Source of the DNA: Polymyxa betae A26-41
Taxonomy: Eukaryota; Protista; Endomyxa: Phytomyxea
Reading direction: 5' to 3'
Length of the DNA stretch: 64,000 nucleotides
Assembly: GCA_003693705.1 (NCBI GenBank)
Contig: RBZT01000703.1
Location: forward strand, 1-64,000
How positions within the stretch are numbered: the stretch's first letter is position 1; each line of letters begins with the position of its first letter. Below the pieces are notes generated by a model. That model saw only the letters and a program-made list of their open reading frames with translations, ran no database searches and was not told the DNA's origin. The translations under genes and the position numbers were made by a program. This document shows positions 1-64,000 of the stretch, piece after piece.

Positions 1-53
1 TCATTAAACAAATTGACCCGTCATTTAATAAAAAGGCTCAAAAGGCACAAAAC

Positions 54-2772
54 GTGACCACAGATATCAAAGAAACTGTTGAACAGATCGCTGATCAGTT
101 TGAAGCCATTTTCGATCAAAAAGACGTAACACCTGATGAATACGAACAGCAAAAACTTCATGAAAATCTGGCATATTTGTCGCAGGGAATACACAGAGAG
201 CCAATGGCCCCAATTACTAAGAGCCAATTACTAAGAAAGAGATACGACAGGCGTTGAAAAGCGCAAATAACCGATCTGCACCAGGTCCGAATAGAATCTC
301 GAACAGAATTTTAAAAACTGTTTGCCAGAACGAATCCTTCTTCCAACTCTTGCACAATGCGATTAATCATCAGATTTTAGAAATAGGAACATATCCGAAA
401 GATCTCAAAACGGCCCGTATCGTCGCCTTGCCGAAACCCAAACCGGGAGAATTCCGACCGATTAGTCTATTAGACAGCATATCAAAGCTTACCGAGTACA
501 TAATACAGAATCGAATCAGAAATATCATCCAGCATAAACTTCCTCGCAATCAGTTTGGCTGCCGAACTGGTCATTCAACATCGCATGCTCTCATATGTTT
601 AATGCATTACTGTGGCACGAGTGCGGCCAACAATGAACAATTTGGATGCATTTTCTTTGATTTCACGAAAGCATATGATCGAGTCCCGAAACATATTTTA
701 GTTCAAAAAATGATCAATTTGGGAATTCCACCTCAATTAATCATGATTATCTATGATTGGTTAAGCGATAGAATATTCACAGTAGCACACAAAGGCTATA
801 CAACTAAAATCAGGCAGCAACAAAATGGAATCCCTCAAGGATCCAGCTTAAGCGTTTTACTGTGGCTAATTTTTGTCTATGACATGCCTCTTCCAGAAAG
901 CAACTCCAATATTTACGTAGATGATACAGTAGGCTGGGTCTCAGCGACTACAAAAGACGAAGTTACAAATGGATTAAAACTGCAGTTAGAAGGCATGGAA
1001 TCTTGGTGCCATCGAAACAAAATTAAGATAAACACAGATAAAACATTCGTACTATTCAATGAAAGTCATCCATCAGATAAAGTCACAACATCCACAAATA
1101 CAATCAAAACTGCGGAATCGATCAAATATTTGGGGGCCGAACTGATTGCAAACAAGGTCCAGTCACACTCCACATTTCAAATAACGTTACACAAACCTGC
1201 ACAAGAAATTATGAAACGATGTGCAGCGCTCAAAGCGTTGCGCAAATACCGCATTAGCCAAAAGATTTTTCAACAATTATGTCACTCTTTCATAGGAGGC
1301 AAACTCAACTATTACACAACATGGATTGGGGCTGAAATGCACAATACAGCCATTATGAAGCCCTTACAATCTGCTTTAATGAATACATGAGAACGTATAC
1401 TGGCTGCTTGAAATCAACTCCCATATCCCTACTGCATTCAATGTCCAAATTCCCTCTATTAACCGATAAAATCAGAACAGACACAACCATGGCGATTCTT
1501 ACAGCCATTTCGCGTAGCAATTTGATAGAGAAAGATTTCGAAATTTGGGACGGTTATGGAGAGAACTGGACCCCGTTTGGAATAGCTCAAGCCGCTTTTG
1601 ATTATCGCATCCCTAAACAATACATCGAAAACGGACAGATACACATTCATACACAGGAGATCATTCCCACAATATTACTCGAAGATATGAGTCAATGCAT
1701 CTTTCATTTGAGTACAAAGGAAGAAGCTCTGAGCAAATACAAAGCTGGAACATTAATTCCAGAATGCGACGGAATAATCCTCTGGACAGATGGTAGTCTA
1801 ACTAGAGACGAAGATACAGATGAGATATATTGCGGTGCAGCTTATAAAGCGCGATGGATTATACCACAAGATATTCTGTATGGCCCGGATTTCCCAACAG
1901 GGTCCACAAACCTCATAACTCACACTATCGACCCGGAAACCAATAAAGTTACTTCCTCAATCGAGGTCTGTGAGAGAATTCTCATCCCAGACGCTACATC
2001 AAGCTATGAGACAGAAATCATTGCCCTCCAGTATGGAATCGCAAACGTTTACAAACGGCTACGGCCGAAGAATCAGAAAATTCACATCTTTAGCGACTCT
2101 CTATCGTGTTTACAACAGCTTTCAACACTCCCATATAAACGACAATATGTCCACTCAGTTGTTAAAGACTGTGCAAAGAATCTTGCCAAACTCTGTGGAA
2201 CTGCACTTCGTTCCTAGTCATACAGAGCCGGCGATCCCGGAAAGCAACACTATCGACGAATTAGCAAAGGAGGCCGCACAATCTGGGGACCCAACCCAAC
2301 ACGATCCTTTACTAAGCTCATATCGTTTATATTTGAAGAAACATACCCGAGCTAGACTACAGAGATGCCTCGAGACAAATGTTAAATTGAGTCAATTTAA
2401 TGATTATCCACAGACATCTCCATTCATGATCGATAAATATCTTGTGCAAACACGACCCCAGAGAATATTTATAAAAAAATTCAACACAACAGACCTCTAT
2501 TAAATAGAGCACGTACTGGTCACACCAGATGTAAAGCCCATCTAAAGAATTTGGGCATTGAAACAGACGATAAATGGCGATTCTGCTTAAACAAGCGCGA
2601 AACACTCGAGCACCTATTAATCAAATGCTCAAAACTGAAACGCTCGCTATCTAAGCATCGAGCAAAATACAAAGCAGCTAAAATACAAAACTTTAACGAC
2701 GCTCTATGGACACATAGCAAAATAATGGCGAAATTTTTGCGCAAAACAACGAAAGCTGGCTGTGAGATATAA
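54..2772 (+). pseudogene. Frameshifted LINE ORF2 (RT-RNase H-CCHC) broken into five pieces
   Basis: ORF pieces 54-257, 254-1390, 1387-2217, 1970-2503 and 2551-2772 switch frames; the first break coincides with a 14-bp tandem duplication (ccaattactaaga at 210-222 and 224-236). Confidence 0.85.
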
Positions 2773-3060
2773 CCGCGATTATACTGAAAGCTGGGAAACC
2801 AGCAGGGGATCTCGACAGCCTTTTGAAGGTACAGGGTTCAACTCCCTGTAGGATTGGGCCAACAGGTGGCTGCCTTCACTGTCAAAGTCTCTAAGTCCTC
2901 TGTAGGGCTGAAATACGATTATCATTCATGGGCTGAATTATCTCCGAAAATACTAAGTAGGAGAACCTGGACCTCGGTTCAGGCCCCGCACTAGGGTTAT
3001 TGTGCCGCCCACTCTGCCGAAAGGTGCGAACAAATAGTGCAATCCAATCCAATCCAATCC
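2773..3060 (+). ncRNA. Highly structured LINE 3' UTR (predicted cis-acting RNA)
   Basis: GCTGG-GAAA-CCAGC 2790-2803; TGAAGGTA/TGCCTTCA 2824-2831/2871-2878 enclosing CAGGG-TTCAACT-CCCTG and GCCA-N5-TGGC; AGTCCT/AGGGCT 2894-2909; TCTCC/GGAGA 2941-2964; CCTGGAC/GTTCAGG 2966-2983; GCAC/GTGC 2988-3005; stems covary with the copy at 62537-62688. Confidence 0.6.
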
Positions 3061-4560
3061 GTGACAGCAGTGTGAGCTAATTCCGTGAGGTATTTCACCA
3101 AATAGCTGAGTACATGGTTAACATCGACTATTGATTCATCTACCGGTAGTTCAACACTCTCTTGATTTAATATATCATCACTCCAACCTGTTCTGATCCA
3201 TAAAATATGGCAATTTACTGTGTTCGCATTCTTTCATCTTGTCATGAGAGAATTCTGCTCAATGTCTGTAAGCAAGTTGTTTGGCTTCTTGAAGTTTATA
3301 AAAGTCACTTGCTCACTGTTGGAGTTGACAGACTCCGTGCGATCGCGTGCTATCGATCGGTAAGACATGAGGTTAGGCCCCATCTAACGCATGCTCTCAT
3401 GGCAGTAGGGCTATCTTGACGCTTTCCCCGACTCTGTTACGTTACCAAGTAGAACCTCAAGTTCTAACACTCACAACGCACATTTTCAATCGTTAGTGCT
3501 CATCCTTTCCATTATTAATTCGGAATCGAATGCAGATTTCACCCTCAGCCTTTAGCGTCTTGGGCTCGGCTGCAATGATAAATGTCGGCGCTGCCTGGGC
3601 GGTATCGCCTGACGCCGTTCAGTATACAAAAGTTAACGAATGAAAACAAAAGGGATTGATCGGTAAATGAGAATAAGTCGCCAACATTGGCAATTGATGA
3701 TGTTGTTGGGATACTCACTTCTAGTCCAAGGAAAATCCCATTCATGTTGCATGTAAGAAGATGCTTGCTAATTGAAGATTGGATTTCCATGTTTTCCTAT
3801 TGCACCACTAAGAGTCTGAGTTTCTATTTCCAATATTAACATTGCAATCATGTTATCAGATGGGTCCAAGACGTAACAACCTATAACAATCAATGGCGCA
3901 GCTGCGAATGTTAAAGCGATCAGTTCTAAGGTTAGATTAAGAACAATGTTAATCAGCTCTGACATACTAACGTCATTCCCAGATTGTTTCTCTATCTTGC
4001 TATTGCCATTTACTTGACGTCATGACGTGTGAGCATGAGAGCGCTGTTCGCTATTGCCATTTACACTGTCAGTTTAAGATTTCATGAATTACTGCCACAG
4101 AATGGCTTACATGACGAATATTGGTTTAGGCCATGACTTTTAGTCTACCAAGACCAAATTGAAACACACATCAGTACCCTCGTTTACCTGAAATGTTTCA
4201 AATGAAATGATATCGTGAGCTGTTAGCTATCAAAACCGGGTTTCAGATCGAGTATGGCACTATCGCTATGGATGCAGCCGTTTAGTCTCGTTGCAACCAA
4301 AGGTTAGTTATGGAAGGTGTATCTATGCATCAGAACTTTCAAAGTTTATACAATATGTACATGATTTCCTGAACACACCAAAAACATTTCTGTCATAATA
4401 GAAATTTTGCGTCGACAAGGAACTGGTCTGTATAGTATTTCTGAGATGTATTTTAGTATCGATATATGAGTTCTTTCGTAAAATTATGGATGCAGAGACG
4501 TTCATTCATTCCTCGACTACGATTCATATTTTGGCATGAAGCAGAATGAACTTGATATAT

Positions 4561-5709
4561 TTAATAGCGACATGGATCCATGGTGATGACGAATTCCTTC
4601 ATTCTTTCGGGAAATAATTCGGACTCAGAACAGTCCAAAACGGGAAAGTTACATAACTGGGATGAAATGACGTCGTCCAAAACATCAACAAGAAAGTCAA
4701 AAACAATCTGAGCTCTGTGAGCGATCGGGCGATCGAGACTTATCTTCAGGTAGATGCGGCATTGTCTGTAGAGACGGTCATGAAAATAAGAGTTTTTGTA
4801 AACGACTCCGTTAATGATTTCATAAAATCCTTGTAAAATGTAGAAAGCTTCGCCGATTAGTTCTGTTCGCTTGTAAAAAAGTGCCCGCAGGCGAAGTTTA
4901 GCAATCTCATATGTGATCACAGCTTTGGAAAACTGGGATGTTAGCATCCACAATTTGTCCCAGAGAATCGTGTCAGAGAAGTGGAGCCTTCGGCGGGCGC
5001 GCTCTGCATCAACACCATCCTGCAAATATTGAAGTGCGAACTCGAAAATTTCAATATAATGAGAAAGCGCAATCTTCTGAAGAGCGATACCAGTCACCCG
5101 AAAGCCTTTCTCTTTGAAGAAATATTTCAAAACATCATATTGTTCGTAACGTCCACAGATCTGGCTGACAGTACGTTCCATTTCTTTCTGAGTAATGTGA
5201 GGATATCTGGGATCTTCCCATAATGGATCTGCTGGAAGTTTGCTCACGAAATCGCGAGGACCGAATTGGATTCCGACAGGGAATTTCACCGTATCATGTG
5301 ATGGAAATAGAGGAAATATATCATCACAAAGATCACGAACTAATTGGAGCTTTTCGCTCAAATGTAGATTCGAATAGATCGTATTGGTTAGTATTTCCGA
5401 TCTTCTTTGTGACCAACCATCACCATGATACTGGTCCTCATCATCTGAGTCGTCAACCTCATAACAAACAGGCCGACAACCTGAATTCATTAGAAGAGTG
5501 GGACTACATGCCAGCACGTATTTCTTGAAGAAATCGAAATGTTTCGTGCTAAGAGCTTGGTTGGCAACAGAGCTGTAATAAATCATTCCACCAAATTTCT
5601 GATGAATTAGCTCAATAAGCTCGCAATCACCACGTTCAGCAGCTTGCAAGAAGATCCGTTCAGCAGCCAGGATCTCATACTGTTGGAGGTCAACACCATC
5701 AGGGAACAT
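4561..5709 (-). CDS. Intronless hypothetical protein with degenerate ankyrin-like repeats
   Basis: 382-aa ORF; FLQAAERGDCELIELIHQK and ICGRYEQYDVLKYF resemble ankyrin helix-turn-helix units. Confidence 0.5.
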   Translation of the reverse strand: MFPDGVDLQQYEILAAERIFLQAAERGDCELIELIHQKFGGMIYYSSVANQALSTKHFDFFKKYVLACSPTLLMNSGCRPVCYEVDDSDDEDQYHGDGWSQRRSEILTNTIYSNLHLSEKLQLVRDLCDDIFPLFPSHDTVKFPVGIQFGPRDFVSKLPADPLWEDPRYPHITQKEMERTVSQICGRYEQYDVLKYFFKEKGFRVTGIALQKIALSHYIEIFEFALQYLQDGVDAERARRRLHFSDTILWDKLWMLTSQFSKAVITYEIAKLRLRALFYKRTELIGEAFYILQGFYEIINGVVYKNSYFHDRLYRQCRIYLKISLDRPIAHRAQIVFDFLVDVLDDVISSQLCNFPVLDCSESELFPERMKEFVITMDPCRY

Positions 5710-5942
5710 GCACTACCGGTAGTCCAAAGAATCAGCACGATAGCACAGATTACAACATTTACTCCGGTAGCAAATGATGTTCATGATATGAAGCGAAATG
5801 GCGCAAAAGTCACTCTTGAATTATAGAGGTCAAATGATGCGGAGGAAAATACCGTCACGCATGATATTTTGCGGATATAGGGAATTGAGTAATAGCGGAT
5901 GAAATGCGCGGGAGGCCCGAAGCTTCCTTCAATGGTTGCAGT

Positions 5943-7225
5943 TCAAAATGTCGGTTCCCCAGGTACGGTAGTAGCCGGTGCTGGCGCTCGTTGCTCAGTA
6001 AAATGGCGTTGGCCCAGAAATGTGAGGCGGAGCTGCTCGATCAGGTTCATCCTGCTCTGAAGACATTTTCGAAATCGATAAAAAAACGCATCTCGAGTCG
6101 AAATAGGCAACGTGTTTTGTAATTCGATCGAAACTTTTACTGGATGATTACTGGGGACCCCCAAATTATCCATCGAAAATGTTGGAATCTCCTTCGACAA
6201 GTTCAGCAGCGCTTCAAGAGTAAGTTTAGAAGGAGAATCGGTAGAGTCAGCAAATAGTTTTTTTGCGTCGTCGATGTACGTCCGATCAGAGCGGCCTGAG
6301 GGCGTTCGAGAGTAAGCTTGCCCCAAACATCCGACATATTTAAACTTCTTAAATGTTTTCACTGGTAAAAACAGCAAATGAAAGCAACTTGTTGAGTGTG
6401 GTCAAAAATTGATCTATAACAAGCATCGGTTTCCGGCATTTCGCCATTAAACTGGCTGTCGATTATATAGAAATACACACCATTTAAGACGCAAAGAGAA
6501 CGAATCGATCCAGTAGAAACGGATCCAAAGGAATCTCGCTGTTCATCTGTGCAGATTAGAGGGTGCTTTCAGAGAAATCTTCAATCTGGTATATCATCTT
6601 TTTAATGGCTTAATGCTTATACTGTAGTGTATGATGTGACAATAGGTGGGTCACTGAGACTTATGAAGACCCTGAAACAGTTAGTTACTTTCATCGACAA
6701 TGTCATATCATGTAACGTGCGCTGATGCAGAATGCGTTTCAACTCTGTAACAGTTGCAATTACAGTGTAATTGCAACTGATAATAATCCTCCAGGTGTTT
6801 TATGTATATTCCTGATCTGTTTAAAAAATTCAGCGCAAGATCTCGGCAGCTGTTGCATGGATCCAAATATCGCATCTCCTCCACTCAGGATCCGCGCAGA
6901 CATCCCACAATGATGCAAAACCAAGAAAAATTGCTAAGACGTTATTCATTGCAGATTCAGACTATGAACCTGACTAACGAAAGTGATATTCCCTCTTGCC
7001 AAAGAACCTTGATGCTAAAATCCCATTCCTACGCGAACAGGCGGTGATAAAAAATGTAATCATCTTGCAATATAGTGATGGAGATGTATCGCAGCTCGTA
7101 CATCCCAAAGCTCAATTCCACGATTTTTCCGGTTTCCCTTTCTGGGTAACTGAGAGCTTGTGACGATGAGAAAACTTACGACAACGAGAGGACAGAGCGC
7201 CCGTGGTCCGCCTCATTTGAGCCTG
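5943..7225 (-). CDS. Multi-exon hypothetical protein; structure uncertain
   Basis: 144-aa terminal ORF at 5943-6377 with plausible upstream GT-AG exons; no recognisable domain. Confidence 0.25.
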
Positions 7226-7584
7226 AAAAGTTGAAGGTCTATGATCGTCATGCATTCGTCCTTTTCTGATCTGTATCGTCTGCTGACAATCACTATGAAA
7301 TATAACCGCGAAATCCTCTAACTTGGAGACAATCTGAGCAAACTAACCCGAATCACTCAAAATTATGCTCTGCGTCACATAGAAAGGGGGAATTGCAAGG
7401 AAGTTCGAGTTTAATATCAACCGAACAGGACAGTGAGGTTAACAGTAAGATTTTGGCAATATGATCGTGATAAGAGTAGTGGAATAGAACGGATTTTGAA
7501 ACATGAAGTTAAGAATATATCGTGATCAAAAAGAAAGAGTTCTTGGAGAAAGGATTCTTTGGTTCCGACGAACATTAATTTCGT

Positions 7585-9418
7585 CTAATAGAAAACGGAA
7601 CTGTACAGATCCGGGTCCAGAATCCGCGGGGATGCAATCCCAAAACCAACAATTCCCAGCAAATAGGCAAATGCGATCAAAAAGCGTCGGGATCGGTTTG
7701 AATCCGAGATCCACGACAGGTCCGGGAATCCCATAACGTTGCAGAACGCATGCACCACAAAACATGAGAGGAAATTGCCTACAGAGCATATCAGGCAGGA
7801 TAAATAGAGAGAGAAGTCCAAAGGAGCAAATATTAGCAGGGCCCAGCGAATTTGATTAAGATTTGAAGAGCGAAACTGGAAAATTTACAAACCAGAAATT
7901 CCGTTGAATACGTTTGTTGTCTTGAGTGAGCCAAATACGCAAAGAACGTTTCAAGTATACAAACGAACAGCAAACGAAATACCTGTCCGAAAGAAAACCA
8001 GGCTAGCAAAGACGCCGAAGACGCAGGTGTACGATAGCTGGAACAGTACGACCAGCAATGCTGTACGTAATGACATGCCTACAGGTTGACCTCAGTCCTG
8101 GAGGTGATGTTGACGTATGAAACGAACGACAGCACCTTGCACATGTATCAGATCCAGAATATGGTGCAGATGCGCTACATAGCAACACACACGGGTCAAT
8201 ACGAAGGGTTCGCCCATGAACAAGGAAACATACAGATTCCGAATATAGCTGGAGGAATCAAGGAGGATGCCAGGAGCCCCCAACCAGTACCGAACATCAG
8301 ACTGCACATACAGGAGCGAAACACCTGATAGGCACCATGCAAATCAGCAGCAACTCTCACTGGATATAGGGAAGATAAAATGAAAATTCGGTAAACAGTT
8401 GCATAACATGTTTAGCCAAAAACAGCTACGTAACGGGTCATGAAAGAGGGAGCGATTCGTTCTCGGAAAGAACTATGCAGAAGCAGAAATTTTGCAGATG
8501 CGAAAGCTTTACCATCAAACAAATAAACAGCCTTAGAAAAACATAAAGCGAAGTTCACTGTTAGACAATGCAAGAATAGTAAAAAGGCCTGTAAATAGAT
8601 TGTCAAAAGTCGTCAGGCTAGATAATTACCCATTCTTCAGCAAATGGGCCAACAATAATTGCCCTCAAATTGTGAATTTTCTTAGATGACGAGGTCAGAT
8701 CAGCGACCAGGCACGAACACCATTTCCGAAACGATGGGTACTCGAGATACTCCTGAGCAAAGGTTCAATGGCTGAGATGTTAGTTTTGAAGGTAATCAGT
8801 ACCTGGACTAACGGTCCAAAGAATAGCAGCATTGTTAACAGCAATGATAACAATGGAGATAGCAGCCAGGATGCAGGCGAGAGGTTGTTGGGAAGTCCAA
8901 GCCATGAAAGTATCCCGGGCTCTGTAATGGAGAATTAGCATGCTATTGAACTTATGTGAGGTATCGGACAGCTGATAAACGAAACAGCAAGAGAAAACCC
9001 TTTAAAAATCGGATTAACATTCTAAGCAGGGGATCCAAGAAAATGAGCTTCGATCAACTTTGGGGAAACCGAGACCCGGTCGAGCATTCAACAAGATCAT
9101 TTAGGAAAATACTCGAAATTCAGAAAAAGCGTTATCTTGAATCAATAAAGTGACGTTGTAAGACATCATGGCCTTGAAGTTGGGCAAAACTTAAAGCTTA
9201 AAACAATACCAACCTCGTTGATGTTCTGTAGCACAGGCAACCAGGGCCAGAGGCGACAGAAACGAGACGGTCAGAACAGCGGCGATGCGTCGGCGAATGA
9301 CATCAGGCCGATCCCTGGGGCCTCTACCGAACACGTACAGGGACGCCACGAAGACGAATGCCAGGAAGAGGTTTAGCCCGAATCCCACCGTTCGAGAGCA
9401 TCGCTCTCCCAATAACAT
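7585..9418 (-). CDS. RCE1: CAAX prenyl protease 2 (Rce1), multi-exon
   Basis: Exons give RDRPDVIRRRI, IVGPFAEEW|VFRSCM, IFGI|AHLHH, FQLSYTCVFG and VHAFCNVMGFP, matching the EExxFR, HxxH and HxxCN catalytic motifs of Rce1. Confidence 0.88.
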
Positions 9419-10086
9419 ATCTGGATAGACACGCACCAAAACCCGCACAGAACCGCCTTAATCGATCAATTTAAGATCTGCAGGCGACATTATAGTCACA
9501 TCTGGGGTTGGATACGGTGCCCACCATAGCTGATTATAAAATATTATAAGAATGAGAGTGAGAGAAGCATCAAACTTCTTTCAATTTTAATAAAACGAAA
9601 AGGCGAACCAAATAGTGCGATACAGTCACGCATAATTTTTAGTCAACGGACGCACTTTGTTTACTTGAAACAGTGACAAGGTGCGTGAGCATGCCAGCAG
9701 GTCCCATAATGGATACCGATGTTGCATTAAGCATATAAGGATTGCGCAACGCCGATCTCTGGTTATCCTTGCACAGGAGGCAATATCGCATCAAATGAGG
9801 TGTAAACCGATGAGCGATTTTTGCTAATTGAAAACTATTCCGAACCCCCAGTTCGGCCACCTCTGCTTGCAAGTGGCCAACTGAATTTCTGGACCCATCT
9901 TGGTTGCTATCCATACCAGCCAAATCCATCTCATAATCAATACGAATTCTTCAACCTATCTGTAATGTTACATCTTCCCTCAATCAAGGGAGGCGCTGTG
10001 ATGAGAGCAGTGTGCGCAGCCTTCTCTATGCTCATAGATCGATGGCTTTATGTTAAGGATATGAGGGTGGATGTCAGTTTGAAGAG

Positions 10087-10955
10087 ATGACGCCGACGAT
10101 CACTTTTTACTATGACGTAATCAGCCCATATTCGTTCCTGGCGTTCCGGCAGCTAGAGCTCCTGCAGAAGCAATGGCCAAACGTCGTCGTCGAATATCGC
10201 CCTGTGCAGATTTTCTTTATAGTAAAGGTTGCTTCGTTTATAATGAAAACCTCTTAATCTGAATTCTTATCCTTGTGCCCATTCTTTTTCGAGCCAACTT
10301 ATCCGTCGCGATATAGTTTGGAAGTTTTTATCTCGGTTTCTTAAACATTCTTATTTTTATGTGGTTCGGTTCTGTCAGCACTTTAAAACTTTTTTGGGTG
10401 TAAGTTGAATCAAACGATTTTTGATCCATCTAAAATCGTACTTCACAGTCTGCCAAAAACATTGCCCCTGGGTCGGTCGTCGCCAAGCTCAAATGGATCT
10501 TAAAAGATCTTCAGCGCGCTGCGAGCGACCTCGGAATCTCTGATCTCAAAATGCCGTCGAAATTATTTCAAACACGAACAGCTCTGCTGATTTTAACAGC
10601 GCTTCGTAACAATCCGTTCTATCTTATCAAGGCTACATCTAGAATCTACGACGCCATCTTTATCAACGCCCAATTCAAGGATACATTTCCAGCTTTGAAA
10701 GAAATTCTTCGCGATGTCCTTCCCGCTGATGTGCTGAACAAGGCGATCGAATCAGCGCAAACGGAATCGGTTGCTGCCATGCTGCAGCAGACTAACGAAG
10801 AGGCGTTGTCAAAAGGCGCCTTCGGCCTGCCAACCCTGATAGTTCGTTCGCAGGGCGGCCCAGACGAATTCTTTTTCGGCAATGATCGATGGCATCATAT
10901 CGCTCAGGTCTTACGTCAGCCTTGGCCTGTAAATTCGATTAAATCGAATCTATAG
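10087..10955 (+). CDS. GSTK1: Glutathione S-transferase kappa / HCCA isomerase (DsbA-like), 2 exons
   Basis: MTPTITFYYDVISPYSFLAF N-terminal motif; EEALSKGAFGLPT...FFGNDR C-terminal motif. Confidence 0.88.
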
Positions 10956-11033
10956 AGCGAAATGTAAGAAAGGCTGATGTTAATAAATTAATAAGTTTTT
11001 ATTGGTCTAGCTAAGTCCAGGCCATGCGGTTAT

Positions 11034-11457
11034 TTACATTTGTTGTTGGCGAGTTTGTTGTGGCTGCTGTTGTTGAAACTCCTGCCATTGCTGGACACGA
11101 CGGCGTTGCTGCTCGTCCAGCTCTCGCTGACGCAGTTTCTGCTGCTGAATCTGGAACTCGTATTGACGGTCGATCTGCTGCTGGCGCAGATTCTGCTGCT
11201 GTTGCTGTTGTTGTTGTTGCTGGCGCAGATTCTGCTGCTGTTGCTGTTGTTGTTGTTGCTGGCGCTGTTGTTGTTGTTGCTGTTGAAGTGGTCGTGAGAC
11301 CTGCTGCTGCTGGATCTGTTGGAATGACGGTTGGCGCTGCACGCGTTGTTGCGATTCAAAGGAAATCGATGGCTGCTGCTGGTAGCGTTGCTGCTGCTGC
11401 TGTTGCTGCTGCTGTTGCTGTTGGGGTTGCCGTCGCTGCTGCTGTTGCTGCTGTGGT

Positions 11458-11489
<32 letters not shown>

Positions 11490-12143
11490 CTGTGATACAA
11501 ACATTAAGTATTGAAGAATATCAACCCAACATCATAAAAAAATCAGGTGTGATTAGGATGGAATTTGTCAAAAAGATAAAGCACAATACATCATACCGGG
11601 CGACGGTTCTGTTGCTGACGGAGTTGGGCGTCGATTTCAGCAGCCCATTTGGCTCCAATAGCCTCCTGTTTAGCACGGATCTGGGCGTTCATTTCAGCGG
11701 CCCATTGCGCTCCAATTCGTTCCTGCTGGGCACGAAGTTCGGCCTCCTCCTACCAACATTCACTCAGGGTTTGGGCATCCATGAAACGAAGTCGTCACCT
11801 TGGCGGATCGTTGGCGACGTTGCTGTTTGGAACGCGGACTGGACAGCGAGCTGGACGCCTTGCGTTTCGGGCTGGACGGCAGCTGCTGGAGGGCGAGTGC
11901 TGGCAAGGATCCGGTGATGGAACGAGTCAAGACCATTGTTGTTGTTGGGCGATGGAGGGGAGTACGACGAAGGAAGATCTGTCTCAAATTGAGGTTCGCG
12001 TTCAGAATGAAGACGACGACGAGGTCGGACCGCCCTTCGACCAGGGCGGCGGGGTCTTGAGTCAACCCCCTGACGGGGAGGCGCGTGCCCACCCTGTCAG
12101 GGTACGCCTCAAAATGACGTTGACGCTGGTCATACTGGACCAT
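11034..12143 (-). CDS. Glutamine-rich (polyQ) hypothetical protein, about 3 exons
   Basis: Exon 1 ends QRRQRSAK; exon 2 is EEAELRAQQERIGAQWAAEMNAQIRAKQEAIGAKWAAEIDAQLRQQQNRRP (tandem internal repeat); exon 3 is a CAG/CAA-rich polyQ tract; GT-AG introns. Confidence 0.55.
11040..11492. repeat. CAG/CAA trinucleotide (polyQ) low-complexity repeat with a duplicated QQQQQQQQQNLRQ unit
   Basis: (ctg/ttg)n runs on the + strand. Confidence 0.9.
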
Positions 12144-12232
12144 CCCTGCTCTGCCCGCCCGACAGGTTCGATATCGTCGCTAGAAGGATGCCGTTTGTAA
12201 GATGCTGTGATGTCTTTATTCGAAATCGCACG

Positions 12233-12257
12233 TTTTGGGTTTTAGGTTTTAGGGTTT
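12233..12257 (+). repeat. Interstitial telomere-like repeat overlapping the SUN stop codon
   Basis: TTTTGGG TTTTAGG TTTTAGGG TTT. Confidence 0.65.
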
Positions 12258-13983
12258 CCAGTGCCATGTACCCGTATCCTATAGATGCAAGTATAGAGCG
12301 GATCTCCATAGTTGCTCTCTATGGTGATATTCACGAGGCGGGCTGCAGACCCGGACGGTCCCAGGGCGAACGTCTGCGCGGTGTCCACATCCTTGACGGG
12401 ATCGGGGCGGCGAAACTCCCCGGACCCCAGCGCCTGGTACCGGACCCCGTCGTCCGAGGCCGCCACGTGGAACTGTCTCGGCGCCGTACTAGACAACAGG
12501 ATGGTGAGCGATGGGAGAACGCGGGAAAGAGCTCCGTGCGGAACGGGCCGGCTGGAAGCGAAAAAACGATACCTAAAGTCCGGGGCCAGCTCCGGAGCGA
12601 CGTGTTCGAATGTGATGGCGTCGATGAAGATGGAATCGGACAGCTGTAACAGAACCCATCCGGATGATCCCGACATTGGCCTGTTGGAAAGCAGTCGGAT
12701 CATGTTACGGCAGTGAAACATAAATTCAACGTCAACGAGATGTAACGCAGGAACATTCGTCCAATGATAAAGAGCTGAAACGTAGCATGACCCACCAGCA
12801 ATCGGAAAGCTGCATGGACGGACGGATCACGTTTCTCACGGGAAACGTTACCGGTGTAAACGTTAGCATCAGTCTGTGATCGCACATTGCCCGTCAGATC
12901 AGACTGCTCAGTGGCTTGTCTTCACGTTACCTGACAAACGTCCACAACGTCACGTAATGGACTCCGCTGGTAGCGATCACCTCTGTATCGTAAACAGTCA
13001 GCGGCAGGCACGGGAGAAACCCGGTTCGGTAACGTAGCTGCCTCCAGTGCTCTCCAGTGCGTAATCGACACGTTCGGTTCGGTCCGCCATGTAACGATAC
13101 AGGAGTCGGTTTACGATACGGCCGACGTCGGCCGAGTCCGCTGTCAGTACCGTAACCATACTGTTCTGGCTATGCAGACGATCCGTTTCCAGACGCCGCA
13201 GTCGCTCATCATATCGTCCGTAACGTGTCTCAAGTCCGTCCAGGACGCTCTGTGGAACGTTAGGCTGCTTGAAACGTTGCTCGACTTGCAGGAGGCGTTC
13301 GGTGAGGTCATTGAAGATAGTTTGTTGCTTCGCCTCCATATTTGTTAATGTCGCATGAAGATGGGTAACGTCAACATCGCCTCTATTGCCATCGTTACGT
13401 TGTATGGAGCCCTAAAGAGGCAGCAGTTGGTAATGGAAAAATCCTGCTAAATACAAGGAACCAGATCGACAGTATATTGTCGTTACAGATGCAGTGATTA
13501 TGTTACAGATTCGATACCTGGGTATGTAATTGATCCAGTCTGGATTCTAGCTTGAGCAATTTTTCGTTAAACGTTACTTGTAACTGTTTGATCTGTAGCT
13601 GGAACTTCTGTTCAGCAGCAGGATCGGAGCCACCTGTGAGTGATGAGTTCAGGGTTTAGGGGTTTAGGGTTTAACCCTCACCTGTCTGCACCTCATCCAG
13701 CTTTGTCTTCATGCGATCTATAGCCTGTTCTAACTCCGTGACTCGTGATATACGAGGATACACTAACGCAGCTAATAGACCGACTAATACAGATACATAC
13801 ACATAGACGCTTGTAACATTATCAGTATCGTAACACTGATGGTTATGTTGCTTACAGTACAGACGACGACTCTTGGCTGTTACTGCTATTTGATCTCTGT
13901 TTTGATGAGGCGATTGGCTCGCTGTCCGAGTCAGCGTAATTCGACTCCGAAGGTTGATGTTTCGTCACGGACTTTCGAGCCAT
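12242..13983 (-). CDS. C-terminal SUN (Sad1/UNC-84) domain nuclear envelope protein
   Basis: Short basic/Ser-rich N-terminus MARKSVTK, a TM helix (VYVYVSVLVGLLAALVY), coiled coil, then VDYALESTGG...ITFEHV...STAPRQFHV...IESNYGDPLYTCIYRIRVHG. Confidence 0.9.
13651..13678 (+). repeat. Interstitial telomere-like repeat in a SUN intron
   Basis: AGGG TTTAGGGG TTTAGGG TTTAACCCT. Confidence 0.65.
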
Positions 13984-14305
13984 GTTACGTTCCAGATATA
14001 TTGTTACCGATGACAGAGGCCTTGGTACCGCCTAATGATCCGTTTCCATACAATATCTACAGTTACGTTACAGGTCCGTGGCAGCGAACGAGCCTGCTAA
14101 CCCAGCAGGCATCAAACGTTACGATTCAGGGGGGCCCGACGCAGTCATACAGATCGGAGATAAACTTACCGTGTCACGTTACAGAATGAAACATAATAGT
14201 GCAATCTGTATACGATACATAGCCGCTTTTTACAAGCAGATGTGGTATATTACTGTATTTTATTATACACAGTATCGGGGTAACATAATGCCATGTAATA
14301 ATACA

Positions 14306-16877
14306 TCAGGCATGAGGCTCCCGCTCTGACTGACACAGTTCACACTGAATGGTTGCGTCCTTCAAACAGCTGACATGAAACGTATGTCCGCAGGGCCGGA
14401 CCCCGATCTGATGCTGTTGTATCAGTTGCAATAATTCCTGTAACATAATCAGCATATGGGACCGAAAATCATGAATTAGGGGGGTTGAACCTGAAGAGAA
14501 CTGCCAGTCGGTTGACGACACACCGAGCATCTGTTACAGTAACGTAACATGCCATCTGCCACCTAACGATACAATCAGTATCAGCCACAGCAACAAGGTG
14601 ATGTTTTGTTAACAATAATCGTTACGATACATGTCATGCTATCACTTCTTTATGTTACAAGCCCTGTAACAAAACGTGATTGAATCTCACCTGATCCATC
14701 AAAGACGCTATCTCTATATTGAAGTCAATATGCGGACACAGATGATATACAGCGACTCCGGGTCGGACTTACCAGCTGGCGGGGGCCGGGCCGGCACGAC
14801 CTCGGCCGTGCGGGCCCGTACGAACTCGATCAGGTCGCGGACTGCATCGTCATGATCTTCCAGAGCAGGATGCCGCTCGAGTAACGTGACCAAGTCGCGG
14901 CCCACATTGTCGTTCATGTTACAGAGGTCGGGCGGCATCTGGGCAATGACAGAGCGAAGATTTTGGAGGTCGCGTTCGGGGTCCTGGGGCCATAACGGGT
15001 GCTGTGCGATCATCATGGGCAGAGACACGCCCTGGTTGTCATAAACGATGAGGCGATGGACGGGGCCTGAAACGTAACGGGCCGCCCAGGTAACGTATTG
15101 GAACAGGTTGAGGCGGAACCCGATCGGGGACCGAGCCAGGGCCGCGGACTTTAGCAATGGGATCAGGACACAGGTCGCCGACGATGCCGATGACAGACGC
15201 AGGGGTTGGTTCAGCTGCATCCTGAGTAACGTAATCAGAACGGGTGTTCACGTTACGTGCGTGATGTTACGGAATACCATTTGTAGAAGACGGAGGCCAG
15301 GCGTAGTTGGTCATTCTCCTCCCAAAAGGTGCGGCCCAGAAACCCGACCAGACTCTGCATATGTGTCGGGTCTGGAAAGCGCTCCATGAAGTAATGTAAA
15401 GTGCTGACCGTAACGTCAATGGCCAGTCGTACGAGACGACGGGAGTGATCCCGCATCAGATCATCGTCAGCGCTTTGTTCCAGTTGGGTACTGAGAGACA
15501 TCAACACTCTCCTACCAGCAGCATCAGTCAGAAGCGGGAGGGTTTTAAGGGTTTAGGGTTCTCCCTACCGTAACGCATCACCGAACGTCGTCAGAAACCT
15601 CTCATACTGATACGGCAGGATATGATCCAGAACACGAACGCACAACTGTTTCACGAACGTGTCCGAGTCGTACTGGTCCAGGGACTGGCTGAGCAGAAAC
15701 AGAGAGACGCCGGCGAGGCCGTCCAGATCGCCGTCGAAGAATTGCAGCTCGATCAGCAGATCCGTGACGAGATCGTCATCGTCGGACGGCAGCCCAAGGC
15801 GACCCAGTACGGCGCGGATGTCGGCGTACGGCGCAATGCACGGGTAGAACAGGCGGATGCCGTGCAGGTACGGCAATTGGGCGAGCTCGGCCCGGACCAA
15901 GGTGGCGGCCGCGCCGGTGTCCGTGCGCTGTAACAGGCGGCGCCAGATGCGGAACACGCCGTCGTCGACGCGGTCCGGGAACCCGCGTCGAACCGTCTCG
16001 TAGCACGGCGCGAGGAGCGCCGGGTCGTGTAACGCAGGGAACTCCGGGGCCGCCAACGTCCTCTCCATGTACCAGATGGTCCGAGCGGACTGTGACCAGT
16101 CGGGCAGCGTCTGGGTCGATGCAAGCAGCGACGGGACCCGGGCGTAGTCCGAGGCCGGCAACTGCAGGACCAGTACGGCGCAGAATTCGGCGAGTAGGGC
16201 CGTGGGTCGGGACGGAGCGCCGACCTGGGCCTGAATCCAGCCGATCACGTCGTCGGTGTAGTCCGGAATACGGCACTGATAGAAACACGAATCAGATATC
16301 CGATTAACGTTACTGTAAACTCTAATAAGGAAACGTCACGTTATATGAGAGGTGAAGTTACCTCACATGAAACATGAAGCAACGTTAGTTGAAACATAAA
16401 GCAAAAACTGAAAAAGAATCGCCATCATACATAGTCACAATATCCGCTGATGAAGAGATCGGAGATATCAGAGTCCGGACTCCCATTGAAGTAACAGTAC
16501 AGCTCCAGGGCCGCGATGTTCATCAGATCGTACTGGCCCCAGATATCCTGTATTCCATGCCTACAGTGATATTAGGTCACCGTGCGGTTTCATGTTACAT
16601 ATGGATCAAGCGTATCGTAAATCAACAGAAAACAGCAAGCGTATCAGAACAACAGTAAAATGTAACGTAGAAACAGCAGAATGAAATCACGTTACATTTG
16701 GCTGTACTCGCTGTACAGAAGCTGCAGTGCGGATTCCGGGTTGAATTCCGGGATCGTATCGTCGGACGTGGTGGTGTCATCGCTCATGGCGACATCGTAG
16801 GTGCCGGTGGCGCACACCGGCCCAAGTAACGTGACCAGGACGACGAGTAACGTGGCCCCAGCAGCGAGTACGACCAT
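14306..16877 (-). CDS. Putative secreted protein with a C-terminal RING-H2 finger, multi-exon
   Basis: Signal-peptide-like MVVLAAGATLLVVLVTLLGPVCA; helical middle region; spliced C-terminus CSVC...PCGHTFHVSC...CELC. Confidence 0.6.
15539..15560 (+). repeat. Interstitial telomere-like repeat in a RING-gene intron
   Basis: AGGG TTTTAAGGG TTTAGGG TT. Confidence 0.6.
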
Positions 16878-17064
16878 GTCGCGAGATCTGCGCCGACAGA
16901 AGAATAGAGGCTCTACCATGACCAGAAGATCGCCCAGAACTGCGGTCGGAACTTCCTCCCGAACTGATCCGAGACCGATCCCATACGGGCGGGCCGGGTC
17001 GGGGGCCGGTATGACTTGACCAGACCGTCCCGACGACGAGAATGGAAAGAAAGTGCGCGCGACT

Positions 17065-17087
17065 CTAAACCCTAAAACCCTAGCCCT
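17065..17087 (-). repeat. Telomere-like (telo-box-like) repeat upstream of the RING gene
   Basis: CTAAA CCCTAAAA CCCTAG CCCT on the + strand. Confidence 0.6.
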
Positions 17088-17392
17088 TCGACCCTGTCCT
17101 CGCTAATTGTTCGATCCGCCAGGTCGGTAGGAGGCCCATTCACAGTGCTGCTTAGCTGTCCCTTCTCTCTCGGTTACAACGGCGCTGCTGGAAAGCGCCA
17201 AATTTCTGTCCATTTCTCTTCAGGAGCCCTCATCACGCCCATAATATTTATTTTGCGGTCGTCGCTGGCAATAAGAGCATCGGGCAGCATCGTCATTTTG
17301 CAGTACGCTACGGTATCAGATTCATTGCGGAGATCGATTCAAACTCTGTGCTTGCATTAGTGCGGACTTGGAGCTGTGATAAGATCTCGTTA

Positions 17393-17873
17393 CTAGGATT
17401 CACGTCTGTAGATTGTAACGGAAGAGCCGTTGGGCTCAATGAGCGGCTCCCAGGCAATAATTTCGAACACGCTAAAGTGATTATCAAAAATTACGATATT
17501 AAACTGAACGACCGAGCTGTCTGATACTAGGTAGGGAACTATGGACTCCGATCGGCTCTGAATTCTCTCGAATTCGACCTGGATCTGACAAATCAAGCCG
17601 AAAACCTTCTCATAATGTTTCATGACAATGTTTGTTTTTATTTTTGTCGTTGAAGCAATCAGGCAACGTTTGATCATGTTGATAGCCGCATCTTAATCTT
17701 GGGCTCTCTGTCCATCGTTGATGAAGACGTTTTCAAAAGAGTTGGGACAGTGTTGCATGACTGTATTGACGATCGAGTTTTTTTTTCTGCAAAATATACC
17801 CCGGCTCTGTACTGGAGCCGTTTAAGGCGCACCATTTGCAGATCCGGACAGCTGATATGGCTAGCTCGGTCAT
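17393..17873 (-). pseudogene. Possibly degraded intronless ORF of unknown origin
   Basis: The 94-aa ORF extends upstream through an in-frame TAA and a probable frameshift in an A9 run; it sits next to a strand-skewed tract. Confidence 0.2.
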
Positions 17874-19192
17874 TAATTTAATGCGTCGATGCGCGGTTGA
17901 TTTCTACATAGAGGCTGCTGTTGACGCTATATTGATTGATGAGTAGCGTGCTGGACAATGAAGCGATCACTTTTCACAGGCGGCAGTTGCGTTTTTCATA
18001 TTCCACGGCGTGACGAACGCCTCCACAACAAAGACGCAAGTTTGAAAAAATCCAGGCTGGTGCGTGGATATGATTGGGGATGTTTTTTTGGGAAGTTTGG
18101 TTTGGTATGGGAATGGACTGTTATGGGAAATGGGATTTGATTTCTAATACAAATGACGGTGTGGGTTTGGATGGTTTTGGATGAATTTGAGTTTGATTTG
18201 GGTGATTGAAATTGGGATCTGGTGGGACGGTGATCTCTGGATGCTCGTTTATTTACGAAGTTTCAATTGAAGTTTTCATTGATTTATGTTGTCACTTCAC
18301 GAAATGTTTTTTTCCTTCCCATCCTTTACAATCTAAATTTTTTGTGTAATAGGTCGACAAACCATCATGGCACCAAAATGAGAAAGCAAAAAAATTCAAT
18401 ATAAAGATGATCATCTGGTGAGTGGTCTGAACGTGCAACGAAATAGCCAAACCATTAGATATATATTGCTTAGTTGGTTGCCCATTTGATGCAAAATTGG
18501 TCTGATTGAATTTATTCGGGTCGATGCGCTACATTTTCTCTTGCGAAGGCCGCTACGAAACAGCAGATCGTAAGATTTGATGCAAAAATGTGTTTGGGCT
18601 CCTCGACTCCGACATCCTTCACCCACTTCCTTCTGAGCCTAACTGCTTAAGCACCTCGCTCAGTGGCATCCCTCGCGATTGTTCGTAGCGCGAACAACTA
18701 GCTCAGATGCAACGAAAAGGCCTTGACTCTGATCACTCTGCGAGTCATTCATTGACTGGGTTCCGATTCCATACATGTTTTTCTCAATATCAAAGCTGCA
18801 TTGCAAGCTGCGGATTACAGATGCTGAGCTGAAATGGAATTATAGTCTCCATAGTGGCCAGGAGATCGATTCCATCGAATCGTGATTATTTGAACCGGGC
18901 TACCTACCTTACTTAGATGCAGCCATCTAGAGATGTTCTTCACTAGTCTTTTAAGTACGATACGCCGTCGCACACTGCACATTTCAGGCAAGACTTCAAC
19001 TGGATAGAATGGATCTCGGCGATTGCGGCACTTCGAAAGCCCAAAAAAGTGACAAAGCACGTCACTTGCGACCAATATGCGAATTTACTTGACCGACTAA
19101 CTCTTGGCCAGATATGTTTAGAACAATCCATAATAGATTGGAGAAAGAAAAACAATGAGGCTGTTCTCATTGTCTTCCAAAACAGCATTAAC

Positions 19193-20916
19193 TTAATCGG
19201 AATCCGACTCTTCGATGACATGACGCCTCTTTGCAGCAGGCCTGTGATGAACTTCCACGTCTTCGTCGCCCTCAGATTCTGGTTCATCGACGACTTTTTC
19301 AATCTTCTCCTTTTGTTCCTGTTTCATTTCTTAGAACCGGCATTTGGCGAGAAAAAATCAATGGGAACACGAAAGCATGTATGCAATATTCATTAAGAAT
19401 GAAGAGGAAAGAAAAAGACTGAAAGATTATATATAAAATATTTTGAAAAAGAAAAGATCTATTGAATTCGAAACATTCAAAAAGTAAAGATTGAATGACA
19501 AAATGAACCTTTTTCTTGATGATGGCACGCCCTTTGATATCTTCGCCTCTCTTCGCTGCTTGCAAGCGCTGAGCGACACCGTCTTCGTCTAAGACACGAC
19601 GACGAGGTGCCTCTTCTTCGCTGCTGAGCTCTTCTTCTTCGGAATACTCTAAGAAATCGGCAGAGAAGGAATCCGGCGGCGGAACGAATCGTTGTGCCCT
19701 CTCGCGAGCGCTCTCCCGCATCTCTTTCAAACGGTATTGCTGCAGCATACGTTCAGATAGGCGCTCGAGCCACAACGATAAACAAAGGTGACAAATTCTT
19801 GGGAAAGGAAAAACGTCGCTACCCGAATCTTCTCTTCAACGTCCTTCTCAGGATCGGTTGTCGTGACGATCTTCTTCGCCGTCTGGACCGGAGTGTGCAC
19901 GATCTTCTTCCGTTTGGGGACAAGTACGACCAGGTTCTGGGCGGGTTTCACCAGCACTTTCGATGTGAACGCAGCGCGGCATTGCTGCAGCTGATCGTCG
20001 CCGACATCGGTCTGATCGTACAGATAGTGAAGGCGATCAGGCAATGGCGTCTTGACGATATCGAGCACCAACGACCCTACTAACATCTGAATGCAAAAAA
20101 TTGAACATCAGTGCTCTGAAACAATTGCCAAAATTCAGCTTTGAGAAACAAAATTAACGGAAAAGGTGAAAAGTGAATCATATCAAGAAATCATATTGAA
20201 TAAACAGTTTTCAATCATACACAAAACAGTACGGTAGAGAAGCGATACCTGAACAGTGCCATCCGACCAAGTTACAAATCGAGCGTTGCTTTCCCTGAAC
20301 TTATTCCCTTCTTCGTCTTCAACCATGCGCCATCGGATCTTATGGGGAATATGATAGGCATCACCTAACACGTCCCTCAAATCGAGTAATTAGCACACAG
20401 CAGCAACCACATACCGTTGCTATCGACAATTTCTTGGCGAACGCGCTCGGGATCGAATTCGTCTTGCTCTGCATGCATCCAGGTTGGCATCTTTACAGTG
20501 CAGAGCTCGGTTCCTAGAAACAAAATTAAACTCAGAAGAGACGGTTGAGAATAGGCCAGCATTACCAAAACGAAAATAAGAAACTACGTTTGTCATAAAA
20601 AAAAACAAAACATGAGCAATGATCATCTTTGATGTTTACTACCAGTGCCTCCTATACTGATGTGATCCCGAGATTTCTTAATGGTTCTTGAAGGGCCCAA
20701 GACCCTCTGCTTGGATGGCGTCGTGAACGGTTTCACATCCCTCATCTTCTGATCCTGAACGGCGTCGGCCTCGCGCTCATCTTCACTGCCGAACAGATCG
20801 TCGTCAGTGCCAGGAGCAGACTTGGGCTCGGAATCGTCCGATTTCGGTTTCGCCCTCTGATCGGCGCCATCGTCGAGCTCTAGATCGGACCCGAACAGAT
20901 CATCATCATCCGACAT
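19193..20916 (-). CDS. LEO1: RNA polymerase-associated Paf1 complex subunit Leo1
   Basis: Acidic DDDLFGSD N-terminus; IRWRMVEDEEGNKFRESNARFVTWSDGTVQ Leo1 core; DPEKD; acidic/basic C-terminus. Confidence 0.88.
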
Positions 20917-21298
20917 TTGGAATGAAACAGCAAAAAAAAGTATAAAATGCGTCTATTCGCACTTCATTGTTTTATGTTGATTTTTGCAAATGCGATTTCG
21001 AAATCATTTGCACTGTCTATCACGGCTAGAAGCAACGATTCTGTACAAATTAAAGTTGATTGTTTGTGATCCATGTCAGCGTTGTCGAAAATGTTTTTTT
21101 TTTCAGCTTTCGATGCAAGGAAAGATCTGAAGGCCTGGAAGGAAGATTGCTGTAATACCTTTCAGATAGGTCGATAAGAATGAACTTACTCCTACCAGGA
21201 CAGCATGTAAGCCACAGCCGACCACACAGAACTTGCCTTTTAGAAAGGTCCTCCAAACGAGCTTCAACAGAGAAGTCACGTTACGTCTCATTCGTTTA

Positions 21299-22573
21299 AT
21301 GGAAGTGACGTCTTTATTTGATGTTAGCGACAAGATCGCCCTGGTCTCAGGCGGCGCTCGTGGCATCGGGGCCATGATCACCAAAGGTCTGATCGCCAAC
21401 GGCGCCCGTGTCATTGTCGTGTCCAGGAAACCAGCGCCAGACGCCTTCCCAGATGCGGCTGACCAGCCAGGTTCGGTGGAATTCATCACCGCCGATCTTA
21501 GCAGAGATGACGAAGGCAAAAGGGTTGCTGAAGCCGTCCAGAGCAAATATCAGAAGCTTCACATTCTGGTGAATAATTCGGGCTGTAATTGGGGTTCGCT
21601 TTCTTTATTCTGATTTTGTCTAATATCGTAAACCGTTTTTCTGTTTGGTATTTTCGCTTAGAAAGATCGCTCCAGATTGTCGGACTGATTTTTCAGGAGC
21701 CCCATTGGAGAAATATCCCTATGATGCCTTTGAGAAGGTGTTTCGTCTGAACGTATTCGGTGTGTTCTCCTTAATTAAGTATCTGATCCCGATTCTCGAG
21801 AAGTCGGGTTCAGCTGCAGACCCTGCACGAATTATCAACATTGGATCTGTGAATGGTACAATTATGAAGCTGTTCTTTAGCGTTGACTTTTCATTTCCAT
21901 TATTGGCGGTTACATTTAAAAATCTTGGATTTTGTTGTTTTAACTTGATGATTTTGGATTTGATACTGATAAAGGAATTAGGCGTTGCTGTGCCACATTT
22001 GGAGACGTATGCATATTCGTCCAGTAAAGCAGCACTTCACATGCTAACCCAAACCTTGGCGAGCCGCTTGGCACCCAAACATATCACCGTTAATGCTGTC
22101 CTGCCAGTATGCAATTCTAATTTGTTATGTTGCCCATTTCGTTTAGTCAGCTGTTTTTGCTTTTTCCTGTTGAGAAAGATTGTTGGATAAAATCTCATAT
22201 GATGCCAAGCTTCATGATAGGGGCCTTTCCTCACACATATGACTGCAGCATCGTTCAAGAAGGCAGACAACGCTTTTGTTAAATCTGTGCCAATGGGTCT
22301 GCTTCCAACTTGTTTCCTTCTTGTAACTAAAGCCCTCGCAGGTCGTTTGGGTCATGAAAACGATATGGCTGGCGCGATTTTGTAAGCTTTTCAGAATATA
22401 TTCGCTTAATTTCTTTTTTTGTTTTATAGTCTTTTACTGAATTTCGACGTCTATCCAAACTTGAATTCTAACTCCATCCATTTTACAGGTATCTGACTTC
22501 GAAGGCAAGCAACTATGTAACCGGAGCATTAATCCCAGTGGATGGTGGTTCTCTTGTATCTTCTAAATTGTAA
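21299..22573 (+). CDS. Short-chain dehydrogenase/reductase (classical SDR), multi-exon
   Basis: SGGARGIG, ILVNNSG, IINIGS, YSSSK, TVNAVLP and YVTGALIPVDGG. Confidence 0.92.
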
Positions 22574-22856
22574 TACTGCATCACTACAGATTCCGAAGCT
22601 ATTCGGTGCTATATAGCAAGTTCTTCGTAAACTATGGAAAAATACACCAAAGCTTTACCTCTAGTAGAATTCCATCACAAGCAGGCAATAAATGTTAGCA
22701 AACCTGCTAATGATATCGAAGAAATGGGCAAGGCAAAGAGAAGGCACGGCTCGGTGCGCACGGAATGAACGGTGCGGAGTCCGCTCATGGACTTGTGTGG
22801 TGCAGGATTCACGCCAGGGTCGGCCGAGCCCATTTTGTTTATTTCAGAGCCACCCA

Positions 22857-23608
22857 TGGAAATGATGGACGGAGACGATGCTCTAGCCGACCAGATATTA
22901 GAGCAATTTCAATTCGGCGATTATAGCAATGGCAATGAGCTGCTGGCGACCCCGGCTCCGGTTACTTCGAGTTCATCGCCTCCTGCACCGCCTGATATCT
23001 TTAATATCGGGCTTGGCAACCTCATTGACGAGCCCAGGCAGGGTCAAGTCGCCTCATGCGAGCTTGTCGATCTGTTACTGCTCGAGAATGATATTAGTGA
23101 CCAGACTCGAGATCGTCTCGGGCTGATGATGCCTGACGAAGTGAATCAGTTTCCAGCATTCCCTGATAAGCCGTGGATGCCGGAAATCAAAGACGAACCG
23201 CTGGAGGGTCGTTTACCGCCTCCGACGATTTTGCACCCTGTCATTGCTAAACCGCACATTCACCATCACAAGCGGCAGCCGCATCATCATTTTCGTCATG
23301 ATCGCGTTCAGGAGCCGTTCAACTGGTCTCGAATTCATGACCCGATTCGCCGGAAGAAGATCGAGCGATGGAAACAGAAACGGGATCGCATTCGGTCTGG
23401 TTTGACAGTGAAGCATGTTTATGACGTTCGAGTACAGCATGCCATTAAGCGGCCTCGAACTGGGTACGAATACGCTGTTGGGTTTCGGTTAATCGGTAGT
23501 AATCTCGGTTCAGAGGTCGTTTTGTTTCTGCCGCCGCCCAGAGCGCGATGCACGAGACGAATTCGGAATTGAGGCACGATGAGAACACGACCAGCATGAC
23601 GGCATAGA
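22857..23608 (+). CDS. CCT-motif protein with an acidic/Pro-rich N-terminus
   Basis: RRKKIERWKQKRDRIRSGLTVKHVYDVRVQHAIKRPRTG|GRFV after removing the intron at ~23464-23513, matching the CCT consensus. Confidence 0.7.
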
Positions 23609-23754
23609 GCGTTCTGCGGCTGAAGCAGCACCGTTGCTATGATGGTGCCAATCGTCCTCGCTGTTTCAGTTTGGACACTTTATAGCAATAAAAACGTAAA
23701 ACCTAATCGTATCAGTTATTCCATCTGCACGATCATCATTTAATTCTGTATTGG

Positions 23755-25791
23755 CTATAATTTATCGGCTTGCGAATTCTCTGTCAGAGGCGCAGGAAAC
23801 GGGATGCGATTTTTAACGAGATCCGCAATGAACGACCGCATCTGAGATCGGAGCTCACATTTTGGCCATACACGAGTTTCTATCAGAGTCCTTAAGTACG
23901 ACCGCATATCAGCTCGAAGCTGGCATGTTGACCATAAACGGTCGCCGACAAACTCGACCATGAAGGCCCGCAAGTCGGATTGTAATTTCAACCTTGCCCG
24001 GACTGCATTTTCTGCGGTTTCCACAACGAACGACTGTATATGAGCTCGCATTGCATCCGCATCCAGCTTATCGACAAATGACCGGACTCTTTCGTCCAGA
24101 ATGCGACGCGCTACGTGTCGGACGCCTTTTAGGTACAACACCGGCGATGCTTGCGAATGTGTCGGTTTAGGGAACATGTCTAGCGATAGCGACAGAATCG
24201 ATAAGCCTGGACGCCGTGGCATGAACCTGGCAATCGTCAGCAGCTTGCAGCATTCATTTAATGAACGAACCTGAATGTGATAGGAAGACACTGCCCCGGC
24301 AAGATCGTAAATTCGACATCGAGCCAAGAGAACCCATGGTCGTCGTGGGATATGTGCGACAGCGGCTCTGGCCTCGGCAAAGGACGAAATCGGAAATGGA
24401 CGGCGGTCGTTCCCGAATTTGTGATGGTAACCCGAGATGTGGCTTCTGTCTGGGCTGAACTGACATTGAACGTTATAGCAGAAGCACTCATCTCTAAGCG
24501 AACGATCAAAGGCAAAGTCTGATCTTCATCATTGCCTTCGTTAGACGAACTGGCTTCAACATGTGTCGGTTCCTCTTTTGTTTTCATTCGTAAGGATTCA
24601 TGGTCGGTGCTATAGCCTGGTAACCGCCGCCTGGAGATAAATCAGCATCACATGAAGAACAGGCGAAGTGGAGGCTCTACCTCAAATCAAACAGATCTTG
24701 ACCGACGATCTCTAACGAATCCGTTTTGATAATCTCATGCGGACGTACAGCCGCGATTCGGTTACGAAGCTGATGGAATCGCTGTCGATATACTGAACTA
24801 TTCCTCCAGCTCGATCCTGGAGTCCGATCCTTCTGATTGCGATCTGACAAATCTGTTAATCAGCCTTTTGACGGCATTGTATCTTTACGAAGGGCCTATA
24901 AACCATGAAAGGCAACAAAACAAAAATAAATAAAAAAAAACTGACTTCGTGTGGGCTTGCGAATCGTCTCGATCATTCTGGAAGGCGAATTCTTCACCTC
25001 ACAGAACAGACCCGAGAAGATATTCCCGATTGGAACGAAGGTCGATGTCTCGCCTCGCAGCGACATTTTCCAAGCGGCCGGCGATGTCATCTTGTTCTCC
25101 AAGGGCGTCGCCGTATTCAGCAGATGTAAAGCCTCGATCTTCTCCCGGTATGCGTTGCCTTGGTCCATGGACAGGCGCTCCATACTGATTCCGACCCGTT
25201 TCGAGAGACGGCAACGAGTTTTGTCCCAGACCTGATTCATTTTCTCCCATCTCTCCAGAATCCGCCCTTCCCGGGTCGCTAGTAGCATCTCGCCACAAAG
25301 CCTGTAAAACCCGTCGTGAGTTCTCGCCACGAGGGACAAAGAAACCGAAATTTCAAAAGGCAAAAAGGAATAAAATAATCGCAAAGATAAATTAAAGCAT
25401 TCAAATGTAAAGCGCCTTACAGTTGGTTATATCGTTCTCGTTGCTGTGTAGCCTCGATACTTTTGGCGTCGGCAATTTCATTCAAATGACGGCGATATAA
25501 GTCGAGCTGAGATTCCTGAGCAGGGCCATCCTTATTGCTAAGTTGTTCGCCATTGTTTCTCGATCGTCTCGGTGAAGTCTGCAAGACGAACGTATCCGGG
25601 ACGCTTTCAATCATGTTTTGGTCGTCGACCATGGTCACCGTCCGGCCGCTTTCCAATTTTAGCGTCTGGCCAGGACGGATTCGTCGAGCGATGATGACCT
25701 TCATCTTCTGGCCCGCCTGATCGTCATCACGAGGCTTTAATCGGCGCCGGACCAGCCATTTTCGTGGCGGCGGCGACTCCGACATCCTCAA
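23755..25791 (-). CDS. MYCBPAP: MYCBP-associated protein (ciliary central-apparatus-associated)
   Basis: WKMSLR...VPIGNIFSGLFC; ITNSGTTAVHFRF; FTILPGQ. Confidence 0.7.
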
Positions 25792-26049
25792 TGGTCATCA
25801 GACGTACGTACTGTGACAGACTCCTGAACGATCATATCGTAGAATGGAATTGGTTGCTGCTTTTTTCCAAGCAGACTCGTCGATGCCATAGACATCGGCA
25901 GACAGCAGAGATAGAGGGCAATAAGAAGGTGAAAGAAGCGCAACAATTTTCAAAGAGGATGTCAGAAGGTTGCCTCTGTGAAACGTGTGTCATGTCTTAT
26001 TCCTGCAGAGACTGTTTCTCGAATGCTAAAATTCGGGAATTCTGGGCTC

Positions 26050-26109
26050 TAAAGGGATGCTATTGGCTGGACTGCAAATGTAAAGGGATGCTATTGGCTG
26101 GACTGTAAA
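26050..26109. repeat. 31-bp tandem duplication in the divergent MYCBPAP/RSP3 intergenic region
   Basis: taaagggatgctattggctggactg at 26050 and 26081. Confidence 0.85.
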
Positions 26110-26597
26110 GCCTTGCTTGTCAGAAGGTAGATTTTTCGTTTGAATATTGTTTGCTCTATGCATATTACAGACTGTGGGCGACAAATGATCGTTTTTCTAG
26201 GGCATCCAAACCAAAAAAATGAGAGGAACGACGTTAATCAACTCCCAAAGCATTGGATTCTGGAATTCATTCCCTCGCAGCAGCCGATTAGAAGCTCCGC
26301 CTGATGCATTAAATAGCAGCTTATCTGCTTATTTTGAATTAAATGAACCAGAAACCTGTTAGAAAGAATCCATTTGGGATTGTTCCATTAGCTACTACGG
26401 GTTAGCTTATGATGAATGATTATGGCTTGCTCGTACCGGCAACCATACATGACAGCCTGGCGCCGCGATTGGCAAAATCAGCTTGTGGGCTGTCAAAGCG
26501 CCGACGTTCAGGGCATTGACCACGTTCTGGTCTGTTCCGACTCGACACGAAAAATCAGGAAGTGTGGTCTCTTTCTTGAAACATTGAACTGAGAGCA

Positions 26598-28065
26598 ATG
26601 GCGATGTCGGCGAATGCAAAATCGGCAATCGAAAATGCTCTGTTCAAGGTTGGAACTATTCAACTGAAAGGGCAACTTCGCCATCCCTTGCAGAAAAAAC
26701 CATCAAACGAAAAACGCCAGGATTATGGAAGGTTATTTGATCCACGATCGTGAAGCCATTCAGGTACCCGATCTTAGTCTGTGCTATTTGTCAGCATGGT
26801 GGTCGGGAGGAGAGCGGCATCAGCGACGCCAGATTCAGGGTAAATCATCGCTACACCACAGATGATATCTTGATTGTATTTCCAGATGTTATGTGCCTCA
26901 GAATCTCATGTTTAATCGTCGCGTTTGTCGCGGCTCGACGTTTCGTCATGCAATGGCACCGCCAGCAGACGGCGCGCGTAAATCTGGCAACGCGACACGA
27001 CGCGCCACGACACGAGCAGAAGGGCGCCGTGCCTCGGGCGAGCTACCACAGAGCGACTCCCGCCGCGGTCTGACGCCGGAACCTGTCCCCGGGCGAATTC
27101 ACGCTCAAGCCCAGACGAAATCGTATCTGGAGGTGCTCGACGAAGGCATTGGAGAGTGCGAACAAGCCGTCCAAACCGAGGAGATCATCGATGCGCCTCT
27201 GCCTCCATTGTTCTACCCGCGTCCATCGGGCGAATCGAAAATGACCGAAATCGGGCCCGGCGATCTTTTCGATTTTGACGCCGAGGTCGGGATGGTCGAG
27301 TTAAGAGATGCAGCGATTCAATCGGATTAGGTGGCGCCAACCGTTGAGGTTCTGGTTGGGAAGACGATCGACCAGGCGCTGCTGGACGTCGTCGAAGAGG
27401 CCGAACTAGTGCAGGTCGCCGCTCAGCAAGAACAGTTCGAGCATATGCGAATGGTGAAATTAGCCGAGATGCAGCGGCTCGAAGCCCGCGAGGTCAGGCT
27501 GCATGAAGAGAAGCAGCGACGCCTTCGACAGGCGCGAGAACGCAAAGAAAAAGAGGTCGAGCTGGCCCGGAAGGTTGTGGCGAGAACTGTTGCTAAAGAT
27601 TCTTTGCATGGTGGGAATTGGTCTTCGCGCGCTTTCGTTTTTTTTCATTGATGACGACAGCAATGAACGTGGCGGTTTTGGGAAATCTGGCGTCGAAAGG
27701 TCTCTTCCGCGATGGACTTCGCGATCAGATCGAGGAGGACTTCCTGCCATGGCTGCAGAATGAAACCGTGTCTCGTGTAGAAGTAACCAACGTCTCCAAA
27801 CAGGTAAGGTGCTCCTACGTCACATTGCAACTTAAACGAAAATTCGCTCCAGATCTCGGAATCGGTGACTTTGGAGGCGATGACACAGGCTGCAGAACGA
27901 TCCAGACAAGACGCCGATCAGCGACGATCATTGTTGGCTGATTTGCAGCACGAACAGGAGTTGCAGTTGATCGCCCAAAGGCAGGCAGCGGCTGCTGCTG
28001 CCGCCGAAAATGCAACCGATGCTTCCATTAATGAGACAGAGCCACCCGCCGAAGAGAATGAATAA
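26598..28065 (+). CDS. RSPH3: Radial spoke protein 3
   Basis: NLMFNRRVCRGSTF, GRIHAQAQTKSYLE, GDLFDFDAEV|APTVEVLVGKTIDQAL and IEEDFLPWL; start uncertain. Confidence 0.9.
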
Positions 28066-28293
28066 ACCTTATAATCAAGAGAGATTTGAATCGTCTCGGT
28101 GCGAAATATTGACTAATGGACATATTCGCACCTCTGTAACCAATCGAATGCTTGATTACATATTGCATTTAAAGCATCAAGCTGGAGAAATTGGTTTCGG
28201 GCCTGTGTAAGTCTCCGATCCAATAGTTCACGATTTAGGCAGGAACGAAATTCGGAGGAATCTTCGCAATTCAGATTTTTAAAGTCCAAAGTC

Positions 28294-28662
28294 ATGAAGC
28301 GAATTCTGCTGCTGACCCTGCTCGCTGTGATGTTGAAGGCGATTGTCGCCCATGACGCTGCTGGTCTGACGTCGGGAGATACAGCATCAAAAGAGGCACC
28401 ATTTCAAGCGTTGCAGACGGATATAGGTGGGGACTTAAGACAGTATGGTGGCGGGTATGGAGGAGGAATGGGTTATGGATATGGAAGAGGAATGGGTTAT
28501 GGATATGGAGGGGGCATGGGGCCCTATGGTGGATACGGTTATCGTGGAGGGATGGGATATCCGGGAGGATATTGGGGCCGTGGTCGCTATGGTAGATTTG
28601 GACATTATGGACACCCTCATTATGGGAGGCCGAGAAGATTCGAGAGAGAGCGATATATCTGA
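28294..28662 (+). CDS. Small secreted Gly/Tyr/Met-rich protein
   Basis: Signal peptide MKRILLLTLLAVMLKAIVA; GGGMGYGY repeats. Confidence 0.75.
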   Translation: MKRILLLTLLAVMLKAIVAHDAAGLTSGDTASKEAPFQALQTDIGGDLRQYGGGYGGGMGYGYGRGMGYGYGGGMGPYGGYGYRGGMGYPGGYWGRGRYGRFGHYGHPHYGRPRRFERERYI

Positions 28663-28713
28663 GCGATATGCCTGAATTATTGAGATACACATGAGTGGAT
28701 ATGTTTATAAAAA

Positions 28714-29982
28714 CTAAATGCGAACATATTCGGTGGAAGTCGTAGCAGAGGGCAGGGAATCCAGTGATAAACTTGCAGAGCGCGATTTTCGCACGACAAA
28801 TGCAAGGCCAAGCAGCATTACTAGAAAAGACACGGTTGCCAAGCAAGTTAGTAGAATGTTAAAACCAGAAACCTCATGCGTCGGTTCCATCTCCGTACTG
28901 AATTGGTTCTCATGAATTTCTGAGGGTGCAACATTCGCCATAGCCAAGGCGCGCTGACATTTCATACTAACAGACTTGACCTGGTAAAGGCACGCTTTCA
29001 AATCCTACAATGGATCAAAACGGGCAACAAACATGCAGAATGTTCTGTCACCTGTCCGGATTTATCGGTGCAGAAACTGATACGCTCCTGCTTACATCTG
29101 TGCTCGAGACTGTCTTTCAAGGATTTTTTACACTGCTTTGAAATCGAATCTTCACGATCATGCAAGCATTCATACATAGATTCCGGAGGAACATCTGCAC
29201 AGTATTGCTGTGATTCTTGTTCACAAGCAAAAAATTGTGATTTGCTTTCAGCTTGGGTCTGCCCTGGATTTACTTGGGGGGCACATTGTAGATTGTGCTG
29301 CGTAATGCATCCTTTGAGGTCCCTCATTGTGGTGATGTCAGGACACATGCGCTGAGCTTCAGGAACGCAAGCAAATAGGCGGCAATTCTCTACAATGCGA
29401 GAACATGGGGCAGAAAGGGCGCGTTTCAATTTTGGCTGACGAAGGCAGTTCATCGTGCCCAAAAGACTATCTTCCTGTTCCTAATTCATACTGGTGGCTG
29501 GCTAAATGATAGCATCTGCTTACCTTTGAGCAATATTCCTGCTCGTCCGCTCTGCAGGCATGAGTTTCAGGCAGATGCCCGATTTTGGTTTGGCCAATTG
29601 ATTGGTTCCAGCATTTGTCGGAAAGCTCAGCGCGGTGCTTCCAGAGGCACACCAAAGTCTCTTTAGTGCCATTGGCGTCAGGGCAGAATTTCTTGATATC
29701 ATCAATGCAATTGTACATGGGGCAATCATGCAAGCCGGATGCACAATCTACAGATGATCAGTACGTATAGGTGACTTCGAGGTGAAGCTATCGACCTGCG
29801 GAAAGCTGTTTCTCATGATCCTGAAGGCATTCCATAATCTTCACCGGATCCTTCATATTTGGGCAAAACGATTCGACATCCGCTTTACAAGCACGACGAA
29901 CGACGCGATCGGGGATCTGATCGGCGAATCCAAGACAGGGCATGACCGCCATGGCGACCAGCATGAGTCTTATCGACATCAT
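28714..29982 (-). CDS. Type I membrane protein with cysteine-rich GLG1/CFR-like repeats
   Basis: Signal peptide; repeated ACKADVESFC...IMECLQDH..QLS..C units; C-terminal TM (TVSFLVMLLGLAFVV). Confidence 0.8.
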
Positions 29983-30430
29983 CTAGTAAAGCAATCAGGC
30001 TTAAATGAATGAGAAATTGGTAATGAATCGCAGCCTCCTCTACAGTCAGCACCTGTGACTGGGTGCCCGACTTAGGGAGAGACACCCACAAATGATATCA
30101 AGACAAAGGCTCAGATAACAAATGGGAGATAGATCTATGTGTCGTGAAAGCCCCGATTGAATGAAAATTCATAAGCCTGGGTCAGGAGGCTCGCCTCGGT
30201 CGTTATCCTAGCAAATGACCTGTTAAAACGACCGTAAGTATTCAGGCAGGCTGTGCTATTGCATGTTGATGTGAGGCTTGTTCCACGGCGCTTGTTTCAG
30301 AAAGTGAAATTGATCTCTATATACAGACAGATGTTCTACTTTTGATTCATTTCGATCATGTCTGTGCAAGTAGATTTCAGCAGACAACAGCCTCAGATAT
30401 TATTGCTGACCAGGACTACCAGCGAACTTG

Positions 30431-31834
30431 ATGAATTCCAGGTTACTTTTGTTGATTCAAGTAATCGTTTGCTATTGTCATGCCTCTTTACAACTATTAT
30501 CTGAACCATTCGTTAACGAAACCTACTACTGCACATCGGTGACCAGATTTTTGGGTCGTCAACCGGGAGACTCTTCGACCGTAATCGCTCAGCTGCACTA
30601 TCTCAGATCCGACCCTTGCGAAATGGAGAGCATCACCCGCTATGAAGTTCAAGGCAAAGCCATTATTGTCGCGGTCTGCGGCTGTTCTGAAGATCGTGTC
30701 TATTACAATCTCGCCGAAAAGGGCGCTGCTGCCGTTATTCGCACAACCAGCTTCCAGCCTGGATCAGCGTATAACATGAGAGCATTTTCGTCTGAAATCA
30801 GCTCTCGCACCGACATGCCTTATGTTGAGGTCCCGCCGCTGGTTTTTGATGGCGATTTCCGCTTTGAAGGTGTCGTTGTTTCAATTCGCCCAGACCCGAA
30901 TATCTGGGTTCCATATTTCGAATCATGGCAATGGCAGACGTTCTTAAGATGGCTTCCTGGATGTTTGTACTGTCTGGGAGCCGTGCTCGCTTCGATCTTC
31001 CTCGTAAGGCGTTTCTATGACGACTGTCAGAGATATTATCAGCAAACACCAAGAAGCATTCAGCGTTATAGCGAGGCGTTTCATTATGGGTTATCAAAGG
31101 TAAATCTGAGCCATTTGGCGCTGGCGATCGAAATCGTAAAATGCCCGATCATGGCATTCGTCTGCATGGTCGGTGGTTTGCATTCCACTCCCAATCTGCC
31201 GGACCAGGTCGTGAGGTTCTTTGTCTCACAGCTCAGCGGCTGGACATTCGTGACGACCATGATTTCAGCGCGAACATGGCATCGGGCGACCCATCGACAT
31301 TCGCAATCGAAATCTTTCCTATCGATGGTGATCGGCGACTCTGGCACTAGGCATATTTTCGTTGCAATAACAGCCGTTCCGCTCGTTCTAGATTTCATGA
31401 TATCCGGATTGTATGTTATCTACGTTCCCAATGAATATCCGATACTGGATTTTGTCGTTGGTGGGATCTTCTTCGTATTGAAATTATTGGTCGGATCACT
31501 CTTCCTGCAGCAATCGACGACGTTTCTTTACAACGCCTACAAAAATGCTGCAGTACTCGACATATATGCTCCAAATCATGATCACAACGTCAAGATGCAG
31601 CTCTTGTATCAAAGTTTGTATGCTCTTGGCGTCGGAATCTCCATCGGTATTTATATTTCCGGCACATTACTGATAACCGTAGCCTCCACTTATTTTAGCT
31701 ACCCACAAGGATTCATGGCAGCGTTTGCACTAATGACACTTGGGCAAGCCATTGAGACTATTTTCCACATCATGTTATTCCGGCCAGCCAGCAGATTAAA
31801 TATGCAGCACCTTGAATCTTTGTCTAAGCAATAG
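30431..31834 (+). CDS. Intronless PA-domain plus 7TM GPCR-like receptor
   Basis: Signal peptide; PA-like DPC...VQGKAIIV..GC.....NLAEKGAAAVI...MPYVEV; about seven hydrophobic helices follow. Confidence 0.7.
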   Translation: MNSRLLLLIQVIVCYCHASLQLLSEPFVNETYYCTSVTRFLGRQPGDSSTVIAQLHYLRSDPCEMESITRYEVQGKAIIVAVCGCSEDRVYYNLAEKGAAAVIRTTSFQPGSAYNMRAFSSEISSRTDMPYVEVPPLVFDGDFRFEGVVVSIRPDPNIWVPYFESWQWQTFLRWLPGCLYCLGAVLASIFLVRRFYDDCQRYYQQTPRSIQRYSEAFHYGLSKVNLSHLALAIEIVKCPIMAFVCMVGGLHSTPNLPDQVVRFFVSQLSGWTFVTTMISARTWHRATHRHSQSKSFLSMVIGDSGTRHIFVAITAVPLVLDFMISGLYVIYVPNEYPILDFVVGGIFFVLKLLVGSLFLQQSTTFLYNAYKNAAVLDIYAPNHDHNVKMQLLYQSLYALGVGISIGIYISGTLLITVASTYFSYPQGFMAAFALMTLGQAIETIFHIMLFRPASRLNMQHLESLSKQ

Positions 31835-32704
31835 CAACATGGAATATTTCATTTTTTTAATGCCATTAAACACATACCCTCTGTAAAGACGCTCAGGCTT
31901 GGACCCTGTTCTGCCGGTTGCCATCACATGCGATCTAAGGCGATAGATCAATTGGCTTAGGTTCGTAGTTGTATAAAGCCAAGCTGTTGCCGCATCGATA
32001 AGATTTGTTGGCCTCCTTGTTCATCACAGCAACAGTTTCTTTTCTTTGAACATTTCGTGACCGTTCGCGAAACTGGAGGCATCTTCAGCGACATTTACGA
32101 TATTGCCCCGAAATCGATGATCTTGATTGCAGCAGGACATTTGCAAGCCCCAACAAAAATTTTATACTTTGTTACAAATGCTGTGATAAGTTTTGTACGG
32201 ATTGGATAGGCTTCGCGATGTCATGCCTCATCAGGCAATTCCACGTCGATGACGACCACTACTCCTGACGTTGTTTGACTGAACGGTTATGGCGAATAAC
32301 AGCGACAAGTCCTCCTAGGAGCAAGATCAAAATCTTCGAAGTGGAGAGCAAATTTCCCGGTCCTCTTACAATGCTGTGAAGTGTTGGCAGAGGCTGTGAT
32401 GGACTCCACAGAAAGGAAACATTTTTATTTGAATAGCAGGTTGGCATGGATCAACAGGCAGCGAGTCTTGCTTCTTAAAAATACGTTCAGATAGATATTG
32501 TAGCAACAGTTTTAATTTAGAAAATAGCAGAATATACAAGTACCCTCAAAATTTGGCTTACATCTCGAATTCGGCGAATAGATGAAATGACCCATTCATT
32601 AAGAACTTGAGGTGATGGAAATAAAGAGAAAGTTAACGTAAACGACAGTTCAATTTACAAAACTTAATAGCAGGAGCCATCTTAGCGGCACTCGTTAACA
32701 TGCA

Positions 32705-32822
32705 GGATGGGCTCATACTGGAGCGAATCTGCCTGGTCTCGTTCCGAATTGCGAAGCCAAGCTGTCTTGGGCCAGCTTAGTACTAGCATGGGTGACCAAC
32801 CAGGAACCGCTGGGTGATGTAA
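32705..32822 (+). rRNA. Divergent solitary 5S rRNA copy, probably a pseudogene
   Basis: CATAC...CGAA...GAAGCCAAGC...TTGGGCCAGCTTAGTACTAGCATGGGTGACC...GGAACCGCTGGGTG, ~118 nt, followed by a T-rich run; CCAGC/GCTGG helix intact, terminal helix I does not pair. Confidence 0.75.
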
Positions 32823-33015
32823 TTGTTCTTTGGGAAAACGGCCTCATGTATTTCCAAAGTATTTTTGTCCCTTCTTGCCTTCCAAAATCTATAGTGTAGA
32901 TAAAAACAATCTCAATCAAGTTCATTTAGCATAGATAATCGTAATTGTTTTGCGACGAGGATGCCAGCGTCGACATCACACGAAGATTTATGTGACAAGC
33001 TGACAATATCCATCT

Positions 33016-34455
33016 CTAGACAACAATCCTCCAAAGCTGCTCTGAGGTGGACCCATCACGAGATTTCTCAATTGCTAATCCCAAGTCAGGATCGTATACT
33101 AAAAACGCTTCCAGATCAGTATCCACAAGTCTTTCCGAATAACGAAATCGAACCCGGTTCACGATCCATGGTTTTAGCAGCATCTGCATAGTACGCCCCA
33201 AATGCATCAGCGCCATCGTTAACAGGGACGATCTCCACATCATCAGCTTCACGCCGAACCATCAGCTGCTCTAACGGCAACGCCTGAAGCAATCGTCAGA
33301 TGATGATGTCCCGATCTGGCGTAGTTCAAGCCCGACTTTATCCTCCAGATGATGTTTCACACCAATGATGGGCGTCTCTGAAAACACCTTATGCAGGCTG
33401 CATATCTCCTGATAGATCTCAAGCAGCTTCTCAGCTGGGTCGATTCGAAATCCAAGCACATAACCGCCGCTGTTTGTCGAGGTGTTCAGCACCAACGCTT
33501 TTCCGAATTTCGAATCACGAACTTTCACATCGCTCTGTGATTGCAATTAGTTCAACATGATTGTCAAGTTATCTGGAATTACAATTTGAATATAGGGAAT
33601 GCTAACATTGAAGTTCTCAGCCATATTTGCGAACCAGACCAATCGGATATTAGAGATCACGAATATACCAAGGTTGCCCTGCTCGGACGACAGATTCCAG
33701 ACCCCTCCGACCTAATCGAATACCTCAGCGAGAACATTGCTAAATGTTACACGACAAACCTGATTGTAAACATGCTCGTCTGGCAGCAGAATCAGCTGTT
33801 TATCGTTGATAATGGCACCTCGAAGTTTCAGGTCCCGATAGAGCTTTGTGGTCTCGTACGACCTGAATCCAGATCTGATTAGAAAACCTGCTTCCTTGAT
33901 AGTTTGCTTCAAACCTGAACACGCTCTGAACAGTCGAGAATAATCGGGGACTTCGCCGAACAAGGCTCGTGAAGATGAACTCGAATCGAGTCCCATTGAA
34001 CTTGGTCATCACGTAAAGCGCCTCCGTATTCCCTTGAAAATTTGCAATAAGAAACAACGGGAGGCATTCAAAATAGAATTGAAAGAACAAAAGAAAGTTG
34101 TTGCCGAATCTTATAATATTTAGACGAACTTGTCTGACCTCTTAACCTTGATTGGGCCAGACGAATGTTAATGTTGAGAACACAGTTATATCCAATACTA
34201 AGATTGGTTCTCTGACTCTGCTGGGCGATCCATATTAAGCGAAGATTGGTTACGATCAAAGCACCCTTCTCGCCATTATTCCCCTTTGTGTCTTCTACCG
34301 AATTGATCGAGTCAATTTGGAACTCTCCCGATCGACACAAAATTTGCCTATTGGTTCATCAAGTGAAGGACAACAAGCAACTACCGATAATCTTACGAAA
34401 AAGAAATATCAAAACGAATTTGTCGATCTTGCCAGATCTCTTTCGACGCTTCCAT
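33016..34455 (-). CDS. BBS5: Bardet-Biedl syndrome 5 protein (BBSome)
   Basis: [58 protein letters not shown] and [12 protein letters not shown]. Confidence 0.96.
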
Positions 34456-34660
34456 AGAGACGATAGCAAAGAGCGATGCTCAAGCGGCGCCCACTGTGAC
34501 GAGAGATTATCATGCTGGCCTGAAAACGACCCTCTAAAAAAATTATACATGACTATAAATAAGACGAAGCTGTAATCTACAAGGAGTGTTTACAAGAGGA
34601 TTCGGAAATGGAGACAGTTTTAGTAAATTTCAAAAAAGGACAAGTAAAATATTTAGCACT

Positions 34661-36019
34661 TTAATACTCATCACCCTCATCACCTTCGGCATCGTCATCA
34701 GCACTTTCCTGGGCAACCTCTTCGTAGTCCTTCTCCATGGCGGCCAAATCTTCACGAGCCTCGGAGAATTCACCTTCTTCCATACCTTCACCGACGTACC
34801 AGTGAACGAAGGCACGCTTGGCGTACATCAGATCGAACTTGTGGTCCATGCGGCCCATGACTTCAGCAATGGCAGTGGTGTTGGAAATCATGAGAACAGA
34901 ACGCTGAACCTTGGCAAGATCTCCACCAGGGACAACAGTAGGCGGCTGGTAGTTGATACCGACTTTGAAACCGGTCGGGCACCAATCGACGAAACGGATG
35001 GTACGCTTGGTCTTGACGGTGCCGATGGCAGCGTTGACATCCTTGGGGACAACATCACCTCGGTACATCATACAGCAGGCCATGTACTTTCCGTGACGAG
35101 GATCACACTTGACCATCTGGTTGGCGGGCTCGAAAACCGAGTTGGTGATTTCGGCGACAGAGAGCTGCTCGTGGTAAGCAATCTCAGCACTGATAACAGG
35201 AGCCAGGGCACACAGAGGGAAGTGGATACGCGGGTACGGAACCAAGTTGGTCTGGAATTCGGTCAGATCGACGTTCAGGGCACCATCGAAACGCAGAGAG
35301 GCAGTGACGGACGAAATGCACTGAGCGATCAGACGGTTCAGGTTGGTGTAGGTCGGGCGTTCAATGCCGAGATTACGGCGACAGATGTCGTACAAAGCCT
35401 CGTTGTCGACCATGAATGCAACATCAGAGTGTTCCATCATAGCGTGGGCACACAGAACCGAGTTGTATGGTTCAACAACGGCGGTGGAGACCTGAGGCGA
35501 CGGGTAGACAGCGAACTCGATCTTGGACTTCTTGCCGTAGTCGACAGACAGACGTTCCAGAAGCAGGGAACCGAAACCGGAACCGGTACCACCACCGAAG
35601 GCGTGGAAGATCATGAAACCTTGCAGACCAGTGCAGTTGTCGGCCAACTTACGAAGACGGTCCAGGACGAGGTCGATGACTTCCTTTCCGATGGTGTAAT
35701 GACCACGAGCGTAGTTGTTGGCAGCATCTTCCTTGCCGGAGATCAACTGTTCGGGGTGGAACAGCTGACGGTAGGTACCAGTACGAACTTCATCAACGAC
35801 GGTGGGCTCCAAGTCGACCATGACGGTACGAGGGACGTGCTTGCCGGCGCCGGTCTCAGAGAAGAAGGTGTTGAAGGCATCGTCACCACCCCCGATAGTC
35901 TTGTCTGATGGCATCTGACCATCTGGTTGGATACCGTGCTCGAGGCAGAACAGCTCCCAGCAGGCGTTACCAGTCTGGACACCAGCCTGGCCGATGTGGA
36001 TAGTGATACACTCACGCAT
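34661..36019 (-). CDS. TUA: Alpha-tubulin (intronless; K40 and C-terminal Tyr present)
   Basis: [21 protein letters not shown]-terminal ...DEY. Confidence 0.99.
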
Positions 36020-36639
36020 GGCGAAGAACGGTGATGACACAAAGAATCAAGACCGATCTAATAGATTAGGGGGAGAGAGTCAACCTCGAAGCAGAGAACG
36101 ACACGAACGCAACACTGACGAGATCACAATGACGGATAGACAGCGAGGTGGAAGAGAGACCGAGGTACACTTGAGGGTACGAGTGCGATCTGCGCGTCAC
36201 AGACTCACGCTGGGAGGCTGCGTTCCCTGTCACCCTCAAACCTTACGAGATCATAGCGGCCTCCCTTAAATTCCAACCTGAATTATGCGCGCGGGCATCC
36301 GAGCTGGGATGAAAATGGCGCGAAACTGGCGAAGCCCAATGTAAAAATCGCTCGAGGTAGTTTATTCATTTTGCATACTGAAAAATCATTACTCTATCAA
36401 GAATCACAATCACCTGCAATCCCAGGAGCAATTGCGACATTTCGGCTATGCCTTGTCTATATAAATAGAATGGGCGGTTTTCATGATAGCCTCCAACATG
36501 TTATGCTTTGCCTGCCTAAACGTAAATTCGCACGTCTCTTACATGCATGATGCTCTTCTAACCATAAATTCTTATCTCGACTCGATCAGCAAAAAATGTA
36601 TAGAAATTGCGCTGCATAGGAGATGACGCTGCAGTCGCC

Positions 36640-38019
36640 ATGACGAATTTAGCCGTGGGACGACTGCTCCCGCCTGTAATCGAATTAGATGCACTTGATG
36701 ATCGCAGGCAGCCATTCCTGGCATTAGTCGGAAGCTCAGGGTTCCCTGGTGCCAATGTATCTGCCGATGTGGATACCATCCGGAGGTGGCCCTATCCCGT
36801 CATCTCGTCGCTGACCATGATGCAATTCTGGACGCTGTCAGCATGGCAGAAGGCTCGCATTGATGTCAGCGCCGCCGCTGGTATCAAACGTCCCTCGAGC
36901 ATTGGCGTTTTCATAATTGTCTGCCCTGATCGAGACTCCCGGTTCCGATTCGGCCTGGTCAATTCGGAACGCCTCGCAATCGACGCCTATGCTGAGAAAC
37001 AAATTAAGGAGCACACATTCGGTGTCGGTTTACGGCCCGATGGCGACGATATCTCCAGAGCCATGATCTCCTGGTCGGGCGTACTGGTCCCGAAGTCGAC
37101 CACCGCCCGAATGGACGCATTCTTCGGGCCCGATGGTCCAGGACATGCTTGGAGCATTCTGTCTACACCTCAAGGCCCTGACGGGCTCAGGCTGCGGTTT
37201 TCGATGGATGGATCGAAAACCGCGAAGCCGATACCCATGCTGGCAATGTCGCAACCGATATCATCTGGGCAGAGGGTTTTCCTCAGGCTGAAGCTGGATT
37301 CAGTGGAGGTCGGACTGGCTGTTGAGCCGAAGGAAGGGATGGCCGTTAACGTTGGCTTGCTGTCTAGCCATAACAAGGGGCTAGCTGTCAACCTGCGGTT
37401 TCAGCTTCGATTCTTCACTGTCACTCTCCCGATCTGGATCAGTAAAGATCCTCAAGATCTGCACACAACAATTATGTGTCTTGTAATACCGGCCACTCTC
37501 TGGGGCCTATGGAACACTGTTCCGCTTTTCACCGCTCGCAGACGTCAGCTACATGACGAGCGTCGAATGGCGGCTCATCGCAGTCTCGGTCTGAAGATTG
37601 AGAATCTACGCCATCGAAGACAGTTTGCTCTAGAGCAGCAACAAGCCATGAAAGCTGAAGCTGAAGCAAGACGTCGCGCAGAAGTGGCGAAAAGTGGGCT
37701 CATCGTTGAGAGCGCTCTGTTCTATATTGATGATGTTGATCCCGCAAGGGCGTCCACAGCGAAAAGGAGAGGTCCTGAGTTTAGTTCGGAGCTCGATGTC
37801 ACCATTCCATTGCAATTCTGGGTCAACGACTCAAAGCTGACAATCGCTTCAGCACCAAAACGGTCAATGCTTGGGTTCTACTGCCCATTTGCTCCCGGTG
37901 TGGATAAAGCTCGACCAAAGCTGCGAGTGCGTTATTCATACCAAGGCGCTGCCTATACCTGTACTGTTGCCGAATGTGAGCCTTTGAGGTTACCTGATAT
38001 AAGGCATTCCCGTATATAA
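36640..38019 (+). CDS. DNAJC11-like protein (beta-barrel region plus C-terminal DUF3395), no J domain visible
   Basis: GLIVESALF...LDVTIPLQFWVNDSKLTI...KRSMLGFYCP...KLRVRYSY. Confidence 0.75.
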   Translation: MTNLAVGRLLPPVIELDALDDRRQPFLALVGSSGFPGANVSADVDTIRRWPYPVISSLTMMQFWTLSAWQKARIDVSAAAGIKRPSSIGVFIIVCPDRDSRFRFGLVNSERLAIDAYAEKQIKEHTFGVGLRPDGDDISRAMISWSGVLVPKSTTARMDAFFGPDGPGHAWSILSTPQGPDGLRLRFSMDGSKTAKPIPMLAMSQPISSGQRVFLRLKLDSVEVGLAVEPKEGMAVNVGLLSSHNKGLAVNLRFQLRFFTVTLPIWISKDPQDLHTTIMCLVIPATLWGLWNTVPLFTARRRQLHDERRMAAHRSLGLKIENLRHRRQFALEQQQAMKAEAEARRRAEVAKSGLIVESALFYIDDVDPARASTAKRRGPEFSSELDVTIPLQFWVNDSKLTIASAPKRSMLGFYCPFAPGVDKARPKLRVRYSYQGAAYTCTVAECEPLRLPDIRHSRI

Positions 38020-38079
38020 ATAAATCTATAACAATGAAATGTCTAACTTTGTTTTCAATTTAGACATAATATCTCATAC

Positions 38080-38572
38080 ATGCCTGAAAAACATTTTTTA
38101 TCGAAGTTGTCGCTGCCACGCGGTTGCGGTTCTGTTTCAGTGGACTCTGTGCGTCTCGCTTCAGCATGTCCTGGAGAGTGCCAAGTGCATTCTCGTCGTC
38201 CTTATTATGGCTGGGACGTCATAACTCGCTGCCTTCAGCTCCCAATTTCACCCAATTTATTGCTTCCCTGTCTGGTATGGTTCTTGTGCTCGAAGGTGTC
38301 TATCTGTTCTTATGCTCTCAACATCAGGCCGGTTTATAGAATCTCCTTCACCGTACAAACTCCCGAACGGAACTGGATATCTCCCATTGGATCTGAATTC
38401 GGAACGCACACCTGATGATTTAGTTGTGGATATCCAAAAGAAACCATTCGACCGTCAGCAAATCATTGACATGTGGGCCGATAGCACTCTACGCAAGCGA
38501 AAGCTGAAGATGAACAAGCATAAGCGACGTAAGCGCAGGAAGGCGATCCGAAGCAAGACCAATCAAATTTAG
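38080..38572 (+). CDS. Mitochondrial ribosomal protein mS38 / Cox24 / AURKAIP1-like
   Basis: C-terminal ADSTLRKRKLKMNKHKRRKRRK signature; 5' exon uncertain. Confidence 0.75.
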
Positions 38573-38624
38573 TCGTCGGCAGCTACATCGCCCCATCTTT
38601 CGACATCCATCACACAATACAGAA

Positions 38625-39843
38625 TGGCCATTGAAGACTGTAGAGTTGACACGTTACTGATTCACAGAGCAGACAGAGCCTTCACTCTCGTTCCATGATA
38701 GTGGAATCGGCAAAAGCTTGTCATAATGATATTGTCAAGCTTTGTTGAATCTAGCTCTGTCGTGATCGGCATAATACCTTCCAGCTCAACACGATGTCTG
38801 CGCGGCGAGGTTCGTTTAGCAGAAAACGAGCGCGATCTTTCGATACCAGCCTTGGCCATAACTTTAGCATTCAGCAACCGAAGTAAGTGGTTGCATGGAA
38901 AATGTGTTAGAAAGCGTTGAAACAGATTTGCAGAAGCAAAGTTTTGAAACGGGGTTCTTCGTCTACCCGTGTAGAGATGGATTTCTTTTTTTATATATGC
39001 ATGGTAGTTTTCACTAAATCACCAAAGCCGCTTTCCAATGAGGGCCACTCTAGGTACTGGATCAGTCGAGTGCCACAAAGTTCAATGCATTAGCAATGTT
39101 TAAGCGGTTCCAGCAAAAGTACGAATAGAATTTGCAGCTGAATCCTACCTGAAGCGTTTTTAGAAGTCACAAGCCAAGAACAGGAGATAACTCTCTATAC
39201 ATGTATGCTTGCATAGTTATTTCCAGTAAAGTAGAAGTTCCTGCACATATGTTCAAGATTGATTGTTAACATGTGGCCTAGTTTTTCGAGAACACGCCTT
39301 ATCAGTTGAATGTCAGAAATGTTTGGAACTCTTATTTAAAAGGCGATGTTTCGTTCTCCTACAAAGATCTCAGAACTGCTGAGTGGGAGTGCCTTATACT
39401 ACTTGACTTCAGCATCGACTGCAGAATGTCATCGCCATATTTTTGGGCAATCGAAATGCTTGAGACATCAGAATTCGCCTGTCAAATATTAGCTAAAGTT
39501 AGTATGAAAAAAAAACGAAAGTCTAACTAACGCAATTGCGAAAACAGATAAACAGCCATACAGATGTTCTGCTAAGTCTTGCCTTACTACGATTCCAAGA
39601 TGTTACTCGCTCAGATTTCCGTTTGCTGGATGCAATGGTGATAACGATGATCATGCTTAACGGAGAATAGATACTAATGGGTTATATAGGCGTTGTATAT
39701 TGCTGTCTCTGCATTCGAGAGCGAATCTTCTTCGACAAGTAGAAAGTATTCTGCAGAGATTACCGAAAAGCTTGCCGGTCATTGTGATATATCAACACAA
39801 GACTTGGTCTCCAGCGCGAATCAAATGCTAGATGAATTAATGA
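38625..39843 (+). CDS. Cyclin-box protein, possibly CNTD1-like, multi-exon
   Basis: ATKFNALAMFKRF, YMYACIVISSKVE and DLRTAEWECLILLDFSI. Confidence 0.55.
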
Positions 39844-39922
39844 ATCCGATAGATTGAGTTTATATTACGATAAATTGTAAGTAAGCACACCGTTAAACCT
39901 CAATATACAGCAAATGCTTGCA

Positions 39923-40618
39923 TTAGCTAACCTTCTTTAGCCTCACAGCGATGTAGAAGCATACAGACTCGAGGACACATTGAATACCAATGATAGCTAT
40001 CAGCCAATTGAGATGTCTTTGTAGAATTCCAGCCATCACTGGTAAGCATCTGCCAGATTCGCATGATAACCGTGCTTGGACGTCTTCTTTAAATGTATCA
40101 TCTTTTCTGTTCCAGAAATTGAATATTAGCGACTTAGATCCAACTCTGTACGTAATTAAAGCTATGCAGATAGCGATATGAGTTAGAAAAATCGATAAGA
40201 AACAGATGCAGATCAGCCGGAGCCGAACTCGACTATTCAAATTCCAAATAGTCACTGCGAGAGGCAATGGTAAAACAGCTGGAACCAACGCCGCCAAGCA
40301 CAAGGAATATAATATATGATTGGATGGAAATGTCGTCATGACATAGCATGTGATGGCGATTGTAATAATTGCCATAAAGGTCAGGATCAGGGTCGCCCTG
40401 AACAATTTCGTGACACCGCTTGCTGGAATTCCATATACAAGCGAGGTCGTTCGGGTCCAGCGCTTCTCCTCCTGGCGGCGCAATCTGTACTCGTAGACCA
40501 GATAGCGCTGCGAGTACGTAATAGTGTCGTCATCGTCAATGTCGGCCATTGAAGTCGGACATTCGAAATACCAATCGGCAATCGCACTTTGAACTTTTAG
40601 CGAAAACTCACCAGACAA
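39923..40618 (-). CDS. Tetraspanin-like 4-TM protein
   Basis: Three TMs, an extracellular loop W..KDDTFKEDVQARLSC...CL, then a fourth TM; start uncertain. Confidence 0.55.
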   Translation of the reverse strand: MSGEFSLKVQSAIADWYFECPTSMADIDDDDTITYSQRYLVYEYRLRRQEEKRWTRTTSLVYGIPASGVTKLFRATLILTFMAIITIAITCYVMTTFPSNHILYSLCLAALVPAVLPLPLAVTIWNLNSRVRLRLICICFLSIFLTHIAICIALITYRVGSKSLIFNFWNRKDDTFKEDVQARLSCESGRCLPVMAGILQRHLNWLIAIIGIQCVLESVCFYIAVRLKKVS

Positions 40619-40662
40619 TTGCTAAGCAATGTAGTTTCGTTCAGGTGTATTATTACAGTATT

Positions 40663-41559
40663 CTATACCTCCATAACATCTTCAGATCGCCGCCGATTCA
40701 TTTTCTTATAAACAAAATAGCCGGTGGCAGTGACAAACAATAAACCGACAAAGGCCAGAACAACCATCCAGATCCAGGATGTGCTTGAATCTCCACTTCC
40801 AGGTTGGTCTTGTTGAAAGTAGTGATCGTCGCTCAAAGACTCAGCGACATTAAAGGTTTGTGCAGCATTTTTTTCTAATTGATCAGGATCTGTTTTAGCG
40901 GCGTCATCATCCGGTGTGGGCGATGAAGTCCCGGCTTTGAATGTTTTGATTTGATCGATGGCATAAGTCACTGTTGGAACTGTGAATGCTGTCAACGCTA
41001 ATGTTCCTTTGAAGGCCCAAAGTGTTTTGAAGAAGGTGGCAAACATCATATACGTCATATAGATAGCGAAATAGATGTTATAGAATCCCGAAGAGAAAGA
41101 TGACACCATCATGATTGTCAGCCACTTCTCCCTAATCAAGGTAAGAAATCTGACGATAGGTTGCGGCAGGGATAATCCTGAGCTTTTTTGAATCAGTTCA
41201 GCAACGAGCGGATTGCTCATTCCTGCCTCGACCATCTCAAACGTTGGCTGGACAGCGTCAACAGCCGCTTGCTCGACACGAGACCGTTCGTTGTCGTTAC
41301 GAGCGAAAAGATAGTTCTTGTAGCCTTGTAGGCGTTTGACAATCTCGCCCAGCCTGCGATACCACCTGCTGTTAGGCAAACTATTCTCTGGTGAAGACTC
41401 TGTGGTAGTCCTCTGTTCAGGGCTGGGAACTGGTCCGGTGGATTCTGGGACAGAACCAACAGTTGCATCCTGCTCTGTTATCTCAACACCATTTGTGGAG
41501 TGCAGCAGTAATATAATGACTAGGAGGGCAGAGAGCGAGAACTCCAACCTGAGACGCAT
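40663..41559 (-). CDS. Hypothetical membrane protein with signal peptide and C-terminal TM
   Basis: MRLRLEFSLSALLVIILLLHSTNG; internal hydrophobic segments; WIWMVVLAFVGLLFVTATGYFVY-KK. Confidence 0.6.
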   Translation of the reverse strand: MRLRLEFSLSALLVIILLLHSTNGVEITEQDATVGSVPESTGPVPSPEQRTTTESSPENSLPNSRWYRRLGEIVKRLQGYKNYLFARNDNERSRVEQAAVDAVQPTFEMVEAGMSNPLVAELIQKSSGLSLPQPIVRFLTLIREKWLTIMMVSSFSSGFYNIYFAIYMTYMMFATFFKTLWAFKGTLALTAFTVPTVTYAIDQIKTFKAGTSSPTPDDDAAKTDPDQLEKNAAQTFNVAESLSDDHYFQQDQPGSGDSSTSWIWMVVLAFVGLLFVTATGYFVYKKMNRRRSEDVMEV

Positions 41560-41830
41560 GTGTAACTTTGTCAGCCCGGAAGCAAATGATTTCACCGCAG
41601 GGACACCCCGCGCGGAAATTGAATGGATTTCTAAAGGGTCACAACCTCGGTCGTGAAGCGTGGTGCCATGGCTGGAAGTAACACATCGATCATTATTCCT
41701 GATTAATCCATTATGGGAATTGGGGCCCAAATGCCTTTTATAAATGTCACATTTTAAGTACAGTCATCGTCTGTCAAGACTCAACATTAAAAGGCGCGCA
41801 GCCCTCATTCCCCTTTATGCCAGTTGCTTG

Positions 41831-43345
41831 ATGTTTAGAAGAATCGTGGTCATTGCTGTATCGCTGCTGTTAGTACAGGCAGAACGAAACAACAATTGGG
41901 CTGTGCTTGTAAGAAGTGCTGTTTTAATAAATAGCTTGATGTGGACCCGATTTTCAGGTGGATACCTCGCGATACTTCTTCAATTATCGCCATGTGGCTG
42001 ATACGCTTAGCTTTTACCATACAGTGAAAGCTGCTGGTATCCCTGACTCTCAGATAATTTTGATGCTTGCTGATGATATGGCTTGCAATCCACGAAATGC
42101 CATGCCTGGTCAAATGTTTAATAATCGGGAGCACGACATCGATTTATATGGGAAGGTGCTCAGTTTCCATATTTGACATTGATAAATGTTAAGATTTTTC
42201 AAAAACCTTCAATGTGTCGATGTGGCTACGTTTTAAGCTTAGATTAGGACGTCGAGGTCGATTACCGAGGCACCGACGTCACCGTTGAAAACTTCATTCG
42301 CGTTTTGACCAACCGGCACAGCAAAGGCACAGCAAAATCTAAACGATTATTGACAGTGAGCTCCGTAGCAACTAAACTGATGTCCTGTTCAATTTGTTTA
42401 TACAGGATGAGTCCAGTAATATTCTAATTTTTATGGCTGGTCATGGCGGAGACGAATTTTTGAAGTAAGTTTGCTCGAACTCATGTTTTGCTATTTGGAA
42501 AACTTCTTTGCTTAACTCATGTTCAAACTTGAACTTTTGTACATCAAATTGTCTCAGTTTTCTCCTAGGTTTCAGGATTTGGAGGTACTATCATTGACGG
42601 TATTGGCAAGCCGCAAGTGCTCAGAATATTGCAGGAAATCACAAGTCAAGATATTGCTGATGCTCTTGATCAGATGGCGATTCAACGTCGATTCAATGAG
42701 ATTTTGTTCATAGTAGATACATGTCAAGCCAGTACGCTGTATACCAGGTTTCGAGCGAAGAACGTTGTCGGGATGGGAAGCAGTAGCAAAGGCGAGAATT
42801 CATACTCTCACCATAGCGATCCTGTTCTCGGCGTTAGCGTTATCGATAGGTTCACGTACTATGCTCTTGAATTTCTGGAGAAACGACTATCCCAAACGAA
42901 ATCTTCGAAGGCAACTTTGCAGGACTTTGTAGGTTACTTTTCGTTTCGATTGGATTGTTCTATTTCGCTTTGCAGAATATATTCTTTAATTAACTAAATT
43001 TGCCTGCAGACCGATCACTTCTCATATTCTAAGCTTCGGTCGAATCATAAAATTCGTGGCGATTTGATCAACCGTAACTTGTCGTCGATTCTGATTACCG
43101 AATTCTTTTCTGCTGTCACATCAATTGAATCCCAACCATATTTTTACCCAATCAAGGCGACGAAAACCGGTCATAACAAGCAGAATGAGGCTGAATTTGT
43201 TGCTGAGTCGACTTCAGAAAACGTCAATCCCGAATCTACATTTACAGAATTTGCTTCTCCTGAGCAGACACTATCATTGATTATTGTTATGGTATCTTTG
43301 TGTATATATCTCGATCGGAGATTTTTTAGCAATAAACAAGCATAA
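41831..43345 (+). CDS. GPI8: GPI-anchor transamidase catalytic subunit
   Basis: [42 protein letters not shown]-terminal TM. Confidence 0.96.
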
Positions 43346-43394
43346 AGGATGCAGAACTTGATCAAGTGATGATGACGCTCTGTATTCAACGTGT

Positions 43395-44124
43395 TTATGC
43401 AGTGAAATTTTTGACCATTTTTCGGTAATCTTCAATGTGCGATGCCACAGACAGATCCATGCTTTTGTCACCGATATTGACAACCAAACCTCCCAGAATT
43501 TCAGGCTGCACTTTCGTCTGTATCTCTAACTTCTCTCCTTGCTTCAGATGCTTGGACAGAGCTTTTTCAAGGGCTTTGGATTCATCTGCAGACATTGGCG
43601 CTGCGGTGATGACCTCAGCCACTACTTTGCCACTGTGCGCATCAACAATCTTTTGGAAGTCATGAGCAATGACAGCTAAATCTGGAAGACGCCCGTTTTC
43701 AACAAGGACACCAAGAAACCTCGAGGTCGTCTCGCAAACGTTCTTGCCGAACATCTTGTCAATTTTCGCTCTCTTCTCGTCCTTGTTAATGGTAGGATCC
43801 TACAGCAACATTATAAGCTTGGACAACTGAAGGATTTTTAAGTGATCCCGCACTGGAGAAACTGTGCAGTTTACAAGCGAATCCAAAAGTTAGAAAAAAA
43901 AATTGATCAAGCATTCTGACCTTAAGGAAGTCTTCGAAAGCGTCATTGGTATCAGCAAGGTTTTGAAGAGCAGATAGCTCAGAGGCGACTTTGTCAACCG
44001 ATTTGGCCTCAGCGGCAGCGTTATAAAGAGCATGGGCATAGCGGCCACCGACTCCAAACAATTGGATTGGAGACGAAGCGGCAGCCGACAAGCATCTTCG
44101 GCTACGAATCAATCGGCTCAGCAT
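43395..44124 (-). CDS. ATP5O: Mitochondrial ATP synthase subunit O (OSCP)
   Basis: PIQLFGVGGRYAHALY; ENGRL; KVQPEILGGLVVNIGDKSMDLS. Confidence 0.95.
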
Positions 44125-44373
44125 GATAAAGAAGGTGGCGACAGAGCACAGCCAAAGACAGATTATGTATGCCGGACATACGAGGAAACCCACACATACA
44201 GAGACACTGGGTCATAATTTCATTACTCGTTAGCCAGGCAGAGTGCTCAACAATGGGCCTATTTAGAAACAGAAAAGAGATGTTGATCGAGGATTAATTA
44301 CAAGGGCATATTTCAACAGCTGAACGCCAAGGTTTGTAATTTATAAAGACATTGATTTTGGACAATGAGATTT

Positions 44374-47300
44374 TTACAGATATTGATCAGCATTTCGCTT
44401 TAACTTGAATGGAACTGATCCGTCAATCGGGTTTTCTTTATCGACATATGCCTGCATTACAACGAATAGGCAAATGGTTCTCGATCCCCAATGAAACTTA
44501 CAATTTTGTCAATGACAACAGCATCGATACCGAACTTATGAGATATCTCTTGGTTGATGGGATCATTATTAGCATAGCTCCAAGTTGCCAAGACAAGACC
44601 AGCTGCCTTAACTGTGGTAATTAATTTAGGGGATTTTAACATTGGGTCGGCAAATGACACAATGCCAACCAGGTTCTGCCTTTTGGCAAACCGAACAGCA
44701 TCCCTGAGAGACTGGCCTAAGCAGTGTCAGAACATTGGCAGCATTATAAAGACCAAATCACCTCGAGGGTCCCAGCATGGCGCACTGCCAGCTTCTGTTA
44801 AGAAGAACACAGGATACGATGGCTGCTTCAGGCTGGCAAGGGTACATATATCAGGGTCGAATGACGAGAACATAATCCGACGAAATCCGGCATGATCAAA
44901 GACGACCTAGAAGCTATTACCAAATCAGGCAATGCATCGTTCCTAGCATACCTTTAATACTGCATCCACGTAATCATTTCTAAAGAAGGTGAATACATAA
45001 TGAATTTGATTGAAAACACAAATACCTCGAGGCAAATTTGCAGCCAACCTCAGCACGGGTGATGTCAGGCGGGTATTTCAGCTCAATGTTGAATCCAACA
45101 GTGGCGGGAACCCTACGAAATTGGGTTTGCTGGAAAGCTTCCGACAATTAACAAACTATTACTGAGAGAAACAATCTTTCAGTAGCGGGAACTTATCACG
45201 AATTTCGTTAGCTATAGAGTGAGCATTGACACTCATTTTCCGGCGCTACAATTTAGGTGAATTAAAGGAACATCAAAGATGCAATAGCTTACACGATGAT
45301 GTAGGTCGAGGTCATCTACTGTCTTCGAGCCGCGCTCTCGTGCTAATGTTCGCAATTCGTAAAACTGTTTCAGCGTGATGGAGGACACCGGAATTGGAGG
45401 AACCTAAAGAGTGTGATTTGCTGAACAAGAGTCTATTCATGCTAGAATGATTACACCGGGCATTCTGTGTAGATGGAAAGCCCAATCATGGTATATGATA
45501 GGGACAAGATCCATAGTTAGCTGAACATCGAACCTGCAAACACGATGCTGAGCTCAAACGTCCTATACCATAAATACGTACTCGATATATTCTGCACCTA
45601 AAGCAGCAGCAGTAACAAAACTCAAAATAGTGTTCTCTTGAGTTCTCAGCCTACACACGCTTCTCAGCCAGATAGGAACGAGAGTGAAGCACCACTATTA
45701 CGATTGCTGCGGCTGTTTTGACAGATAGCGAGTAGCACCGGAGCCACGATGCCCAATGATCTTGGTCGATTTACTAAACGACCTTCCCAAAACAGTCTTC
45801 ATATTTTTATGCAAAAGCGGCCTGGCAACCAGAAATTCGAAATTACATTCACCGACAGGTTCTCGATTGATATCACTAATCAATGGTATCGTATAATGCC
45901 CCTAACAATCAGATTAGAAGATTCAGGTTTGTGAATGATGTCAAAGCGACTTCAAGTTCTCTGAGCAAGCAGCTGGACATCACGGAGCCTGAGCCGATTC
46001 GGAATCCTTTCCCGCAAAAAACATTGAAGAAAATGCAGAACTGAGGAGGTTGACCGTCTTTGTGCACTCGAAGCTAGCAGAAGAAAATCAGCAGTTTTGC
46101 CAAAAGAGCGAATCTACGAACCTGAAATCTGACGGTCTCCATCTTATCATGCATAGGTAAAGGAATCTCTCGAGTGACTTTCTTGCCGCCAACCATATGC
46201 CCAATTTGTATCATATCAGGCTAACAGAATCAGAAACAATATAACCGGAAAAGTAAAATAAAGTTTACCGTTTCGGGACCAAACAGCCGAACAGGTGGGC
46301 GATATTCAGAAGCCGTAACATGGCCCAATCTGACGTGAAGCTGATAATCTGCAACAAGCCATCCTTGACTGGTCCAGCTTTCACCATCTTGATAACCGAA
46401 CACGCCATCATCGATAACATGGATTGAGTGAGAGGTCGGCTCAAACTGGAACAAAAAACTGAGCCCCCAGATCCAGTCGACATATTGGCGACTTACGATT
46501 CGATTGTTAGGAAGGACCTCCCAAATCTCCAGAACGTCTTCGTACTTGATAAGGTACTATTGGAAAGCGATGAGAAAGGAAGCCAGTTTGGAAAAGTGGC
46601 ATGAACCTTATATTCGATCCTTTGATTACGAGGATGGAGGACAGTGACCGTCCATGTGGATAGCGCGTCTTCGGTCGAGTCATTGAAGTCAGCTGGAACG
46701 CCGATATTAACGGCATGCATATCCTCAATTAAGGGAATAGCATGTGCAGGATCCCAAGAGCTAGATCAATGTCAATTCCAAGGATGCAACAGGAGCATGG
46801 TTCAGAACCCGAAACCTGGTGTGTCGCCGCAGATGCACCTATAAATCAGGGTTAGATGAAGACAAACTGCTAACGATGATATTTACAAATAACGTTCTGA
46901 TTGCACTCTGGCTCTGATGCGGAATGTAATCTAAGACCAAATCAGAAACGAGGACGAGAGGGGCGGTGTCGTACTCGAACTAAATCCTGATTCTCTAGAA
47001 CTTCAATCTCATTTTGTGCTGCAGAAGCGCCACCAATAAGTTCGTCACGAATGACGATTTGCGGCGAAACCGACGTCGACTAAAATTCCGATTTCAGATT
47101 ATCGATTCTTAGCAGCGAATTCTGAAATTATGACCTCATAATGGACCGATGACTGCTTCTTTGTAGGATTAAGCAGGTTCTGGTTGAGATCCGGTGGCTG
47201 GAACGAACCCGGTGGAGGCGTGGGAAACAGCTCAGCAAGCTCCAAATGGCCGCAATACAAGGCATAATCTCGAGGGGTCCAGCCGAGCTGATCTGTGGGT

Positions 47301-49315
47301 TCCCGGTTCACGCCCTCACGAAACAGAATCTGAACAACGTTGAAATTTAAATTCTCCTGATAGCATTTTTCTACCTCGACACATTTCGTATGCCCATGAT
47401 AGGCTGCAGTATGCAGAGGAGTCAGTCCTTCAATATCAGGAGCCGAAAGAACGATTTGCAAAAATTCATCCGATCCCTAAAACGCTCATCAAAGGCTGCC
47501 GGGAGTAAAATCATCAACCTACCATTCGACACGATTCTATAAGCAAACTTAAAACATCAGGATGGCCGTGTCGAGATGCCTCATAAACAGGAGAACGCCC
47601 AGTGACATCGTACGTGTCCGCTTTCGAGCCAGCATCAAGCAGAAGTCGTACGGCTTCCAGGCTTCCTTGCCTTCAACAATGCGTCAGGAGGTGACGACGA
47701 TCAAGAGCAATACAAAACCTGGCGGCAAAGTGCAGAGGCACCTGACTGTACCAATTAAAGCCATCAATGCGAGCTCCACTATCAATGATGACCGCAATAG
47801 CAGCAGCACTGCCGTTTCGAGCAGCAACGGATAATGCTGGATTCCTTAGAGAACGGTAAGATTCAATGCACATGCAATGGAAGCTTTGGGAACCCTTCCA
47901 TATCCCGGACGCTGAGTTTCGCTCCAGCATTAATCAGCAGCTTGACAATGGCAGCATCATCAGCCATAGCAGCGTAATGAATCGGGCAATGCAGCTCCAT
48001 GTCTTTACAGTTCAGCTCGGCCTGTTTGTAGATCAAGTTTTGATAAAAGAGCAGAAAAGTTCTGGTACATTCGCCTTAATAAGAATATCTACACATGCAA
48101 TGCATCGTGCTATTACTGCAGTATGCAGTGCAGTCCGATCTAGCCGGCCGACAGCTGAGACATTGGCCCCTCCTTGGATGAGAATTGACGCCATCTCAGC
48201 GAAACGATTATTACCTGAAAGTATAAGTTACGACGCAATCATACGAACAGTAATCAATTACACGCTATCAAAAGGGCAGTGTTTCCTTCGCTATCCATAG
48301 CGTCGAGATTTTTCACGAACTGAAGCAATTCTTTGACAGCAGCTACGTTGTTCTGTTCAACGGCATGAAAGAACATTTCTTGCAGGTCGATCCTCAACGC
48401 CGAACTGCTCAATCTGGCCCCTTCCGAATTCGACTGTAATGCGATCTGCAATCTGTTAACAACATGCTGCAAATCCATTGATGATGGCTACCGATCGTAA
48501 CAGATCAGTTAGCACGCTGGATCTCGGTCCATCAACTTCGTGGAGGCTCTTTCTGGAGTCCGAGCACCATTGCAGTAAACTGTCGACCTGGCTGTTGTCT
48601 TCATACTTTGTGACGATTGAAGCAGTAAATTCCTTCAAGTTCCCTCCTACAGAAACAGTTTAAGATTCGGATTACCAGAAAGGCGGAACAGACCAGGGCA
48701 CTGTTTATCATACTTCTTGGCGATTTTAGCGAAACCCTCTCGGTTAAGATCACAGAAGCTCCGAAGGTTCGTTAATTCCTGCGTTTTTTTAAATACAACA
48801 TACAGCTGAGCTGTTGGGTGTATTACCTGTTCCACGATACCAATGGCTTGCTCTAGAGAAATTTCTGATGCAGATCGCGCGGATTTAGGAAGAGATTCCA
48901 GTTCATTAATGCGATTACTAATGACTTTCTTCCGAACTTCCATTTGCAGTAATTTCGCCAACAAGAATGAATCCACTGCGAGCGAACCGGCCATCAGAAA
49001 AAATCCTGAAAAACGAGCAAACAGGTCACCTTTCTTCATTTCGCTTCTAATTCTATCCATGAACATCTGAATCTGCAACGCGAAATTAAGCGAGATTGAC
49101 GAAAAAAACAAATCTGAATTCACCTGCTTTGGTGTAGCATTCTGACGACCGTCTTTTTCGTTATGCTCTCGCGTCTGCTTGATGACGCCTTTCAATGTTG
49201 AATAAGCAATATATCGGTTTGTCCTGTTTATCAATATCAGCCAGCAAAGCCAGCACCACTCTTCCGGGTACCATTTCGGCAAGCGTTTGGTTCGAAGTTG
49301 CTGGCCAAATTTCAT
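44374..49315 (-). CDS. GDE1: Glycerophosphodiester phosphodiesterase with SPX, ankyrin, CBM20 and GDPD domains
   Basis: MKFGQQL...YIAYSTLK...LNREGFAKIAKKYDK (SPX); several GxTPLH ankyrin repeats; GSWDPAHAIPL...W...IEYKY...WE..PNNR (CBM20); IIGHRGSG, ENTILSF, FDVQL, NIELKYP and FSSFDPD (GDPD). Confidence 0.9.
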
Positions 49316-49694
49316 GCTGCTGTGCCGCTTTTACAGCACAGCTGCAATATAATGGCTGGTGTATGTAGTCGCCGTTTGGTCAGGTGGGATGGCGCGACCC
49401 TCTCTACTGTTACAACCCGGTCTCAGAGCTCGGACGCTAAATGCTATCGATGCATCTAATTATTACCAGCAATACGATGCGATCAAGGTCGCCAAGCGTC
49501 CGTTACGACGATTTGTCGACAGACTTCGACGAAAAAGTCCAGAAAGGATGCCGGGCTGCGCCCAGATAGGCAGAGCGGGCAATCCGGGTTCCAGGTGCGG
49601 CGGGCGTCAGTCATCGTGCAAATCAAAGGTTCTGGAGAATCTAGAGGCGTTGCCATATAGTAAGAATAACAAGGAAGAGAAATATAGTGTTAAA

Positions 49695-51049
49695 TCAATC
49701 GTTGTGTATTTCTTGAGAAGATCGAATAAATAATAAGATGCTAACTCTGGAAAAAGCAATCACTTCCTTCAATGTGGAAACAAGCAGCAAAGGATTATCG
49801 GTATCAAGCGTCCATACCATGTTATATACTGGATCTGAAAACTGCAAACGACCAGCAAACTTCGCAGTTTCATCCTCGGTGAATTCATATACCAGAATCT
49901 CCTGCACCCAAGATCCGATAAGCAAGAATTCCCCGAATGGATCGAATGAGAACGAGGTTAAACAATCGCTTGTATCGGATTCGGATAAGAATGTCAACGA
50001 ATCGTGACTGGCCTATATATCACAATCAGCATGTCTGAATAATGCATCATCAGATACATTACATCTAGTCCTTTTTCCACATTATGGAACATGAATGCAC
50101 CACCAAGAGCAGCGACAGCAACCAACGATATGGCACTTGTGCCTTGATACAATCTAACTGCAGGTAGAGGGCCATCTAACAAAAAGACACCAATCTTGGA
50201 CCATTGAAATTCGCAATCGCCTGGGGTTGCTTTACAAACGATAATGGTGCCGTCATTACATCCGGCAGCGATAATCCTCGATTCCTAGCAATACCCATTA
50301 ACAATTGGATGCCTGGTTGCCAAAAATCGACCGACGTCCTTCCAAAGAGAATCGATGGACATTATGGGGCTTGGTAGCTGATAGAAAATACTATGTGGAA
50401 ACGATGTGTCTCTCACATCTTCCAGGGACAAACAGCTTAGAATGTGAACGGAGCCATCTGACCCGGATACTAAGACATTGGGGTTATCATGGCTACCGGG
50501 ATGTTATCCTAAGAATTATAGGAAAGAATGATAGCTTACTTTCGTATCGGATCCGGGATGTTCGAGATGACAAACGGCACATAAGCAACCTTCCGACAGA
50601 CAGAAAATTGGATAGAACTACACCTTCACTGACGAATTATGGTAAGCAAGGTGATAATTATTGTTAGACGATACCTAGTTGAGAACTGGACGATAAACTG
50701 GCAAGACGTGACAATTTCATCATCAACAGATCCAGAGCAAGTAGCGCCGGCAATATACGAAACGTCAGCCTTGGTATCGTCCCAAGCATGAATGGAGATG
50801 AGTTCTCCTGTGAGATCTAAGTCTAATTCCAATGGCTTCAGGAATTTCCTATCAAGACTGAGCTGGAATATTGAATTCGTTGCTATGGCTATCGTCACAA
50901 ACAGAAGTTTGGCCAGCGAGAATCAGCAAACCTTGGCAACCGATTAATAACCCTAGACATTGGCTGTAGGCCGACAAATAAAGACTAGAATGACATCCAC
51001 GAGGCATTCGCTCCGATAGCACAGGATCGGGGCTCGCCATCATCACATG
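49695..51049 (-). CDS. KPTN: Kaptin-like beta-propeller protein (KICSTOR subunit), multi-exon; ends approximate
   Basis: ELISIHAW...YIAGAT, LVSGSDGSVHIL, IIAAGCNDG, LDGPLPAVRL, FHNVEKGL, LSESDTSDCL, LLIGSWVQEILVYEF, FSDPVYNM and VSTLKEV occur in the order I recall for kaptin. Confidence 0.6.
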
Positions 51050-51123
51050 ACAGCTAATTAGAACAGCGACGCTGTTTTTATTCCGAATAGAAGTACAAGT
51101 ATTATAATTGAGAATTTTGAGGA

Positions 51124-51414
51124 TTAAGACCACGCGTAATCGGGGTACCGCTGGTGTAGGTCCCAGACAATGTTCCTGTTGAGTGTTGATATCTCTCTTT
51201 TTATATCATTGGTCTCCTTTCTTAACTCATTGAACGTGGTTGAGAGATCCACCCTCATATCGTGCAGCGTCTTTACGATGGTCAGTAAGTTACCGTTGAT
51301 CTCCTGAAACAGACGGTTGGAGCGGCGTTCATGATAGGCACCGATCAGACACGATATCATAGCTATCAGGAGAAAAAGGATCAGAACACAGCAGACTGCA
51401 ATAATTAAATCCAT
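51124..51414 (-). CDS. Small orphan protein: N-terminal TM plus coiled coil (96 aa)
   Basis: Clean intronless ATG-TAA ORF; ~25 hydrophobic residues followed by a heptad-like region. Confidence 0.5.
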   Translation of the reverse strand: MDLIIAVCCVLILFLLIAMISCLIGAYHERRSNRLFQEINGNLLTIVKTLHDMRVDLSTTFNELRKETNDIKREISTLNRNIVWDLHQRYPDYAWS

Positions 51415-51892
51415 CTAAGCGGCCGACCTCCGATGGCAGCTCCGACATGGTCCACAAGAAAGCTCACGATGTTTCGTCCATAGTTGATACTAGTTCTGAA
51501 AACAGGGGAGCAGGGGAAAGATGCGAATACGGCAATTGTAATAAACCGAGAACCGTTCGAGGAAGGGGAAGAAGTAGAGAGCAGGGACTGGATCAAAAGG
51601 AAGAATTAAGCGGGACGAGGAGGAGAGCTGGGGAAAGGAACAGAGGAGCGGGAATACCCTACGATTTAAAGAAATCAATAAAGGTTCGGTTCAAAACGAC
51701 GTTGAACGAACTGATCATGAAGGCCCAGTTCGTTCCATCAGTTCGTTCCTGTTGCAAGCTTTATTGGATTGGTTATCCGTTACAATGTACACCTGATAAA
51801 TATCTAGGGCAGCTACCGTTGGTTATGACAGCAATGCGTCAGCGCACAGGAAGAGGAACTCCCCAACAAAAGATGAGATATACCATAAAGTA

Positions 51893-52472
51893 CTCCCTCT
51901 GGTCAGAAATACCTCAATAATAAGTGTCCGATTCACGCAGTTCCTCAAACTTAGTGTGAATTTCTTGTATATATCCCGTGGTTGCGATTTTGCCGTAGTT
52001 CTTGTTCCGTTTACGGTATCTATATTTCTCTACATTAGCTTTATAATAAATGGGGCTGCGCTATGGCGACTACCCGGACTACGGTAGAAGATTGCCTGGA
52101 AAACACCCGCTGAGGTTCTGGATTGCAACCAATCATCATGACTAATGTCGCTGAATCTACCCACGGTGCCAAGAAGCCGAATGCTACAAATGAAGAGAGA
52201 GTAGGCATCCTACAGATTCTGCAGTAAACATTAACGGCAAAAAGCTAAGAAAAGGAGCCATTCAAGAAATTGCATCCAAATTCCAAAAATCATCGAAGAC
52301 AATTTCACGAATTTGGAGTAAAGCTCGAAAAAGCCTTCATAAGGGTTTAACAAGGCGGAAAGCGTCTTGATTGCATTAGAAAACCAATAAAGCTATGAGA
52401 TTCAGATACTGGACACTTATTTCTGACCAAAATTATCAGTGGAATGGGACACTTATTTCTGACCAGAGGGAG
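51893..52472 (+). mobile_element. Internally deleted Tc1/mariner (Stowaway/plant-oomycete mariner-like) DNA transposon
   Basis: TA TSDs at 51891-51892 and 52473-52474; TIR CTCCCTCTGGTCAGAAATA...AGTGTCC at both ends; inner repeat GGACACTTATTTCTGACCA at 52411-52429; transposase HTH remnant NATNEERVGILQILQ/NGKKLRKGAIQEIASKFQKSSKTISRIW. Confidence 0.9.
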
Positions 52473-53301
52473 TAAAATGTTTTATCAAATCGTTTGAGGA
52501 TTTGGGTTCCCTAGATTAAAGAGAGAAAGAAGATGAGAAAACTGACGAAATGAAGAATTTTAGTGCTACAGACTTGTCAACAACTACCACCCATCTCCAA
52601 CCTCAGCTTCGTTACTGGGTGTAGGTGGTGCTCCTTTCTTTCATTCAATACTGTGGATCATTTTTTGTTTGGTGAATGACTCGGGAGAAAAGTGGGGATT
52701 GAATTGGTGGACGTATTTTTGGGTCCTTTAGATCATTTAGGTATGGCCGTATGGGAGCGTTATTTTGGATTTTCCTACTTTGTTTTGGGGCGGGTATGAT
52801 TTGTGGATTTTGGATTACAGTTTTTGGATTCTGAAAATTGGATGGGCGGACTAGATTTCTATTTTGGTTTTTTGGGATGGGGTATGTATATGGATGTCAT
52901 TTTCAAAGTTTAGTCGGGAAAAATATCGACACCTTCACCTTTTTTTTGGCGATATATTTTAAGAATGATTGCTACTTTGCGAAATGTTGCCACATTCTCG
53001 CAAACTGAACAAAGTTCCGGACGGAATATAGAAGTTACGTTAGAGCGCTCGCAAATTGTAGTCCCTAAGAAAAAACACGTTTTAAATGGAATCAGGACCA
53101 AGCTCAGTAACAAATGAGTTCATAAAAAGTCATCAACGAAACTATGATCCGTTTGAGTGTCGTCTTGATAGATTTTTTAGCCACTGAGCCAAAGAAAAAA
53201 TTGGAAAAAGCTGACTGGTCGAAAGTCATTTACGGACAAATTTTTTAGGTGGCCATCATTGGCTGACTCACTATTATTTTGTTTTCGTTCGAGACAAAGG
53301 G

Positions 53302-53794
53302 ATGATGCTCTCTCGAATTGTTCGCTTGCGATCTAATCGGCTCGCCCAAGTTTGCCCACGATTCTACCACAAAAACGTCATTGATCATTATGAGAACCCG
53401 AGGAATGTGGGGACGCTCGATCGTAAAGACAAATCGGTCGGGACCGGGCTCGTTGGTGCCCCTGCTTGTGGTGATGTTTTACGCCTACAGATCAAGGTAG
53501 GCCAGCCAAACTTCCCGCCTCGTAATTACTGATCAATATCAGGTTAATGAAGAGGGCATTATCAGCGATGCCAAATTCAAAACATTCGGTTGTGGCTCTG
53601 CTATCGCATCTTCGTCGCTAGCCTCCGAGTGGGTTATTGGAAGGAGTGTTGACAGTGTTACCGAGATCAGGAACACTGATATTGCCAAGCATCTTAACCT
53701 ACCTCCAGTAAAGATGCATTGCTCGATGCTTGCAGAAGATGCTATTAAATCAGCTGTTGAGGATTACAAGAAGAAGAACACCGCCTCCGGTTGA
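53302..53794 (+). CDS. ISCU: Mitochondrial Fe-S cluster scaffold IscU/Isu1
   Basis: YHKNVIDHYENPRNVG, GAPACGDV, FKTFGCGSAIASSS and LPPVKMHCSMLAEDAI. Confidence 0.98.
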
Positions 53795-53853
53795 TCAAAA
53801 GATATACGCTACATAATCTTTTAATTAAATTACAGTAGATTTATCATCAAATT

Positions 53854-55793
53854 CTAATTACTCTCTGATACAATTGATTCCGGTGATTCTGCTGATCTGT
53901 TTTGCGTTGCAGCGAATTCGTTACGATGTAACTGAGGGCGTTCGCAAGCTACTGAAGCGCTTTGCTCTGTTGTAGCAGCCGATTCTACAAAGCTTGCCGT
54001 CGTAGCCGATTCTGCAGAGGATATGTTAGCGGCTGATTCTGCAAGAGTAGCTAGAGCAAGAGCGAGATCATCCGATTCCGATTCGTTAGTTACTGTTAAG
54101 ACTTGCCGAAATCCTTCTTCCAATAGCGGCCTACGCAAAATCAATGAGCAAGATCCAGAGGACAAATGTGATCGTAACCGTTCGAATTCCTGTACGAAAC
54201 GAAGCAGAACGTCAACGCTGGCAGGATGGGCAGCCAACGTTGGATGTCCGTCGCGGGTTAGAATTCGATGAGCACAAAGCTGCGGTCGCGTATCGAAGAG
54301 CACCCCAAGAACATTGGCAACGCGCTCGGACCGTGCCAGATCCAGAAAGAACGCTCGCTGCTTCACTGAGATATTCGTTCGGTCGATGATCACAGATGAC
54401 CCGGTAGCCAAAGCTTCTCGAGCTGCACGAAGACAATTATCTCTGGTTCTCAGTTCATCCTAGGAGAAAATGCTTCTCAAACCACAGCACATCCGAAGAT
54501 TCTGTGTACCTGATTGATGCGAACGAACCGTGTCGATAATGCCAGAAGGTTCGTAGCGAAGAAGCTTTTCCCACAACCTGGTAACCCACAGAGTATCAGC
54601 ATGGTCCTTTGATCAACCTGGGACTGTAATGGCGGCTTTGGATTCACAATAGTGGCAACAACGTTCCGGATCGCATCTTGAAATTGGTACCATTTCCTTT
54701 GCGGCAATCCCAGCGTTTCGAAATTGACATCTTCCTGGTCTCGTAGTAATTGACGAATTCGCTTCTCCAGCCCCATATCAAAATATCGCCATCGATCTTG
54801 CTCGATCATATTGGTGGTGCACTCCCAAACAGTTGCATCAATCAAGGAACCTTCCTCGTTGGTGAGGCACAGCCATTCGCCACGAGAGCGCATTCGAGGA
54901 GATTTGAAGTTCTCGGGAATGTGATCGGGAAGCGTTCTAATTTTGGCGACCTGGTATTCAATCATGTTTAATTGAATGGGAGTAATCGGTTCCCGAACAC
55001 AAGGATAGATGGATCCGTCTTTAGTGGCCGCCCATAATGGCAACAGACCCCGATCAAGGCCATGATGCACAAGGCCAGGCAAACGATCGCCGCACAAATC
55101 AAACGTCATCGATTGCCATCGTTCATCTTGGAGCAGTTGTAATTCAGGAACGAAATTTAAGGGGGTATCGCCAAACAAGAGCGACAAAATTTCCAGGCTG
55201 CGATCGCCTAATTCCAGATTCCGGCTTCCGCTGATTCTGGGGCATCGACAAGCTGAGATGGCGACCTCTCCATCGACTACAACCTTGAAGAAGGTGATTT
55301 GAATCACGCCATCTGGTATGGGAATAAATCCATAGCACTTCGCGGTCGAAGGAAAATCGACAAGACGTCGATCAGATAGATCGGCCAGGTTGTGACGTAC
55401 AGAACGGATGATAGGACAAGGAGGGATGAGAAAGCAACCATCCGTATCTGAGGCGATTGCCACGAATCCTGCTCTCTCTCCAGATCGACAGATAGCTCCA
55501 GGAACAGATGACGAATCGCTGAACGGGTTCGATAAAGACAGAAACTGAAGCTCTCGACAAGATTGCGTCCCAATACAGGCGGAAGCCTGCTTCAGAATTT
55601 TATCGACATCTGGAGCGATTCTTAATGGAGCAGCAGGGGCCGGAGGCAGCGCATGTGGGGTTGTTATTGGATATGACTCGATTGGCAATGATGGAGCTGC
55701 ATCAGCGGTACCTATCTGGTCTGCGTGAGGTGCAGGTCGTGCAGGCGGTGGTGGCATACAGAGATGTGGTCTAAGAGAGTTCAGATTTGTCAT
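53854..55793 (-). CDS. P-loop (AAA_33/PNK-like) kinase with an N-terminal degenerate RNA-ligase-like domain
   Basis: LILCGLPGCGKS, VRINQ|DEL, VIIDRTN and LLEEGF; the N-terminal assignment is inference. Confidence 0.75.
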
Positions 55794-55924
55794 AGTGATC
55801 TGCTGACAATCACAAAGCGACGCTCCCGGACTGCGTCTCTGCTAATTGCTGGGCAATCCTCAGCAACATTTATTATAGGTAAATAATAAACCTGGAATAA
55901 TCGATTAACAAAATCATTTACACA

Positions 55925-56553
55925 AGAACCTGGCTGGTGCGGACAGGTTCGAAGGTCAACGACATGAATGCGGCTCGTAAACTTTGGTACAGATAGTATG
56001 CACAGTAGAAGTTAAACGGCTGTGATGCTGAGCTGAGTACCGTATAGCAATCAAAGGTACGATAGTCTCACCACGAATAATAAAACCTGACAGGATAAGA
56101 ATAGCGATAGAAGCTTCAATTGCAGCGGTGCGAGCGAAAAGAAGGATGAAATGCGGAAATCCAGCAGAATCATGGCGAGAACAATGACATCGCCAATGCC
56201 TGATATACACAGCAAGACAAGATGCTGAACAGCACGTTAAAATCAGCATACGACTGCTGAGCACGATCTTACGACGAAAACGTATTCGGATTTATGTGAA
56301 TATGCGCCATAGATTCCAGCAAGAAATGTGATAAAAGACGTCGTCATCATGAACCAGTACCTTGACGCGAAAGCGACCATCGTACAGATCTGCAGTCGCG
56401 TCAAAATTACAAATGCCCAAACAAGCGAGCTGAAATCACAATTTGGATCGTGGACAGCGCGATCACGCGCCGCCTCCAAATGTTAATAGCCTGGCGGCGA
56501 AGCCGTGCCAGATCCATGGGCAACAGGCTGGCACTCCCATCTGGCATTGTCAT
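55925..56553 (-). CDS. Small multi-pass membrane protein, multi-exon
   Basis: Hydrophobic exons (ITFLAGIYGAYSHKSEY; MLILTCCSASCLAVYI). Confidence 0.35.
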
Positions 56554-57234
56554 GCCGATTAAGCAGTTAAGCACTTTGGGACCCTATCGCTCACTCCCTA
56601 TAATCGGCAACAAACGACGGCTTAAAAACATATGACACCGCGCATCGCATCACTATGTTCTCTGTATGGCTTATCTCGACCTCGAAATCAGCTGATAACG
56701 AAAGCACCAGCTAACCGAGTCTAGTTTTAACTCTGTCAATAATCCTACGTATCAATACGTCCTAAGCCGAAATGTTTTGCTTTCCACAGGGACAATCGCT
56801 TATTACTCGTCGTCTATAGGATAACAGGCACACTTTACTGAAACCCGCCATTCCAGGGCGAACAGCATAGACAAGGCCCAGGTTTCCGATGCCTGAATAC
56901 AGCAAAACAATGTCCATCTGGGCTTCTGGAACACCTACCATCAGCCCCCTTTATCGGCAGGAACGGTGTGACGGGCAGCTGCCAGTCATCACGAAATTAT
57001 CAGTCGCAGTTTGGGTCAGAACAAATAAGCGCCACTGGTTAGCAGCGTCTCTGTGTGATCTTTCATAGTAAAGTTGCAGACAGAGGAGTCGCCACTGTCA
57101 CTACCGTCGTCTTCGGTCCCACCTCCTTCCCATCAGGTTTGACGAGTCGCTCTGCTCTTCATTCCCGTTATCGCTCGGTCCATCCGCAGTACGTTGTTTT
57201 TGGCTCGGCGTCGTCAATTTGTTCAGCGTTCGCT

Positions 57235-58937
57235 ATGGAATGCTTACAGATCGCTGAGGATCGTTCGGGAGCGCAGCGCCGTTCACGACAGCCGCGGCCG
57301 ATATGGAATCACAACGTCTCCCGCCGGTGCTCTGCGGATGCTTTGACGACCTCATCGTATTGTCGGTCGCTACGCTCACCGAGCTCAAGAACACATCGTG
57401 GCATCACCCGTCATCGCCGTTTCCATTACAGCTGCTCAAGCGAAGCTAGGTTTCCGATGAGGCAGCGTTCTGATTCTGGATTGCCACCATTACGATCGTT
57501 GGAATACGGCATGGGTCCTCATGGCGCCTATAACGGCGCTTGGAAGACATTACCCTCAGCGCCACATTTCTCGTACGATGATGATTCGTTCCACACGCCG
57601 TTGATGTTGTCTCTTGACTGTCAGGCGCCAATCGAGGTGGTTAACGAGAGCCGATCACCAACGCCTTGTCTGAGCACGATTTGGCAACAGTTCCAGGGTG
57701 GAACCCGAGCATCAAGCCCATCTTCTCCAAGGGAATCAAGCGAACCAGAATCTCCAACAAGGCCAACGCCAAATATACTTCATAGTTGATTCGTTTGCTG
57801 TGAAAATCATTGCATAATAGTGAATTGGTAGAAGTTTTTTGTTGCAACATGCTGAACAGGAATCCGATCTCCAAAATCAACCTTAGAAGTAAATAGTTTT
57901 ACAAAACTTGCATAGTTAGACACTATTGGGGCTGAGATTGGTTCCATAAAGCGACAATATTGATCTCAGAGTCCGTCCTTTGTCCTATCTCAATGATTGG
58001 TAAGCAGTTCCTCTCTGTGAAACGCAGCCCTGCTGGTGTAACAATGAACCTCTCGCACAATCACATTGGTCACAGTGTGATCCTCTTTCTTTCGGAACGT
58101 CACCCAGATCCATCCTTGTCCAAGGAGGCAGTCGTTGTCACTCTTCACGCCTTTCGGCGCATCTTGGGCCTCGGCCGTCATGGTCGTCAAGCGCCGCGCC
58201 CGTGCAATACTCAATAAAATCTCGTTCGAGACGTTCCCGCGACATGTCCATGCATTTAGCGATTTGTTGTTCGAGGCGGACCCAACCGAGTACAATGACT
58301 TTATTGAAATGGTTGGACATCATGCTATCGAGGGCCGTGGCGATTTCGTGAGTCTTTACGGAATGCTGCTTCGCGATTTGTCCAGAGAAAATGAAGTTTT
58401 TAAACAGGCGGTAGGCATGTGTGTTGTGAGCTTTGTTTTATAAGCAACTGACTATTGCTCTGTCTAGCTTTTGAGCCGAATCCTGTTAGCCCTTCGTCTT
58501 GGTCTGGAGAGCAGCAGCGAAAAAGAGCGAAACGAATTTCTGGTTATCGTTGAGCTTATTGGTTGGCTCTGCCGTTGCAATACCATTCCACCAGAAGCCG
58601 TTCAAGGATTTATTGAAAGCGCGTTTATTCACGATACTTCGTTCTCCTTGGAAGTGTGATTCTTTTTGAAACGCAATCTCCGAATCTAAACCGTTTTTAG
58701 GCGATTTGCCGATTACTAACAGTGCTGAAGTCCTCGCACGAGAAAATGTTTGAATCGTATTTTGATCGCCTTGTGCAAGCATGGACAGCGCGATTTTCCA
58801 ATCGCTTGCGCTTTTTGATTCTCGATTTGATTGAGTTACGGGAACGGCGCTGGCTTCCACGTCGCCAACCTGATTATCTACCCATGATGAAATTGTCTGA
58901 ATTCCGTCATTACGTTCTCAAGCAGCCGACCGGCTAG
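57235..58937 (+). CDS. MIF4G-domain (eIF4G-like) protein
   Basis: RARAILNKISFETF, IVELIGWL and SNRLRFLILDLIELRERRW. Confidence 0.8.
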
Positions 58938-59074
58938 GCCTGACGCCTTCTGTCCTCAGTGCAGACATTCCAATTGACTAAACTGCGAGGCTTCTTTCAT
59001 GCCACAAGAATATCTACATTTCTGAATTCGGCTCATTTCCAAAGCATTGTTTTTTACCATACTTAGATCAAGCG

Positions 59075-60922
59075 TTAGTTTTTCGCTGATTTGTTAATCT
59101 TCTTCCGTTTGGCGGTCAAAACTGCCACCTTCTTTTTCTTCTCGTTGATACCATACTGCATCTTGGAGTACAGCCTCTTCTTCTTGTTGGTCATCATGAT
59201 CTTAGCCAACTCCTTCTGTTCTTCCTCCTCGGTCATTAATGCGGGCTCAGCTGCGACTTCGACAGCCTTAGGCTTCGGTGACTCTTCATCATCAGCATCA
59301 CTCTCATCGTCTTCGCAGGCCTCGATAGCTGCAAGCATGTTAGAAAGCCCTAATTCTGATAAAGGTGCCGTTACCATCCAGAACAGACGTATTCTGGGTC
59401 CATGCTTCAATAACTTTTCTTTGTGTTGGGACGTAGCCTTCGGCTGAATCATCAACAAACGGCGATAAGTGAGGAGGAAGTTTCTGCCCAATGCCATACG
59501 GATGAATGGGTAATGGCGAACCAGCATTGAAGCTGTCAAACACCTGCAAAGCATGTTGGATATTATGGAATAGATGAGAAGGTCGTCTAACCCATTGAGG
59601 CTGGATATATTCACGGGTTGGCAGAGCAGGCGATCGAAGAGCTGGTCTGTCTACAACTTGATGAGTGATAACCTCAGCAAGATCTTCGGTATAGTCGTCT
59701 TCGTGGTAAGCGCGTCCACCTCCGCTGAGAATAACAAATTCCAGTGCATCGACTGGTGTCTAAAAAGCGATTAAGACAAGTTTTTGAAGACGCCAATGTA
59801 TTTACTTCACGAGATAGCAGGAACACCAAGTCTCTGAATGGCATCTTGTTTGTGGAATCTTGATCTGCCGACACAGATTCAATGAACTCGGCATCGATCT
59901 TTTCGTCTTCAGATTTGTCGCTCTTGGAAATGGTCACCGCAGATAGCATTCGGCCTATAGCAATTAGAAGAGGCGTTAATAAAAGGGTATCAAAATACCC
60001 TTAGCAACGCTCTCGGAATCGACTTTAGGCGGGTACACCAATTCCAAATCGTGATAGAGTTTGAAATTCACAAAGCGTAGCAAAGTCAGATAAAAGTCCA
60101 AGAATGTCAACCTATGAGACCCGTCATGATACTGAAATATACAGCATGGCGTGGCTTTCAAACGAACATGACACGATAGTCAACGTCATCAGGACAGTAT
60201 TGAGCGAATTTGTGTGGCACGACCCAGGTGATCAGCTCGCCTTGAATATCGGCTTGGTAATAGACCCCTTTCACAGACACGAACACCTTGCGTAAAGAGT
60301 GCTCATGGGCAACAATGCTCAGGAACTCACGAGCGGTTTGAGTACATTGTTCAGCGGCTATGACGATCATGTCAGAAATCGTGAAGCGAAGCGAAACACA
60401 TTCTTCTATTACTTGATGATTTGTGATAGGGAGTGAGGCCGCTGGGAAGATGTGCAAATAGATGAACCAGAGTCAGCGCATCGTCGATATCACGCAGAGC
60501 ATCGACGAAAAAAGGATAGCGCTCTCTCACGAGATGATCTAAATTAAGAACTGGTTTACGTTTCTCAAGAGATTCAAGCATGTTTTCTTCGTGACGCATA
60601 ATAAGACCTAAAAGCATTGTCAGAAAGCTGACAAAACGGAGAAAATGATGCTTGTCGTACGTTTCTTCTGACGCAAGAAGACTTTCATTTCACGAAATTT
60701 ACGAAGAAGCGGTTCGTGAACAAGGAAGGCGATATCCTTCTTGTGATAGTAAGTTTTGTCTTTGCCATTGGCCTTCTTCCTGGGATCTCGGGGATAAATC
60801 CCTTTGAGAATGCAAAGACGACGGAAGTCTTTAAGAGAGACTTGCAACTTCCGAACGGCCTGACCACGTGTGTAATAGGCCGCAGCTGTGCCTGATTTCC
60901 CAGCTTTCTTCATGCGCCCCAT
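59075..60922 (-). CDS. PES1: Pescadillo / Nop7
   Basis: [51 protein letters not shown] and LPPHLSPFV. Confidence 0.97.
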
Positions 60923-61111
60923 TCTGACAAGACTTTTGTGAAGATTCCTGAATCACAAAAAACCAGGAATTTGCAACAGGTGGAGTCCGCGGCGGACCCC
61001 GTCACGCAAAAAAGTAATGAAATTTTTCACGTTTTTCTTGTTTGAAACTTGAGTGCTGGCTTGAATATCCATTAGACCATTACGTATGTCGGTATGTGTT
61101 TATTTGCAAAT

Positions 61112-62328
61112 TTAAGCAATTCCAGCTTCAGACTTCTCTTCGAGGAGTTCCTTCTCAGTAACCTTCATGGCTTCCTTGACATAAGGCGGGATCTCGAGGC
61201 CAGTAACTACAGACCAGTTACCGTCTTTGCAGGTTACTGGCAGAGAGTAGAACAAATCAGAAGCTACACCGTATGGCGCATTGCTGGTGCCAGTATAAAC
61301 AGCCATCGAGACGAACTCTCCAGGTGCTGTTCCAAGCAGCCATGAACGCAGATGGTCCTGGCAATAATCAGTCAAATCTTATTCATATTGTACGAGATCT
61401 CCCAACCTTCACAGCATTGGCAGCTGACATAGCACTGCTTAATCCACGAGCAGCAATAACGTCAGCACCACGGTTTTGAACGATCGTCATAAATTCACTC
61501 TTGAAGTACGACTCGTCAAGTTTTTTTGACAATGGAGTCTGGGAGCCTGATCCATCGGTAAAGACAGCTTGAGAGGCATCGGGAACCTGGGTCTGGTACA
61601 GTTATATAAGTCATTGAAAGCAGATAAAATAAACTATCAATATCTACCTTGGAGTGGTTTCCCCAAATAATTACATTTTTGATTTGATTAGCATTGGCGT
61701 TCAACTTCTTGGCGACCTGGCCCATACCTCGGTTCATGTCCAATCTGGTCAAGGCGCTAAAATTTGATTTGGGGAGCTTCGGGGCATATTTAGCAGCAAT
61801 GGCACAGTTGGTGTTGGCCGGGTTAGCAACGACAAGAACGTGGCAATCGGGAGCAGCGCTAATATCGTTGTTAATAGTGTGGACTCTGCAAACCCATGAT
61901 TCTCACTAATCGTTTAAAGCTTGTCCAGCTGCAACGAAGATAGGTCGGTTCTTTGCCATCAGATCCTTGCGTTCCATTCCAGGTCCACGAGGGAAACCTC
62001 CAACAAGGATTGCTACCTAGGTGAAAGTCAGCGCATTTGATCGTCTAATTCTCTGAGTTAGAAGATGGCGTACCTGAACTCCCTGGAAAGCTTCTTTCAA
62101 TTCGGTAGTAGCTAAGACCGATTGCACAAGAGGATAAGCACAATCCTCAATTTCCATGGCGACACCAGAGAGCGTCTTCTGGGCCTGAGGAATATCCAGC
62201 AGAACCAGATCGATTGGAGTCTGTTGGCCGAAAACTTGACCAGAGGCGACCAGAGGGATGAGGCTGTAGGCAATCTGCCCAGCGGCGCCGGTGATCAGAA
62301 CACGCTTGGAAGTTGATGCAGACACCAT
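61112..62328 (-). CDS. MDH1: Cytosolic malate dehydrogenase
   Basis: [42 protein letters not shown] and IWGNHS. Confidence 0.97.
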
Positions 62329-62536
62329 GATTCGAGCGATTTAAACAACTAAATTGATAAGTCCGATTAGCTTTGGTTGCAACAACAGATACCGCGTTGA
62401 CGCAACGCGGTACCAAGGGGCGATGCTGCCCATGCGCCACATTATGGATTTTCGCAGTTTCATTCGATTTTTATTTATGTTACATACAGTACGAAGCAGG
62501 TGGATAGCAGATCAAGAGGTACTGACAGCACAGTGA

Positions 62537-62688
62537 AGGATTGGATTGGATTGGATTTATTAGTTTGTTGATTTTGTCAACGGGCGGCGCGGTGACCCTC
62601 GCGCAAGGCAGGTAGTACTGAGGCATCGCCTCAATATCTACCAGGGGACTCTTACTTCCAGTTTCAGAGCCGATAACTAATTCACCCA
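62537..62688 (-). mobile_element. 152-bp 5'-truncated LINE copy (or SINE-like element) related to the element at 1-3060
   Basis: (AATCC)4 tail at 62538-62557; 14-bp TSD tgacagcacagtga (62523-62536) / tgacaggacagtga (62689-62702) with 1 mismatch; shares CATGGG..GAATTA, GAAA..AAGTA, AGGGT and CGCCC blocks with the LINE 3' UTR. Confidence 0.85.
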
Positions 62689-62892
62689 TGACAGGACAGT
62701 GACATCTCTACTTGACAAAGTCAAAAAGAATAGAAAAATAGTCTGAATGCTGGCCTAAGGAACTCGGTCTAGAAATTGCTGTACCGGTATTTGTTTTTTG
62801 ATTCATTTCAGTTCGTGCAACTTATTTTTCAACATAAAGCATTTATTGAACGGATAGAAATGGATAAATGCAAGTTTTAAATACGGTATGAA

Positions 62893-64000
62893 TTATTCGG
62901 TTTGGCACAGCAAGGCAGCACCTTTCAGCACCCAGTGATTTGGTGGCTTACTGGTTGGAAGGTCGATGGCCAGTATGAAGTTTGTTGATTGACCGGTAGT
63001 CGATAAAACACCTGCTCTTGCAGAAGTCTTATAGACGGGACACTGATAATCTTTCTTGTTCGACTTCTCGTCTGATGGCAAAAAATGAATAGCAGGCGCC
63101 ATCTAGGTTGAGTTTAACACGATAAGACTAGGGTTATTAAGTATTACCGAAGTGCATTGGCCACTCCTGGCTTCCGCAATCTGATTTGTTGACACATCCC
63201 ATTGAGCTCCGTCCATATGTAAGCCGTAAATCACCACGCCATCTTCAGGTGGAGTTTGAATGTCTTCCAGAGAATAGACATCCAATACTTTGAAAGCAAA
63301 ATTCAAGCTATCAATTGGAACCACGTGCTTTCTTGCAAATGACTAGTTCCAAGTTGGCAATCACCGAACGCTAATTCCTTTCGAGCAGCTTACCTGCAAG
63401 ACTCCCGTCATAAATCCTTGAGGGAAGAAGAAACCTGGCAACCAAAATGCATTTGGTCTGCCATTTACAAGCCAGTTCCTCATGAAAACGACACGTCTGG
63501 TTAGATCCTCCATCCAGACGGATAATGATTTTAAGCTGGGATAAGCTGCAGCAGCCCTACAACGATATCAGGGAAGGCGTCAAGATCCCTTGCTCTGGAT
63601 ACCAGTTTTTGGGTACACGGTTCGCGAGAAATGATGAATACATCATATCCAGAACGTTAGACATCGCAACTTGACCAACAATTGCCTTCCCTAACTGTAC
63701 CAAAGAACTGAAATGCAATAGTTAGTACAGCAAGCAGAATCTCAAAGGAGGTAATAGATGACCTTCGAATCACATTTAACAACCGATTAAATCTGTCAAT
63801 CTCCTGGGACAGCACGGTATCCAGGGAATCCATGACTCCATTGAGATTGAGCTGGAATATAGAGAAATGAGCATTTTTGCGGTCTAGAAGGGGTGGCATA
63901 GAGTCCTAATCAACGTATAAATAAGACGCAGCGTGTTCGAAAGGAGCAATACCAGGAAGCTCTGAACAATTTGTGCAACAATTTGGTCGGCTGTCAGACT
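62893..64000 (-). CDS. Axonemal dynein heavy chain, C-terminal exons (gene continues beyond the window)
   Basis: VLSQEIDRFNRLL, AYPSLKSLSVW, FWLPGFFFPQGFMTGVLQ and YQCPVYKTSARAGVLSTTGQSTNF. Confidence 0.96.

Follow-up and report, generated by a model that had tools for sequence, protein, structure and literature searches.

Gene-sized islands dense in the pentamer GTWAC extend over unrelated genes of Polymyxa betae and may constitute a DNA-level mark

The DUS/USS, Chi, and KOPS sequences of bacteria are short words that occur inside genes at about one per kb or more and shape codon or peptide choice; to our knowledge, none of them forms islands of selected genes. In the CpG islands and the bimodal gene-body CpG seen under DNA methylation, density classes arise because DNA chemistry or repair differs locally, and proteins then read them. 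Telomere-like repeats, such as the plant telobox (AAACCCTA) and the Tbf1 sites of yeast, are found at promoters, in 5' introns, and at domain borders, where their readers, proteins of the Myb type, insulate or bring in chromatin modifiers, and short interstitial telomere-like inserts are known elsewhere as scars of telomerase-healed breaks. The highly iterated palindrome HIP1 (GCGATCGC) of cyanobacteria, the function of which was long obscure, has been linked to orphan DNA methyltransferases (PMC5861425, PMC4390886). Finally, the periodic An/Tn clusters (PATCs) of C. elegans are thought to set chromatin or silencing state (PMC4947018).

The window analyzed here comprises 64,000 nucleotides of P. 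betae A26-41 (positions 1 to 64,000 of contig RBZT01000703.1, assembly GCA_003693705.1, which was binned from a metagenome). Its core island, at positions 12646 to 16851, holds 51 GTWAC sites (W being A or T), 27 GTAAC and 24 GTTAC by direct count, which is exactly the number obtained by hand in the preliminary description; further sites at 17173, 17389, and 17415 prolong the run to 54 sites in 12646 to 17419 (11.3 per kb). The three 2-kb bins over 12 to 18 kb contain 19, 23, and 12 sites versus 0 to 6 in all other bins, and the segments on either side (10611 to 12645 and 17420 to 20270) are free of the word. Outside the island, 66 sites are spread over about 59 kb (1.1 per kb, versus about 11 per kb within it); the long tubulin open reading frame (ORF) holds one, as had been estimated for this gene. 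For the whole window, 120 sites compare with 69 ± 7.5 by dinucleotide shuffle.

Simulations using the island's own composition (500 runs per model) yielded 7.7 ± 2.7 sites by base shuffle, 8.6 ± 2.7 (maximum 17) by an order-1 Markov model (dinucleotide level), and 18.4 ± 4.2 (maximum 33) by an order-2 model (trinucleotide level), so that the enrichment survives a local di- and trinucleotide-preserving test; the order-3 model alone, which already contains GTAA and TAAC, neared the observed count (38.9 ± 6.3). The frequent extension to ACGTTAC or GTAACGT noticed earlier was recovered in 20 cases (9 and 11, respectively), while GATAC and GTATC, put at about 18, were counted 17 times (9 plus 8) and are only 2.5-fold enriched. 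Among the one-mismatch neighbors of GTWAC the lowest is ATWAC (0.4-fold); GTSAC is 1.7-fold up and GCAAC stands at 0.7-fold, with an island CpG observed/expected ratio of 1.2 and no AT shift. A footprint of RIP-like mutation or deamination was rejected, as the precursor words (GCAAC/GTTGC, GTSAC) are not depleted as it would need and the AT shift is missing.

Two minus-strand genes with 14 introns in total lie under the island, as delineated by RNA-derived contigs of three other studies. The transcript of the first, a RING gene, spans 14067 to 17032 (spliced RNA contigs of X3 and X6); its coding sequence (CDS; 16919 to 14306, 656 amino acids) is interrupted by seven GT-AG introns (14438-14490, 14563-14690, 14714-14772, 15222-15277, 15512-15568, 16276-16430, and 16561-16695). 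The protein has a signal or transmembrane segment at its N terminus, a RING finger (identified by Pfam RING matches on 14309-14437) at its C terminus, and an orphan region in between; exon 15571-16248 found no homologue among 1.84 billion representatives. Separated from it by a spacer of at most 45 nucleotides, the transcript of a SUN-domain gene spans 12158 to 14021 (RNA contigs), with a CDS from 13983 to 12242 (409 amino acids) and likewise seven introns (12489-12572, 12681-12795, 12874-12930, 12983-13038, 13412-13517, 13634-13681, and 13810-13855), of which 12983-13038 is GC-AG and the 84-nucleotide intron 12489-12572 is in frame and retained in X3. The SUN domain itself (Pfam Sad1_UNC, E = 1.2e-13) maps to 12245-12487. 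Homology and domain searches were run one exon at a time, and the spliced proteins were joined for counting only.

GTWAC sites extend across both RNA-defined transcripts (12158-17032) and then end sharply. Their presence in the introns, the spacer, and the coding exons of two unrelated genes, as originally described, also holds for the untranslated regions (UTRs) and about 400 bp upstream, with densities declining from introns (17 per kb) through UTRs (about 13 per kb) and CDS (7.5 per kb) to conserved domains. Since both strands are used equally (27/24 overall; 12 sense GTAAC versus 8 sense GTTAC in introns), the signal is one of the DNA and not of the transcript. Two introns start with GTAAC and several contain inverted GTAACGT...ACGTTAC pairs, while three (13634-13681, 14714-14772, and 15512-15568) lack GTWAC. 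In coding DNA, the excess arises through codon choice: the two CDS together carry 24 sites versus about 9 after synonymous shuffling, an approximately 2.6-fold excess (14 versus 4.6 ± 1.8 for the RING gene and 10 versus 4.7 ± 1.7 for the SUN gene). Seven of the ten TTA leucine codons of the RING gene stand in G-TTA-C, and the synonymous construction proposed for its signal-peptide exon is indeed found there, with ACG-TTA-C (Thr-Leu) at 16826 and 16847 in the sense of two copies of the 14-mer (C)RAGTAACGTGRCC (16823 to 16857, plus strand); a third copy lies at 14878-14891. All three reading frames host the word, save the frame reading TAA. Of the positions at which the amino acids permit it, 32 to 36% carry the word in these two genes, though only 1 of 4 to 5 is used in each of the SUN-domain and RING-finger parts.

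The island word can be written in extended form as (T)GTAAC(R)T(W)A, on either strand and about once per 100 bp: position +1 is a purine in 92% of cases, +2 is T in 63%, +4 is A in 52 to 59%, and -1 is rarely A. The same consensus recurs in islands on other contigs and suggests a binding site, of which such flanks would be typical. GTWAC is a palindrome with a degenerate center, directional flanks, and doubles that are direct rather than inverted. Both tandems pointed out previously are present: GTTACGTTAC at 14062 to 14071 (units at 14062 and 14067, plus strand) where the RING transcript's 3' end meets the spacer, and GTAACGTAAC at 14539 to 14548 (units at 14539 and 14544, plus strand) inside a coding exon, where a GTTAC precedes at 14533 and the sense strand reads RYVTVT. 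Gaps of 6 to 9 bp between sites are depleted (7 versus about 20 expected), whereas gaps of exactly 5 bp are in excess, as are, weakly, those of 100 to 140 bp; the sites show no 10-bp or 3-bp periodicity, and GTAAC keeps no fixed spacing to the other island words CGGAC and CCCTA. Neighbors within 120 nucleotides are direct in 365 and inverted in 287 cases. Doubles share their central base (35 direct versus 4 GTAACGTTAC and 0 GTTACGTAAC) and are 3.7 times as frequent as predicted from single-site flanks. The PAR-bZIP palindrome GTTACGTAAC, having no copy in 59 kb of islands, was dismissed as an explanation, as was microsatellite growth, given a single (GTAAC)3 in the genome against 244 doubles.

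The island is not unique, which speaks against a centromere. On 18 of 21 stretches examined, 33 similar islands were found, the 20 loci fetched for this survey having been picked for holding the doubled word GTAACGTAAC. Genome counts of 244 GTAACGTAAC and 3,850 ACGTTAC correspond to about 0.3 to 0.55 Mb of island DNA, roughly 1% of the 27-Mb genome, and the class would comprise about 100 or more gene-sized domains; a similar density is therefore not common genome-wide, as the preliminary description required. Its suggestion of a centromere, an origin, or an array present once per chromosome was not borne out, as the islands recur on many contigs, follow gene bodies, and have unrelated sequences; a centromere should moreover be a gene-poor repeat array, yet this island consists of two expressed, spliced genes. 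Across islands, GTWAC reaches an observed/expected ratio of 5.3 (order 1) or 3.4 (order 2), with no complementary depletion in bulk DNA, where the ratio is 1.2 to 1.3 and the count equals the shuffle expectation. Permissive positions are used in 44% of cases (110/249) in 20 island ORFs versus 7% (15/214) in 14 ordinary ORFs. The word CACGGAC, the word AAGTCCG, and NCG codons are also enriched. Searches of this island by blastn and tblastx, against the window and 185 kb of further loci with islands, detected no homology, so the islands are not a repeat family; a transposable element or satellite was likewise rejected, there being no repeated copies and, as the sole flanking repeat, a pair of telomere-like blocks. 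Island genes encode SUN, RING, P-type ATPase, and likely ABC transporter proteins and show no function in common. Pfam domains were found in 1 of 10 island ORFs versus 3 to 4 of 10 non-island ORFs, a difference that is not significant, and a 377-amino-acid island ORF had no detectable homologue.

Four telomere-like blocks occur in the window, all of them in or at the island, the remaining 59 kb being free of tandem blocks. The block at 12232 to 12257 (TTTTAGG/TTTAGGG units, plus strand) marks the left island edge and, on the sense strand, contributes the last codons of the SUN CDS together with its stop. Together with a block of CCCTAAA units (as read on the plus strand) at 17062 to 17091 on the minus strand, 30 to 60 nucleotides upstream of the RING transcript 5' end, it forms an inverted repeat around the island. 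The other two, both on the plus strand, lie in introns: 13647 to 13672 makes up most of the 48-nucleotide intron 13634-13681, both borders of which are crossed by a 7-nucleotide direct repeat (ACAGGTG on the sense strand), and 15536 to 15561 lies within the 57-nucleotide intron 15512-15568. Among large islands generally, 10 of 18 edges have a telomere-like dimer within 500 nucleotides versus 3.3 expected (P = 0.0004). The comparison of these blocks with telobox and Tbf1 sites covers position relative to the islands; they may act as borders.

Like HIP1, GTWAC is a short, hyper-abundant word in coding and noncoding DNA that is placed through codon choice and spaced quasi-regularly, and its count in coding DNA greatly exceeds the Markov expectation whatever the frame. 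HIP1 is, however, a true 8-bp palindrome distributed over whole bacterial genomes, whereas GTWAC, found in a eukaryote, has five letters that extend directionally, and its gene-sized islands take up some 1% of the genome, the bulk being at expectation (1.1 per kb); and while HIP1 is tied to methyltransferases, the candidate matches for GTWAC are three partial ones to PF01555. With PATCs it shares the nature of a DNA-level feature running through the bodies of a subset of genes, unrelated to the encoded proteins, but PATCs are noncoding (intronic), AT rich, and of 10-bp period, whereas GTWAC enters exons via synonymous codons and lacks that period. As under CpG methylation, word density splits genes or regions into two classes, but here a specific pentamer stands about 5-fold above expectation in place of a dinucleotide spared from decay, the whole window shows a CpG observed/expected ratio of about 1, and the genome search detected no C5 methyltransferase. 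A GC or CpG island was excluded on similar grounds, the GC content being that of other genic DNA and GC at third codon positions (GC3) being unrelated to site density. Finally, DUS/USS, Chi, and KOPS are genome-wide, bacterial, and served by known machinery, unlike these islands of selected genes.

On this sequence evidence, we tentatively read the island as a dense array of putative recognition sites for a DNA-binding or DNA-modifying protein marking whole transcription units, a reading we regard as possible but short of probable. In each domain, a whole transcription unit would be overprinted with the word (in this case both closely spaced genes together with some 400 bp upstream), the homotypic array would be read by a sequence-specific DNA-binding or DNA-modifying protein, and this putative reader would set the units apart as a chromatin domain of their own, at or near the borders of which lie short telomere-like ("telobox"-type) elements. 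In its wider form, held with the same reserve, this would be a eukaryotic gene-body code: about 1% of genes would have near-saturating sites, synonymous codon positions included, that are kept by selection or drive and recognized by a system that binds or methylates DNA in a sequence-specific manner, perhaps a bacterial-type N6/N4 methyltransferase, and telomere-like elements would serve as domain borders. The sole leads to a reader or writer are the three partial matches to PF01555, a bacterial-type N6/N4 DNA methyltransferase family, elsewhere in the metagenome-binned assembly of 1,001 contigs, at C964:23341-23502, C851:53672-53827, and C536:4891-4962. The DNA-level code over the genes that was initially proposed is supported by strand symmetry, its reach across introns, UTRs, and CDS, and the synonymous excess, but not in its centromere or origin form. 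Maintaining one site per 100 bp within coding sequence would burden it heavily if the sites form a binding array, which counts against this reading; the co-enrichment of CACGGAC, AAGTCCG, and NCG codons is more reminiscent of a mutational regime than of one binding site; and the density gradient from introns to conserved domains is also expected of a mutational drive under purifying selection.

Such a drive, with conversion or very-short-patch-like repair resolving mismatches toward GTAAC-type words, is the main rival, which we consider rather unlikely. It would be strong only in break- or recombination-prone stretches, where neutral positions fill and purifying selection spares conserved codons; the drop in density with constraint, down to 1 of 4 to 5 positions in domain parts, fits this, as do the joint enrichment of several unrelated words with NCG codons, the clustering of telomere-like inserts in and around islands (two of them forming introns here), and the fact that all 11 strain differences across 11800-17700 are transversions. 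Ten of these differences could be placed (9 in X12, 1 in X2), and none touches a GTWAC site. Ordinary GC-biased conversion is not the process, as GC3 does not track site density. Against the drive, a six-frame search of the genome returned no Vsr-type endonuclease, C5 methylase, or Dam-type methylase; the one-mismatch neighbors are too little drained for a ten-fold gain, even in the case of ATWAC; and the island borders match transcription units, which a recombination hotspot does not require.

Foreign or introgressed DNA, from an organism or diverged relative with a genome-wide bias toward the word, appears improbable. It would account for the coherent tetranucleotide signature of islands even with GTWAC masked (r = 0.74 island-island, 0.45 island-bulk, and 0.59 bulk-bulk), for the lack of a Pfam domain in most long island ORFs and of a homologue for two queries, and it accords with a source assembly that is a binned metagenome. 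The codon usage of island ORFs, however, is indistinguishable from that of native genes (RSCU correlation of island with ordinary ORFs 0.74 to 0.78; ordinary split halves 0.74 ± 0.04), which speaks for native genes with an overlay. Island genes carry short GT-AG introns and include core eukaryotic genes, and a single DNA contig belonging to a second study (run X2, possibly of the same biological source) covers all 5.9 kb (11800-17700) plus both flanks with one difference, while spliced transcripts in three further studies differ by 0 to 5 letters per contig. Native codon usage and the independent DNA contig together make a chimera or a distant foreign origin unlikely; a foreign source would in any case merely shift the question to the donor. 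An assembly chimera or contaminant was judged unlikely, as the junctions are supported by the X2 contig and the exons by three RNA data sets, and so was horizontal acquisition on grounds of composition, the codon usage being at the native baseline and the GC content typical of the window's genic DNA.

Two further explanations are very improbable. In the first, GUAAC/GUUAC pairs would fold the pre-mRNA, or branch-point- or 5' splice-site-like signals would aid the splicing of short introns. The introns are indeed densest, with the GTAAC starts and inverted pairs noted above, and one island pre-mRNA segment folds slightly better than shuffles (z = -2.5 versus -0.5 for tubulin), a weak score based on 20 shuffles; yet both orientations are equally common, neighbors are more often direct than inverted, the word is common in exons, UTRs, and the upstream 400 bp, and three introns do without it. 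In the second, a mobile element or integrase making 5-bp staggered cuts would have left the (GTAAC)2 doubles as post-excision target-site duplications. HIV-1 integrase produces a 5-bp duplication and has GTWAC as a known weak target consensus (PMC3526291), and the retained central base, the excess of doubles over the flank prediction, and the 244 doubles beside one triple are in keeping with this origin. However, no more than about 12% of the sites could have arisen in this way; elements with such ends were not detected, nor do the islands share repeat homology; and 5-nucleotide footprints would disrupt the reading frame of exons, which are nonetheless rich in sites.

For P. betae, a plant-root parasite and agriculturally relevant virus vector, the GTWAC islands, sharply bounded in density at about 10 versus 1 per kb, point to an undescribed DNA-level marking of selected genes. 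Should sequence-specific conversion bias by repair prove to be the cause instead, the islands would map break- or conversion-prone DNA, through a bias of a kind not known in eukaryotes. If the marking is real, the islands would be a gene-selective parallel, and the first in a eukaryote, to cyanobacterial HIP1: a second, strand-symmetric DNA code within eukaryotic protein-coding genes that dictates between one-third and one-half of the synonymous choices open to them. Codon usage would then be under a constraint of a new kind, and selected genes would be marked in a new way.

A recount across the 64-kb window returned 120 sites of the word GTAAC or GTTAC (jointly GTWAC). The island at 12646-16851, for which 51 sites had been claimed from counting by hand, contains exactly this number (27 GTAAC and 24 GTTAC), and the run is prolonged by three further sites at 17173, 17389, and 17415. 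When the window was divided into 2-kb bins, those covering 12 to 18 kb held 19, 23, and 12 sites and the remaining ones 0 to 6 each; the density beyond the island was 1.1 per kb, the same as expected from dinucleotide shuffling of the window (69 ± 7.5 sites per 64 kb). Shuffling the bases of the island left 7.7 ± 2.7 sites. Simulations on island composition yielded 8.6 ± 2.7 sites with an order-1 model and 18.4 ± 4.2 with an order-2 model (maximum of 33 in 500 runs), both far below 51, so that the excess survives di- and trinucleotide controls, i.e., the refutation test named in the preliminary description and run here. The sole near match came from an order-3 model (38.9 ± 6.3 sites), into which GTAA and TAAC are already built. 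The finer features described earlier were found as well: the extensions ACGTTAC/GTAACGT, said to be frequent, were counted 20 times, both direct tandems are present, the signal-peptide exon does contain the ACG-TTA-C codons, and GATAC/GTATC occurs 17 times (about 18 had been claimed), which is an only 2.5-fold increase.

Contigs from three sequencing runs of other studies (X3, X6, and X12) aligned to the window with 14 clean joints, all of which read CT..AC on the plus strand and thus GT-AG on the minus strand, except for one GC-AG intron (12983-13038), the only one of the 14 with a non-GT 5′ splice site. As the joints match minus-strand introns, these contigs represent cDNA. They support two minus-strand genes with seven introns each, separated by no more than 45 nt: a RING gene (transcript approximately 17032-14067, coding sequence [CDS] 16919-14306) for a protein of 656 residues with a signal or transmembrane segment at its N-terminal start and a RING finger at its end, and a SUN-domain gene (transcript approximately 14021-12158, CDS 13983-12242) for a protein of 409 residues. 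A DNA contig of a further study (X2) spans 11800-17700 and beyond with one difference; its continuity over island and flanks rules out a chimeric join, with the reservation that X2 may share the biological source; with the RNA contigs as further independent evidence, chimera and contamination were rejected. Several details concern strain or transcript variation. The in-frame 84-nt intron 12489-12572 of the SUN-domain region is removed in X6 and X12 and kept in the X3 contig, where its retention would add 28 residues. In the cDNA of X12, which is another sample, eight other letters (CTGCGTTA) replace 13637-13685, making it 9 nt longer than the reference spliced form; hence, strains differ in this intron or at its borders. 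Within 11800-17700, the other runs differ from the reference by 11 single letters (10 in X12, one in X2). All are transversions, including five A>C or T>G changes, and there are no transitions; the cause is either an unusual mutation spectrum or technical. The SUN transcript is abutted at its 3′ end by the neighboring poly-Q gene (11034-12143), in which no GTWAC site occurs; contig depth there is far higher, at approximately 780 versus 10 to 40.

The word had been claimed to occupy introns and coding exons of both genes, and it does so: 20 sites fall within 1,155 nt of introns (17 per kb), 6 within 474 nt of untranslated regions (approximately 13 per kb), and 24 within 3,201 nt of CDS (7.5 per kb). 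Introns use both orientations (12 GTAAC and 8 GTTAC in the sense strand), whereas sense GTTAC prevails in CDS (18 versus 6), as would be expected since GTAAC reads TAA in one frame. The proposed construction of the word by synonymous codon choice was confirmed by synonymous-codon shuffling within each gene, with 14 sites versus 4.6 ± 1.8 for the RING gene and 10 versus 4.7 ± 1.7 for the SUN gene; 7 of the 10 TTA leucine codons of the RING gene lie within G-TTA-C. Permissive positions, defined as those at which the amino acid sequence could carry the word through synonymous choice, are filled in 14 of 39 cases (RING) and 10 of 31 cases (SUN). Over 20 island open reading frames (ORFs), 110 of 249 (44%) are filled, compared to 15 of 214 (7%) in 14 ordinary ORFs, a contrast partly built in by the word-based definition of islands, the finding being the degree of saturation. 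Permissive positions per residue are 1.5 times more common in island ORFs, so that the effect extends, mildly, to the proteins themselves. The conserved SUN-domain and RING-finger parts each fill just one of four to five such positions.

Oriented as GTAAC, the word is followed by a purine (92%), T (63%), any base, and A (52 to 59%), and is rarely preceded by A; this consensus was also obtained from 306 sites belonging to nine large islands of other contigs. While the GTWAC core is a palindrome with W at its center, the flanks are directional. Adjacent copies are direct, with 35 cases of GTAACGTAAC or GTTACGTTAC, 4 of GTAACGTTAC, and 0 of GTTACGTAAC; direct neighbors reach 3.7 times the prediction from single-site flanks, and the genome totals are 244 doubles and one triple. 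Gaps of 6 to 9 bp between sites are depleted, and a modest excess of pairs 100 to 140 bp apart (z up to 4) was observed for 9 of 10 large islands; no 10-bp or 3-bp periodicity of sites was found.

For P. betae, a plasmodiophorid, an assembly of 27,085,814 bases in 1,001 contigs was searched. The draft genome is described as a sporosorus-metagenome bin of 1,001 contigs and 27,085,946 bp with 45.1% GC (PMC6328671). Sampling comprised the window plus 185 kb in 20 stretches around GTAACGTAAC matches, which, being picked for the word, are not a random genome sample. On 18 of these 21 stretches, 33 islands of 0.5 to 5.3 kb were found, mostly with 7 to 13 sites per kb, and none of the other sampled islands showed sequence similarity to that of the window. 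Their genes include a P-type ATPase (Pfam matches in two exons) and a likely ABC transporter, named by eye from sequence with no Pfam family found; many ORFs have no Pfam domain, and some small contigs (e.g., C7) are island-type along their entire length. ACGTTAC has 3,850 copies genome-wide, at 3.3 per kb in islands and 0.075 to 0.10 per kb in bulk, from which islands are estimated at approximately 0.3 to 0.55 Mb, or 1 to 2% of the genome. Given the number and gene content of the islands, the centromere or origin offered in the preliminary description was rejected. Two sampled islands carry local tandem duplications (L001:2146-2400 and L007:7600-7860; units of approximately 59 and 217 nt) with preserved GTTAC/GTAAC sites and variable flanks. 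One stretch (L004:132-1040; C83:40132-41040 of the assembly) contains an ORF with a strong match to a PIF/Harbinger transposase domain (Plant_tran, E = 2e-33); this ORF has no GTWAC site.

Islands also differ in other words. Site density does not depend on GC3 (tubulin, GC3 of 0.64 and 0.7 sites per kb; island ORFs, 0.47 to 0.58 and 8 to 21 sites per kb). With GTWAC masked, the tetranucleotide signature of islands remains coherent, and CACGGAC (GTCCGTG) occurs 41 times in the islands of L005-L019 and the window versus once in bulk, a 39-fold enrichment; no fixed spacing of this second word to GTAAC was found. AAGTCCG, ACGGACC, and TAGGG/CCCTA (observed/expected, 2.3) are likewise raised, and codon usage is shifted toward NCG codons and away from NCT codons.

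Of 18 edges of large islands, 10 have a short telomere-like dimer no more than 500 nt away, versus 3.3 expected (P = 0.0004). The window has four telomere-like blocks, with no tandem block in the remaining 59 kb. Each island edge has one block, and these two blocks, 4.8 kb apart, are the arms of a 30-nt inverted repeat; the other two account for the bulk of two short introns, supported by cDNA contigs, at 13634-13681 (48 nt) and 15512-15568 (57 nt), with CCCTAAA repeats in the sense strand. The former is flanked by the 7-nt direct repeat ACAGGTG, and these introns may have been born from telomerase-healed breaks. The block at 12232-12257, just upstream of the poly-Q gene, could be a promoter element of the latter. 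An X2 contig (3.2 kb, depth of 194) matches the window only at the block 17065-17087 and continues as AACCCTAACCCTAACCC, indicating that true terminal repeats here may be of TTAGGG or mixed type.

Two readings fit most of these facts, and neither is proven. The one placed slightly ahead, albeit tentatively, is a dense recognition-site array for a putative DNA-binding or DNA-modifying protein; it is favored because of the defined flanks, spacing rules, sharp gene-level borders, and native background. The alternative, considered only slightly less likely, is a drive in break-prone stretches by motif-directed repair or conversion; it is favored by the fall of site density with constraint, the joint enrichment of several words, and the telomere-like inserts. 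A distant foreign origin is unlikely, as relative synonymous codon usage of island and ordinary ORFs correlates (r = 0.74; 0.78 without motif codons) as well as split halves of ordinary ORFs do (0.74 ± 0.04), and introns are short and GT-AG. The case for an RNA-level role is weak, since strands are used symmetrically, more neighbors are direct than inverted, and folding gives a z-score of only -2.5 (20 shuffles). A footprint resembling RIP or deamination was rejected, with precursor words undrained, no AT shift, and a CpG observed/expected ratio of approximately 1.2.

A six-frame genome search for enzymes gave no match for C5 methylase, Dam-type methylase, or Vsr, one MT-A70 gene, and partial candidate matches to the bacterial-type N6_N4_Mtase (PF01555) at C964:23341-23502, C851:53672-53827, and C536:4891-4962 (best E = 6e-11). 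In marine microbes, GTWAC is reported to be a methylated motif for which no enzyme is known (bioRxiv 10.1101/2021.05.08.442635). No eukaryotic gene-body feature with this word was found in a full-text literature search. The nearest known features are cyanobacterial HIP1 (PMC5861425, PMC4390886), the PATCs of C. elegans (PMC4947018), CpG islands, and bacterial uptake sequences, but none of them is a pentamer overprinting exons and introns in a selected 1% of eukaryotic genes. Under the recognition-array reading, a putative DNA-binding or DNA-modifying protein would recognize the GTWAC array and whole transcription units would be marked through it, with telomere-like elements possibly sitting near the borders of the marked units.
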